From Tubulanus polymorphus (Eukaryota; Animalia; Nemertea): 64,000 bases of DNA. The position numbers were made by a program, and so were the translations under genes. Below, in pieces: positions 1 through 64,000 of this stretch; within the stretch, counting starts at the first letter, position 1, and every line of letters starts with the position of its first letter. The notes below the pieces were generated by a model that saw nothing but the letters and a program-made list of their open reading frames with translations, searched no databases and had not been told where the DNA came from. The DNA lies in the NCBI RefSeq assembly GCF_964204645.1, contig NC_134031.1:18607910-18671909 (forward strand), read 5' to 3'.

Positions 1-3000
1 GCGCCATCTGGTGCCGAAGCGAACATCGATTTCAGCGTCGCGAAAGTGAATTCGTCAATTTGAATGAAACTTGTTTCCTAAAATAAACAACAACAGTTCG
101 AAAATTAGTCTAGTTTAAACTAAGCTCAATTTTAGCGGTTTAGTTCCTAAATTGTACTTTCGTTTGATGTAGCTCAGGGGCTGCAGTTGTTCAACTATTG
201 GTTAGAAATAACCAGCAGGTTAAAATACCATAGCAACAATGAAACTTTTAACCAACTTTTTTAAGCAACTGGCCCCTGGTTTTGTTCGCAGTTTTCTTTT
301 AAGGTTCTTACATCGTCATCGTCATCTCCGCCATTTGCAGCCCCCAACTGGTGAAGAGGAGTGTCTGTCGACTGAAAATTGAAAAGAACGTCTCAATTCG
401 TAAATACGCTATAGAAGAAACCTATACGCGGGGAAGCATGGAAGCGAGCATCCTCCCACTGCAGGGACTCGAACCTGATGGCATCGCTACACTCAGCCAC
501 GGCACGAACCCCATCCTCCCTCTGCAGGGACTCGAACCTGATGGCATCGCTACACTCAGCCACGGCACGAACCCCATCCTCCCGCTGCAGGGACTCGAAC
601 CTGATGGCATCGCTACACTCAGCCACGGCACGAACCCCATCCTCCCTCTGCAGGGACTCGAACCTGATGGCATCGCTACACTCAGCCACGGCACGAACCC
701 CATCCTCCCTCTGCAGGGACTCGAACCTGATGGCATCGCTACACTCAGCCACGGCACGAACCCCTGCATCAGTAGACCGGGTGCGCAGGTACATGCGCAG
801 CTTTCCGAACGAAAACTTGCGGCACCAATCAGATCGCTCGTTGTATAATCGTTGAGGCAAATTTCAAGGAAGAACTATAAATGGGAAAACCCGGGCTAAA
901 ATAAAACGGGATTTCTGATTGGCTAAAATTCACATCATCTGAACTGCGCATGTATCTGCGCACTCGGTCGATTATGGCAGGGTTTCGTGCCGTGGCAATC
1001 TCGATGCCATCAGGTTCGAATCCCTGCCGGGGGAGGATGGGAAGCGAGCGGTGTGTTTGAAGGTGGGGTACAAGCAGGATATGAAAATTTCATTGTCTGA
1101 TCAGTGAAATAAGATGACGATTCATTCACATCTACAGTTTAAGATTCAAACTTGATCCCCGGATTGCATCATAAATGATAAATTTGCATCAAACAGGACA
1201 ACCATCGAACCGGATGTTGGATGCAGTTCCATAGCTCTCGGTTTCAAATATGACCATGACAGGGTGGCCCCTTTCCACAAAATAATAAATTCCCTGATTC
1301 TTCCATTTCATAATGGAAAATTACCCACACGAATCTGAGGAATTTCATTTAAAATGTTACAATTCATATATTTCTTATTAATCACGTATTGAGATTCCCT
1401 GATTTTTTTCTAGAGTTTTCCAGCATTTCCAGGTCAGTGGCCACCCTGCGTATAAATCGAACACAATTAACTCACATTGATTACCTGCATTCCGTGAGTT
1501 GTAACATGTCCGGATGTTTTGGGGAAATATTGCTGAGCAGCGGGTTGAGGGTGTGCAGCTGCTGCGGCCTGCTGCTGCCGATTGGCCTAAAGATAGAAAC
1601 AATCATGAAAAAATTAAAGCAAAGCTTTGATTAAAATAGCAAATTATCGACATGATCAACATGTGATCAACCACTCTAATAACAACAAATATCTAATATA
1701 TCGTGACATCACTTTCTATAATCAAGATAATAATTGACCCTTTCAGTGCCGACTAATTAATACTCGAAAGTGCTAGAGATAATTTTTAAAGATTCCAGCC
1801 CAATGTGCTGAATAACAGTGCATCTACACCGCGGCGCAGTATATTGTTAGTTACTAATATTTCCATATGCTTGACAGATTCTGCCATCTTTCAATAGAGA
1901 TAAGAAACTAACAACATCAATACACCGTGATGCGGTGTATAAGCAAAGTCCATCACCGGTTTATAAACCGCACTGTGGTGTAGACGCACTGAAAGGGTTT
2001 TTCAAGCAGGGCCAAATTTCACAGTCATGAATTCTCGGATGAAGAAAAAGAAATTAAAGGCAAACAACAAAAATAAACAATCAAATTAACTAATCATACA
2101 ACAAACAAGTTCCTGGAAATGAAAACCGATGTTAGTATTTTCTTCTGATCTCGTCTTAAGTCACCTTAATATGGATTAGGATTAGGTGAAAACTTGTTTG
2201 AGTCTGTGTTAAGAACTGTATGCTATCATAAAGATTTAACCCTCAATCCTCCCATTCCCTCAAATGTACATAACATGGTGACCAATATCTAACCATTTAC
2301 GAATTCCCCGAGTCTTTAATATTACAACACAAAATTCCCCGAGTAAATCTACCGTAGGTTAATGGAGAAATTTCTTGGTTTACAATTCATTCATTATTCA
2401 TGAATCATAACGTGTGGTCGATAGGATCCAGATTCCCAGAGTTTCCAGGTTTCCCTGTTCCTGTGAGGGAGAAGTGGCCCACTTTCTACTTAAAATAGTT
2501 ATCAAACAAAACCAAATCTGTATCAAACTGATCAGGATTTAATGGGGTTTCTATCGATTACTGCTAACATCAAAATGCTGTAAAACAAAATCAAACAAAA
2601 AACAACACTAAGACCTAGAGTTGAACGACAATGAGAGATAAGACAGAGTCTAACCTCCTGCTGCCTGGCAGGACTCGGTTGTCTGGGGCTAGCATCAGGT
2701 CTATGATGATGATGCTGGTGTTGATGATGGTGGTGAGTTGCAGCTGGCTGAACAGCGGGAGATGCAGCCTGGTTCTGTTTACTGTATTCGTACGAGGACG
2801 CCTGCTGATAGGTGTACCCTCGAGCCATATAACCCTAACAAATAGATTCATGATTAACAAGACCGCAAAAACTACTATAATATGATCGAGTGAATGACCC
2901 TAAAATGAGAATTCATTTATTACTACAGGGTTGATGAAAGAAAGGCTGAGGCAAAAGTAAGCACTTTTTCACCTTTTTAAGCAATTTCGTCAGATCAGGA

Positions 3001-3415
3001 CAGGGAGAGAGAGATCCCGGAATTTACACACAGCTTGCTTTTTAACATCATCAGTAGTGTTTTATTTGTGAGTTGTATGCGTTTCTAATTACCTGTATAT
3101 GTCTTGAGATAGCTATTCGAGGATCGTCCCATTGCGTGTTGCGATTCGAATGATTGATATAAAAACTGCAGAATATTAATATAAAACTTATAGTTTAATT
3201 AGAATCAGTTTCTTGCGCTAATTATTACGACGATCTGTCATTATTTGACAGTTCAATTAATGCTCGGTTATTGAAACCGTTCATCTGTAAATAACGAACA
3301 TTATTCGTTAGATTCTAATCCGAACTTACTATCTGTTCGAATTCGCGTCCCATTTTCTTTCCCATCCCGGTGGAAAAGGGAGTTGCCAGTACTGAATCTC
3401 ACCAGTCGCAGCCAT
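1..3415 (-). CDS. WW-domain protein, 5' part (continues beyond window start); Q/H/A-rich linker, possible start of a CUE-like domain
   Basis: Exons 3415-3330, 3165-3093, 2834-2655, 1586-1485, 371-312 and 77-<1 have GT-AG ends and consistent phase. The translation MAATGEIQYWQLPFPPGWERKWDANSNRYFYINHSNRNTQWDDPR is a canonical WW domain split by an intron. Poly-His/Gln/Ala tracts and ETSFIQIDEFTFATLKSMFASAPDG follow. Confidence 0.85.
178..275. mobile_element. PIF/Harbinger-like MITE, family A
   Basis: TIRs GGGC(TG)CAGTTGYTCAA...TTGGTTA and TAACCAACTTT...AGCAACTGGCCC, flanked by CWG. Other copies lie at about 10585-10710, 12409-12537, 19911-20037, 47079-47211 and 50177-50289. Confidence 0.75.
449..763. 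repeat. 5 x 63-bp tandem repeat (amplified left terminus of the MULE-like element)
   Basis: Near-identical units start at 449, 512, 575, 638 and 701. They account for the repetitive ORFs in four frames. Confidence 0.95.
449..1039. mobile_element. Non-autonomous MULE/Mutator-like element with TIRs and 9-bp TSD
   Basis: About 38-bp TIRs: CATCCTCCC...GCAGGGACTCGAACCTGATGGCATCG and CGATGCCATCAGGTTCGAATCCCTGCCGGGGGAGGATG. Perfect direct repeat GGAAGCGAG at 440-448 and 1040-1048. A 9-bp TSD is typical of MULEs. Confidence 0.8.
1260..1448. mobile_element. TIR element CAGGGTGGCC...GGCCACCCTG (hAT-like MITE)
   Basis: 10-bp TIRs. Related internal TTCCCTGA/CCAGG repeats recur at about 2280-2480, 26020-26146, 31240-31480, 37900-38200 and 42990-43110. 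Confidence 0.55.
1738..1997. mobile_element. piggyBac-type MITE
   Basis: TIRs CCCTTTCAGTGC and GCACTGAAAGGG with degenerate TTAA flanks. A related copy at 44793-45014 ends in GGG-TTAA. Confidence 0.6.
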
Positions 3416-3564
3416 TTCCTGGTTCGAAAAAAAAATTTCCGCTCAGCTGGGATTCGAACCCGATATGATTGGGTAGACTCGCGTGCCACAGTACGAACCG
3501 TGTAGTTCACGCGCTGGCTTAGACTGGTTGCCTGTACTATTCAATATGTGAATATAATATATAT

Positions 3565-3663
3565 ATCCTCCCCCGGCAGGGATTCGAACCTGATGGCATC
3601 GAGATTGCCACGGTTCGTGCTGTGGCCGAGTGCACAGGTTCGAATCCCTGCCAAGGGAGGATG
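3565..3663. mobile_element. Internally deleted copy of the same MULE-like family, upstream of the WW gene
   Basis: ATCCTCCCCCGGCAGGGATTCGAACCTG ... CAGGTTCGAATCCCTGCCAAGGGAGGATG has the same TIRs as 449-1039. No TSD is visible. Confidence 0.75.
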
Positions 3664-4370
3664 TCCGTGCACGCGCACGCTGACCGGAATTCGAAACCAA
3701 CTATCTTTAATTAATATTGCCTTGTGTAGATTCTCACCATTAAAACCATGTCACCGACGAGAAAAAGACAAAAAATCCACAAAAAGCAGCAGAAGTTCTT
3801 TATAACAGAAATAATCAATACTTTTATTGACACATATAAATAACATTTACAAACTTTTCACTATTTACAAAATGTACACTTCGATATATTTACAGCAGGA
3901 CTCCTTTCACAAGAATTACGAATTCATTGAAGACAAGTGTATAAAGAGATTGAAACTTTTTGTGACTAAGTATTTAAGTGATGAAGTAGTTCAGACAATT
4001 ATGTGTAAAATCATTGGATAACATCTAAGTTTCTGACAAATTTACGAGAATTTTAAGCACTTTATACATAATAAGGAGTAGTGATCAATTTTGGTCCCCT
4101 GAACTCCATATTACAACACCAATACATTATTGTTTTAAAGCTGTTTTTCCTACTCAAAGACTTTTATCTAAAGCTCTGCGGAATGGAAGAATTCTAACAG
4201 ACATAGACTTCATTCCTCAAATACAGAATAGAAAGTGAAAATACAGACTGAGACAAGATGTTTCTTGCAACATCAAAACTTTTTTAAACAGCACAACAAA
4301 GTTAAATCTTTCTCATGAGACAGCAATAAAAATACTCCACTTTGAGGCGGTGATAGCAAAAATACTGATA

Positions 4371-4641
4371 CAGTGAAACCTTGTGTTTATAAAAATACGA
4401 CTTACTACACAATCATGGAGTCAAAAATATTTTCGCCTAAATACTAGATTTCTCTAGAAATTGGAGCCAACAAAAGTAAGTCGTCGTAGTTGTGACGATA
4501 AACATAATGTTGATGACTTATCCAAATGGCGACTTAGTAAATTGAACTGGAAATACACAAATTGCGATGCTAAAAACGACTTATCTAAAATCTGGTGATA
4601 ATCGAGTTTGACTATCGTGAAAATAAATACAGGTTTCACTG
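4371..4641. mobile_element. pogo/Tigger-like MITE
   Basis: TA-CAGTGAAACCTTGTGTTTAT ... ATAAATACAGGTTTCACTG inverted termini. Confidence 0.55.
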
Positions 4642-5125
4642 AGTTTCAAGTAAATACCGGTAATTCATAAATGCGTTCTATGATATTTTGACCGTGGTTT
4701 AAAGCTGATATTTTTCTCTACACAAATGTCACATTCTTTCGTGAAGTACGAATAACAGACCGAGTTCAACAGTTGTATCACGTCTCAACCCATAGCTAAG
4801 CTCGTAAAATTAGATCATTCAATTCATATGTTCAAAACCATTTTTCCAAAGTCAAATATTATTTCAACAACTAGAACTGGCTGAAAACACAGGTAAAATG
4901 TCTGCGATTTCTCCCTGACTGTTTTTATCTCTTGCATTGAACTGCTTGAACAAGACAGCACTCTCCCGCATTCTCACCGTCGTCTCCACTATTCCCCTTA
5001 CTTGATTTAATTATCACAGAATTCTATAAGCACCGTTTTGAGATTCATCCGTACATGACGTAGCGATGATAACGTATTGTATTTGATATTTTTTACCAGT
5101 AAAATCCGTTGAACTGTAGGTTATT

Positions 5126-6078
5126 TTACCTGAAAATAAAAATACAATATTGATTTCAGTTTTGGTAGTTTTTTTTATCTGTCCATTTCTCGGGTGGGGC
5201 AATCCATAAGCAATTTCCCAGATAGATTAATTTACACAGTTATTCAAGGTTTTGATTGGAGCCCAAAGAAAGCTCAACACAATCAATAATGAGCAAAAAT
5301 AATTTCTTAAGGTGAAGAATCCAATAAAGCAACAGACCGAAGAAAGTGGTTTTCAGTTGGCATATCTTGATCTATAAGCGGATTGAAACTAGCGAGGTCT
5401 CTCCCCCGCGGCCCGTGTGAATACTAACCAGCGATGATGATTCAGATTGTCGACTAAACGCTGATACGATCGGGTAACACTATCGGTCGTAGTCGGACCT
5501 TCTTTCATGTATTTGTGGACGCTCATCGCGACAGCACACGCAAATCCTACAAACACGTAAAAATTGGGCATTAATTCAAATTTAAATAAAATTGGACAAA
5601 AACCATGAGAAATTTCCATCTTCATTTAAAAGGATGAAGATTCATCTAATTTCTATATAAATAGTTGCCAGTTTAATTCTGACTCTAATTGAGTTTAAAC
5701 TAATCTATTTCCAATGTTTTAAAGCTTGAGTCAAATACTGTCAATCGATGAATTCCAAGCTGAATGAGGTTGAAACCGGATTATAGGTAGCAAACAAAAA
5801 CCTGACACCACAAAATAAATAGACTAGGATTGAATAACATAACAAATGAATGTAGAGAAGCCAAGATTACATACAATCGCTTCCAAGGAATGTAAACTCC
5901 AGTACAAATATAACGTAGAACTTTTTTCTCAGACAGAAATGTTTTGTTCCAGATGTTATCCCAGTTTAATGCAAGTGTTTTTACCAGGGACTTGGCACGA
6001 ATCCCATTGGTGGTATGGGTGTGTATATTTACCTATCGGTACAGCTGAACGACGCAGACGTGCTGGTAATCTCTTCAT
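5126..6078 (-). CDS. Putative 55-aa single-pass microprotein ORF2 (MKRLPARLRRSAVPIGFACAVAMSVHKYMKEG...NLNHHRW*)
   Basis: Open across exons 6078-6033, 5546-5429 and 5129-5126. An Arg-rich N-terminus is followed by a short hydrophobic stretch. Its ATG overlaps the ORF1 stop. Confidence 0.4.
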
Positions 6079-8359
6079 CAAAGCGACTTGAAGAGCGAAT
6101 CCACCGCTGAGACCTGTCAAAAATACAAACATTCGAAACATCAGTAAACATCAGGCTTTCTATCTACAGAGGCACTGAACCCTGAACTCAGTTCACTAAA
6201 CCGCAGCCAGGTGGCAGCGCGGTCGGCGAACAAGTCCAAGAAGTACCCCTGTAGGTATACATGACATGAACACATACATCCAAACGTTTACACAAGATGA
6301 CAAATATGATAATTGATGATTTTCATTGATTTTGTTTGATGTTGATTAAAATAAATGCAGAGAAAATAATTCGTAATTCCAAATGATTTTTTGTTAAACC
6401 AATGACAAGCTTCGGATGTACTATTAATTTTCAAATTAACTTAATTAATAGAGGTTTTAACAACTCAGGAATCCAAGTAAACAGTGCAAAATTTATCTCT
6501 CAAATTAGGGATTAAAATTGCTATTACGATGGTTGATGAAATGATAATTAGCAGCGAACGATTGATATTCTTTCTCTGATTTCATAATGAGAATGAGAGC
6601 AGTTTTAGTTATTTTTTGTTAGAGCTGAAATGAAAAGAGGTCACACAATAACCTTTCAGATCATTGTATATCAACTAGACAAGTGAGGCTCCACGCGACC
6701 TCGCCCTCGTCCGTCCTCTCTCTCCGCACATGTCCATCTGCTTCCGTAACCACGGCGACAATATCGTCATGGAAACAACATCATCGCATTGTATTTTTTC
6801 GTGTAACTATTTTTTCCGCAGCCGTTGAAAGTGAGACATCGCGATGTCATTCTGAAATTAACGTCAGCGTTAGGAAACAAACAAGCAACGAACTACCACC
6901 AGCAGCAGGAACATGAACCACCATCGGATTATTACTGTGGCTCAATCAATGATGGTGAAAATTTAAAACTATTCCTTGAAGTGCTAGGAGATGGATGTAG
7001 ATAGGTGTGGGGTGTTATCCAGCATGGAAAATCGATTATTTTCCAGCTTAAAAATTGCATTTATAGGGTAATAAAAAATCAACGAAAATTTGATAAATGG
7101 TTTCATTAAAGAAAATGGTTTCGATCCTGCAAACAAATTCCTTCTTTTTATTTGACCCAAATTTATAACTAAATCTAGACCAATTTATCTATGTCTGGGT
7201 CAGTTTTACAGATCAGCGGAACTATTCGCAGTCTACATTCCAGATGAGTTAACAGTGCTTGGCGCTGAGCCAGACTGTGCACGTGAACAGCAATGTCAAG
7301 GACATAAGTGTTCACGCAGTGATATCACACACGAAGGAGATCGATTGTTATTACACATCTAATTATTACCATAAGGACATAAATTATTCTGTGAGTGTAC
7401 TATAAAACATGCCTGATGACACGTAATAATTCACCGAAATTAATACCTCCCCTCAACTTAGTCTTGCCGCGATATAATCCTATTTAATAATCCATTTAAT
7501 GCAAAAATTAATCAAATTTTAACCTCCATCTTTCATTAGGCCCTATATGATATCTCAAAGCTTATCCAGGATGAAAATCTTTTAAGTTTGGCATTTATTA
7601 GGGCTATCTGTTTATCTAATAATATTCCGTAAAAAATTGTTCCTGGGCCTAGCTAGCTAGAAGGGACAGGGAATGGGTTTCCATTTCTCAGTCCATGATG
7701 GGAATGGCCTAACTCATGAGTCAAGACTATTAACATAGAACTACAGAAATTTGGGTATTTAAAGCCCCTAATCAGTGACCAGTGTCAATGATGCCAGGCC
7801 AGCCTAGGCCAGTCAACCGCACCCTCACCCTCTCGGTGAACGCTTATTAGACTCATGTTGTTAATAGTCTAATTCACATCTAAATAGGCCTACCAGTCCA
7901 CCAAACAAATTCATTTTTGAAGAATTCTTCGAACAATCCGATTAAATAAAAAATCAATTCAGTACATTACAATCATGGCTTCAAACCACAAACCTGAGAA
8001 TCTTGACTTTTAAAGTATCAAGATTTAGATTGAGAAGATCCAAAAAAGAGATGTATCTTCTCAAAGAGTTGGAAGTTACCTACTAAGAGAAACTAAATAC
8101 TTACTCAAAAATAGTGAAGCTGTAGAGACCATAACTGCTTTATTTTGGGCGTTGACTGCGCTGGAGTTTTTCTAGAAAATAAAACATACAATTGGTAATT
8201 TCTAACCAAAGAATGGGGGAGGGGGCGGGGGATGGATGGATTATTCGCCGGCGAATTTTCAGCAAAGGAAAGTGAAATAATCAGATAATTTACCTGCTGA
8301 TTTTGTTTGGAGGCAACTGCGATCGTTTCTGCTAATTCTTGCATTGCTAATGGTGCCAT
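6078..8359 (-). CDS. Putative 71-aa ORF1 (MAPLAMQELAE...STASLFLRVLLGLVRRPRCHLAAVSAVDSLFKSL*)
   Basis: Open across exons 8359-8294, 8171-8105, 6248-6202 and 6113-6078 when exon 6851-6653 is skipped. Ends in a double TGA. No homolog recognised. Confidence 0.4.
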
Positions 8360-8755
8360 CAAACGATTCACGACTTAAAATAGAAGATTGTCTCAATAGA
8401 GCGCGTTCAGTTCCCAGTGAAATATCCCGAGTCAAATGAAACCTCAAGCTCATTTACTATCTTATTACTATGTACTAATGGCCTTGACCTCTGAAAAGAT
8501 ACCATGTTTTGTGCACGTGCGTTCAATGTTTACATTCTTCAAACTCGAATCTCGATGTGAAATTTTATTCTAAGATAAATCGGTTAGTTTTTAAATGGGG
8601 GATTGAAGGATATTTCGTGTATTAAAGAGGTCCCGATTCGTATTTGGGCTTTTTAGGAGAGATACGTGTATCGGAGTGACGGTTAGATTTAAACAGGCAG
8701 TGCGTGTTGTTCACGTGCACGCCGGGTGAAGGTCGAGAATGCCGGCTAGCTCGAA

Positions 8756-8965
8756 TGACGTCACCAGGAAACCGCCGTTCACCGTTCACTGTCCTGATAG
8801 ATTTCATTTTTCAGACAAATATTCTCCCGTCTTTATAGGTTATACACGTTTTGTTATGAATAAAATATGAAAAAATAAAAATTAATTCTCCGATGAGGGA
8901 ATTTCAGGGAAGCCCATTGAATGACGACATTTAGGAAATCCCGAAATGCTTACGAAATGACGTCA
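8756..8965. promoter_or_regulatory. Bidirectional promoter with two palindromic CRE sites
   Basis: TGACGTCA at 8756-8763 and 8958-8965, between the divergent minus-strand transcript and the UCK start codon (8997). Confidence 0.6.
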
Positions 8966-8996
8966 TTGGAAAACTACTACCTGCCATCATCGCACG

Positions 8997-11900
8997 ATGT
9001 CGAATGGAAATGCGAATTGTAGCTCGAATGATATGTCTTTATTGCGGAAAGGCAATAGTAACCGCGTGAATGCATTTCAGAATAGCCCCAGACCGATTCT
9101 AATCGGGGTCGGAGGAGGAACAGCGTCTGGGAAGGTACACAGTACCAGAAAACCATCAATTCAATACAATGCCAATCAACTATATTCATACAATAATACA
9201 AAATTAGCACCAATTAAGATAGTCCCACTCACCCCGAAACCTTTCCGTAATAACTGATTATGAGGTCTAAATCCCAGTTTCACAGAGAGTCAAGGCATAA
9301 GTCAAATGTTGGTCTTTTTGACACTACTCTACTGATTCTTTCTAGTGAAAGGGTTTTTATGTCAGTTATCCTAACCTACTGCTACTTCAATTTAGAAATT
9401 TTTATATATAGATAATAAAAGAAACATACTTCTTATCACTTAAAACTCCATTAAAACAGGATGAAAATAATATGAAATGTTATAAACGTAAGAAATGATA
9501 TGGATATTTTGCCAATATTGTATTATTCATTGCCAATATCATTCATCATTGGCATAATATCCACTTTATAGATATAATGTGACTTCATCGTAAAGATAGG
9601 ATATTTTTCTGTTTATTCATAGAGTTCAGTTTGCAAGAAGATCGTTGAACAGCTTGGTCAGTTAGACGTGGCTGATGAGATGAGACGTGTTGCTGTTATA
9701 AGTCAGGATAATTTCTACCGCACGTTGAATGAAGAGGACAGTAAACTGGCGGAGAAAGGACAATTCAATTTCGATCACCCCGGTAATTATATATCATTGA
9801 TGCTCCGCTCAATTCGGTACCATTTGGGGCTGTAAACATTTTTCCGACTTTGTAGACTCCGCTCATGTCAGACCTTCTGACTTGAGAGTCTGAGTTGGAT
9901 GGTACAGTAAACTCCACTTAAGTCAGATCTTTTGACTTGAGAGGGATATCTGAGTTGGATGGTACTGTAGACTCCGCTCGAGTCAAACCTTTTGACTTGA
10001 GAGTGATATCTGAGTTGGATGGTACAGTAAACTCCACTTAAGTCAGATCTTTTGACTTGAGAGTGATATCTGAGTTGGATGGTACTGTAGACTCCGCTCG
10101 AGTCAAACCTTTTGACTTGAGAGTGATATTTGAGTTCGCTGGTACAGTCGACTCAAATGTTAAGTACCGGTATGATCTTAACTGTGGAACCGAGTCCTGT
10201 ACTGAATTTTCATGGCATGAATTCGTGCGCATGAAGTAATTTTCATAAAAAATTCTTTTTTTTTCGTCCACAGATGCATTTGATTTTGAAGAAATGATCG
10301 AGACTATACGAAAAGTGAAAAATTTGACACCGAAATTAGAAATTCCGATTTATGACCACGCGCGCAATTGTCAGTAAGTATCAGAGCTGTATAAAGAAGT
10401 ATTTAACTGTTTGTTCATAAATTGAACTTTGATTCTGTTCTAAAAATACTGAAATTTCAATTGAAGATATGATTAAGATATGAAATTCATTTGGCCGAAG
10501 TCGGATATCAGTTAAAATAGTGCACAACAATGTGTCCTCAAGCTTACCATATCCTAAGAGACCATTCACAAAGTATTTGTACCAGGGGTCGGTTGGTTGC
10601 TCAAAAGTTGGTTAAAAAGATAACCAGCAGATAAACAAGAGACTTGTAAATGTCACTATGTCAACTATTCACTGGTTAACTCGGACCCCGTTTTGAGCAG
10701 CTGCAGCCCCTCAATTAGCATTATGTCCATAGGTCGAGTTTTTATCCCTATATCATCTATATTCAGTGGTTGCTGTTTGTATCTTCATGATTTTTTGCAT
10801 ACTGATAGCCATCTGCATGAACCAGTGAAATGGGAGGAAATAAACCAGAAAACTTATTTCAGCCATCTGCAGCAATAGTGACGCAAGAGATCGCATACCG
10901 CATAACATTCTAAAACATTCTTCTAAATTGAAGGCCAATGAGTCACAAAAGTTTGTTCTGGGCTAAAACATGGAGTTATCACGCGTTTTTCGCTAGTAAA
11001 ACATGTACATATTGTACAAACATTATTTTCACCTTATTTCTGACTCTGGTCATTAATCTTTAATTTTTAATCTTTCGTCAATTCTCAAAAATTAAAGATG
11101 TTCTATTTTTGTTTGTTTTCAGGAAGGAGGATGAATTGTTGACTATTTACCCATCTCAATTGGATGTTGTTTTATTCGAAGGTATTTTAGTGTTTTACGA
11201 CAAGGAATTGCGTGATTTATACAACATGAAACTTTTTGTCGATACGGATCCAGATACTCGACTCTCTAGACGAGGTATGTCACTCAGTAGTATTTGGCTT
11301 TTTGCCATTCAATCAGTAAAAAATGAATTCCTATCCAAAACTGCACTCAAAATCTAAAAATACAATTTGAAGTCTGTTAGGATTTCTTCAAGATGAAACT
11401 GAGTTTTATAGGTGAGGGGGCAAATTTATCTGTGGGAACATTTTGAAATTTGTCGGTTTTTAGCGTTGGTTTCTCATCGATACTCGGTCTATGAAACCAG
11501 CCGCGCTTTATCTGAAAAAATTAATTTGCAGTAAATTCTGTAAAATATCTTCAAAAGTTACCAAAAATCTACATCAAGATAAAATGCTCGCAATAAAGCT
11601 TCTTGATTAGTGGATTCATCCAGGTTTTATCTACAGACAGGAATGTACCGTACTTAAAATAAACTTCAACTATTGTTATATTTATGTACTCGTACAAACT
11701 TTTCTAAAAATCAATAACAAATCGCGTCGTGGAAATTTCCACTAATGCCGGACAGCACCGTGGCGGCCTTCGATGGTATTTGTACTTTGAATTCATTGGT
11801 TGTATTTATGTTTTGAATCGATCATCTGTCCGACTTGGACTTTCATCTATTTACACGCAAAGATAATAATAACAAAAACCCTCACTTCACACTGATCTAA

Positions 11901-13098
11901 TAGCGTACAGACATTTTGACCTAATGATTGATTTCAGAAATATTTCAAGCTAGAATTTATCTCTCGCTCATCGATTTGTTCTTTCCAAATAGAATTCATA
12001 CCCATTTATACAAATTAAAAACATTAAAAACGAAATTTATTTTTCGAAAGTTGAAATAAAGAATTGAAAGATGCAATATTTCAGACTCTCTCTAGAGACC
12101 GTCATCATTGCTTGTTTTTAATGATCTTAGTTTTTGTATAGTTGGTCTTAATTCTTTAAACACATTCAAGTGTAGCTATTTTCAACTATTTTTCTCTTGA
12201 TTTCGTGGTGTTAAATTCCATGTAGTTGTACATTGTATTGTTTCAGTGTTACGGGATATGAATGAGTATCAACGCGATTTAGAGCAAATTCTCAATCAAT
12301 ACACGACGTTCGTCAAACCGGCTTTCGAAGAATTCTGCCTACCGGTTAGTGTCATTTTATTCCTGATGATGGCGCCTGTGTGAACTTAACTCAGCGTTTT
12401 ACCTCCTGGGGCTGCAGTTGCTCAAAAGTTGGTCAGAGTTAACCAGTGGATAGTTAACATAGTGACAATTAAAAGTTTATTGTTACTATGGTCTTTATCC
12501 AGCGGTTATCTTTAACCAACTGATGAGAAACCAGCCCCTGATCTTTTTCTTTCTGTTAAATGAATATTCAAGGTTGAGTTCTGTAGACTATTTCTAACTT
12601 TAAACGCGAGCCCAGTCGCACAGTCAGGACTTAAGTCCGAAAGTGGTCTTAAACCAAATGACTTGCATTAAGTTAACTTAAGCGAGCTTAGACTGATCTT
12701 GAATCTAAGTATTGACTGATCCCTGACTGGGTTTAACTCAGCTATTAGTCCCAGTCCCAGCCTTGAGACCGTCGTGGTTCTTGCATCCTCTATCTTTTCA
12801 CATCTTTTAACAAGTAGCGTTTATTTCTTTCAGTCAAAGAAATACGCTGATGTGATCATTCCACGAGGTGCTGATAATAACGGTAAATATCTCTGACATT
12901 TTTCAATTCTAGTTCAGTCGAAGTCCGTTACAACTGTCACTGAACAGTATTTTGTGGGTTGTCTATTTTTCAGTTGCTATTGATTTAATCGTGCAGCACA
13001 TTCAGGATGTTTTACGTCCATCTCAACGGAAACAGTCGACGGTAAAAAGAGTTCGTCAAATATCGGAGACCGGGAGTGGCATCAATCGACCTCATTAG
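8997..13098 (+). CDS. UCK2: Uridine-cytidine kinase (UCK1/2 family), 273 aa
   Basis: Exons 8997-9134, 9623-9782, 10274-10373, 11123-11274, 12247-12344, 12834-12882 and 12974-13098. Motifs: P-loop [80 protein letters not shown] and C-terminal RPH. Confidence 0.97.
9871..10160. repeat. 60-bp tandem repeat with two alternating variants (120-bp higher-order period), UCK intron 2
   Basis: TTTGACTTGAGAGTGATATCTGAGTTGGATGGTAC is followed alternately by AGTAAACTCCACTTAAGTCAGATCT or TGTAGACTCCGCTCGAGTCAAACCT. Confidence 0.9.
12409..12537. mobile_element. Harbinger-like MITE family A with CTG TSD
   Basis: ctg-GGGCTGCAGTTGCTCAAAAGTTGG...CCAACTGATGAGAAACCAGCCC-ctg. Confidence 0.8.
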
Positions 13099-14369
13099 CA
13101 TCATCATCATCAGCAGCAGCTGCAGGTTTTATCTGAAAATACCGCGTTCAAATCCGTTTTTAATCTCGCAGCGATTGGAGATGAAAATGGATCCGATTGA
13201 TATTCTCCACTGTTGTAGAGGCTTGACAGAAGATTCATGAGTTCTCATATGAGACTTCTGCTGTAACAGTGCCTCATTTATCGTCGATGGGCACTTGATG
13301 TTAAAAATCAGGTGCAATGTTGTCAAAATATTCTTTATAATAAAACAATGGCACAATTTTGTTGAACATTCTAGAAAATGGTATTTTTCCTGACACAAAA
13401 GGGCAGCACCACTGCCCTTCTCTGAATAACTTACCCATATTTAGTTCGGATCATGCCTCTGGAGCCACCCTCCCCTGGAGCTACCTTTGTGAGAGAGATT
13501 GATCGGTTTCATATCTTAAACTAAAATCTCGAATTTGACATTTGTAATTGCGATTTTGGGGTAAAATAATGCCCAGATGATGGTTTTAACTGATGTTATA
13601 GATGGGTGTTTGATCTAATGTAGAAGGTCTCCAATGAGTCTGATGATATTTTTGTATGTAACATATTTGTATGAAATATTGTATAGTTCTGTAAAAAAAT
13701 TATCATTGTAAAATGGTCAATGTTCAAGAAATCAAACTCAGCGGCTCGAATTGATATTTTAGAGTCTTCCAGCAATGATATTTCTCTGAGAAATATAAAA
13801 AGGAAATTTGCTGTCAATTCATCAATCAAGCTGATTAATTAATACATGTTATATTGGGGGGGAGAGATGAGAATAAGGTTTTTTGGGGGGGGGATATAGA
13901 TAAGGACATCCTGGTAGCTAATTCGGGCCCGAATCGCCCGTTGGGAAATTTAAAAATCCTGGCGATGGGTCTGGTAAATGGGGAGCATGTGTTTTAATGA
14001 TGATGGCTTTAATATCTGTATATCAATATGTGTTTCTTCATTTTGAAGATCGACACAGTTCTGTTCTGTTTCCTCTGAATTCGAATGACTGAGAGAGAAA
14101 TGTCAGTTTAAAATATTCAAATGTTTTCTGTGCTTTAGTGAAATATTGTTTGAGTTGATCGTGAATATTGTGTCAATTCAGGGAACAATTTTGTGTCTAA
14201 AACCAAATAAATCTTAGCATTTTCTGATGACATGAAATGATTTGTATCTATATAGTGTTTTTAGTATATATAGTATATACGCCTACATGTATTTTAATTG
14301 TAGTGGCTCATCCAGGATCCAGTTGCACCATTCTGTGTTACGTCTCATTTTGTTCTTTTTCAACTACTG

Positions 14370-14507
14370 GGGCCAGTTGCACAGTCGTGACTTAAGTCAA
14401 AAAGTGGTCTTAAATCTTAAGACCAGTCTTAAGTTCTTAGATTGGCTATAGAACTAAGTTGGTCTTAGACTGATCTTAAGTCTAAGTCATGACTATGCAA
14501 CCGGCCC
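14370..14507. mobile_element. Harbinger-like MITE family B with CTG TSD
   Basis: ctg-GGGCCAGTTGCACAGTCGTGACTTA...TAAGTCATGACTATGCAACCGGCCC-ctg. Relatives lie at about 12610, 38583, 39856, 44295 and 45810-46030. Confidence 0.8.
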
Positions 14508-16387
14508 CTGTACTTTACATTCTGTAGAGTGGAACTGGGTCCCAGTGTTAAGAAACTAAAAAAAGGCCCATGTTACGAGTTAAGACTGACTGTTAAGATT
14601 GTCTAGTACACCAAAATGACTGGTGTTAAATCTAAGCCTTGACCCATGGAATGGAGGTTGCTATCCTGGGTTAGAGTGGTGTACGATGTTTGCATAATGT
14701 TAGTCATTATTAAATGTAAATATAATTAACTTAATAATAAAATGTTGATTCGTTATTTATTTATTTTTATCTTCACTTCGAAGCAGCTCTTCTAGTTCTA
14801 TTTCTAGAAGTGCGCGGTGCACGACCAAAATATGACATCCACGCGGCAGTTTTATAGACTGGTTATATCTCAAACCAAACCCATGAGATAACTCAATCGA
14901 AAATGAATTGAGGTTAGCAGCCTCGGGTCAAATTTAATACCAAACTTCAAAATCGGACGCAGGGCCACGAAGAGAGAAAAAGAGTTAAATTGAATGGAGA
15001 AGTTTTCCTCGACAGATCCATTGAGCCGATGTTTTACGAACTCAATTTGATGTCTGACTGATATATTTACGGCGAACCATAATGCAGCCCTGTTTTATGG
15101 CCTGTTATTTTCGTTAACCCGGGGGTTAAGTTAGCCTCCGGGTAAAAGTTAATACTAGTCTATAAAACCGCTGGTTTACAACAGTGAATCATCATTTTCT
15201 AGTTGTCCACAGTTCGGTATCACTGGTAGGTGTGAGACGACGAACAAACCTTTCACAGATCGCTCATGCACAATCTATAGAATGACCAAATTGGTCAGTT
15301 TTGGATTGTTCTGGTGTGAAACCAGTTGTGGCACGTACGACAAAATGTCCCGTCATAGTAACATGGCGGCTTTTTGGGCTCCGGGTCTGGACTGTTCGGT
15401 ACACGCAAACATTTCGATGAAACAGTACCGCTTTTCCTGGACACGGTGTGAATGGCATTTATATAGGGCATCAACTCATCAGAATAATCAACCAGAAAAG
15501 GGAACAACGGCCAACAAACTAACTACAAAAACTCAGTTTGCTACTGACTCGAGATTGAACCTGGAGACCCGGGCACGAATGCTATACATCAGATCGCGTA
15601 CCCAAGTATGAAGTGTTAATTACCTAACGACCGCGATCTCAATTCGATCAAGTTGGACTGAGATATGTGTCGCACATGAATCTCTATTTTCCGCAAACCC
15701 AATGAGATCGAGTGTGATGACAATATCAGCTTGGATTCATGAACATAAACAGCGATGATGATCATTATAGTTGTCAACGCTGGGTCTAATGTAGCTCAGT
15801 AATTCATGTCATGAATTTGTCATCACAATGTTTTATATTGATGTATTCACCGAGTTATTGTTATACGATCATTTATTGTCTTGTCTCGCGACACAATTTC
15901 TCGCTAATGATGATTAAGGGAAGCTGTAAATCAGGCGAATACTCACCACATTGACAGCTCATCAAAAATATCCCAGGTCAATCCTGACACGGTGACGTAT
16001 GGATATGCCGGGACACTTTTTAAACGTTTTGGGGATTTAATAAAAAGTGACACCGTGTTGTGGTTCATTTTTAGTGAAAAAATATCTCGCATGAAGTTCT
16101 GAACATGTAGACGATAACGTTTTGAAAGTTTCTTAAATGTTTTATGTCTGGTGTTTGTGGTTCACTCCGAGAAGTCGTGAACTGGTGTGGCAGGATCCAC
16201 TGTGACTGGAAATGTGCTGATGAAGGAATGCCTAATTTCTGGTGTTTGTGGTTCATGTTCCAGGGTTGCATGGTCCAGATTCACCCAGTTCTGGGGTTGC
16301 ATGGTTTCGTAAGGCAACACTCGCACGCTTAAACTACATGTAGCTACTAGTGGTCCAGGGCAGACAGCAAAGCCGTAACTTAACGCA

Positions 16388-16601
16388 ATACCTCCTACAC
16401 CCTAAAGTGCTGCCGCTATACTCATCGTTAGCGGACTTTTCATACACTAATATGAACTTACCCTGGCAATAGACCAGCAATGGGAATAGCGGCAGCACCA
16501 TACGGTATTAGGAGGTTATATGTTTGGTTGCCAGTGTTGGCTCGCGTTAGTGTGTAAAAATTCCGCGAACGATGAGTACAGCGGCAGCACCATACGGTGT
16601 A
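16388..16601. repeat. Nested inverted repeat (foldback/MITE derivative)
   Basis: 16407-16457 is complementary to 16540-16590. 16390-16418 is also complementary to 16487-16516. Confidence 0.7.
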
Positions 16602-17789
16602 TTGATGGCCCGACCAAAGCCCCGCGACCTCATTGAACCAGGCTCGAGCCTTTTTTTTGGCACAGTCGACTCCTCGGGCCATGCTCCATTACGATGGTCT
16701 AACTGGAATCCGTGAATTGGGACCAAAGGTTTGTGTTGTTGTCCGAAGAATTGCGATAATTCGAGTTTCATTTTCTCTTACAATGGTTCCTCGTGTTCGA
16801 GAGTCGAGATCGATTCGACTTGAAGCATTCGAGTTATTAGGAGTCCACTGTGTTTACTTTTTGCACTCTATAAGGGTCGTTTTTTGTTAGTACGAGTCTA
16901 CCAGCTAATTACAGCGCCAAAAGAACCGAGGGTGAGGTCTTCACTGACCAGTATTCATTCTGCATGGGTTTTTTTCCAGTACACCGACCTGTCGTTATAG
17001 TCATCATAGATACTTCCTTAGTTTATCGGTAATCGATAAACGTCATTTTCAGAAGTGTCAAGTATGTTCTTTTTGATGTAAGGGATGGACTAAAAACGTT
17101 GCTTCGCCAGAAAGGAAATACGCCGGTACCTGACTTAAAATGTCAGCGTGAAAATGCAGTCATCGGGAAACACGCAGATACCTAATGATGCTTGGTGTAC
17201 GTGCTGCATGTGTAGATGTTACTCCTAGTTTTCAACTGAAATTCTTTGAGAAAAACACGACCCGCATAATTTGTTGAAATAATCAACATAATTTATTTAT
17301 GCATCTATTATCAATAGGGATACGTGCAATACATGTATAAATACATAGATAATGAAGTATGATGTGTGTCCCAATGGTGGACTTACAAGTCAATCTACAT
17401 GCAAACAGAGACACTCATTTCATATTTACTCATGCGACTTATAGCTATTTTTTTTACAAATAAAATATCAGTATATAAAATAAGTGAATCATACATTATA
17501 AATGCCTGTAGTGGATAAATTCAGCCAAAATTCGGCCATCTAAAAATGCCAGTTAAAATTGTCAATACAGCTAAAATATCGTTTTCGCATTAGAAGTTGT
17601 ACTTGTAAGAAGTATTTTATGGTTGAGATGCATCATGCTCCCCGAGACGTTGAGTCAATTAGGATCCAAGTCATCAGCGTTAACACTATCTGAAAGTATA
17701 GATCAAAAACGAAAGGTTATAATGTGACAATTTATCATGTGAACTCATGTCCTGCATGGATGATGCAACATGGAACCTTTGAAGTCGAA

Positions 17790-18240
17790 TGGAAGAGAGA
17801 AGGGAGAATAGGAGAGAGGGTGGAAGAGGGAGGGAGGGTGGAAGAGGGAGGGAGGGTGGGAGCAACAGAAAGAGGAGGTGGGAGAGGCAAGGGGAAAGAG
17901 GGAGGGAGAGAGGGTCAGAGAGAGGGAGAGTGGGAGAGAGGGTGGAAGAGAGGGTCAGAGAGAGGGAGGGTGGGAGAGTGGGTCAGAGAGAGGGCCAGAG
18001 AGAGGGAGGGTGGGAGAGAGGGTCAGAGAGAGGGCCAGAGAGAGGGAGGGTGGGAGAGAGGGAGGGTGGGAGAGAGGGCCAGAGAGAGGGAGGGTGGGAG
18101 AGAGGGTCAGAGAGAGGGCCAGAGAGAGGGAGGGTGGGAGAGAGGGTCAGAGGGAGGGCCGGAGAGAGGGCCGAGAGAAGGAGAGTGGGAGGGAGGGTGG
18201 GAGAGAGGGTGGTAGGGAACGAGATGAAGGGGAGAGATAT
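17790..18240. repeat. Polypurine (GA-rich) degenerate minisatellite
   Basis: Repeats of GAGAGAGGGAGGGTGG and GAGAGAGGG(T/C)CA. The G/E/R-rich ORFs here are spurious. Confidence 0.95.
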
Positions 18241-19910
18241 AGGGCACTGGCAAGTATAACTGTGGTCTGACACTGAAAAAAGGCCAAGTACCACACTACT
18301 ATGCGCTGACCACTGCTCTTTATCATCATGAAATATCATAGTTACACGAAGCCTTGCATTATTGAATTATAAATTGAATATTGAGATGGAGAGTTCCTCT
18401 ACTGTACGACAAGTGAAACCCCAACAAACACTCACCACAGAGTACTTAATGATTTTCAATTTCCCCCTAATCAAACTTTCATCTGGTTTCACAATGATTA
18501 ATATTTAGTCTTAGATGTGATGGGAAATGTAGCAAGTTTCAATAATTATTGATTACTGGGTGAATAAAATTGCAAATGAGTTAAATCAGAAACTAAGTCA
18601 TGAGAAACCAACCACACATGAAATAAGGTTTAAAGTCGGAGACCTAATTGTATTTAGAATCAAAATGAACTTTACTAGTTTTTAGTCTTACCTTTACTCG
18701 ATTGGCTATTGAAACAAAATAAGCTCAAACTGTTAGATTGGTTATAGAAATAAATTGATCTTAGGCTAGTTTCAAGTTGTTACATTTGATACAGCAGCAA
18801 AACGAGCTTTGAGTGGTTTTCGATCTAATAAGTTGTCATCTCTAAGACATGAATATCAGTTCACAAGATTATAATCCATTACTAGTCGATACAACATTGC
18901 TATATTACAGCGCTAGTTATTAATCTGTCAGACATGAATAACCTTGACTTATCTTGCCTTTATTAAGAACTGCTCATAGGCTTTGTTTTTAGTATTATGT
19001 TGATACATTGAAGCAAACAATGATAATATTGGCTGAATGTTGGTATATGTTCCTTAGAGCTAAACTGATATAGGAACCACTGAAGTAGGAGAACAGAATC
19101 CAGAGTAAATTAATTAGAATTGAGGCATAACGTAAAAACAATTCCAGAACCCAGTTTCCTTTAGAGTGGCCAATCCAAGTTACCCCTGGGGGATCAACCT
19201 GGATGACAACCACCATAGTAATAATGAGAAACCATAGCCGCGATTACACACACTCGATTTTGAAATGTATCCTGCCCCCCCCCTCTCCCACACGTCATCT
19301 ATGAAACTTGGCGCAGGTATTTTTCTGATATCTCAACGTTAACTGCTAGCTAGAAAATATTTGCCAATATTTGTTTGGTGTAGGGGGTTAAAATGGTATG
19401 TAAACGTATCAAGTAAATTTATACAGACTAAATTCAACTCGCATAATTCAACAACAACATTCCGCGATAAAAATGATAATGAGGACTAAAAAAAAGACAT
19501 CAAACAAAGATATCGACGTTTAGACATAAAACTGATGTGTAATTTGTGTGCGACGTGCGGCGCGTGCCGGCGATTATAACTGAAATCATTTCCAACATAC
19601 AGGAAAATCGAATCAACCAAACATATCCCGAGACTGAATCATTAGAACACAGATCAAAGACTTCTGCGATTGGACAACATATCGCAATATGTCACACTTA
19701 CCTATCAGGAATTCAGTGACAACAATTTCAAAATTCGAGGCAAAGGTTCTTCTGATCTCAATTTTAAAATTAGGGATCATTGAATCAACAATTATTCCTA
19801 AGCGGCTCATCCTTTATCTTAAAATATATCTAAATAACTAGCGAATGGCTTGTAATTAGCTCAGAATTTATCACTTGTAACTCTAACAACTTCTGTTGTA
19901 TATAAATCAG

Positions 19911-20037
19911 GGGCCGGTTGCTCAAAAGTTGGTTAGAGTTAACCAGTGGATAGTTGATATGGTGACAATTGAAATTTCATTGTTACTATGGTATTTAACG
20001 GCCGGTTATCTTTAACCAACTTTTGAGCAACTGGCCC
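19911..20037. mobile_element. Harbinger-like MITE family A, near-consensus copy
   Basis: GGGCCGGTTGCTCAAAAGTTGGTTAGAG...CTTTAACCAACTTTTGAGCAACTGGCCC. Confidence 0.85.
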
Positions 20038-20229
20038 CTGAAGTTTTACTTGTATATATTACACCTGATGAGGGGATATAACTTTGTGTAAATAAACTGT
20101 TATTTCTAATTAGAAAATGAGGTTTTTATTGTTATCGCTTTTATGGATATTTGAATCATTATCAGTTTGTGGAGTATGAAAATAATACAAACGTTCATCT
20201 AAGTAAGATTGAACAGAACAGCGTCTCAA

Positions 20230-20557
20230 TCCCATCTCCATCTCCCCTCTCACTATCTCTATCTCTCAACCTCTCTTTCCATCTCCTCTCGTCCGACCCG
20301 CTCTGCTTTTCATCCCACTCCCCCTCTCCACTTTCTCCTCCCTCTCCACTTCCCCTCTCCCTCCCCATCTCTCTCACTCACAGTGACATTGTCACTGCAG
20401 CTGTCACTAGCGATCGAGCGTTTCATCAAAGTGAACACAAGTGCTATCATTAATCGGGAATAATCAAGACGAAACTTCAATCATCCGATAACACGTGAAC
20501 GACACACAGGGGTAAGTTAACAAACAACTCTTTTACAGATAAAGCCAGAAATACAGG
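20230..20557 (+). promoter_or_regulatory. CT-rich tract followed by candidate non-coding 5' exon(s) of the GPCR
   Basis: Pyrimidine tract 20230-20378, then donors GG|GTAAGT (~20512) and CAG|GTAAAG (~20557). The GPCR coding exon has an acceptor at 28789, so it needs an upstream exon. The link to these donors is inferred. Confidence 0.35.
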
Positions 20558-23500
20558 TAAAGATATTTCAACAGTAAGAATTCAGGCGAAACAAATACTA
20601 AAACAAAACCAGTGGGAAACTTAACAACCAATTTTCGAGCAAATGGCTCCGTCTTGGTTCTGTATTAAACTCATCCTTTTTGATAATGTGTCAGGTGCGT
20701 AAGGCTTCTGTTAACTTAATAAGCAGAAGACGACGACGTTCTGGTTTAATGAAGTCTAGAGACTTATCGCAATATTCCGACGAAATCTTAAGAAGATTTT
20801 ACATCGGAGGGCGTGAACATGTTGCGAGTATTAGAATTAGAAACACCGTTTTGAGCGCTGCCGATATCACTCTTTAAGCCGCTCACAGATATCCCCTCAG
20901 CATCGAGCTTCAATAATTCCAGATTATACATTAACGACGCGTTTTTTTATGAATTGATGAATAACGTAATTAAAATTTCACAGCCGTTAGTTACTGATGA
21001 ATAGATCGTTGATAAATCAACATTCCCGCCTGAAATTACTACCAGAGAAACATACAAAACTTCTTACAAAAGATAAATGATTATTTCAATTGCTGGGTTA
21101 ATGTCCAAATGATTAATATTTTACGATGAGGTTTATAGCAAATAAGGACCCATAAAACAATCTTAACATTTCAACTTCGTGTACATGCTCTAATTATCTT
21201 AATTCTAATGATTAATGCTTCATCCCAAAGCAAAAACCTAGCACGCATTTGTTTAGCTTTATGAACTATAGGGGCTAGTTCCTCAGATATATCCTCAGTA
21301 TTTTACTCCACAACAGGTTTTAGAGGGGCAGCCACCCCTTTCATTTCTCAACCCCTCTGATAATCAGCCACCCCTCGTAAAATAACTTCTGCCCCTACCA
21401 GAGTGGACGTCAATATTCTATCAATGCCAACAACTGCTTTGAAATATATTGAGCTAATGTGAAAAATAGAAGATTCCACCAAAATTAAGCTTAAATTTTC
21501 TATATTTTTGTGGCTGGGAGGATTGAAAGCCTTGCTACTTCAACAGCCACGATGTCATACATTTAACATCGAATGCAGTCCCTTTAAAATTCTAGCATAT
21601 GGGAAATCCTGAAGGCCATATGAAGATGATGGCCTTGATAGTCCAAAATTAAACATCCTCATCCTATTTACCAGTGACCCTCTCAAAACTGAGTTGACAG
21701 TCGCTAAACCCATGGATAAATAAGTATTATTAATGTCACAATGGGCTGGTGTTTAACGGAAGTTCGTTGATGTTGCATATTTGCGTGGCACTCAGGTTAA
21801 CACGCACAGACAGAAACAAAGTCGAAGCTTTTAAGGAAACGACATTCTCTCTCTCTGAGCGAGAGGAAAAAAAAGCCATAAATGCTCCCCTAGAAATGAC
21901 GACGATTTTTGAAACGGCGTTATATATTAATCCAGATAATCGTACAGTTAGCACGTTCGCGCTGCAGTTAAACTCACTCGAGAAGAACTTAGTAAAACTC
22001 ATAACGATCTAAGTCTTTAGAGAATACTTCAGATCTGTCGAAATGTTTACTGAGAAGACGCATCCACTGCACGCTGGCGTTATGCGCAGACATTTTCTGT
22101 TAACATAAAGTAGGAATTGAAATTCAGGAATACAGAATTTCTGAAGAAGACTAGTCAAACATTGAATAAACTACTTACTAGTGCAAGGAAACATTTTCGG
22201 ACTTTAATTTTTGTTATTATCTTAATATAATTGTCACAACGCGGATGAGATATCGTACTTCCTAAGATGTCGGGTAAGTTGCACATTCAGTATCAATAGA
22301 ACTAAGACAATCTTTAATTGGTCTTGAGTCTGATCAATGATTTTACCCGGAAAGTTAGCACTAATCGGGGCCTATCGTCCACAAGTAGACAGTTTTTGTA
22401 CTTGGTCAGCCTCGACACTATAGAGCTGATTTATAGGTGAGTATTTCACCGCACTAGTCACACACAGAAATCATCACTCACTCATATCTCCGTTATACCT
22501 CATAATTGATACCTGAGCCAGAATTGAGGTATAATAACACATCGGGAGATGACGGATGATAAGAAGATAGCAATTTATTCAGATAATCATAAGATTGTGA
22601 GAAATTCCAATCTAAGCCATGGAGGGATTTGTTAAATTTTCGTTTTTACTCTTGAAAACCCACTAATTAAGACACACAAGGAGTTAATCAAGGAAATATT
22701 TAAGTTATTTCCATGATGGTTTTTCGCCATATAGCATGGAAAAATAGTCTCCTATCCAGGACTTGTAATTGCTTACAGAGTTAAAATCAGTTTTTTTTTC
22801 CGATAATTTACCCGTAAAATTCTAACCGAGAACTGTGGAACTGGATCCCGATACTAATTGCGTCCAGATTTATGATAACCCAGTTTTGGGACTAGACTGT
22901 GACGAATTCTGTCCTAACCTTTTAGACCGGGAACTCTGGAATTAGAGCCGACAGATCTCCAGTGCGGTTTTTGTCTCATCGAAGGAAGGTCTGAATTCCG
23001 ACGGATCCAGAAAAAAATTGTACTGATATTCGTAAAAAAAAAAAACACTGTTAGCAATAATTGAATATGCATGAGTGTAATTATCTTGCATCTGCGGAGA
23101 CTGCGGAGACTGAGGAGACTGAGGGAGTGTGATGCCACACTGTCTGTGCTTATATCAACTCAACATGCAACAGTTAGTTCTCAGTACAGCTCAAAATCAC
23201 TTTAGTTCGGCCCAGCTCAGTTCAGCTCAGTTTAGCTCAAGTTTAGTTAAGCTTCTATTGACCTCAGTTGAACAAAAATTTAGTTTAGCTGGACTAGATT
23301 TCAAAATGACATCAACAAGCTTAACTGATCTTCATTCGAAAGGCAGAACTTTCGAGATGAAAATGAGCTCAGACCGGTCTCCGGTTCAGACTGTATGATT
23401 AGCCGCGATAAGCACTGCTCAAACTCGATGGCGATTCATTTATAATGTATAATCAGTCTAAATGTTATTATTGATTGAATCAGTTGCGTCTGATACGTCA

Positions 23501-23729
23501 CACGTGATATCTCGATATCTGAGGAAAAAAAACGACATTATTTGAACGTTTTAATGAGATTTTATCGATAAGTAATAAATCTTTGTTCGCCACGAGAAAA
23601 AATTGTCGCAACAAATATTGACGGTTTTATGAAATATGGAAATCCTCAGGAAATTATCGGAAATCTATCAACAGGTTAATGATTATTAGGAGGGCTACCT
23701 TCGATGAATGACCCAAATTTAAGGGCTCT

Positions 23730-23950
23730 GCTTGGGTCCAGTTCTACAGTTAGGTGGGTTTGATTTAATTCTGTAACCAGTTCAACAGTTGTGTGGGTTA
23801 AATTTGACTCTGGACCCAGTTCCACAGTTGTGCGGGATGAATTTGACTCTGAACCCAGTTCTACAGTTGTGTGGGTTAAATTCGATTCTGGACCCAGTTC
23901 CACAGTCCTATAGGTTTGATTTGGCTCTGAATCCGGTTCCGCAGTTAGGC
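23730..23950. repeat. About 6 x 39-bp tandem repeat derived from a MITE terminus (GGACCCAGTTCCACAGTTGTG...)
   Basis: The same motif forms the TIRs of the MITE at about 58045-58153 and of many dispersed fragments. Confidence 0.8.
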
Positions 23951-26237
23951 GGGTTTCATTTTGAAATGTAAACCCACAATGGCACGTATGTCTAACAGGT
24001 TTCTGGACTGTATTTGCAGATTTCTCTGGCAAATATCAGATCTATCTCGTCACTGAGACGCTAAACAAACTATCTCGCAGAGGATTCTGTCAACACAACA
24101 TCAAACATTCATAAAATATCAAACAACTGCAGCTTTCATCCTCAAATAACTTGAATATTAAATTAGTCTAGCGACATTTATAATTCTAACTGCGAGATCG
24201 CGTGTGATACGTCGTTCTTTTCAGAATCTAGATTATCCGCAAAATGAAAATTTGGCATAGGGAAGTGTTTCGCTCGTGCAATCCCAGCTGAAATCAGCTT
24301 AGTGAGGATGTAGGATGTAAAAAAACTATTCCTCATCTCAGATGAGTCTTTTCCCCGAGGTACGGTTAATCACAGATAGGAAACCATGAATCCCATCGAA
24401 GATCGTATTGTCAGAGAAAGTGACAAATTACAGTGTCTCGCGATAGTAACTATCATTCGGTCGAACCTCCCTCGGTAAACGCAGCGTGGTAAAACATTGC
24501 GTAACGATTATTAGTGTAAATTGATGGATACTGATAGCGCTACAGGTTTTAATCAAGTTTCTCGGAACACAGACAGCGGGAAACGAAAACAACAATTAAT
24601 GGAGTTTCTTTTTAAAATAGACAGAACTACTTTCGCACAAAAATTCGAGATTCTAATCATTCTAAAACTTAGAATGAAGAAGTCAATATCAAAGATTTGA
24701 GACGAGATTAATGAAATATCTAAAATTAAATTTTGTTCGCATTTGGAATTGGATTTCATCGAAATTCAGAATCTTCTTTTAGATTTTTTTCCTATTGTTA
24801 TATCTAAGACTCCGAGGCATAAGATAGTTACTGGTTGGTCACAGGTGCGTTTGATAGGGATGGAACTCAAGATAAATATATTAATGAATTATCGACTGCA
24901 CGAAGAGAAAATCAAAAAGATAGGATTTTCATGAACTTATCTTCATTGACAGCTGATACATTGCACACAATCCATACGAGAGCTTACACTGAGCAACTGG
25001 GTCCTAGGTTAAGATTAGGTGGTAGAATCAATTCATCGAAAATAAGTTAATCTTAAATATCACTGAGGCTTAATAATCAAAAGTTTCTTACTTTGTACTC
25101 AGTTTAGAATAAACAAAATTTTCTCATTTGTGTGAAAATATCAATTTAGGATACGTTTTTAGCTTCAACAGGAAGGCGCCTGAAACATGTGATTTATATA
25201 CATTTACAATTGTCTTGTTTTTTATTCTTATTTTATGTATTTTATTACAATGACATGTGTGATATAAATAAATACATATGATATGGTGAATTACCTTAAC
25301 CTGCACCCAGCAAGGTGGACTTACAAGTCATTCTATACACAAAACAGAAATTAGTTAGTATATGATTTGCCAATACTCAATCTTTTTGAGTTATTGAATG
25401 CAGACATACAAAAATTTACAGTAGTTCATGTAAGTAAAAGTGAATTTTTCCTTGTCCGTGCTTTCACGAGAAAATTAGCAATTGTCATAGAAAATTCTAC
25501 ATTACGATGATAAATAATTGATCTTGAGATCTAATAAAGTTTATCATCGCAAAGTGAAGTATCGACTGTTCTGTTGAATAGAAGGTGAATTATTGGTTTG
25601 TGAGACCAGTTTTACTGATGATTGCACAATTATTAGACAGTCTCTCTCGTCGTCTGACCGTAACTGCTATTATTAACAGGCGTACCTAGTACAAGACATT
25701 GCAATTATAATATACAAGAAAATAACAACCTCTCAAGGCATAAACACGTCATAAAAACCCACAGCAGAAAGGTGGAAAATAATATCTTATTGGAAATATG
25801 AGATGTGAGACAAGTGAATTGATTGACTTTTTCAGTCTAGGGTCGATGAGATATTCTGTATAAACTAATACACAGTGTTTGAGTTCTCGGTAGACCTTAC
25901 TGCGTTCTCAGCAGTTCTGCAGTTCCCAGTTTGACTAGACTTACTGTTAAATCTAACTCATTAATAGTTAAACACATGAAATTCATTCATTTTTCAGTGA
26001 AACATGTGGTCAATAGCATTATCCAAATTCCCTGAGTTCCCATGTCATTTGATAGAATAGTCAAATTCCCTGAGAGTTTCTGATTTTTTCTAGATTTTCT
26101 GATTCCCTGAGTGTTATCCCTGTTTTCTAGATTAAAGGCCACCCTGTATTAAGCTCAAACATTTTGTAACACAGCAAGGGCAGAAAACAATGCCGGGGTT
26201 AATCGTTAGTTCTGAAAACAAAGTTCCACTCGTGACT

Positions 26238-26502
26238 AGACGAGAAGATACACAATATGCGTGTATGATGATAACGAGAGAAATCCAACAATAACGAAGC
26301 CAAGATTGAAAAATTCTATATCAGAATAATTATATTTGAGGAGTGACGTTTGGGCTAACACCTGTTAGCCATCATCAGGCCTACTGAGTACGAGTACACC
26401 TGATGATGGCTAACAGGTGTTAGCCGAAACGTCGCGCCTCAAATATAATCATTTTGATATGGAATTTTTCAATCTTGGCTTCGTTATTGTGGGATTTCTC
26501 TT
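26238..26502. mobile_element. Penelope-like retroelement remnant with inverted arms and 15-bp TSD
   Basis: TSD GTTCCACTCGTGACT at 26223-26237 and 26503-26517. Inverted arms 26277-26379 and 26399-26501 each contain a minimal hammerhead motif. Confidence 0.8.
26395..26438 (+). ncRNA. Minimal type I hammerhead ribozyme
   Basis: CTGATGA (26400-26406), t, stem II GGCTAAC-aggt-GTTAGCC, GAAA (26426-26429), C, GTC cleavage triplet. Stem I is weak. Confidence 0.8.
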
Positions 26503-27159
26503 GTTCCACTCGTGACTGTTGAACTCGGGCTATAACTATCAGAGTGAGTTGTGATTGTGAGTTATGATTGTGAGTTGCTATTGATCACATTCGATGTTTT
26601 AACTCGCGCAATGTACATTAACTATACAAATAACATGTCCACACAAATGTCAATTTCGTGGCGATCACAAAATCAAATGCCAGAAATCATAGTCATAGAT
26701 GCTTCGTGACTTATCGATAGTTTTAAGCTTACTCGCGAGTTGTTTATCTACCGGTATGGACCTCACAGAAACAATACTCAAACCAAACTTCCATAGTGAA
26801 GAATCGCGAAGTCATGAACTGCAGAATCAGTGAGTAGAATTCTAACATATCATGATTTCGTTTGACGTGAAAGCGGATTATTATTCATGTTTTCTAAACA
26901 GTCGTCGTTCGAAATCATGAATTTCATGATATTCGCTGTCTGGATATCACGACCGTCACGAGCTTCTAAAAAACCGGTGAGCTTCAATCGAAATTAGTTC
27001 ATCTGAATTCTTATTATAGGGTAATACACAATTGTAATGGTTTACAGATGAGATTAAAATGTTAATATTTTATACATTTGGAATGAGAGGTTTAAACCCT
27101 TAGGACCAGTCCACAGTTGTGAGTTCACTCATTGAAAATGTACTCATTTCATAAATCAG

Positions 27160-27288
27160 GGCCCAGTTTCAAGAAAAAGTTTAAGCTTAAAACAGTTAAG
27201 TTTGAATTGTTGTCCTCATTGAAAACATGAAGTAACCAATGGCAATTAATCAAAAAATTTGAGTTAAACTTTTTCGTGAAACTGGTCC
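27160..27288. mobile_element. Harbinger-like MITE family C with CAG TSD
   Basis: cag-GGCCCAGTTTCAAGAAAAAGTTTAA...TTAAACTTTTTCGTGAAACTGGTCC-cag. A relative lies at about 40387-40495. Confidence 0.75.
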
Positions 27289-28319
27289 CAGGGGTGATTT
27301 AATTGTTCATCGTAATGCTAGACGGTTATAAGCACATTGTGCAAGATATTTGAAAAGATGAAGTTGAATCGCAGAATAAACTACTATCTCAAGGAAACAT
27401 TTCACACGGCCGTTACCAGAGGGTGGTAGGGGGTGTGGACGACCCCCCTTTTAAAATCCAAATTCCGCATTTTTAGTCCCAAATTCAGTTTTTTCACATA
27501 CACGGAAATTCAATAAACATTTTGTTTTAAAATGTCCATAAAACGCCCTCAGACTTTGTTTTTCGTTGTTAAGCGCGTGGTTTCGTTCGTTACGACACAG
27601 ACTCGGAGCGTTTTTTATCCGATGGTTATATTTGAAAATGGAAACTCTATATCGAATTCTAAACCTGTTGAAAATATAATCAGACACAACGGGATTTCAA
27701 ATGAATATTCGAATCTAAATGAGTCCCTAGGGTTGAGATAAGTGTCGTTCTGTAAAGCTATACATTAGTCTAGATTGATGATTGCCAATTTTAGGGCATT
27801 TTAGAAAAGTGAAATTTATGTAGCAGATTTTTGCATTCATAAAAATGGCAATACATAATACGGCTGTGGTCTGTTATAAATGAATTGATGATTAGTGTTT
27901 GAACAATAAAAATTTCCTCAGCTCTTCATCATCATACGCTAACGATTCACGCGAACAATTAACAGTTACGAAAAAAACCTATTGAAAACTTTGATTCGCG
28001 TCATTAATCAACGTCCGTTTATTGATATCAATATGGATCGTAAAACAGGGCGTCATTCAGTCAGTCGATCATCCTCTAAGACTAGCGAGAAAAAATATAC
28101 ACGGTAATTTTTTCTCGGTTATTAATCACATTATGAAACGAACAAACGGCGATTCAGACATTCAACAAATCATAATTGAGTGCGGCGTAGTAGAAAAAAT
28201 TTCATTTGATATGTTCAGATTAGGGAAACAACTGATTGAGTTGTTTTCTGGTTCGGTCTGGTTGAAAAAAGTATCGCAAGAATCATTTAACCCTCAAAGG
28301 CTCCATTAACAAATCACAA

Positions 28320-28710
28320 TTTCATTGAATTTTTCTGAATTGTTGATAACATCGAGAATAAGAAGGACACCATTAGTAACTAATCATAATTTTACTGATT
28401 TGTTGAAGTCACTGAGAATGAGAAGGTTGCCATTAGTAAGTTGTAACTAATCATAATTTTACTGAATTGTTGAAGTCACTGAGAATGAGAAGGTTGTCAT
28501 TAGTAAGTTGTAACTAATCATAATTTTACTGAATTGTTGATAATTTAGAATACGAAGGTCATTAGTAACTAATCATAATTTTACTGACTTGTTGAAGTCA
28601 CTGAGAATGAGAAGGTCGCCATTAGTAAGTTGTAACTAATCATAATTTCACTGAATTTTACTGAATTGTTGAAGTCATTGAGGATGAGATTAATCATAAT
28701 TTAACCAAAT
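28320..28710. repeat. Degenerate ~55-67-bp minisatellite upstream of the GPCR coding exon
   Basis: Repeats of ACTAATCATAATTTTACTGAATTGTTGAAGTCACTGAGAATGAGAAGG...ATTAGTAAGTTGTA. Confidence 0.85.
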
Positions 28711-28812
28711 GTTTGAGAATGAGAGAAGGTTCTTAATCTTTTTTGGACCCACTGTTTCTAACTATCTAAAGCTTATTGCTCTTTTTCAGGTGAAACACAT
28801 AACTAAAGAAAG

Positions 28813-29895
28813 ATGGCCGACACGACGAACTCGAAGATGGTAAACACGTCGACGACTAGCGCCGCGCCAAAAACCTGCGGAGATTTTGGTTTGGCGTCGT
28901 GCGAATACACGCCGCTCTACGCTATACCAGTCGTACCGATATCGGCGCTGACCATCTGCGGAAATCTATTCAATATAATAGTGTTAACGTTCACGCGTGG
29001 TATGCACAACAATCCTGGATATTTCATGTTCAATTTAGCGCTAACCGACTTATGCGTCGGCGTGATAATGGCGTCGTTCATGGCTCCGAGGATTCTCGGA
29101 GGTACGTGGCCGGCGACTCGCGTTCAGAGCGACATCACCGCGTTCTTCATCCAGACGACCGTCAGCGTGTCGTTGATGTCGCTGACCGGTTTGAGCGTCG
29201 ATCGGTACCTCAACATCAGTCGACCGCTTCACTACGACCGCCTGATGTCGAAGTGGCGTTGTATCGCGATTCTGATCGGTATTTGGACGCTCACCGGCGT
29301 TCTGCAGCTGCCGCCCGTGTTTTTCGGTTGGGGCGTATTCTTCTACGATTCGCGGTCGTTTCTGAGTTATTTCGACTACGCGCACTCGTGGGAGTGGACC
29401 GTCGGTTATAACCTCATCTTCACCGTGCCGTGTTTGCTCGCGATATTCACGTGCCACGTGAAGATATTCCGCATCACTCGACGCCACATCGACGCCATCA
29501 ACGCTACCACCGTCCAATCAAACGCCAACAACAAACAACGAACGAGCCACAAAGCCATGCGCACGGTCGTCATAACGATAACCATGTTTTTCATATGCTG
29601 GACGCCGTTTTGTTTCGAGCAGTTGTCGTACTCGCTCAGCGGGAACACCGTCGCCCCCTGGCCGCAGGAAGTGCACATGCTCCTCTTGCTTCTCATATTG
29701 TCGAACAGTTTTATGAATTGCATCATTTACAGCACGACGCATAAAGTTTTCCGAGACGGAGCGCGCCGGATTTTACGCACGGTTTTCTGTCGTCGCGGCT
29801 CGAGACCTCGCGTCGATCCGTACGACAACGAATTGAGATCGCGCTCTAAATCGCTATCGGTTACTATCTCCGTGGTAACCGATCAACAAAGCTGA
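28813..29895 (+). CDS. Rhodopsin-like (class A) orphan GPCR, 360 aa, single coding exon
   Basis: Seven hydrophobic segments with GN (TM1), NLALTD (TM2), DRY (TM3), W4.50, CWTP (TM6), NCIIY (TM7) and helix-8 FR. Confidence 0.96.
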   Translation: MADTTNSKMVNTSTTSAAPKTCGDFGLASCEYTPLYAIPVVPISALTICGNLFNIIVLTFTRGMHNNPGYFMFNLALTDLCVGVIMASFMAPRILGGTWPATRVQSDITAFFIQTTVSVSLMSLTGLSVDRYLNISRPLHYDRLMSKWRCIAILIGIWTLTGVLQLPPVFFGWGVFFYDSRSFLSYFDYAHSWEWTVGYNLIFTVPCLLAIFTCHVKIFRITRRHIDAINATTVQSNANNKQRTSHKAMRTVVITITMFFICWTPFCFEQLSYSLSGNTVAPWPQEVHMLLLLLILSNSFMNCIIYSTTHKVFRDGARRILRTVFCRRGSRPRVDPYDNELRSRSKSLSVTISVVTDQQS

Positions 29896-31578
29896 ATCCA
29901 CGATGATACGACGAAATCAAGAATTCAAGTAAACTGGAATCGGTCTCGACTCAGAATTGCGAAACATTTCAATCAAGCTGAAATCATTACTAAACCAAAA
30001 CTTTATTCCATAGTTAGTTTTCTAGGTTTTCCAGGTCAGTGGCGCCACACAAATCACTGTCAGCTCAGTGGTTGAGTGTTTCTTGATGTACGCGCCAATG
30101 ATATTTGTGCCTCACTTCAAGTAGTTTCTAACTTCAAAACCAAATTTCAAGCTGTATCAATTGAAGTACAATTCACTCATATTCTTACATTCAACACGAT
30201 GTTTACCGGTTTATATAATCTAAGATAAATAGCATCCGTGGAAATAAAAGATCAATTTTCATATATTTGATATGATTCATTTTCAAAGGCAAGAAAATTA
30301 TATAATATTGAGTGTCCCTACAGATCACTCATTCCTGAGCAGTTGTCAGGGAGAAAATTTCATATTTTAAGGAAGCCTCCGCATCACTTTCATATCCCGA
30401 TTGCAGCAGACTCCTCCTAAATCGGTACTGTTTATCTCCATTTTGGCGTAGTCTACTCTACAACCGTGAACAAAACAAACAACTTTGAAGTACCTATAAA
30501 AGCATTTTCGATTTAGAAGGAATTTTCGATAAGGAATCAAGGAGTCGCAGGGACTCTGATATAGAGTTTTTACTAGTTCGACAATGTCATAGAAATTTTA
30601 CAGAGACCACCATCAGTTGGAGAGAACGGAGCCACATTTCACAGTTTCGGGAACTAGCGGAGTGAAAAGCCAATATATTCACAACATTTTCCAATAACTT
30701 CATTCGAACGAACTATCGATGTATTTACACGAGAAACTATTATAAACGAAATCCATCAATAATGCAATAAATCAATAAATAACGCAATAACGTTCGTCGA
30801 ATTATTGCAAAATTACACGCGGGAAACAAATGTTGAGGAAATTAAGTAAATACATATTGACTCACTCTCTCCTGCGCACACCCCTTACTGTGACAGTTAT
30901 TAGTTGCTCGATTTCAGCCACAAATATCAATGACAAACTGCAATTTATCAAAACCATCTGCCATTGAAACGGACATTATTAATTTCATTGAGCTTTGAAT
31001 CAATCTGAAACCTGGAGCCACCCTCTCTCAACAGGAATCTGAAACCTGGAGCTACCCTATCAATAGGAATCTGAAGCTACCGTTTCAACAGATTCTGAAG
31101 CTTGGAGCTACCCTTTCAACAGATTCCGAAGCTTGGAGCTACCCTTTTAACAGGAATTACCAGTCTGGAGCCACCCTCTCAGACAGCATCTTTCATGTGT
31201 GACCGTCTACACCTCACCTGCGTTCCACCCATCTACAGAACCCCGCAGTTTTCCCTGATTTTTCCATGTGATTACACAAAACTCCCAGAGTAGATGGAGA
31301 AATTTCTAGGTTCAAAATGCATGATTTCATTCATTTTTCATTGTATCATGTACCAATAAAGAAATACGTGATCAACACGGTTATCTGAATTCCCCGAGTT
31401 TTCCAGACTTTTGGTAAAATTTGTCAAATTATCCTGATTTTTTCTAGAAGTTTCTGATTCCCTCTAAGTGTTACAGGTTAGACATTTGAACTGCAAACAC
31501 ATATATTCACCATTTTTTTGTGCGATATTTGGACTAACACTTTAAATGAAGAATGTTTCTTAAGTTTCACGACTTACC

Positions 31579-33013
31579 TTAGTTTCTATACTCCGGTAAA
31601 TCAATACCCATACGGTCAATATTTGTTGCATAAGGATTCGTGCAATTAGTGAAAATTTTTCTGGCTCTGGTATAACAATCATACGGTCTCCGCGCGATGC
31701 CACGAGCTGAAATAAAACATCGATCAGAAGTTTACCTCAATTCACTTGTTCCACTTGTAAGTATACCCCCCGTAATAGTTACTTCTCAACTGTGTTAGCC
31801 ACTTGAATATTTTTTCTAACCTTACCGATGCGTAAAGGGAATGCGTTTGATGCAAGAAACTCTTTAATTGTTTTAGTGGGTTTGTCGAAAATTCTGTCGT
31901 TCACAACATCGACGAAAATTTCCTGAAAATCAAAACGAAAAACTTGAAACTCAGACAAATTCTCAGTCATTGTGGAAGTTTCAAACGGAATATGTCAAGT
32001 GTAGCTTGCCTCGCACTGTCGTGCTATGTTTTTCCTACTTTCATGGCCCCGGAAATTGCTCGCTGCCCAAGAAGATCTATTGATCCCGCGAAATTAGAGA
32101 CAAAATCAATTTACTGTAAATAATACTTACATCGCAAACTTTTCTGACATTGCGAATCAGGAATTCATCTTGCGACCGACTCCAACTATTCCCCTCATCA
32201 ATTTCAACGCCTAAAAAATATTCAATTGAATGACTCAAAAAATAGCAGAAGATATATCATGATATTCGATAAAGTACAGATCTCCTAACCTGGTGGATTC
32301 GGTAATATTCTCTGATTACGGATATTTAGAATGGTAGCCGGTTTATCGGGGGTCATCAGCGCCGTCCAATCTAAATCACATTTTCCACTTTTATCATTAC
32401 AACTCATTATATAATTCGAAGACGTTTCATCGGAATTTTCACCTCGAGTCGTCGGAACGTCGACAGAATCACCGTCCGAGATCGAGTGCCTTTGAATCGG
32501 TAAAATTTCACCGTCAAAAACGTACGAATTTCGAGAATATTCATCCACAGATTCTGGACTAGTTTTCGAATCCGAAGTTCGATCTAGAATGCATTTTTTA
32601 GTGGGCGGCGCTTTCTGACTGACGTCTTCGAACATATCTCTCTGAGTATCGGTGGGCCTTTGAAGAGACGACCGGTCGCTTTCACCGGAGCTGTTCACCG
32701 AAATGAGTGAAATCTGCGAGACGACGCCCGCTTCAGCTGTGCACGAAAACATGTCTTTTTGCGTGTCACACGGCGTTTGAACGTGAATTTCGGCGCTTGA
32801 TTCTAATTTAGAATTTTCAATTTGATGTCGCGAAGAATCAATAAGAAAGTAAGCTTTCAGGAGATTATTCATGTGCTCCTTCATTCTCTTTTTTTTCCTC
32901 GAAGCGGATTCTCGTTTTTGAGAATTTTTGGTAACTAGCCACCGTTGAGTGAGCGAGGTCCGAGCCGTGAAATATTCCGATTGTTGGCTATCGCACGTAT
33001 TCACTCCATTCAT
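31579..33013 (-). CDS. TTF1/DMTF1(Reb1)-related protein, ~342 aa, Myb-associated segment only
   Basis: Exons 33013-32290, 32210-32131, 31922-31826 and 31706-31579 are phase-consistent. The C-terminal WSRSQDEFLIRNVRKVCD...AFPLRIARGIARRPYDCYTRARKIF resembles the TTF1 segment ahead of the canonical Myb repeats (from recall). The start codon is tentative. Confidence 0.7.
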
Positions 33014-35621
33014 CTCTAGTCCAAAATACCTACACAGAAAAAGAATATTTGAAACCATGGTTTTACTTAACTTACACACACACACACAGCACGGCGTGAC
33101 GCTGATTTACCAAAAGAAAATATTCGTATTCGAATAGCAATGGTGTTTTAAGTGGTTGTTTTATGTTTTTTCAATCAAATATGGACATTTCAGATGATGC
33201 CGGCCGATATGATGGATGTTTGGGCGACGAATCTCCGGATGTCTGTCTGTAAAAATCATTTTTACGCGTTTGTTTATTATACGTTTTTTAATCAACGACA
33301 ACGGAGCAATAAAATTTCAGTTCAGTTCAGTAGGTAAAGGTTGTGTACATATAACCATTAGGGACACCTAACCGCAGTTGCTCCCAGTTAGACCCTTAAT
33401 GACAATTTTTAACATAAGGTGACTCTCACTTTTAACTTAGAACACAAACTTTTACTTTTTCAAAATTGTTATCCCGCGGCGCCCGGAGTACTCCGCATTC
33501 GAGCCCGGAAACGCGATGAATTCAGAGCCGTTACTAGTCAGCGCCGTGGAGGACTATACGCCGCACTAACTACTCATAAACATAACCTATAATCCGAACC
33601 ACTGATTATAAACTCAATAATCCTTAATACGATTAGAATTGTAAAACATATTGTTTAAAACCGAAAACATCCTATTTTAGAAAGCGTAGGATTTCTGTAG
33701 TAATTTCAGATTAGATGAATCAGGTAATTCATTAAAAATACCCAAATATATGATCGACGTTCCACACTTCAGTTCTCACTTGTCGTTGACCGTTTTGAAT
33801 ATTCGATGTTCTGCCTCAACTTGTTTAATACCTCGGCTAAATTCAAGTTTTTAGGATAAAATCATACCGACCGCAGGTAATTAGTGACCTAAGTCTTTGT
33901 GTAATATCGGAATTTATGCCAGTGAATGTAACTGTGGAGATTTTTGCGGCGTAAATGCACAAAATAAGAATTTATTTTTGAATGTTTGGATGAAATTGAT
34001 GTATTGTGTATCGTATGCCGACTTTCGTTGAAGTATTTTGAATTTTTTGAGCCACCGTTCTGTTGTTGTTGTTGTTGTTGTTTATAACCCCAGGCCTCGA
34101 TATTCTTTCTTTATGTTCTCCTACAGTTATCGGTAGGCCTAGATCAAATTGTACAATAAGCCTTTCACTTTCAGTTGAAACTTTTCAAAGGTCTTCCTTA
34201 AATTCTTCGTTCATGAAACGGCTGTCTTTAATTAATAATAGGCCTCTAAAAAAATGTAAGTAGGCCTAGTGTACAAGCGAAGGCTATTCCTAAGAAGTGG
34301 CTTAATTTTGAGCCTTTTTTATTTTTAAAGTAGATATGAGAATTTTTAGACTTTTATGGTTTACAAATTTCCAGGTGACCAATCATTTATAGGCTAGGCC
34401 TATTCTACCACCTTGAGCATGATTGAAACTTGAGGCTAATTAGATACACACCACACATTGTAATTAACTAAGGAAACAATTCACGCTTACTAATTATTGG
34501 ATTCACTGAGCAGAAAAATGAGTAAATCACAGAGGACTCAGTGACTCAGGCTGTGAGATGCATGTTTACACGTACTAACCTGCCTGTTTGATAGTCTGAT
34601 AGTACCCTCGGGGGTTCACTAATCACAAACTGTATATCACCAATCACTGGCTAGCGTGTGGTGTAAGGTGTTTTGAACTCAGCTGTGGTTGTGAATTCAT
34701 TAAATTTATTGTGCAGTAAAATCTCGAGTTATTGAAGCTTTGATTATCTAATAACGGTGAGTTTGAGGAAAGCTGTAAATTTTGGTCAGGATTTTGTTGT
34801 GAATTCATTTATTTATGAGTAAGATTTTAAAGATTTGAGTTTCTGACACATTAGAGAGGGCAGTTGCTACATTGGAAAAATGTGTTGAAATGGTGGTCAG
34901 ATTTTTCAAGCATTCAATTCTAAGAAATCTTTATTTAGCCTATTAGGGAAAATCGAATGTTGTCGGCTGGAAGTGCGAAAGACTAGCGGCACTGTGAACA
35001 GAAAATTTAAGATAGAACAAGGCTTCTTGCCCTTAGGAGTGCACCTTTGGGATTTATATTTCGACTTTTTAAAGATTTTTTTGCAAAAGACTTTGGAGGG
35101 CACATTGAATTTTGAAGGAGATGGACTAGTCCACCTGACAGTGGTCCACCCCCTAAATCCACCCTCGGAGTATGTGGTTTATATAGGCTAATACAGATAG
35201 GAGTTCAGTCTGTTGCCCTCATAGTCCAAAAATACAGGCTAGATACAAACAATAATTATATCAATGGACATAAGCCTAGTAATAATGTCTAATGGACTAA
35301 ATCAGCCACCTAGGCCTATCTGTCCTTTAATTACTAGTCACTGAGTGAAGAATGAGTCGGCCTTTTATCGGTATCCATATTTATTCAAAGGGCACTGAAT
35401 GTATATTTGATTAGAGATGTCGGTATAGACTAAGTAACATTTTGTCGGCACATTCAAACTAGATTTCTGTAAGAGTAACAGGCAGAATCCGGTCGCTGAA
35501 AAGTTGGTTAAGGTTAACCAGTGGATAAGATTTCATTGTTACTTACTAGGCCCTATTTATCCACCAAATTTTACGAACTGATGTTTTTTTCGTTGCAGTT
35601 CTGAATTTGTGAAAAGAAAAA

Positions 35622-38600
35622 ATGACAATCGGAAAAGGAGAACGCAGTACATCGCCGGTACATGTACATGTTAACGAGGAGACGCCGGTTCATGTACATA
35701 TTAAAAAAGGAGCAGCAAGTCGAAAAGGAGCAGCAGAGGTAGGTCAACGGACAAGCCATAACGTTATGGGTCGCAATTGAACTCTTCGTTTCATTTCACT
35801 GCTTTTTTTTCAGGCGAGTAATTTGAGGTCGAGCACTGCCTTAGCGAAAACGAGATGTCGTAGCCCATCCCCTGGCCCGTGGATCCCACCCCCGGGTAAA
35901 TCAACCAGAGGATCTAAACCACTCACTTGGCAGGTATGTACCGATACTTAGAATCAACTTCGATATTTACAGCAAAATTTGATAAATTTGGATGTATTAG
36001 AATAAGTGACCATTTTAAGATCGAAATCGTGAAAATTACTTGAATCTTACTACATGCAGAAATATTTGAATTATCTAATGATAAATAATTTCACGTCTTG
36101 TTTCCATTTCTCGCATGTTTTATTTGCGTGTTTTTTTTCGCTTTGCATAATTTGTTAATTGCTTTGTTTGATGAATTTCCTGCTTGCAATTCTTTAAAAA
36201 TCTGAATTTCGACTATCAGTAGTTTATTAAATTCTAAAACTATAGACATAGTTAAACAACAACTAAAAATCTGCCTGATCGCTAGTTTGCATTCTAAAAC
36301 GAAATGTAGTTTTTGACCAAAAAAAACTAATCCTCGGGTAAATGCTAGATATTAATTACTAAGATTAGATAACTAATGAAAACTAAAGTTGACCGATAAC
36401 TTTAATTGAGAATAAAAAATTCGAGGACTGTGAAAATTCTGAGAAAGCTGAACTGGCAAAAAATTATTGGTAAGTTTAGCGTAGAAAAAATAGCTGTTAA
36501 TTTTTCGAACAAATTTGACTCGTTTTGGACCATGTCAAGGTTCCGCAATTTTGGGTTAAATCTTAATTCTAGATTCAAACTCTGGAGATCCGTGGAACTG
36601 GGTCCTGGATTCAGTTTCACAAACGGGATTGAAATATTCTTTCAATAATGAAGCTGAATTTATGGGCTGATGGTAGATCATCTTTTGGCCTGTCGGAAAA
36701 TATTCAACATGTCAAGTTTACTACGATGTAGTAATGTTTAATACAATCGACCTTCAATTCAGAGTTAATGCTGTTTAAATATCGCTCCGTCAAACAGTAG
36801 AATTCAGTCTCATCGAGGGACGCTTTATATTTCTTTTCTTTTTTATGAAAGAAAGTCATGGAATGAATTGTATTATTGTTTTGACAGGGTCTAGTTTGTA
36901 CACACATTCACCTAGTAAGTCGTCGGTACTGTCTTTGTATAATTGTAAAACATTCTTCGCTTGAAAACTGAATGAAAGATTGTGCCGTTTTAGTTTATTG
37001 AAATTGACTTAGTAATGACACACATTCCACGTCAATAAACAGGTGGTTGATTTTAGCCAATATTTGTCGGCCCTGGCGTGTGTGGTTTATGTCACTGTTT
37101 TAGTGCCTTGATTATATATAAAATCACTGGTTGTTTGACATAGCAGTTAAAACAATCTTGAGCAAAAGTGATTATACTTTTTCATATCATAGATTTAGCA
37201 AATTAGGACTAAATCAGCTTTGAAAATATACCTTATAATCTATGGCCAGTTTCACAGTTGTGAGTTAAAGTTAACTCTGACCTCAGGATCCAGTTCCACA
37301 GTTTATGAGTTAGAATTGATTCTTGGGTTAATATTAGTACAATCTAAATATTTCAACACCAGGAATTACAAGGAATCCAAAAAAACAACTCAGTTCATTT
37401 TAAACTTTGAGATCAGAATTGTCGAACTGTGGGCTGACGAGCTGAAATCAAGTAGTGCTCAATAAAACATCTTTTCTGGTTCCGATGAAATTATGAAACG
37501 GATTTAGGAAATATGATTAATTTTTCACTGTTTGTTCAGGGTAAATCAGGAAGATTAGAAATACATCAGCCCCGTAGCGGATCCGGCGGGGAACTCGATA
37601 CCGATGAAGAAGATCAGGTCGAGAATAAAATGCGTCAATACGAAAATAAAATCGATAATTTGATGACCGAAATGGGAACTTTACGCAATGAGGTAACGAT
37701 GAAAATAACGAACTCTTTTCATGTTGGCAGAACAAAGTTTAGTATAAAAATCACACTCTAGGAAAGAAAATAAGAGTGAAATTCAGTATTCCTGAAGATG
37801 ACTATTAGGATGTAGTCGAAACATTGGATATGAATCAATAACTCGAGGAATTATTTTGCTTCTTTAGCGTGGGATTTTTTATCATAACAATATGAACTCA
37901 CAGGGTGGCCACTGACCTGGAAAACTCGCGGAATAAAAACCAAAAAATCTAGAATAAAATCAGGGAAAATTTGAGCAATTTGACAAATTTTATGAACAAT
38001 CTGGAAAACTCGGGGAGATCTGGTAATGCTTTTGACTACTTGTGTTTCTTTATCAATAAGTGATTCAATGAAAAATGAATGAATTGTAACGTTTAAACCT
38101 AGAAATTTCTCTGATTCACTGAGGGAATTTTTAGTCATCACATGGAATAATCGGGGAAAACTCAGCAGGGGAATTTGTAGCGAAGTGTCTAGAGAATAAA
38201 AAAACTGACCCATGAAACGATTGTTTTTTGTTTCACAGGTCGAATTACAGAAAACTTTACGAGAAGTCGATAAAAAGGACGATTTATTGGAAGAATCTCG
38301 ACGGATTCTCGAGGAACAGGAGGAAAAACTGGGCGAATATAAAGACGAACTCGAAGAAACCGAACGCGAGAATCTGATCTTGCGACGCAGCATGGAACGA
38401 GGTTTAGAGCGTGTCTGCGACGCCGAGATGAACCGAGCCGAACAGGATCGATTGACCTCGGAGAAAGAGGAACTGATGAAGAAACTCGTCGAGGTTGAAA
38501 TAGACGGACAGGCGGCGGCGAAACAGTGCGCCGCGTTGAAAGACGCGATACGTCGTCTCAGAGAGGTACGGTATATCGTACCGGGATCAGTTGTACAGCG

Positions 38601-41600
38601 GGGACTTAGTGCGGGATCTTAAGACTAGCCTTAAGTTGTTAGATTGGCTACAGAACAAAAATGAGCTTAGACTGGTTTTAAGTTGTTAGATTGGCTACAG
38701 AACAAAAATGAGCTTAGACTGGTCTTAAGCTGTTAGATTGGTTACAGAACCAAAATGAGCTTAGACTGGTTTTAAGTTGTTAGATTGGTTATAGAACCAA
38801 AATGAGCTTAGACTGGTTTTAAGTTGTTAGATTGGTTATAGAACCAAAATGAGCTTAGACTGGTTTTAAGTTGTTAGATTGGTTACAGAACCAAAATGAG
38901 CTTAGACTGGTTTTAAGTTGTTAGATTGGTTATAGAACCAAAATGAGCTTAGACTGGTTTTAAGTTGTTAGATTGGCTACAGAACAAAAATGAGCTTAGA
39001 CTGGTCTTAAGCTGTTAGATTGGTTACAGAACCAAAATGAGCTTAGACTGGTTTTAAGTTGTTAGATTGGTTATAGAACCAAAATGAGCTTAGACTGGTT
39101 TTAAGTTGTTAGATTGGTTATAGAACCAAAATGAGCTTAGACTGGTTTTAAGTTGTTAGATTTGTTATAGAACCAAAACGAGCTTTAGACTGGCCTTACG
39201 TTGTTAGATTAGGTCTAAACCAAGCTCAAGCCAGGGTTCTGTTTAATGGAAACTCGATTTGATTTTATTGATTTCTCTGATTAATCTAATCCGCCTTTCT
39301 TCTCCCCCTCCTTTTTCCTCTCCCTCTCCTTTTTCCTCTCTCTCTCCCTCTCCCTCTCCCTCTCCCTCTCCCTCTCCCTCTCCCTCTCCCTCTCCCTCTC
39401 CCTCTCCCTCTCATTAATTGTCTCTTAATGTATTATTTCTGTCATGTTTTAGGAGAAGAGAATCAGTCCGTCTGACAGTGCATTGATCGCTAAACAGCGC
39501 GAGTTACTGATGGAGAAACTGGCTGATTTCGAATCGACGAATCGTAATCTACGTCGTCTGCTGAGAGAGGCTCATCGTAAAGAGGCCGCCGGAGTTCGGC
39601 TGATCGAACAAAGAGACGTTTTAATGAGGAAATTAGCGGAAACAGACGATTCTAATCAGGTTACTAACGACGACGATCAATCAATAACACCGTGTGCTAC
39701 CTAGTTGACATGACAACTGTTATCATGGTTACTCCTAAAGCCGCACCTGATTACAATGAAATTGAAAAAAACCAATGAGTGTTTCATTTCGCATTCCTTC
39801 ACTGTTTTTCTGTTGGGATGAAGCTCATCTTGTGTCGCTGTCTGCTGACAAACCAGGGCCCAGTTGCGCGGTCATCACTTAACCAGTTCCTAAGACTGGT
39901 CTTAAGTTGTTTAATTATTTGTAGAACAAAAAAAGTTGAAACACATTCTAAACGTAAGCTTTGACTGTAAAACTGGACCCAGTAGCCTGTAGTTGATGAC
40001 AGTGAGGTAGCAGAATACATCTTCAAGCTTTGTAATTGATAGAAATAACCTTTAGATCTAATGAACCTTTACTCACTATAACTCTACTGATAACACTAAT
40101 GATAAGAGGACCGACGTGAGCGCAGCTCTTTTCCAAACGAGCAAATCGTTTATTTTCGATGTTGATTCTGTTTTCACAGCGACTGAGAGCGAGTTCACTG
40201 GATAAAGAACGCGAGATGGTAGAATTAAAAGCGCAACTCGCAGCTCAAAGGGTAAGTGTGTCGCAAGTCCGTTTCCACGGTTCATGGTTGAAATTCCACT
40301 AGGGTTAGAAAATTTGTAATCAAGTAATTTTGGCCCTCGAGTGAAATGCAACAGAAAACCGTATATCTGGCTCCGCTTCAAGGCCTGGGCCCATTTTCAC
40401 AAAATAGTTGAACTCTTCATATTTGGTGTAATTGCTATAATGAGGACGACAATTCAAACTCGACCGTTTTTGGCTTACACTTTTTCGTGAAACTGTTTGA
40501 TTTTTTGCTGTAAACTCTGACCCAATATAGATATCTATTTCAATAGAATTGCTGCGATTGTTTATTTACCAGGATGAGAATTTAGCTATGGCGAGTTTAC
40601 AGGGTTCGATGGAATCGACAAGAGGACATTTACAAAAACAACTGCGCGCTAAAGAAGCCGATTGTAATCGTTTGGCCGTACAAGTTCGGGTATGTATACA
40701 CACTTAAAAATGATTTTCACAAATTTCTGTTTGAATAATGAAATCGGGCGATGATTGTTGAATCGTTCTCGTCGTAAATCAGGGAATGGAAAGTCAGTTA
40801 GCTCAGGAAAAGATCGAAGTCGACCATCTACAGGAGTTACTGGGTCAAGCGAAGGAGAAAGCGGAAAGAGATAAAGAGGCTTTGAAGAAAGCTACCAGGT
40901 ACATTGCGTAATATTGATCTAACTCTCCTTCAAACAATACAAACAGTAATATTGCCATTTAGTCAAAGAAATGTTCAAGCATTCCAAATATAGTAGACTC
41001 CCTGTGGTTATTTATGATTTCCAATCGGCTATTAGGTCGTGGAAATATTTCGGGATTCGTTTTGACTCGTATTTTTATTTTTTTTCTAGGGTACAGAAGC
41101 AGCGAGCTTCGAGAAGCGAAGACGCGATGGAAATCATGAATTCGCAATTACTGGAGAAAGAAACTCAACTCGCCGAAATTCAGAATCATATGGACGAATT
41201 TAAAGCGCGCATCGAGAAATTATCGCGCGAAAAGAACCAAACGATCACCGATAACGCTGTATTGAGAAAGTAAGCGTTTGATTTCATATTACAAAAAATC
41301 TCAACAGAGATCGAGCTCGAGTCTAATGTCCGTTCTATGATATTTTAACAGTCGTATTTCCGAGTTGGAAGCGATGTTAGAAGCTACCGACGATCGTAAT
41401 AAGTCGCAACAGGACGGTTTAAACATGAAACTACAACATAAATCATCGGAGGCGAATACGCTACGTTTGGAGAACGATCGTTTGAAGGTGAGAGAGAGAA
41501 TCATTTCAATTAAACATCATGGTGTTAGTGGTTGAAGTCCCGCAGTTCGTATGGTTTAGCGTGACTCAATGGGTCCTCGTTACCGGTAGTTTATCGGTTC

Positions 41601-44600
41601 TGATTATGTTTATAGAACTCAGCGAGTCGTATTTAAACCATATTTACAATGTGGAACTAGATCTTATATATAACATATACAATGTCAATATCATCCTTCA
41701 GAAAGTTCAGTTTCAGTTCAGTTCAAACGCCGTGATTAACTGACTCTTCCGGCCTCGGTTTCTCAAAAAATTCAAAACTCATTACGACGAAAACTTTTTT
41801 TTCGATTTCAAGTTTGAACTCTCCGGGATTGTAATAGCGTTCAAGACTCAGTTCCACAGTTCTGAGTTCAACGCACAACTGTGGAACCAGCTCCAATCGG
41901 ATTTTCAAGGATGATAGCTACATGTACGAACGATAGGTTAAAGAATGTGTATTACCCCTGGCTGACCCTGATATAAATACGTCAATCTCATTATCTACGT
42001 CGTAATCCGTATATCTATATCTATTATCAGTGTTTCTCCAGTTCAGTTTATATCATTAGCAATTTCTATGTTTCCTCTATTTGTTTCCGAGCTACAGCTA
42101 AAGTCCTCGAGCCAGTTCCACAGCTGTCTGTAGAGTTGAAATAACATTCTTGGGGCCAGTTGCGCGATAGTTAAAAGTTAACAGGCGAATGAATCCCGCA
42201 ATGAATCAGACGATGGTATTTGTCCACCGGGTAACTTTAACCAGCTTTTGAGCAACTGCAGGCCCTGGTAGTTGATATTCGGTGTTTGAGTCTAGCGAAG
42301 CTTTAAGCGACATCCGTGGAACTGGATCGTGTCCTACACACATATTTTCAAGTGTTCTGTTGGATATTTTTTCCACATTGACAACTCGGATCAAACTGCT
42401 CGCACAATGATCTTCCGCTATTGGCGAAGAGGGTCATTCATTTGAAAACTTGCCAATTTCTTCAAGTTGGCCGCATTTGTGAGACAAAAGACAAGGGTTG
42501 ACTTACTTTTAGCAATATTTAGGAGATAAAGGTTTCCTTAAAACAGTGCGTTTGGGTAACTTTGAGAGTTTGAATTAATTTTACTCATCATTTTCCGACC
42601 TCGTTCGAATTCCTAAAGACCGAACTCGATTCAATGAAAGAAGATTTCAAACGTCAGGCGGACGAACTGCGTCAGGAGGGCGCCGTGTTACAGGCGCGAT
42701 ACGAGCAACTGAGTCGTAGTCTGGACGCGGCGAATCACGATAAACAGCGTCATCAACTTCAGAGCAGACGCCTCGCCGATCAGATCAATAATCTCAATTC
42801 GGACGTCGAGAAATTCGTCGCCGATTCGACTCGTTTGAAACTAGAACGAGATCAATTGAAGGTACTCGTCAATCTGCTGTTGCTGTTGCTGCTGATGTGC
42901 ATGTACTCACTAGTGTAGGGTACTCGCACGCATGGTATTCTCATTAAACCCAGTTCCACACTCTAAATCTAAAACTATCCTAACACAAAGTGGCCGCTTA
43001 CCTGGAGATCAGGGAAAATTTGGGGAATATTCTTATCTTTAAAAGAGTCGGGGAATCTGGATTTTGTAAAAACAAAATGAAGCTAAAAAAAAGGGAAAAG
43101 TCAGGGAAATTTATCGAGATTGTTGTGTACCTGGGTTTTTTGGTCGTTTGCAAATTGAGTGTTGATATTTTGGGTTCGCATTTTGAGGCATGATTTTAGC
43201 TATAGTCTTATTATTTGGAAAATGCTTTGCATAAATTTTCTGATTTAAGTTTTGAGATTTACAATTTACGAAGTTTCTGCTTCCAATGAAATGATAACTA
43301 GATACGTAGATTGCAATAGAATCACTCAGGGTTTTTGAGTGAATTGAAAAATGAAAATTTGGTTCGAATACATTGCTAGGATATCATTTATGGCTTCATA
43401 GATTCTCCAGCAAAACCTATTCTTTCTGTCTCTCGTATGCGCTGTAGTCAAAATCAATTTTGGATCTAATTTCGTCAAAATTCATCATTTGAGATTCGTT
43501 GAATTTGAATAAGATATTGAATATGATCTGGATCCATTTCCGCAATTGACAATTGTTATTTAACTGTAGAGTCAAACCTAATTGGAAAAGGCTTAGCTCT
43601 AGAGTTAGATTCAAACGACAACTGTGGACTCGGGTTATGATTGATTTGTTTTTGTTTATTGCGCGAAGTCTGAACTGGAAACATCTCGTAGTTTCTCCGC
43701 CGCTCAAATCGATGCGTTGAACAAAGAATGCGCCGCGCTGAAATCGAAATGCGAAAACTTGAAAATCGATCTCGAAGCCGCCGCCAGGGGGCAGGAGAAG
43801 GAGAGAATCGAGTCGACTTGTTTGACCGAACAGGTCGACCAGTTGAAGTCGACCGTCGGGAAACTGCGATCGGAAAATATGGACGCGATAAATGAAAATC
43901 AGGATTTGAAGGTATATTTGAGAGTTCGCAAAATTAAAGTTTTTATTAGAATAATGATATTTGATTGGTGGCTCTTTGGGTGATGGTACCTATAATATTT
44001 AGGAATTGATTTACGATAAGAAGTTGGAGGAATTACAAAATTGCTTGTTTAATTACACGTTAAACAACTATTGAGGTTAGAAGATATCTTATAACCTTAA
44101 AGGCCCAGAAGCCCACACACATTATAAATGATAGATTTCTCTTAAATTTGAAAGTTGAAATTTGTAGATGAATTTGAAATCACTTGTCACGTACTGTTAT
44201 CACTGTTTCAAGGCTATAGAACATGATCTTGAATCTTAAAATTGTTGGATTGACCATGAAATAAAAATGAGCTTCAAACTTATACCTGGCCGTGGAACCA
44301 GTTGCATAGACCAGACTTTGAGAGTCCAAAACTGATCTTAAAACATTTGACCTGTTAGATTTCAGCCTTGACTGTGCAACAGGCCTCCGGACTTCTAAAC
44401 TATAGATTTTTATCTGGAAATTTATGTATCTTCAGTTTATTTTTTTATTTTTCTGTACTTTTATTCGATAAAAGCATGAATTGAAATCGGAGAAAGAATT
44501 ATTGAAAACGCGTACGGAACAATACGCTCGTGACCATGCCGACCACGAGGCTAAAGTCGACGCGATTCAAACGGAGTTAGACGCCGCGATTAGAGGCATG

Positions 44601-47600
44601 GAGGCATGTCGCCTAGACAACCAACAACTGACCGACAATCAGGCGGCGTTGACTCGAGAAAACGATAACTTGAAACGTGATTTCGAGGAGTTGCGTTCTA
44701 GGAATTGTTTATTACTGGGTGAAAGAGATGCACTTCAGGTATCACTAGACCCGCGTAGTACCGAACATGCTTTTTACCTTACTGTCTCAAAACCCTTTCA
44801 CTGACAGCATCTACCCCGCTATATGGTGTTTGATTGTCCCACCACAAACTGCATCTACCTTGCGGTGCCGCGTATTTTCTTACTTATTGATTAGCTAGCA
44901 TCGTGAAATCGTAGGTATGTGGGGTTGTCTGAGTCGGCACTGGGTAGTTGAATTTTCAGAATTTTTTGAATATACATGTATGTCCACCGATTGTAGGATG
45001 TGAAAGTGAAAGGGTTAATGTGCACAGATCTTCGTGTACATAGTATATGTATGATATGATAAGTAGTTCCTCTCCTCAGATTAGGCTTTCATATATTGTA
45101 TACTGTTAGAATGTTCCTCTAAATATCTAATTCCTGTCTAAAATGTTCCATCATCCAATGAGCCTCTGCTCCTGCTGCTGCTGCTGCTGTTGTCAGTAAG
45201 AACAGTCAAAATTTACTAATCAAAATATCTCTTTAATTAATGGGGTCCAGTCTCCTTGTGTGGAGACTGGAGCCCGGACCCAGTTCCATATTTCCTGGCC
45301 GAATTGGTTGAATTCATTTCCGATGATTTAACCCTAGCCAAATTTTAACTAAAAGCTATGGAGCTGGATCGTGATTACGTAATCTCTTACCCTTAAATTT
45401 CAAATACGTTTGAACATTTCAAAATGTCGGAATTTTCGAATCCTCGATTTTTGTTCTGAAATAAGACGTTTGTTTCCGACGCGCAGAATACGATGACGAC
45501 CTTCGAGCAGACGACGCCGGCGACCGAGAATCACCGCGAGTTACTGCAGCACGTCGACGAACTCAATCAACAATGCGTTGTGTTAAAGATGCATCTCGCG
45601 TCGGTTACCGACGATTTGAATAAATCGCTCGAGCGAGTCGACGCGAAGAATAAAGATACGTGTCGTCTGACCGGACAGGTCGACCAGCTTCGACTCGATT
45701 TCGATAAACTGAAAATGAAAAACGGCAACTTGAAATCGGAACGAAAAGAGTTAAAGGTATAAAAACATCGGGGAAACTTGAGAGACAAAGTTTCACACTT
45801 TTATAATCAGGGCCTGGTGGTTGCTTGGTCAAGGCTTAGATTGAAGACCAGTCTCAACTTAAGGCCACTTAAGTTCTGCAGCCAATCTAATAAGTTTAGA
45901 TCAGTCTTAAGATTGAACACCACTTCTTGTTAAGTTGTGGTTGCATGGTCACGACAGCCAATATGACTGAAGATCAGTCTTAAGATCTAACACCACCTTT
46001 GAAGTTGAGTCATGACTGCACTGATCCCCAGGTGAAATGGGCCCGTTTGGCAGTCCTGACTTTAAAATCCAAAAATGGTCTCGAATATTGAGATTGGTCT
46101 TTTAAGACTTTTTTGACTGTAGAACGAAGATGGACATAGACTGGTCCTAAAGCTTAGCCATGACTGACCACTGGGTCTGGATAATAGATGTCTCGGCTTG
46201 GAAGTAATTAGCTTAAACGGCATAATTTTCAAAAGATCATTTAACTCAACTTGAAAAAACTTCATAATTGCCTGAATTTGAATCGAAGTTTTACCGAAAC
46301 TCGTGTTGTTTCTATCATTGGCATAAAGATGGCGCTGCAGCGCGCTAACGATGAATTGTGCGAGTTGCGAGGTCGGTTTACCGGTTCACAGTCGCTGAAC
46401 GACTCGCTGAAAGCGGAGGTTAACGTCGCGATGAAAGGATTCGAAACTCAACAGACGGAATGCGACCGATTGAACGAACAGTTGAACGCGGCGAAATCTG
46501 AAACTCAAAAATTCGTCGCCGAAAACGCGGTTCTTATTAAAGATAACGAACGTTTGAAGGTAAAAAATAACTCAGAAAAGTGTTGAGTTAGATTTAGTTA
46601 CCGTTTAGAATTATGAACCTATTGTTTCCTGTTACTGTTGATGTTACTGTTTGATTTCCTTTTACTGAAAATGTTGTTTATTTTGTTTGTTTGTGAAAAA
46701 TTGAAATAAAGTTTAGAGATGAATTTTATGGCTGCCATTTCTATTTCTTGTTGTTCGTTTGTGAAATAGTTCTGTGTTATTACCAAACCTTTTTTTGCTT
46801 CGAAAACCAGTTCCACGGTGTAAGGACTTGGGACTGGAAACCTATTTAACCTTTAGATAATTTTCCTTTGAATGATATGTTGGCGATTGTTTTCACTAAT
46901 CAAAATCCATTTATTTTTACTAATTGTAATGTAGTTGTATATTGTTTGTAGGTAGGTGTTTAAAGAAAACCAAATACGCTTCATTCTAATTGATGGTTGT
47001 TCTGAAAACTGTGTTACAGAGCATTACCCTGAATCGTGAAATAATTCTTTCCTTTTACTGGAAATTACTAAACAATCTAGGGGAAGGCAACTGCTCAAAA
47101 AGCTGGTTCGAGTTAACCGGTTGGTAGTTGACATTGTGATAAATAAAAGTTCATTGTTACTATGGTATACATCTGACGGTTATCTTTAACCAACTCTTGA
47201 GCAACTAGCCCCTAAATCCTATGCTTTGCTTGTTCCCAGCCCCCTCTCCTTCCCTCTTCCGGTTGTTACTAAAAACTCCGAAGTCATATTCTCTTAATTC
47301 AGCGCGTGTATGTTTAATGATTCGATGTTTGTTTGCATTTTAGTCGTCGATTGGAACTATCGAAGATAAATTATCGCAGGCCGAGTTAGAAGTGTCGACT
47401 TTGAAATCGAGTCTACGCCAATACGAGAACTTGGTCGAGGAATATCGCGTTCAGGTCGGTATACCGGGGCTGGTGTTAGAGAGGGGGTTTCCTTGCGTAT
47501 ATTGCTGTATATTGAAAATGATGAATTTGATGAAGTCGAGAGAATAAGGCCTAATGTAGAAACGTAACGACGAATCTCTTTGTAATTCAGGTGAATAAAT

Positions 47601-50600
47601 CTCGAGCCGAGTCCGAGGAAGTGATCGGTAAATATGAGGAATCGCAGAAAGAAGTAGCACGCGCTCAACGCGAGGGAGATATAGAACTAGAGAAGGTAAA
47701 TAATTCACTTATTTATCGCCGTGCGTCGAGAGGAAATAAAACTAACAAACAATACAGAAAAAACACTTGAAATCAACACAGATTTTTAATGTGTTAAGTT
47801 AACTACAGCGGAACCTTGTTACAACGAACTTCAGGAGACCAGAAAATCTCTTCATTGACATTCTAATCGATAGTTCATTGTATCTAGTATGAAATTAATC
47901 AAAATTGTCTAAACTTTGGTCACAAAATTCCAGGCCTGTTATCTGATTAAGTGTTATCCAAGTTCGTTATAACGAGGTTCAATTGTATAGTTTAAGAATG
48001 AAAGCTAACTATAGTAAAACAATTGATCCATGAGCCAAGGCATTGTAGCGTTTAACATTAGTCTGTGCACTCTTTAACAGTAAGCGGTTAACCAACACCT
48101 CGGTAGCTGGTAGGTTTAGAATTTCATTAAGCTACCGCATGCTGCCAATTACCATCATTTCACCGATGTTTCTCTGAATAAAGAATATTGTCCGCAATAT
48201 TTGACACTTGTAAAACAAATATACGCAGAATTATTTGGATTGTATTTCACTTGCACGTAAATATTGTATTCTATGATATTTACTGTAGTACACAGCATCC
48301 TACCTTGCAACATTCTCACATTGCAGTGAATCTCACTAACTGAGTTATGCTTTCTATGCTAATTGAGTAATGTATGACATTCTGAAATATCTCAGAGGCG
48401 CGACAAGCTCCTGTTTGTCTCTGCCGATTCAGAATTTTAATTCGAAGATATTGAAAATGAACTTGATTTAAAAAATGAGAACTTGGTCGTGGGTCAAGAT
48501 TTGATTCTAGCTCATTGAAACATTGAAAAACACACTGATTCTGAATTGAAGGGCACAGTTCAGGGTGTCTTTCATGCTTATAGGGACTAGGTGCAGCAGA
48601 CCTGACTACGACTGCTATTTGAGAATAGTTTCTATTCCTAGTTCAACTTCTCTCAAAAATATCTAAATACAGCAGAACTGGCGTAAGAATTTCGACCGAA
48701 TTTGCCGATTTTCCGAGTTACAGCTGTCCAACTTAGGCCATTTCTACTATACTCTCCAAATCGGTGTAATTTCTAGTTCATTTTCAATCGTACAACTTTT
48801 TTTGTCAAATTCTCTCGGTTTTATTGAAATCTACTACAATCAGTGATATCAGGTAGTCCGGACTGGTCTGGTCCAGCTGCTGCTGCTGCGTTATTCTATG
48901 ATGTGATATGACTATACTATATTTGACACTGACTCGTCTCGTAGGTTCGTAGCCGATTACAACAACGTTTACACGAACTCGAGCCGCTCCCGGAATTATT
49001 GAAAACCACCGAACTTCGCTTGCAAGATTTAAACGATAAAAATATCGATTACGAACGTCGAAATATCGATCAGATGAGATTAACTACCGAGTTAAATTCA
49101 AAGGTAGGAGAACCCCTTCTCTCCCCTCACCCCTTTATACTCCCTCGTCGCACCTCTACAAGGGAGGACTCCCCATACCCCGTTGTTAAGATTTTTGTTC
49201 GGCTGAAGTATTTGTTTTTCTCGTTCTGTGTCGATGTTTTTACGTTTTGTACGTAGCTTCGCTTAAAACTAACATTTTCGCGTTTTCTAGTGTCAGATTT
49301 CTGTGTGTTTGTTCCAGACAATGTTTCAGGTGGTTTTCGGGATGTCTCGTTCTAGGGGCTGGAACCAGTTCCATAGTTCACCCAAAAATCAGTTCATATT
49401 CAGTACTCAACCCACGACTGTGAAACTGTAGAACTGTGGAACTGTGAAACCAGCTCCTGGACAAGGGCTTTGCTTTTTGAGGAGCCTGATGATACCAAAA
49501 TTGTTGAACACTTCACACGTACTTGAAATCTATAATCTAGCCATTGTTGAGGTGTAACCCGTAAGATTATCTGGTATTCAGAATGATCAAGGGGTAACCC
49601 ATAAGATCTTCTGTGGACCAGTAAAATCAGCTGGTATTCACACTGTTTTAGGGGTAACCCGTAAGATCATCTAGTATTAGGCCTCTAGAAAGCTGTCAGT
49701 GTTTTGTGTATCTAGTCTTGGCTCATGGTTAAACGGATAACAATTTTAAAAAAAACGGTTTAATTCTAAAATTAATGTTTTTTAACACGTCACAGTTTCA
49801 AGGATTTCTCGGTTTAACATACCGGTACTCGCATAACTAACATTTAAAGCACATGAAAATTTTCAGGTCTCGCAATCCGCAGCCGTGGAGCGCTCGTCCC
49901 CACCACCCCTGCGGTCCCGGTCTCCTGTATGGGACTCGGGCTACTCCCTGCCTCCTCGACCCCAGTCTCCGGTACGAGATACGACCGGCGGCGGTTGGAG
50001 CTCAGCGGATTCAGAAATGTTACGCGAACTGATGCAGAAGGTAAACTGTCGTCTGCTGTAAGAGCAGACGGACGGACGATGCATGAGTGTCTGGTTGAAG
50101 GGATCTATTTATAAACACAAAGCTGCCAAACATTAACAAGATTCAGTAAACCTCACCTAACTGGGTTAAAAACCTGGGACCAGTTGCTCAAAAAGTGGTT
50201 AGAGTTAACCGGGGGGATAGTTGACAATTTCATTGATACTTTGGTATTTATCCATCGCTTATCGATCACTTACTTCTGAGCAACTGGCCCCAGGACCGGC
50301 AAAATCAGTCCGAGTTAAAAATTGGAAATATAAGATCAGAAAAAATCAGAAAATGATCGCCTTATTGGTGTGAGTTAGTCAAAACTCCTAAGTTTGCTAG
50401 TTAGGTAAGGTTTACTGTAAATTATAAACCTTTTCCATTTGGATCTGGTTCCACAATTCTCTGTTAAATCTGACTCTAGAGTCAATTCTTAACTTAAAAC
50501 TGTGGAACTGGGTCCAGAACAAAGACTTCATGAAGAACCCTAGACGGGTATTCGACAATTTTCAAAATGATCTCTATTATTCGAACTGTTTAAAATTGTC

Positions 50601-52254
50601 TCATGATGTTGGCAGCTCTCCAACACATATTCTATCTGCATCACTTAACCTCTTCTAATCAATGTTTCTCAATCAAAGGCACCCCATGGTTTTTCGAAGA
50701 AGCAAATGTATTTCTGTATCAATGATTTTATGCATCTTGTGTTTTTGCGATCTCTGGTGGAGAGTTACTGTATGTGTCACTTGATTTCGTCTCATTCCAA
50801 TCATTGCTTTCAACCCACCCAATATTGCATGTAATTGATTATTTGGGTTTTTAGCCCAGCAAAATACGACTTTGTTTGATTATGAATAACAAATGTTTCA
50901 CCGGTTGAAGAAAATTCAATAAGTTTGATATTCTGACTTCTGACATAAGAAAAAAAAAGGGAGCCCAATAAGTTCGAATGAGTCGTCATCGCGGGTCTCT
51001 GATTGGTGTTTTTTGTAAATATTTGTAGGTCGACCATTTAACGAAACAGTTAGAATCGTTGAGAGACAAGTGGCACATATCGCAGGACGAGAACCGTTCG
51101 TTACAGACGACTCTCGAGATGTTAGAACGTAAATTACGAGAGGCAGACGAACAAAATCGTGAACTCGTAAACGCGCTTAATAAAAAAGAGGAAACCATGG
51201 CGACTAATCAGGTGCGCGGCGCTTTTATCATTCCATACATGGCTACTATCATTACTGCTAAACGCGTTATGCTACACTCAATGCTTCCGCTCACGCGTAT
51301 AGCTTCATTTAGACAGATGAATAGGCATCTGTCCTTTAGACTGCACCTTACTCTGCAACAGGTCGAATAAGGTGCAGTTTATGTTTTTAGTAAGGCAGAG
51401 TCTACTGTATTTAACTGAATTCACTCATTTACTTAATTAAGAGTCTATTCTATCATTTCTACTCAAACCACAAACACTGCCAGGTTGTCTATTAGAATAG
51501 AATCTATATGACACAATGTATCTGTCACCATCACTTTAATCCATCACAGGCTTCACAATGCTATTAAATAGACAGGTAAAATGACAGGATAACATCGAAC
51601 TAAAGAATAATCAATATTTTTTCGTTACAAGATGTTGAAATGTTATCTGAATAATTTCAGCATCGTCTAGACGAGAAATCTCGCGAGAACTCGTGTTTAA
51701 CTCGTCAGTTAGAGAACTCGTTGACGGACGCGCGACGACAGGCGGAGCAGTCCCGCGAGAAAGCGTCGCAGAAAGAGCGACAATGTCACTCGCGAATCCT
51801 CGATCTGGAAGCGCAACTCAGTCAAACACGCGGAGAAATATCACGTATCAAGAGAGAGAAAGAAGAGGTGCGTTCAGTCTTAGCTCATTCTAAACCGAAA
51901 ATACTTTTAAATATGCTTGAAACTCCTTTAATTTGATCAAAACGCCCAAAACTCCTTCGATTCAGAAAAAAAGGGAATAAAAATTTTTGTTTGAAAGTTC
52001 GTTCGACTCAAATCGACAACATTTTAACCGCGTTGCTGTTTTTTGTATTTTCGTCGCAGGCCGAAAGAAGGTATAACTCGAGGCTTTACGATTTGAAGGA
52101 TCGTTTGGAACAATCTCACAGCACGAACCGCAGCATGCAGAACTACGTTCAATTCCTGAAGAGCTCGTACGCGAACATATTCGGAGACACGACGATGGCT
52201 GGCAGCGCGTGCGGTGGCGCCACCTCTCCGCTACGATCCAGCGCGTTGAATTAA
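35622..52254 (+). CDS. ODF2: Outer dense fiber protein 2 / cenexin
   Basis: Core exons: 35622-35738, 35814-35933, 37540-37692, 38239-38565, 39453-39659, 40180-40251, 40573-40689, 40783-40898, 41090-41269, 41352-41487, 47344-47454, 47591-47695, 48945-49103, 51029-51211, 51661-51867, 52060-52254. Extra cassettes are listed under findings. Signature motifs: PVHVHVNEETPVHVHIKK, PWIPPPGK, RGHLQKQLR and LKDRLEQSHSTNRSMQNYVQFLKSSYANIFGD. Confidence 0.96.
37787..37830 (+). ncRNA. Minimal hammerhead ribozyme (Penelope-type) in an ODF2 intron
   Basis: Stem I TATTC/GGATA; CTGAAGA at 37792-37798; stem II GACTA/TAGTC; GAAA at 37818-37821, then CATT where the consensus is CGTH. The downstream tail resembles the 26.4-kb element. 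Confidence 0.65.
38620..39210. repeat. About 12 x 47-bp tandem repeat amplified from the interior of a family B MITE
   Basis: The unit TTAGACTGGTTTTAAGTTGTTAGATTGGTTATAGAACCAAAATGAGC matches 14417-14480 and is preceded by a MITE left end at about 38583. Confidence 0.92.
39300..39412. repeat. (CCCTCT)n microsatellite
   Basis: Pure hexamer run just upstream of ODF2 exon 39453. Confidence 0.95.
47806..47985. mobile_element. pogo/Tigger-like MITE with TA TSD
   Basis: ta-CAGCGGAACCTTGTTACAACGAAC...GTTCGTTATAACGAGGTTCAATTG-ta. Confidence 0.75.
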
Positions 52255-55200
52255 CTGTCCGGTGATTATCATCATATATTTATTTATTTTGTCCTCTCTG
52301 ATGTAAATTTATGATATTTGAATATTTATATTTATTATTATTTCGATGTAATTATGATGAATTTAGGATAAGATGATTTGTAACCTGTTCGCTAGGTGCG
52401 TATATATTGTATTGTAATGCTTTAGTGTTTAATGCCTTTGAGAAAAATGGAATGAAAAAAGGAAGAAAATGCATTTCTGTAATAAAATACAGTGAACCCT
52501 GCCTTATTATCAAAACATAGACATTTGCTCAATGTGAGCTCAAATCACTGACCTAAACTTAAACTACAAGTTTGCAGAGATTGACTGAATCTCATCTTAA
52601 TTTCTGGTTTTAAGATTGACGTATCTTTTGCCTCAGATAACTCAACCTAAACTTTGCCTCCGTCTCATACCTTTGTTGAGATGGACTAAAGTATAAAATC
52701 TCCGATGTACATATCTTTTGATAAGCACTGAAATTGACATAGATACTCAGTCCACTATCTTATTTCACTTATTGTCAGTGTTGAAGTCCTTTTTTTTACA
52801 TCGAGCTCCTCGGAAACTGGAATGTCAGTTTTCCAATCCTCCAGGCATGAAGGGTTTACTGTATTTTCGTTCATTCATCGCGAAGTATTAAAAACTTGTG
52901 CTTCCATCGAATGTGAGTTTATATGATATAAAACTGATTCGAATATTTGTGTAAATAGAGAGAATTAACGACCGCTCGAAAGAATGAATTTAAAAAACTA
53001 CTCAGGTCTTCATTAGATAAACATCTTACAACATCAAATATCATGAGCATTTTCCATCAAGATGAAATTTTTGATTGTTCGTTGTTGACTAACAGTTTTC
53101 GATCGATCAAACACAATCTTATCGCAGAAGTTTCTTCCTTTGTCAAAATAGTTGAATATATATGTTACGATATATCCTAATTTGAATATTCATATTTTAT
53201 GCAAATTAGCATCTCATTAGATATACTGTATATTATACTGCTGTAGATTCGAAATAGATAATGCAGCCTTCTGAACTCTGTAAGATTCAGTCGAACAGTT
53301 GTGGGTTAGAAGTGAATAACTTTAATGCAGTTGTTGTAATAAGTAGGCTGTATAATTTATTCATTGATAATGTTTTAGTAGTTTAAGTATTAGATTGTTT
53401 AAGTCTTCTAGATTTGATTATCACTGTGTACCGTAGTAGGTTTCACTGTCAGTTTGAACAGAACGCGACGTTTTACTAACCTCTTTACGTAGATGCATTT
53501 AATGTTTAACTTTATGCGTATTTCATCATTGATCATTGAACATTTCATCAATCAGAAACAAACAAAATATATTTTTTCAGAATCAGCTGCGACTAATATT
53601 CAACTCCGTCCTGTCATATACAACATAGATCCTGACGGTAAACAATGGCTGCCTCCATAAATCCGCTTATGACAAATCTTTGAAAAAACTTAACCTATTG
53701 TGATAGGAGGCAATTTGAAGGTGGTGTTGTGTATGGCTTTTTGTAAGCGGCCATCTTTTCCTGGAAGGGAATCTAATATCATTACGAGATTACTTGATAT
53801 ATTTTCCTTCATTAATGCATCTGTGTAAGTCATATCAATGTAAATTTCATTTTTAGATCGTCAAGTTTAGATATATAATTATGTAAATTGGTTTTTGTAC
53901 CAGCGTTCTATGAATTCGGGATTTGTTTTTATACGGTCAGGTTAAAGATATACCAAATACCAGTGATTATTAGTAATATTATCTATCATAAAATGAACGT
54001 ATTTATAACTTCAAAGATATTGGAGAACTTTATTTTTGTCAAATTGTAAGCGGAATGTAAGAGAAAAGTTAAATTGAAGATCATGTATTTCAGCCAAAAG
54101 AAAAAAGGTTTTTTTTTCAGACAGAGATTGTATGAAACAGTTTTCTTTCTTTCTACATTTTAGTTTTCTATGTGTAATGTTTAGTTTTAGATCCCTATAT
54201 TTGTGTAGATGATGTATGAATAGTTATAATTCGAAGTGTTGTTTCTTCTCAATATTCGTAAACAGCTCGGGACTTTCTACCGCGAAACCACAAAAACAGA
54301 CCCGACTCAAACCACTCGGGTACAACCATTTAGAGCTCAATTATTCCCAAAAATTGAATAACTCTTGAAATTCGTTAACTTGCGATATGGGAATAATTTT
54401 GTTTTCAGTTATACACTACTATTTTCGATGTCAAATTGCTCTCATATTTGGCGCACTTCTCCAAAATGGAAATACCTCTTACTGGTAGTCTCGTTCTGGT
54501 CAGCTTCAACCGGGCTGTATTTCGTTATGGCTATCTCTTGTTCCATCTACGCTCCCCTTTACAGCGGTTTAGCTAATGAACGATAGCCTGCTCAATTTAA
54601 CCCTCTGTTTCATTGTGGATCACAGTACCACAGCTTAAGAGTATGATTTGAGCTTTAATCAATTAAAAAAAAGATCCAGTCAAATTTGCATTTGCAAGTA
54701 ACTGTGGAACTAGTGCCAACACGAGTCGTCCCAATTATAGTCTATCACTTGAACTCGATAAATTGAATTGGAAATAGAATCGTTATCAGACATTGAGACG
54801 ACTTGAGTTTGTAAATAAAGGGTTGAATGGAGCCGATTGATTTTGAGAAGAACAATGGTATTGTTGATTGTGACTGCGTATTCTACACAATCTGTGGTTG
54901 TGCCATTCATTCTACTATCATTCATATTGTTTTGTAACTTTTTCTGCTGGCAGATTTAAAGAGATTATCAATAAATATTGAATATAACATATTAAATATA
55001 AATTTCAAGGTAGTTTGATTTAGTGGTTTTATTGAAATAAATCTTAAATTTGTTTTGGATCTCCTAATGCGAGTATTGATGGCGTCACCGATGGGTAGGA
55101 CTCTACCCTACCAGTCAGGGTCGAGTTCCAAGTTAAGTTTGGACTCAGTGTTAACTCATTGAAAATGAAGAACTCACATTAACTCAAGAGTTACATCTAA

Positions 55201-55372
55201 CTCAACTGTGGAACTGGGCCCTGGATGGTGTCTCCTCTATCCACTGTCATCCATTGACATGTCTATCCACCAGTCAAATGACGTTTCCACACTATATCCA
55301 TAACAACAAACAATGAATTTATAATATTTTTTTTCTATTTAATTCGATAATAAAGATTTACAAGGTTTTTAT

Positions 55373-56380
55373 TTATTCATTATCGACGTTGATAGTTTGG
55401 GTTCCTTTGAACGTAGTAACCGGCACGTACGTAACCAATGTGTATAATCTGTTCGGACTGTCTTCATCTTCGTTACGTTTACGAGCGAGTCTCACGCGAA
55501 CTCGGAACGGTACATTTCTGAAATAATAACCGCAGAAAAACGCATTCAGGTCGGCAAACAATTAAACTCCAAATCTTGACTTAACTCGTGCGAAATTTAA
55601 ATCTTGCCTTCAACCCCCTCAGACGTCCGTATTTTTAGTCCATTGTAATAAGGCAGAGGGAAAGTAAATACTTGTCTTTACTTATAGTATGAGTAAGCAG
55701 TTTTTAAGCACTTTAGTAAGGCTTAAGTGATACTTAATTCTCTATCATTTAGAGCAACAGCCCTCGTCCCGCATCCACAAAACAAAATCGTCTTTGCCAT
55801 TAATACGTTTATACAGGCATTGATATTGACGAAACACGGTTGTCCAAAAAAAAAAAACTATATTTGGGATACCAAAAGTACTTTATAGAAATAAAGCTTA
55901 GGGTAGGGCTTCGATTATTTTTCAAATAAGCAGTTTCTACTCAGTACCGGCAGGCGCTATCCAGTCAGTATCCTCAAAACAGGAAAACCCTCTAACCCAG
56001 ATTACACCCGAACAAACTACACTAACTCGCAATAACGCGTTCATCATACCTGATTCCTTTTGACCACATGTGTTTGTTTAATCTGGTATCAATACGAATG
56101 TCCGGGGTTCCCATAGCTTTCAGCGCAAACTTCTTAATTTCACGGATCGCTCGCGGAGCTCTCTTCTTGAAACCGCTAAAAATAAAAACAATCAAATCAA
56201 TGACATAGTTCCGGATTTTCCCAATTTCCGTTACTGTGGAAACCGAATTCAACATTTAGAGAAGCCCGTTTGATATACTCACATGCCATGAATACGTTTG
56301 TGAATATGTATCGTATATTCACGTGTGACGACTTCATTCATCGCCGATTTCTTCTTATCTCCCTTATTTCTCGGAGCCAT
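55373..56380 (-). CDS. RPL31: 60S ribosomal protein L31 (eL31), 122 aa
   Basis: Exons 56380-56283, 56175-56050 and 55517-55373 give [35 protein letters not shown]...[40 protein letters not shown] non-coding first exon at about 56828-56742 starts at a short CCTTTT (TOP-like) tract. Confidence 0.98.
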
Positions 56381-57280
56381 CTGAAAAAAAACCAGAAAAA
56401 TTCATTGATTGAGATCAACTACCCAACAACAATTTTAGTTAGTAGAATCGGAGAGAAGCAAAATGAAAAAGTTCACTTTCTCAAGTCTCATGGTTTTAAT
56501 CGTATCATAATCCAAGCCAACTTTTCTATCACTAATCACCGAATTACAATCATAATTCTAGGTCGATTCGGTTTAAAGAAATTTCAAAATTTTCAGTCGG
56601 TTTCGTGGCTATAATTAGCACGACCGTCCCATATTTCAGGCTCTAATTTCGACTCTTTAAACCTCGATTAAGCGGAAAAAATCAACTTGAAACTGATCTT
56701 TGCATTTTATTGAAGTGTCTTAGTAATAAGTTTCGACTTACTTCGGTTTATTAAACGAGTTATTAGTCGTATTTAACTAAACTCGATGCTAAGCGTGTTC
56801 ACCAACACTGCGGGTAAGACCTAAAAGGCTAATGTTACTTCAGTTCGCGACGGGATCGGGTTCGAATCCCACAATATTCTAGACGCGCACTGGCCGAATT
56901 CTAAATCTATCCCTATTCAGGAAATTTAATTGTTTAAATGCAATGTTGAATCTTATTTATTTTTTAACTGAATTTGGCGTATTTAACTATATCAGTGTTC
57001 TCTTGTAGGTTCGAATCCCGCAATGTCCGGGCGCGCCACTTCCCAAATAAATCCGAATTCGAATATTGTATGAGTTTTGCGAAATCTGATATTTAAACCT
57101 TAATTTTTACTCCAAATTCTGAATATTCAACTAAATAGTGGCTTTCCTGGCTACGGGTGCGAACTCGGGATGTAGAGTGACACGCGTATCATCCGTTAGA
57201 CGGCGCATCAGTCGATTATCAACCAGGAAGTGAATTTCAGTGTTTGACTTTTCTGAAGAGAAACTAGACTGTTCGTTACG

Positions 57281-60200
57281 ATGTTGAGACGGGATATAGC
57301 CACCAATCGAACCAAATACTTTTTAATCATCGCTGTTTTTCTGACGTTCATTTACGGGATTTATATTTATCATGACGTCAGAACGCGATTAGTTTACGCC
57401 GAGGAAAAAAGCGATAAATTACGCCAACAACAAGATTCGATCGCGGCCCAGTTACAAGGTAGGCCCTAAACGTGAAACGTCGTCTTCACGCTCGTTAAAC
57501 CGTATCAATAATTTCTAGGCTTGAAGTCTTGTTGAGATTGTCATGTCTTTGTTAGAATAGCGAGGGCGGCCCTGCGCTTTCGTTTCCCTCCCTGCCATTT
57601 CCGATTTCCTTGAAATTAATTAGTGTCTTTTTTGCATATTCAATCATTCATCAGAAAAGGTCTAGAGAATTGTTGTTGTTGCTTTTCTTTTTTTAATAAA
57701 AAGCCTTGGCCACAGGGCCTCATGGAAAGCTACCAAAATGGAAATGGGATACTATTAACTAACAAATACGCAGTACTTGGTTCCTAGGATTGGCCTTGTA
57801 TCTGGCCTAGTTTAGCTTTGATTTTGCACCCCAGCTTCATGTGATGGAACTCCTGTGGCCTAGCTAGACTAGCGTAGTTGGTCAGGCAGATCCAGTGTGA
57901 AAATCAAACGGTCTTACCGAGAAGGCAAGCCATTCTTATTAATATCGATCAAACAGGTTCGTACCCTGCCAGAATCCTTGTTCGACTAGAATAACAAGAC
58001 AGGCATAATCCTTTCCAAGGGGGACTCTGTCCACAAATAGACTGAACCCAGTTCCACAGTTGTAAGTTAAGATTTGACTCAAGGTTAACTCAATGAAAGT
58101 GAACTAATTTCAACTTGGAGTCAAGTTTAACTAACAACTGTGGAACCGGGTCCCATATTCTTTAATAGCTCTTTGTCAATTTAAAGTTGTAAACTTATTT
58201 GCAAATGAAATTTCAGCTTTCGATCAAAGTAAGTAATAAAAAAAGCACCGAAGAGTTTGTGAAAAACGAACACAAAGAGTTATAGTCTATATATCAGCAC
58301 CATTACGTAGATTCTATTTGAATATGATGAATTGAAATGAGTTTTGTGAAGGAATTGTATCCAATGTCAGTGATCTGAATGTTGAATGTCAGGGGTTTGA
58401 GATCAGTTTGTTTGTCCTTTTGTTTAAGGAAATACATAGCTAAAAATATGCGGTAGTCAGTTGGTTTGCATCATAAATAGTAAAAATGAATATAGACAGC
58501 CGGTTCTAGGGGTTGCACATGTGTAGAGTTAATATGTATGATAGGTGTAGAATATATCCACTTACTAATCAAAACATCCTTTCAACAGAGTAGGTATTGG
58601 CAGGCGTTTTTATTTTCGTTGTGTAAGTATGTTTGGAAAATGCAGTGGATTCTTTCTATAAAAGTCAAGTCTGAATTATGGTAAGATTATCCACAAGTTT
58701 GAGAAAAATACGGTATATTCTGTCTCTTATCTTTACGAGCAAAGGTTTGGCAAATAATGTTGAGAATTTCATGGAGAACGGATATGGATATCTTTACTTG
58801 ATTTTTTGTGGCGCTTGAGGCCCCGGTGAGGCCTGTTTGTCGGAGTAAATTAGTGGCGGCATGTGCGGTTGTCCACTAGGTCTCCGAACAACGTAAAAAT
58901 TTTGGCAGGTTGAGGAGTAGACCTCAGGTTGGTCTTCCCAGTGTTTTTCCAGGCGACTGTTAAAGGAGTTGAGGGCGGGCGCAGAGATTACACTGCTGGA
59001 CATTCCAGCTTAACAATGATATCCGTCGATACCAACATTTTACAAGGAAAAACCTGCTGTAGACTTAACAATAGAAAACATAAATCAAGGGATTTCTCTC
59101 TGCATTGTCAAACCAAATTTCATTTTCCATTCTGTATATGATTTCTGTACAGAGAGCATTCGTTGTACACATTTCATTTATTGATTGAAGAACAGATGTT
59201 GAATAATGAAAGGTTTCAATATTTCCTCGTGTGGCACCACGTTTCAGCGTTACTGAAATCTGTCAATGATGCGTACAAGAAATCATTGATCGTAGAAACA
59301 ACGTTATTTATTAATCAGTTCTCTGTTTTGGAGAGAGAAACGGTTATTGATGAAGAAACTCACGATGATATTGTTGAAGAAAATCTAAGAGAATTGTGAT
59401 GTTTTGACTCAAATTAGAAATCCTATATAGAACAGTTCTTATGCGCAGCACAGGACGGAATGTCATTGATAATGTGCCTGCAACAATTGATAGTTAGACA
59501 GGACACTGAAACCCACATCAGCCCCAAATCTAGAATACCAGGTAGTTAAGTTGATCGACTTGATCAGTCTTTTATCCATGATATTTTGATCTAACCCTTG
59601 CGTTTTTCACATTAGTCTAGTTGTACATTAAAATGTGCAGAGTATCACTTTTTGGTCCTAACATAAGGCTCCCCTACCAGACCCTACAAGTGTCCTTGGC
59701 TTAACACATCTGGTTACGGAGAAGTCATGGATTTTCAAACAGCATTAGTCTAGTTGTACATTAAAATGTGCAGAGTATCACTTTTTGGTCCTAACATAAG
59801 GCTCCCCTACCAGACCCTACAAGTGTCCTTGGCTTAACACATCTGGTTACGGAGAAGTCATGGATTTTCAAACAGCATTCGATAGCGTTCCATAGTTCTA
59901 GGTGACAAGTTTGACTCGAGCGTCAAATTAATTCATTTCCAATTTTTTAAACTCTTAAAGAGTGAAATGTGGAACTATGTTCTCTGTACATGCTTTCTAA
60001 CTGAGCTACCGGTATGTTTCATTTGGTTTCAGTTGTTTATGAGCACAAGGCAAGGCTAGAAAAGACTTTACAGAAAGATAAAGAGAGTCATAAAAAAGCT
60101 CTCGATGGTAAGTTATTAAATTATTGAAACAGTACATTCTGGCAAGAAGAGTTAGGAGTTCGAACCGTTTAATTTGAGAGGAGATTCCTATGCTTTGTCA

Positions 60201-62007
60201 AACCAAACTTAAGTCATTTTTGGATAAGTTTCTAATGATTTCGAAAATACCATAGCCTACAATTAATTTGGTAAAAATTCTGTCATCCCGAATTCTGTGA
60301 AGTAAAGAAAGTATTAGACATTTTTCAAATAAAATACTTTTAGAATTAATGAACGGTAAAACTGCTGCTGATGAAGCCAAGAAACGACTCGAAACGGATT
60401 ACGAAAGTCTAAATCAGCAATTTAAATCGTTAAAGGTAAGTTTAGATGATGGTAATGATAGGAAGGTGTGAAAGCTGACATCACCATCTTCGAATGGGCA
60501 CTTAACTTGAATAGGGCTGATTTGGGTTCTGGTGGACCTCCCACAGAAAATTTTGGACAAAAGGGGCTTTTCTGTCCTTATCAGGGCCCATTTAGGTTTG
60601 TTTTTCATCTTGCAAAAATTGTCTTTGCAAAAAGAAATTTCCAGACTATTTTGGAGACCAATTCGAATTTTGAAGGAGTGGAGCTGTCCACCCTTCCCCC
60701 TAAATCCACCCTTGAAGAACTCGAGGAAGCATTGTGGTGGACTTGAATGGTATGAGATTCTTTATTTGCCTATGCATTTAAGAAAAAGAGAATTTGAAGT
60801 GCAGGATGAATAAAAAGCCAAAATAGAATTTCTATGGTTGCACAATGTTCTGGGAAGAATATCTTCATGAAATTTGCATTCTTAAATATCATATTTTTTT
60901 GCTGGATTTGTTCAGACTCAGCACGACGGCAGTTTAGACGAATTGAATCGTTTGAAAGAGGACACGAAAAAACAAAAAGAAGAACACGATAAAATATTGG
61001 AACAACACAGATCAGAATTCTTACAGTTCCAACAAGAACAGAAAAATGAGTTGTCTCAGTGTAAAGGTATGTTCAGTCAGCGATAGGGGGCTGGGTCAGT
61101 CAGTAGCTCTCAATGGTGGTATTTGATACGCTGTCAATGCAAAAGTATGGATTGTTTTATTTTTTCACCCACAGATAAAATTGCTAATTTAGAGCGCCAA
61201 AAGGTCGCTGTACAAGAAAATCTTCAGAAACTCGCTGAGACGAACCAGGAGGCACAGGTGAGCGATGAAATATTCATCATTTAAAATATCAAATTCCCCC
61301 TTTCAATTTTGTATTAAGTTAGTATCTTACCCTTCAAAGTTCTCTTTAACTATGTGGTATTCCGACCCCATTCATTTTTGATGTCTTTATGTTTATAAGT
61401 TCATTCTGTAAACTATTTCTTAATTTCGCTAATACAAAAAAGCACGATTACTTGACCCCAGAAAAACCATGCGATGCCATCAGGTTCAAATGCAGCTCCA
61501 GTTAGAATTTCAATACCATATTATCGTAGATATCCTCATTAACAATGAATTTGCAACTGAATCAGATCAAAATAAGAGAATATAAGAAGTCATGATATGA
61601 ATTGATGGTGCCCCAATGAAGCGAGGTTACATTAAGCCATAAACCAACCACTTATCATACACATAAAGGAATTTTTCAGTTAAATTGACTTAATGTATTT
61701 TTTGCAGGCAGCTCTTTCGCCAAAGAGCACACCAATAGAACTAACGCCGAATTATAGCCAGGTTTTGTTTTTTTTTTAATACGCTCAGTAGTCTACCTAT
61801 AAATCAAAAGTTTCCTGGAGCTTTTTCGAATAATTCCCTCCTGAAAAATTATCTCATTTGTTTTGATAGCTGAATAGAACAACCGTCACAACTACGACTC
61901 TAAAAGTAGATGACTCTAATGTAGTCGTTCTAAATTCGTCATCTGTGTCATCATCCAATGGGACTGCCACAGATGATTACCTGAATTCTACGTCTTATAC
62001 TTCCGCG
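57281..62007 (+). CDS. GOLIM4: Golgi integral membrane protein 4 (GPP130), 5' part; continues beyond the window
   Basis: Exons 57281-57458, 60033-60107, 60344-60435, 60916-61066, 61175-61257, 61708-61761 and 61870-62007. A type II signal anchor precedes QQQDSIAAQLQVVYEHKARLEKTLQK and a coiled coil. Confidence 0.9.
58790..59075 (-). mobile_element. CR1/L2-clade LINE 3' fragment
   Basis: The translation SSVISAPALNSFNSRLEKHW matches the C-terminal motif of CR1-type ORF2 (V..APSLNSFK.RLD.HW). It is degenerate upstream. Confidence 0.65.
59610..59879. repeat. Perfect 133-bp tandem duplication
   Basis: Copies start at 59610 and 59743, with CATT microhomology at the junctions. Confidence 0.95.
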
Positions 62008-64000
62008 GTTTGTACTAGAAAATATTATTCTCGCAAGAAAAAAGATTTTTTCGCCAATTTGAAATCAGGGAATTCTCTTAAGACCAGCTATCTGCACTGT
62101 TACAATACACACAAGTCGTATCTTTCTTACATACAAGTTCTGAATCCAGTTCCACAATTCCCTTGGTTGAAAATATGAGTTAAAACTGACTCGAAATGGT
62201 CAAATTTAACTGGGTCCTTGTTCCACAGTGGGACAATCAAAACTATGGAACTAAGTCTTCAGTTACTGAGACCACACTTCCCACAGCTGGTGGTACATGT
62301 ACTTGGTGATTTGATCCTTAAATCTATAGATCTGAAGTTCTTCGTGTTACCAGAAATCCGACTAATGTGACGTGTAACAACTCTCTTCAAATGCACATTT
62401 CTAGAATTAACTCAATTCCCGATTAATTGAAACTGCTGATACCTCGATTACTGTAGATCTCAATTCCGTTGATTGTTCAATTGGTTTTAGGTTGATTTTC
62501 TTCTGATTTTTCCTTCCTTTTCGCAATGATTTTCTTTGAAAGGATGATTTTTTTGGCTGAATTTTTCTTCCTGTTCTTTAGTTTACTTAAAGGTGGATTT
62601 AAATCGTTTTTTTTAAATCTCTCTTCTTCATTTGAAAGTCAAACTCTGCTGTGACGTGTGAGAGGGAAGTTTTTCATTCTTCAAGTTTCAAAAGAAAGTC
62701 TTCAGGCGTATGTTGTGTTCTAGAATGAAGCACGTATATCAGCTTTTTTTAAACATGAAGTGCCGGGTAGAAAAAACTAGCTTGTTATAGATTTAGTGAA
62801 TCCATTCAAATCAAACAGGCCTGTGCTGAGCTTTTTGAGGGGCAGTTCAAGAGAAAGGGCACCTCTACCATGAAGTGGGGCACTTTTCTATTGAAAAAGG
62901 ACACATCTCAAATTTGATCATCTTACATCTGATTTTTTCGACAACCTAAACATAAAAAAGGTCTCATTAACTTGTCACGTCAATAATGGCCTATTGCTGA
63001 TTGATCGTCAGATTATTATCTCAACTGAATTGCATGAAAATTGTATCCAAATTTCGAAAAATATTTGCCTGAATTTTTTTGCTCTATGAATTTTTTCACT
63101 TTATGGAGGGCACTTGAAAATTGTAGGGGGTTCATTTGCTACCCCTGTATTCCCCCTTGGCACGGGCTTGTCAAATAATAAGTATTAAGTACCTAGTCAC
63201 ACAGTTATAAGTTAAGATTTGGGTTTAGTTATATAGAAAATGAAATGGTTCAACTGTCGATCGAGTTTAAGTTCTACAATTTTTTGAATTCAAATTTGAC
63301 TGGAAAGTTACGACTAATTTATCAGTGAGAGTCAGATTCGTGCAAGGAACTGTGTGTAACTGGGTGTTTTATCATTTCAACGATTTCACTTAAAGATGAA
63401 CAAATCACAAATTTCTTCACGAGATATAAGATATAGATCCAATAAATTGATATCTGCCAAGAAAATATAACTACCGGTACTATACGTTTCTAGTGTATGG
63501 TATAGCAGACGGTGCAGTATTGATTTCTACTGGCAACAGGTGTCTCTGCTATAGTTCATCCGGCTGACAGGCCTGACACTGATGTGAACGGTCCTGATCG
63601 GTGATTCATCTCCATCCGTCGCCAATCTGTTCAGTTTTATGCGTGATTTAAAAATCGGGCGTCGTGACAAGCGTAATGACACGTCAACACTGCTAGCCTG
63701 TGTACATCGAGGCGGTCATGTGTGAATTTCGAAAGATCCTACAAAATGCGAAGATAGCTACCTCCTTAAATCTCCCATCAGATACTGTACATGTACAGTC
63801 CAACTTGCTTAAGTTGTCATAGTTGGGATGATTATTTTGATGATGAATAATTATCCAAATGATGACTTATACTTTGTACATCGAATTCGAAATACAAATT
63901 AAGACAAAGAAATAAAGATAACTTAAGTGATGCAATGACTTATTCAATGACAACTTAATCAAGTTTGTCCGTCTGTATAAGTCAACAACTTTAGTCCATT

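Follow-up and report, generated by a model that had tools for sequence, protein, structure and literature searches.

Five paralogous coiled-coil exons as candidate alternative cassettes in the ODF2 gene of Tubulanus polymorphus

The ODF2 gene

The analyzed window (a stretch of 64,000 nucleotides of Tubulanus polymorphus contig NC_134031.1) carries the gene for outer dense fibre protein 2 (ODF2, also known as cenexin), as identified by sequence similarity. The gene was traced from open reading frame pieces, and further N-terminal exons lie upstream of the mapped span. Its central part contains five extra exons, here termed cassettes, placed between core exons H and I (Table 1).

Table 1. Features of the traced ODF2 gene and of its exon array
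Feature	Position	Strand	Length	Acceptor	Donor	Remarks
ODF2 (outer dense fibre 2/cenexin), traced part	37540..52254	+				14 core exons and 5 cassettes
Core exon H	41352..41487	+	136 nt	CAG	gtgaga	ends ...RLENDRLK
Cassette 1	42619..42861	+	81 aa	ctaaag	AAG/gtactc	ends ERDQLK
Cassette 2	43669..43911	+	81 aa	gcgaag	gtatat	ends ENQDLK
Cassette 3	44475..44738	+	88 aa	taaaag	CAG/gtatca	ends ERDALQ
Cassette 4	45466..45756	+	97 or 90 aa	aataag (AAG, 45465) or CAG (45486)	gtataa	ends ERKELK
Cassette 5	46329..46559	+	77 aa	ataaag	gtaaaa	ends DNERLK
Core exon I	47344..47454	+		TAG		SSIGTIEDKL...EEYRVQ

The last exon (52060-52251) matched 25 protein fragments (E values from 1e-20 to 9e-10, 54-85% identity), three of which, with 61-85% identity, bear the JGI name "outer dense fiber protein 2". 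It encodes the conserved C-terminal region characteristic of ODF2_C, including the terminal segment ...STNRSMQNYVQFLKSSYAN.... Exons A, B, C, E, F, G, H, I and N are colinear (39-84% identity) with the ODF2 gene of another animal (locus L011), for whose products precomputed Pfam matches to both ODF2_N and ODF2_C are on record; by this comparison the N-terminal and central coiled-coil parts are arranged as in other ODF2 genes. In three further loci (L009, L010 and L012) the last ODF2 exon alone was within reach. The 268-Mb genome contains the last exon a single time, and ODF2 is a single-copy gene in T. polymorphus.

Domain and protein searches with single exons were less informative. The local Pfam scan returned no ODF2 match, the ODF2_N and ODF2_C accessions being perhaps missing from that copy, and the scans of the exons yielded nothing beyond generic coiled-coil matches below the threshold. 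Core exon B found no match in a word-index protein search, in which a query of exon length cannot reach full-length proteins, and only generic coiled coils among ESM Atlas and PDB sequences.

Structure and paralogy of the cassettes

A preliminary description, made from the DNA letters, had proposed five additional open exons of phase 0-0 between the two core exons. All five can be translated without stops in the proposed frame and have lengths that are multiples of three; each is followed directly by GT and preceded by the acceptor assigned to it. Translation also bears out the likeness noted between their C-terminal residues and the end of exon H (ENDRLK). Exon H itself lies where it had been placed, but its reading frame begins at 41353.

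Being adjacent, mutually similar, uniformly of phase 0-0 and 77-97 aa long, the five exons are old tandem duplicates. Pairwise local alignment scores are 2.2-12.4 SD above those of shuffled sequences (mostly z 4-12, the weakest pair being cassettes 4 and 5, z 2.2), at 25-30% identity. In a search of the genome with a cassette profile, each copy scored 95-118 bits and everything else 25 bits or less. The cassettes may derive from exon H, as is weakly suggested by the similarity of cassette 4 to this exon (z 5.5); the profile aligns to the end of exon H with 7 bits, slightly less than it reaches with exons K and G.

The cassettes had been described as rich in heptads, and periodicity is indeed significant in each of them (z 3.7-7.3; 7.1 for cassette 1). 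All cassettes and exon H end at heptad position e, and exon I begins at position f.

Two candidate signals in the introns of the array were rejected. The motif CAGTTCCAC, present in several cassette introns and examined as a possible docking or selector signal, is spread throughout the window (44 matches vs 11 expected). The 24-nt segments 42226-42249 and 47098-47121, which are 88% complementary and considered as a specific looping element, lie in very high-copy repeat DNA. This complementary pair flanks the entire array.

Acceptor sites

The preliminary description had drawn attention to the rare AAG acceptors of the array, and this observation holds: cassettes 1, 2, 3 and 5 have AAG, and cassette 4 may use either AAG or an in-frame CAG situated 21 nt downstream. 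In-frame stops upstream of the former four leave AAG as the sole 5′ acceptor unless the exon is shortened; for cassette 1 it is the sole AG within the 45 open nucleotides upstream. The 14 placeable core acceptors are all CAG or TAG, in agreement with the YAG sites ascribed to the core exons, so that AAG-only acceptors characterize four of five cassettes vs none of 14 core exons (Fisher p = 0.0013). The context TAAAG or ATAAG is common to four of the five cassettes. Minor (U12-type) introns were rejected as the cause of these unusual acceptors, since none of the five donors contains the ATCCTT core of the /RTATCCTT consensus. The efficiency of canonical 3′ splice sites decreases in the order CAG > UAG > AAG > GAG (PMC11802449).

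Occurrence in other animals

The array had been thought to be specific to a lineage, and the comparative data agree. In L011 its position is occupied by a plain intron of 356 nt without cassettes; the orthologue of exon H ends with RLENDRLK followed by gtaata, and that of exon I begins with TSVSTIEDKL. The human protein is likewise continuous at this position (KLENERLK followed by ASFAPMEDKL).

Among 1.84 billion protein representatives, no ODF2 with such cassettes was found within the reach of the cassette profile. The search gave 73 weak matches (the best with 83.9 bits over 10 stretches), which were discarded as relatives: they are repeat or coiled-coil proteins of unrelated kinds, and no ODF2 core exon is matched by any of them. 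Cassette 1 found no match in the word-index protein search, where an exon-length query cannot reach full-length proteins.

Cassettes in RNA-derived contigs

Evidence of splicing was taken from the contigs of run X4, which is RNA-like and represents one sample, its type not being on record; such contigs lose rare isoforms and give no expression levels. One contig (848 nt, depth 34) joins 41487 to 43669, i.e. exon H to cassette 2, and another (674 nt, depth 30.7) joins 44738 to 47344, i.e. cassette 3 to exon I, both across GT..AG ends. This establishes cassettes 2 and 3 as real exons included in mRNA, and for cassette 2 the use of the AAG acceptor is directly shown by the joint at 43669. No retrocopy able to supply the joined forms as DNA was found in the assembly.

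The cassette 3 contig diverges from the genome at 44472-44475, upstream of which it has 15 extra letters. Together with AAG these make 18 nt that match 43894-43911, the end of cassette 2, from which we infer a direct joint between cassettes 2 and 3. The cassette 2 contig ends at 43892, and the polymorphic site 43893 is covered by no X4 contig.

The remaining cassettes are skipped. Cassette 1 is jumped by the 41487-43669 joint, and its only coverage in X4 comes from a contig that follows the genome through both of its splice sites. Cassettes 4 and 5 are jumped by the 44738-47344 joint; the former is covered only by an unspliced contig (45591-45824) and the latter only by a genome-colinear contig (45976-46453). 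No contig of the four runs showed cassette 1, 4 or 5 spliced in, and none of the X4 contigs skipped cassette 2 or 3. Thus, in the contigs of this one RNA-like run, no cassette was seen in both states: cassettes 2 and 3 were only included and cassettes 1, 4 and 5 only skipped. Run X5, the only one guessed to be RNA, contained none of the sampled words.

As X4 contigs include cassettes 2 and 3 and skip the other three, the five exons do not form one constitutive unit. The combinatorial, tissue-specific inclusion coordinated through weak acceptors, as proposed in the preliminary description, is hypothetical.

Three variants were recorded by run X1 in cassette 2, all at third codon positions. In 750 exonic nt there are four variants vs 8.6 expected (p = 0.07), and the polymorphism data are too sparse to show purifying selection.

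Interpretation of the array

We consider it somewhat probable that the five paralogous phase 0-0 coiled-coil exons serve as alternative cassettes of a single ODF2 gene. An array of five exons would have arisen by old tandem exon duplication within the intron that separates the exon ending in RLENDRLK from the exon beginning with SSIGTIEDKL. In the sole RNA-like data set, cassettes 2 and 3 are spliced in, adding 169 aa, with cassettes 1, 4 and 5 left out. The heptad position at which all cassettes and exon H end is continued by exon I, and because this position is common to all of them, any subset of cassettes should leave the reading frame intact and the coiled coil in phase at the 3′ junction. 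The gene would thereby give rise to ODF2 proteins whose central rod inserts differ in length and sequence, cassettes 1, 4 and 5 presumably being used elsewhere. The retained A at position -3, which marks the weakest of the common acceptor classes, may help to keep their inclusion regulated.

Uniform AAG acceptors might also have no regulatory meaning, whether passively inherited or simply frequent in this genome. This concerns the acceptors only and is compatible with other readings of the array; we regard it as quite possible, if short of probable. The cassettes are copies of one unit, four of five acceptors share the TAAAG or ATAAG context, and the common AAG may be due in part to shared descent rather than to five independent events. 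On the other hand, the surrounding introns can no longer be aligned beyond short dispersed matches, and for this reason one would expect a neutral -3 position to have drifted towards C or T, as at all 14 core acceptors. The lack of AAG at the latter, moreover, sets the background frequency of AAG at about 19% or lower. At the opposite extreme, the cassettes might form a coordinately regulated class, in which a 3′ splice-site factor restricted to certain tissues would recognize the conserved -3 A within (A/T)TAAAG, providing different rod inserts for sperm-tail and basal-body ODF2 and so setting fibre or appendage dimensions. We regard this proposal as speculative and rather improbable.

Cassettes 2 and 3 could instead be ordinary constitutive, lineage-specific exons, and cassettes 1, 4 and 5 relics of duplication that are never spliced. 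This is unlikely in our judgement, while deserving serious weight. It accords with the X4 contigs, where only cassettes 2 and 3 occur in spliced form and the other three are confined to genome-colinear contigs, and with protein collections that hold nothing like cassette 1 or any of the five. Yet the copies are old, as their low identity indicates, and cassettes 1, 4 and 5 nevertheless retain 77-97 open codons, with AG and GT undamaged; they also have pyrimidine tracts, and their heptads are significant and keep the conserved phase at the end. Their CpG observed/expected ratios (1.9, 2.2 and 2.2, respectively) are those of coding exons (1.5-2.2 in the core exons) and not those of introns (0.45-1.05), and cassettes 1 and 4 are the closest paralogues of the expressed cassette 2 (z 12.4 and 12.2, respectively). 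Open frames, intact splice sites, heptad phase and CpG excess together argue that these three cassettes would still be used somewhere.

It is very unlikely that all five cassettes are normally included as a constitutive insert of about 420 aa, with the X4 contigs representing a minor or tissue-restricted short form. The five copies are equally exon-like and isoforms cannot be ranked from contigs, but the contigs that skip cassettes have the highest X4 depths in the region, and none of the four runs yielded a spliced contig leading into or out of cassettes 1, 4 or 5. A mutually exclusive cluster, with exactly one copy per mRNA, would suit tandem duplicates of similar length and identical phase, but is barely credible given that cassettes 2 and 3 both occur in spliced X4 contigs of like depth, that the 18 upstream letters of the cassette 3 contig fit the end of cassette 2, that the core protein can be aligned with L011 straight through the junction in the absence of cassettes, so that no copy is obligatory in ODF2, and that the search for array-specific docking or selector pairing turned up nothing but dispersed repeat motifs.

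Relation to known systems and significance

Vertebrate ODF2/cenexin is alternatively spliced, with an exon 3b (Huber and Hoyer-Fender 2007, as cited in PMC2766462). The T. polymorphus gene belongs to the same family, in which centriole appendages, basal bodies and the sperm tail are supplied with several coiled-coil isoforms by a single gene. In the known vertebrate variants the differences concern exon 3b, close to the N-terminus, and the ends of the protein, whereas the variable part in Tubulanus lies in the middle of the rod and consists of five duplicated exons.

Tandem exon duplication is a known source of alternative exons, among them mutually exclusive clusters (PMC9741552, PMC8373072 and PMC6071210). 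The ODF2 cassettes share with such exons a tandem origin, a symmetric phase and homologous alternative protein segments. Unlike those exons, they are added, not substituted; at least two occur together, and none of them is needed for a complete protein. Differentially spliced arrays of repeat exons are also known from the long structural proteins nebulin and titin. Modular in-frame repeat exons that alter the length of a structural protein are common to both systems, but the ODF2 array is much smaller, belongs to a centriolar/ciliary coiled-coil protein and has a uniform AAG acceptor. The mechanism, in which an exon is duplicated in tandem and the copies are then used alternatively, is well known, and the ODF2 array extends a known kind; as a lineage-specific splicing module it is real but modest.

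As a scaffold of centriole appendages, basal feet and the outer dense fibres of sperm, ODF2 is deeply conserved, and its central rod remains colinear between T. polymorphus and L011, and as far as human. An in-frame, heptad-compatible array in this rod would constitute a natural experiment relating rod length and sequence to the assembly of appendages or fibres. It would also be a compact case of old duplicated exons that stay alternative, and its uniform non-YAG acceptors suggest a simple hypothesis that lends itself to mutational tests.

Organization of the cassette array

Direct reading of the region 41200-47600 and translation of its open frames bore out the five extra stop-free exons, with their lengths, GT donors and acceptors, that the preliminary description had placed between core exons H and I. 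In all five cassettes (c1-c5) the length is divisible by three, GT follows directly and a pyrimidine-rich tract lies ahead of the acceptor. The nearest in-frame stops are found 3 to 84 nt 5′ of the cassettes, and AAG is therefore the sole acceptor retaining the whole exon for c1, c2, c3 and c5; c4 has a second in-frame acceptor, CAG, 21 nt downstream of its AAG. The C-terminal ends do echo the ENDRLK of upstream exon H. Exon H itself was recovered at its proposed position, but since it spans 136 nt its reading frame starts at 41353.

Features of the ODF2 cassette region and its surroundings (window positions; CpG, observed/expected ratio)
Feature	Position	Strand	Length	Preceded by	C-terminal end	CpG
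c1	42619-42861	+	81 aa	ctaaag	ERDQLK	1.9
c2	43669-43911	+	81 aa	gcgaag	ENQDLK	1.7
c3	44475-44738	+	88 aa	taaaag	ERDALQ	1.65
c4	45466 (or 45487)-45756	+	97 aa (90 from inner CAG)	aataag	ERKELK	2.2
c5	46329-46559	+	77 aa	ataaag	DNERLK	2.2
Exon H	41352-41487	+	136 nt		RLENDRLK	
Exon I	47344-47454	+				
Last exon	52060-52251	+				
Core exons						1.5-2.2
Introns						0.45-1.05
High-copy repeat DNA	47015-47214; 42210-42257					
CTG/GCT microsatellites	42870-42900; 45160-45195					
CT/GA-type microsatellite	39259-39417					
Intronless open frame	28813-29895	+	360 aa			
CAGTTCCAC, examples	41849-41857; 42113-42121; 42316-42324; 42951-42959; 46808-46816		9 nt			

Identity of the gene and distribution of the cassettes

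Homology searches were run exon by exon rather than with a joined spliced model. The search with the last exon, single-copy in the genome, gave 25 short proteins with identities of 54-85%; three carry the name "outer dense fiber protein 2". One match so named sits on a 17.5-kb contig of another animal (L011), whose products bear precomputed Pfam ODF2_N and ODF2_C hits and to which core exons A, B, C, E, F, G, H, I and N align colinearly (39-84% identity). These matches confirm the assignment to ODF2. The counterpart of exon B in L011 (1448-2776) is divided between two exons separated by about 1 kb; that animal has an intron lacking here, or the reverse.

The position and phase of the H-I intron are common to the window and L011, but cassettes occur in the window only. 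In L011, exon H ends with RLENDRLK followed by gtaata, and the intron, 356 nt long and lacking any open frame or cassette, runs to ttatag before TSVSTIEDKL. Human ODF2 reads KLENERLK and then ASFAPMEDKL at the homologous junction. A search of 1.84 billion protein representatives (apparently without this species' own proteins) with a cassette profile gave 73 weak matches, all to unrelated repeat proteins and none fitting any ODF2 core exon. The proposed lineage specificity holds relative to L011 and to the ODF2 proteins reachable with the profile in this library. The vertebrate ODF2/cenexin variation cited in PMC2766462 concerns exon 3b, close to the N-terminus.

Common origin and heptad phase

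The view of the array as duplicated exons is supported by 25-30% identity among the aligned cassette peptides and by pairwise local scores 2.2 to 12.4 SD (mostly 4-12) above 200 shuffles; the same comparison revealed no resemblance to downstream core exons. Run against the 268-Mb genome, the five-cassette profile gave 95-118 bits for every copy and at most 25 bits elsewhere; the array is thus unique, without a sixth copy. The cassettes are heptad-rich, as described, with significant hydrophobic 3.5-residue periodicity in each (z 3.7-7.3). Register assignment by a/d occupancy places the last residue of every cassette, and of exon H, at heptad position e, and exon I opens in f; any cassette thus meets exon I in phase, like exon H. 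The starts of c1-c3 fall at position b, giving a four-residue phase jump whatever the upstream end, while c5 starts at f, continuous with upstream ends.

Evidence of splicing

Five sequencing runs from one organism, none recorded as RNA, were available, and contigs of four (X1-X4) were mapped on 41415-47414 (6,000 letters). X1 is DNA-like, with a single contig colinear with the genome from 42167 to 47074. X4 yielded two contigs with GT..AG joints precisely at predicted exon borders. The first (848 nt, depth 34) joins 41487 to 43669, i.e. exon H to c2, skipping c1, and the second (674 nt, depth 30.7) joins 44738 to 47344, i.e. c3 to exon I, skipping c4 and c5. A retrocopy as the source of these forms was rejected: the cassettes and the last exon each occur only once in the assembly, and the joined forms are therefore best read as cDNA. 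The contigs directly establish c2 and c3 as genuine exons, demonstrate splicing at c2's gcgaag acceptor and show that the five cassettes are not taken in as one unit.

The c3 contig departs from the genome at 44472-44475, as expected if the taaaag acceptor is used, and carries 15 extra letters upstream. These very probably represent the end of c2, because with the shared AAG they make 18 nt, equal to 43894-43911, because the c2 contig ends at 43892, and because 43893, variable in X1, lies in no X4 contig. The shortest sides in the joints table are 20 and 21, and an 18-nt side would fall under these. The polymorphic sites 41469 and 43893 occupy matching places in the homologous exons H and c2, exactly 18 nt short of the end in each; both variants are synonymous, at third codon positions, and this coincidence called for additional caution in reading the c2-c3 joint.

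The contig joints thus placed c2 and c3 in spliced forms, but c1, c4 and c5 appeared only as skipped or, in X2-X4, in contigs colinear with the genome across the splice sites. As contigs lose rare forms, such coverage is no proof of absence. An apparent 42898-45166 joint with a depth spike was dismissed as an artefact of the CTG/GCT microsatellites, which lie in two of the cassette introns.

AAG acceptors

All 14 core acceptors, placed by frame and homology, are CAG or TAG, whereas AAG stands at four of the five cassettes (Fisher p = 0.0013), in agreement with the contrast first described. Human 3′ splice sites rank in efficiency as CAG > UAG > AAG > GAG (PMC11802449). The A at -3 persists in every one of the five cassettes, although the introns around them can no longer be aligned, which suggests that weak acceptors might be maintained; we regard this as possible but somewhat doubtful in view of common descent and of the genome-wide background.

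Repeats and neighbouring features

The 9-mer CAGTTCCAC (one mismatch allowed) has 44 matches across the window, not confined to cassette introns, against 11 expected. It occurs on both strands, often in nearby inverted pairs, and looks like remnants of a putative dispersed MITE-like repeat. Summed X1 contig depth reaches 5146 over the high-copy repeat DNA, compared with about 26 for unique sequence. The 47015-47214 repeat has internal hairpin-like symmetry, and as a related piece lies upstream of c1, 24-nt arms (88% complementary) flank the whole array. The CT/GA-type microsatellite, also in an ODF2 intron, is open on either strand, as SPSPSP or RGRGRG. In the open frame upstream of ODF2, hydrophobic segments appear by eye to be patterned as in a seven-transmembrane receptor.

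Origin and use of the array

The cassette array is real and partly validated. Mutually exclusive splicing of the array, a selector-RNA mechanism and U12 introns at the cassette splice sites were considered and rejected. Most likely is an old tandem duplication with alternative use of the cassettes: a coiled-coil exon inside the ODF2 H-I intron would have been duplicated long ago, giving in-frame, phase-compatible cassettes.

Over 38239-52251 all ODF2 exons show a strong CpG excess relative to their introns and thus appear as small CpG islands. Polymorphism in c1-c3 (4 variants in 750 nt versus 8.6 expected, p = 0.07) is too sparse to inform. Although old copies, cassettes c1, c4 and c5 still have 77-97 open codons, intact AG and GT bases at their borders and pyrimidine tracts, and we read them as probably functional alternatives used elsewhere.
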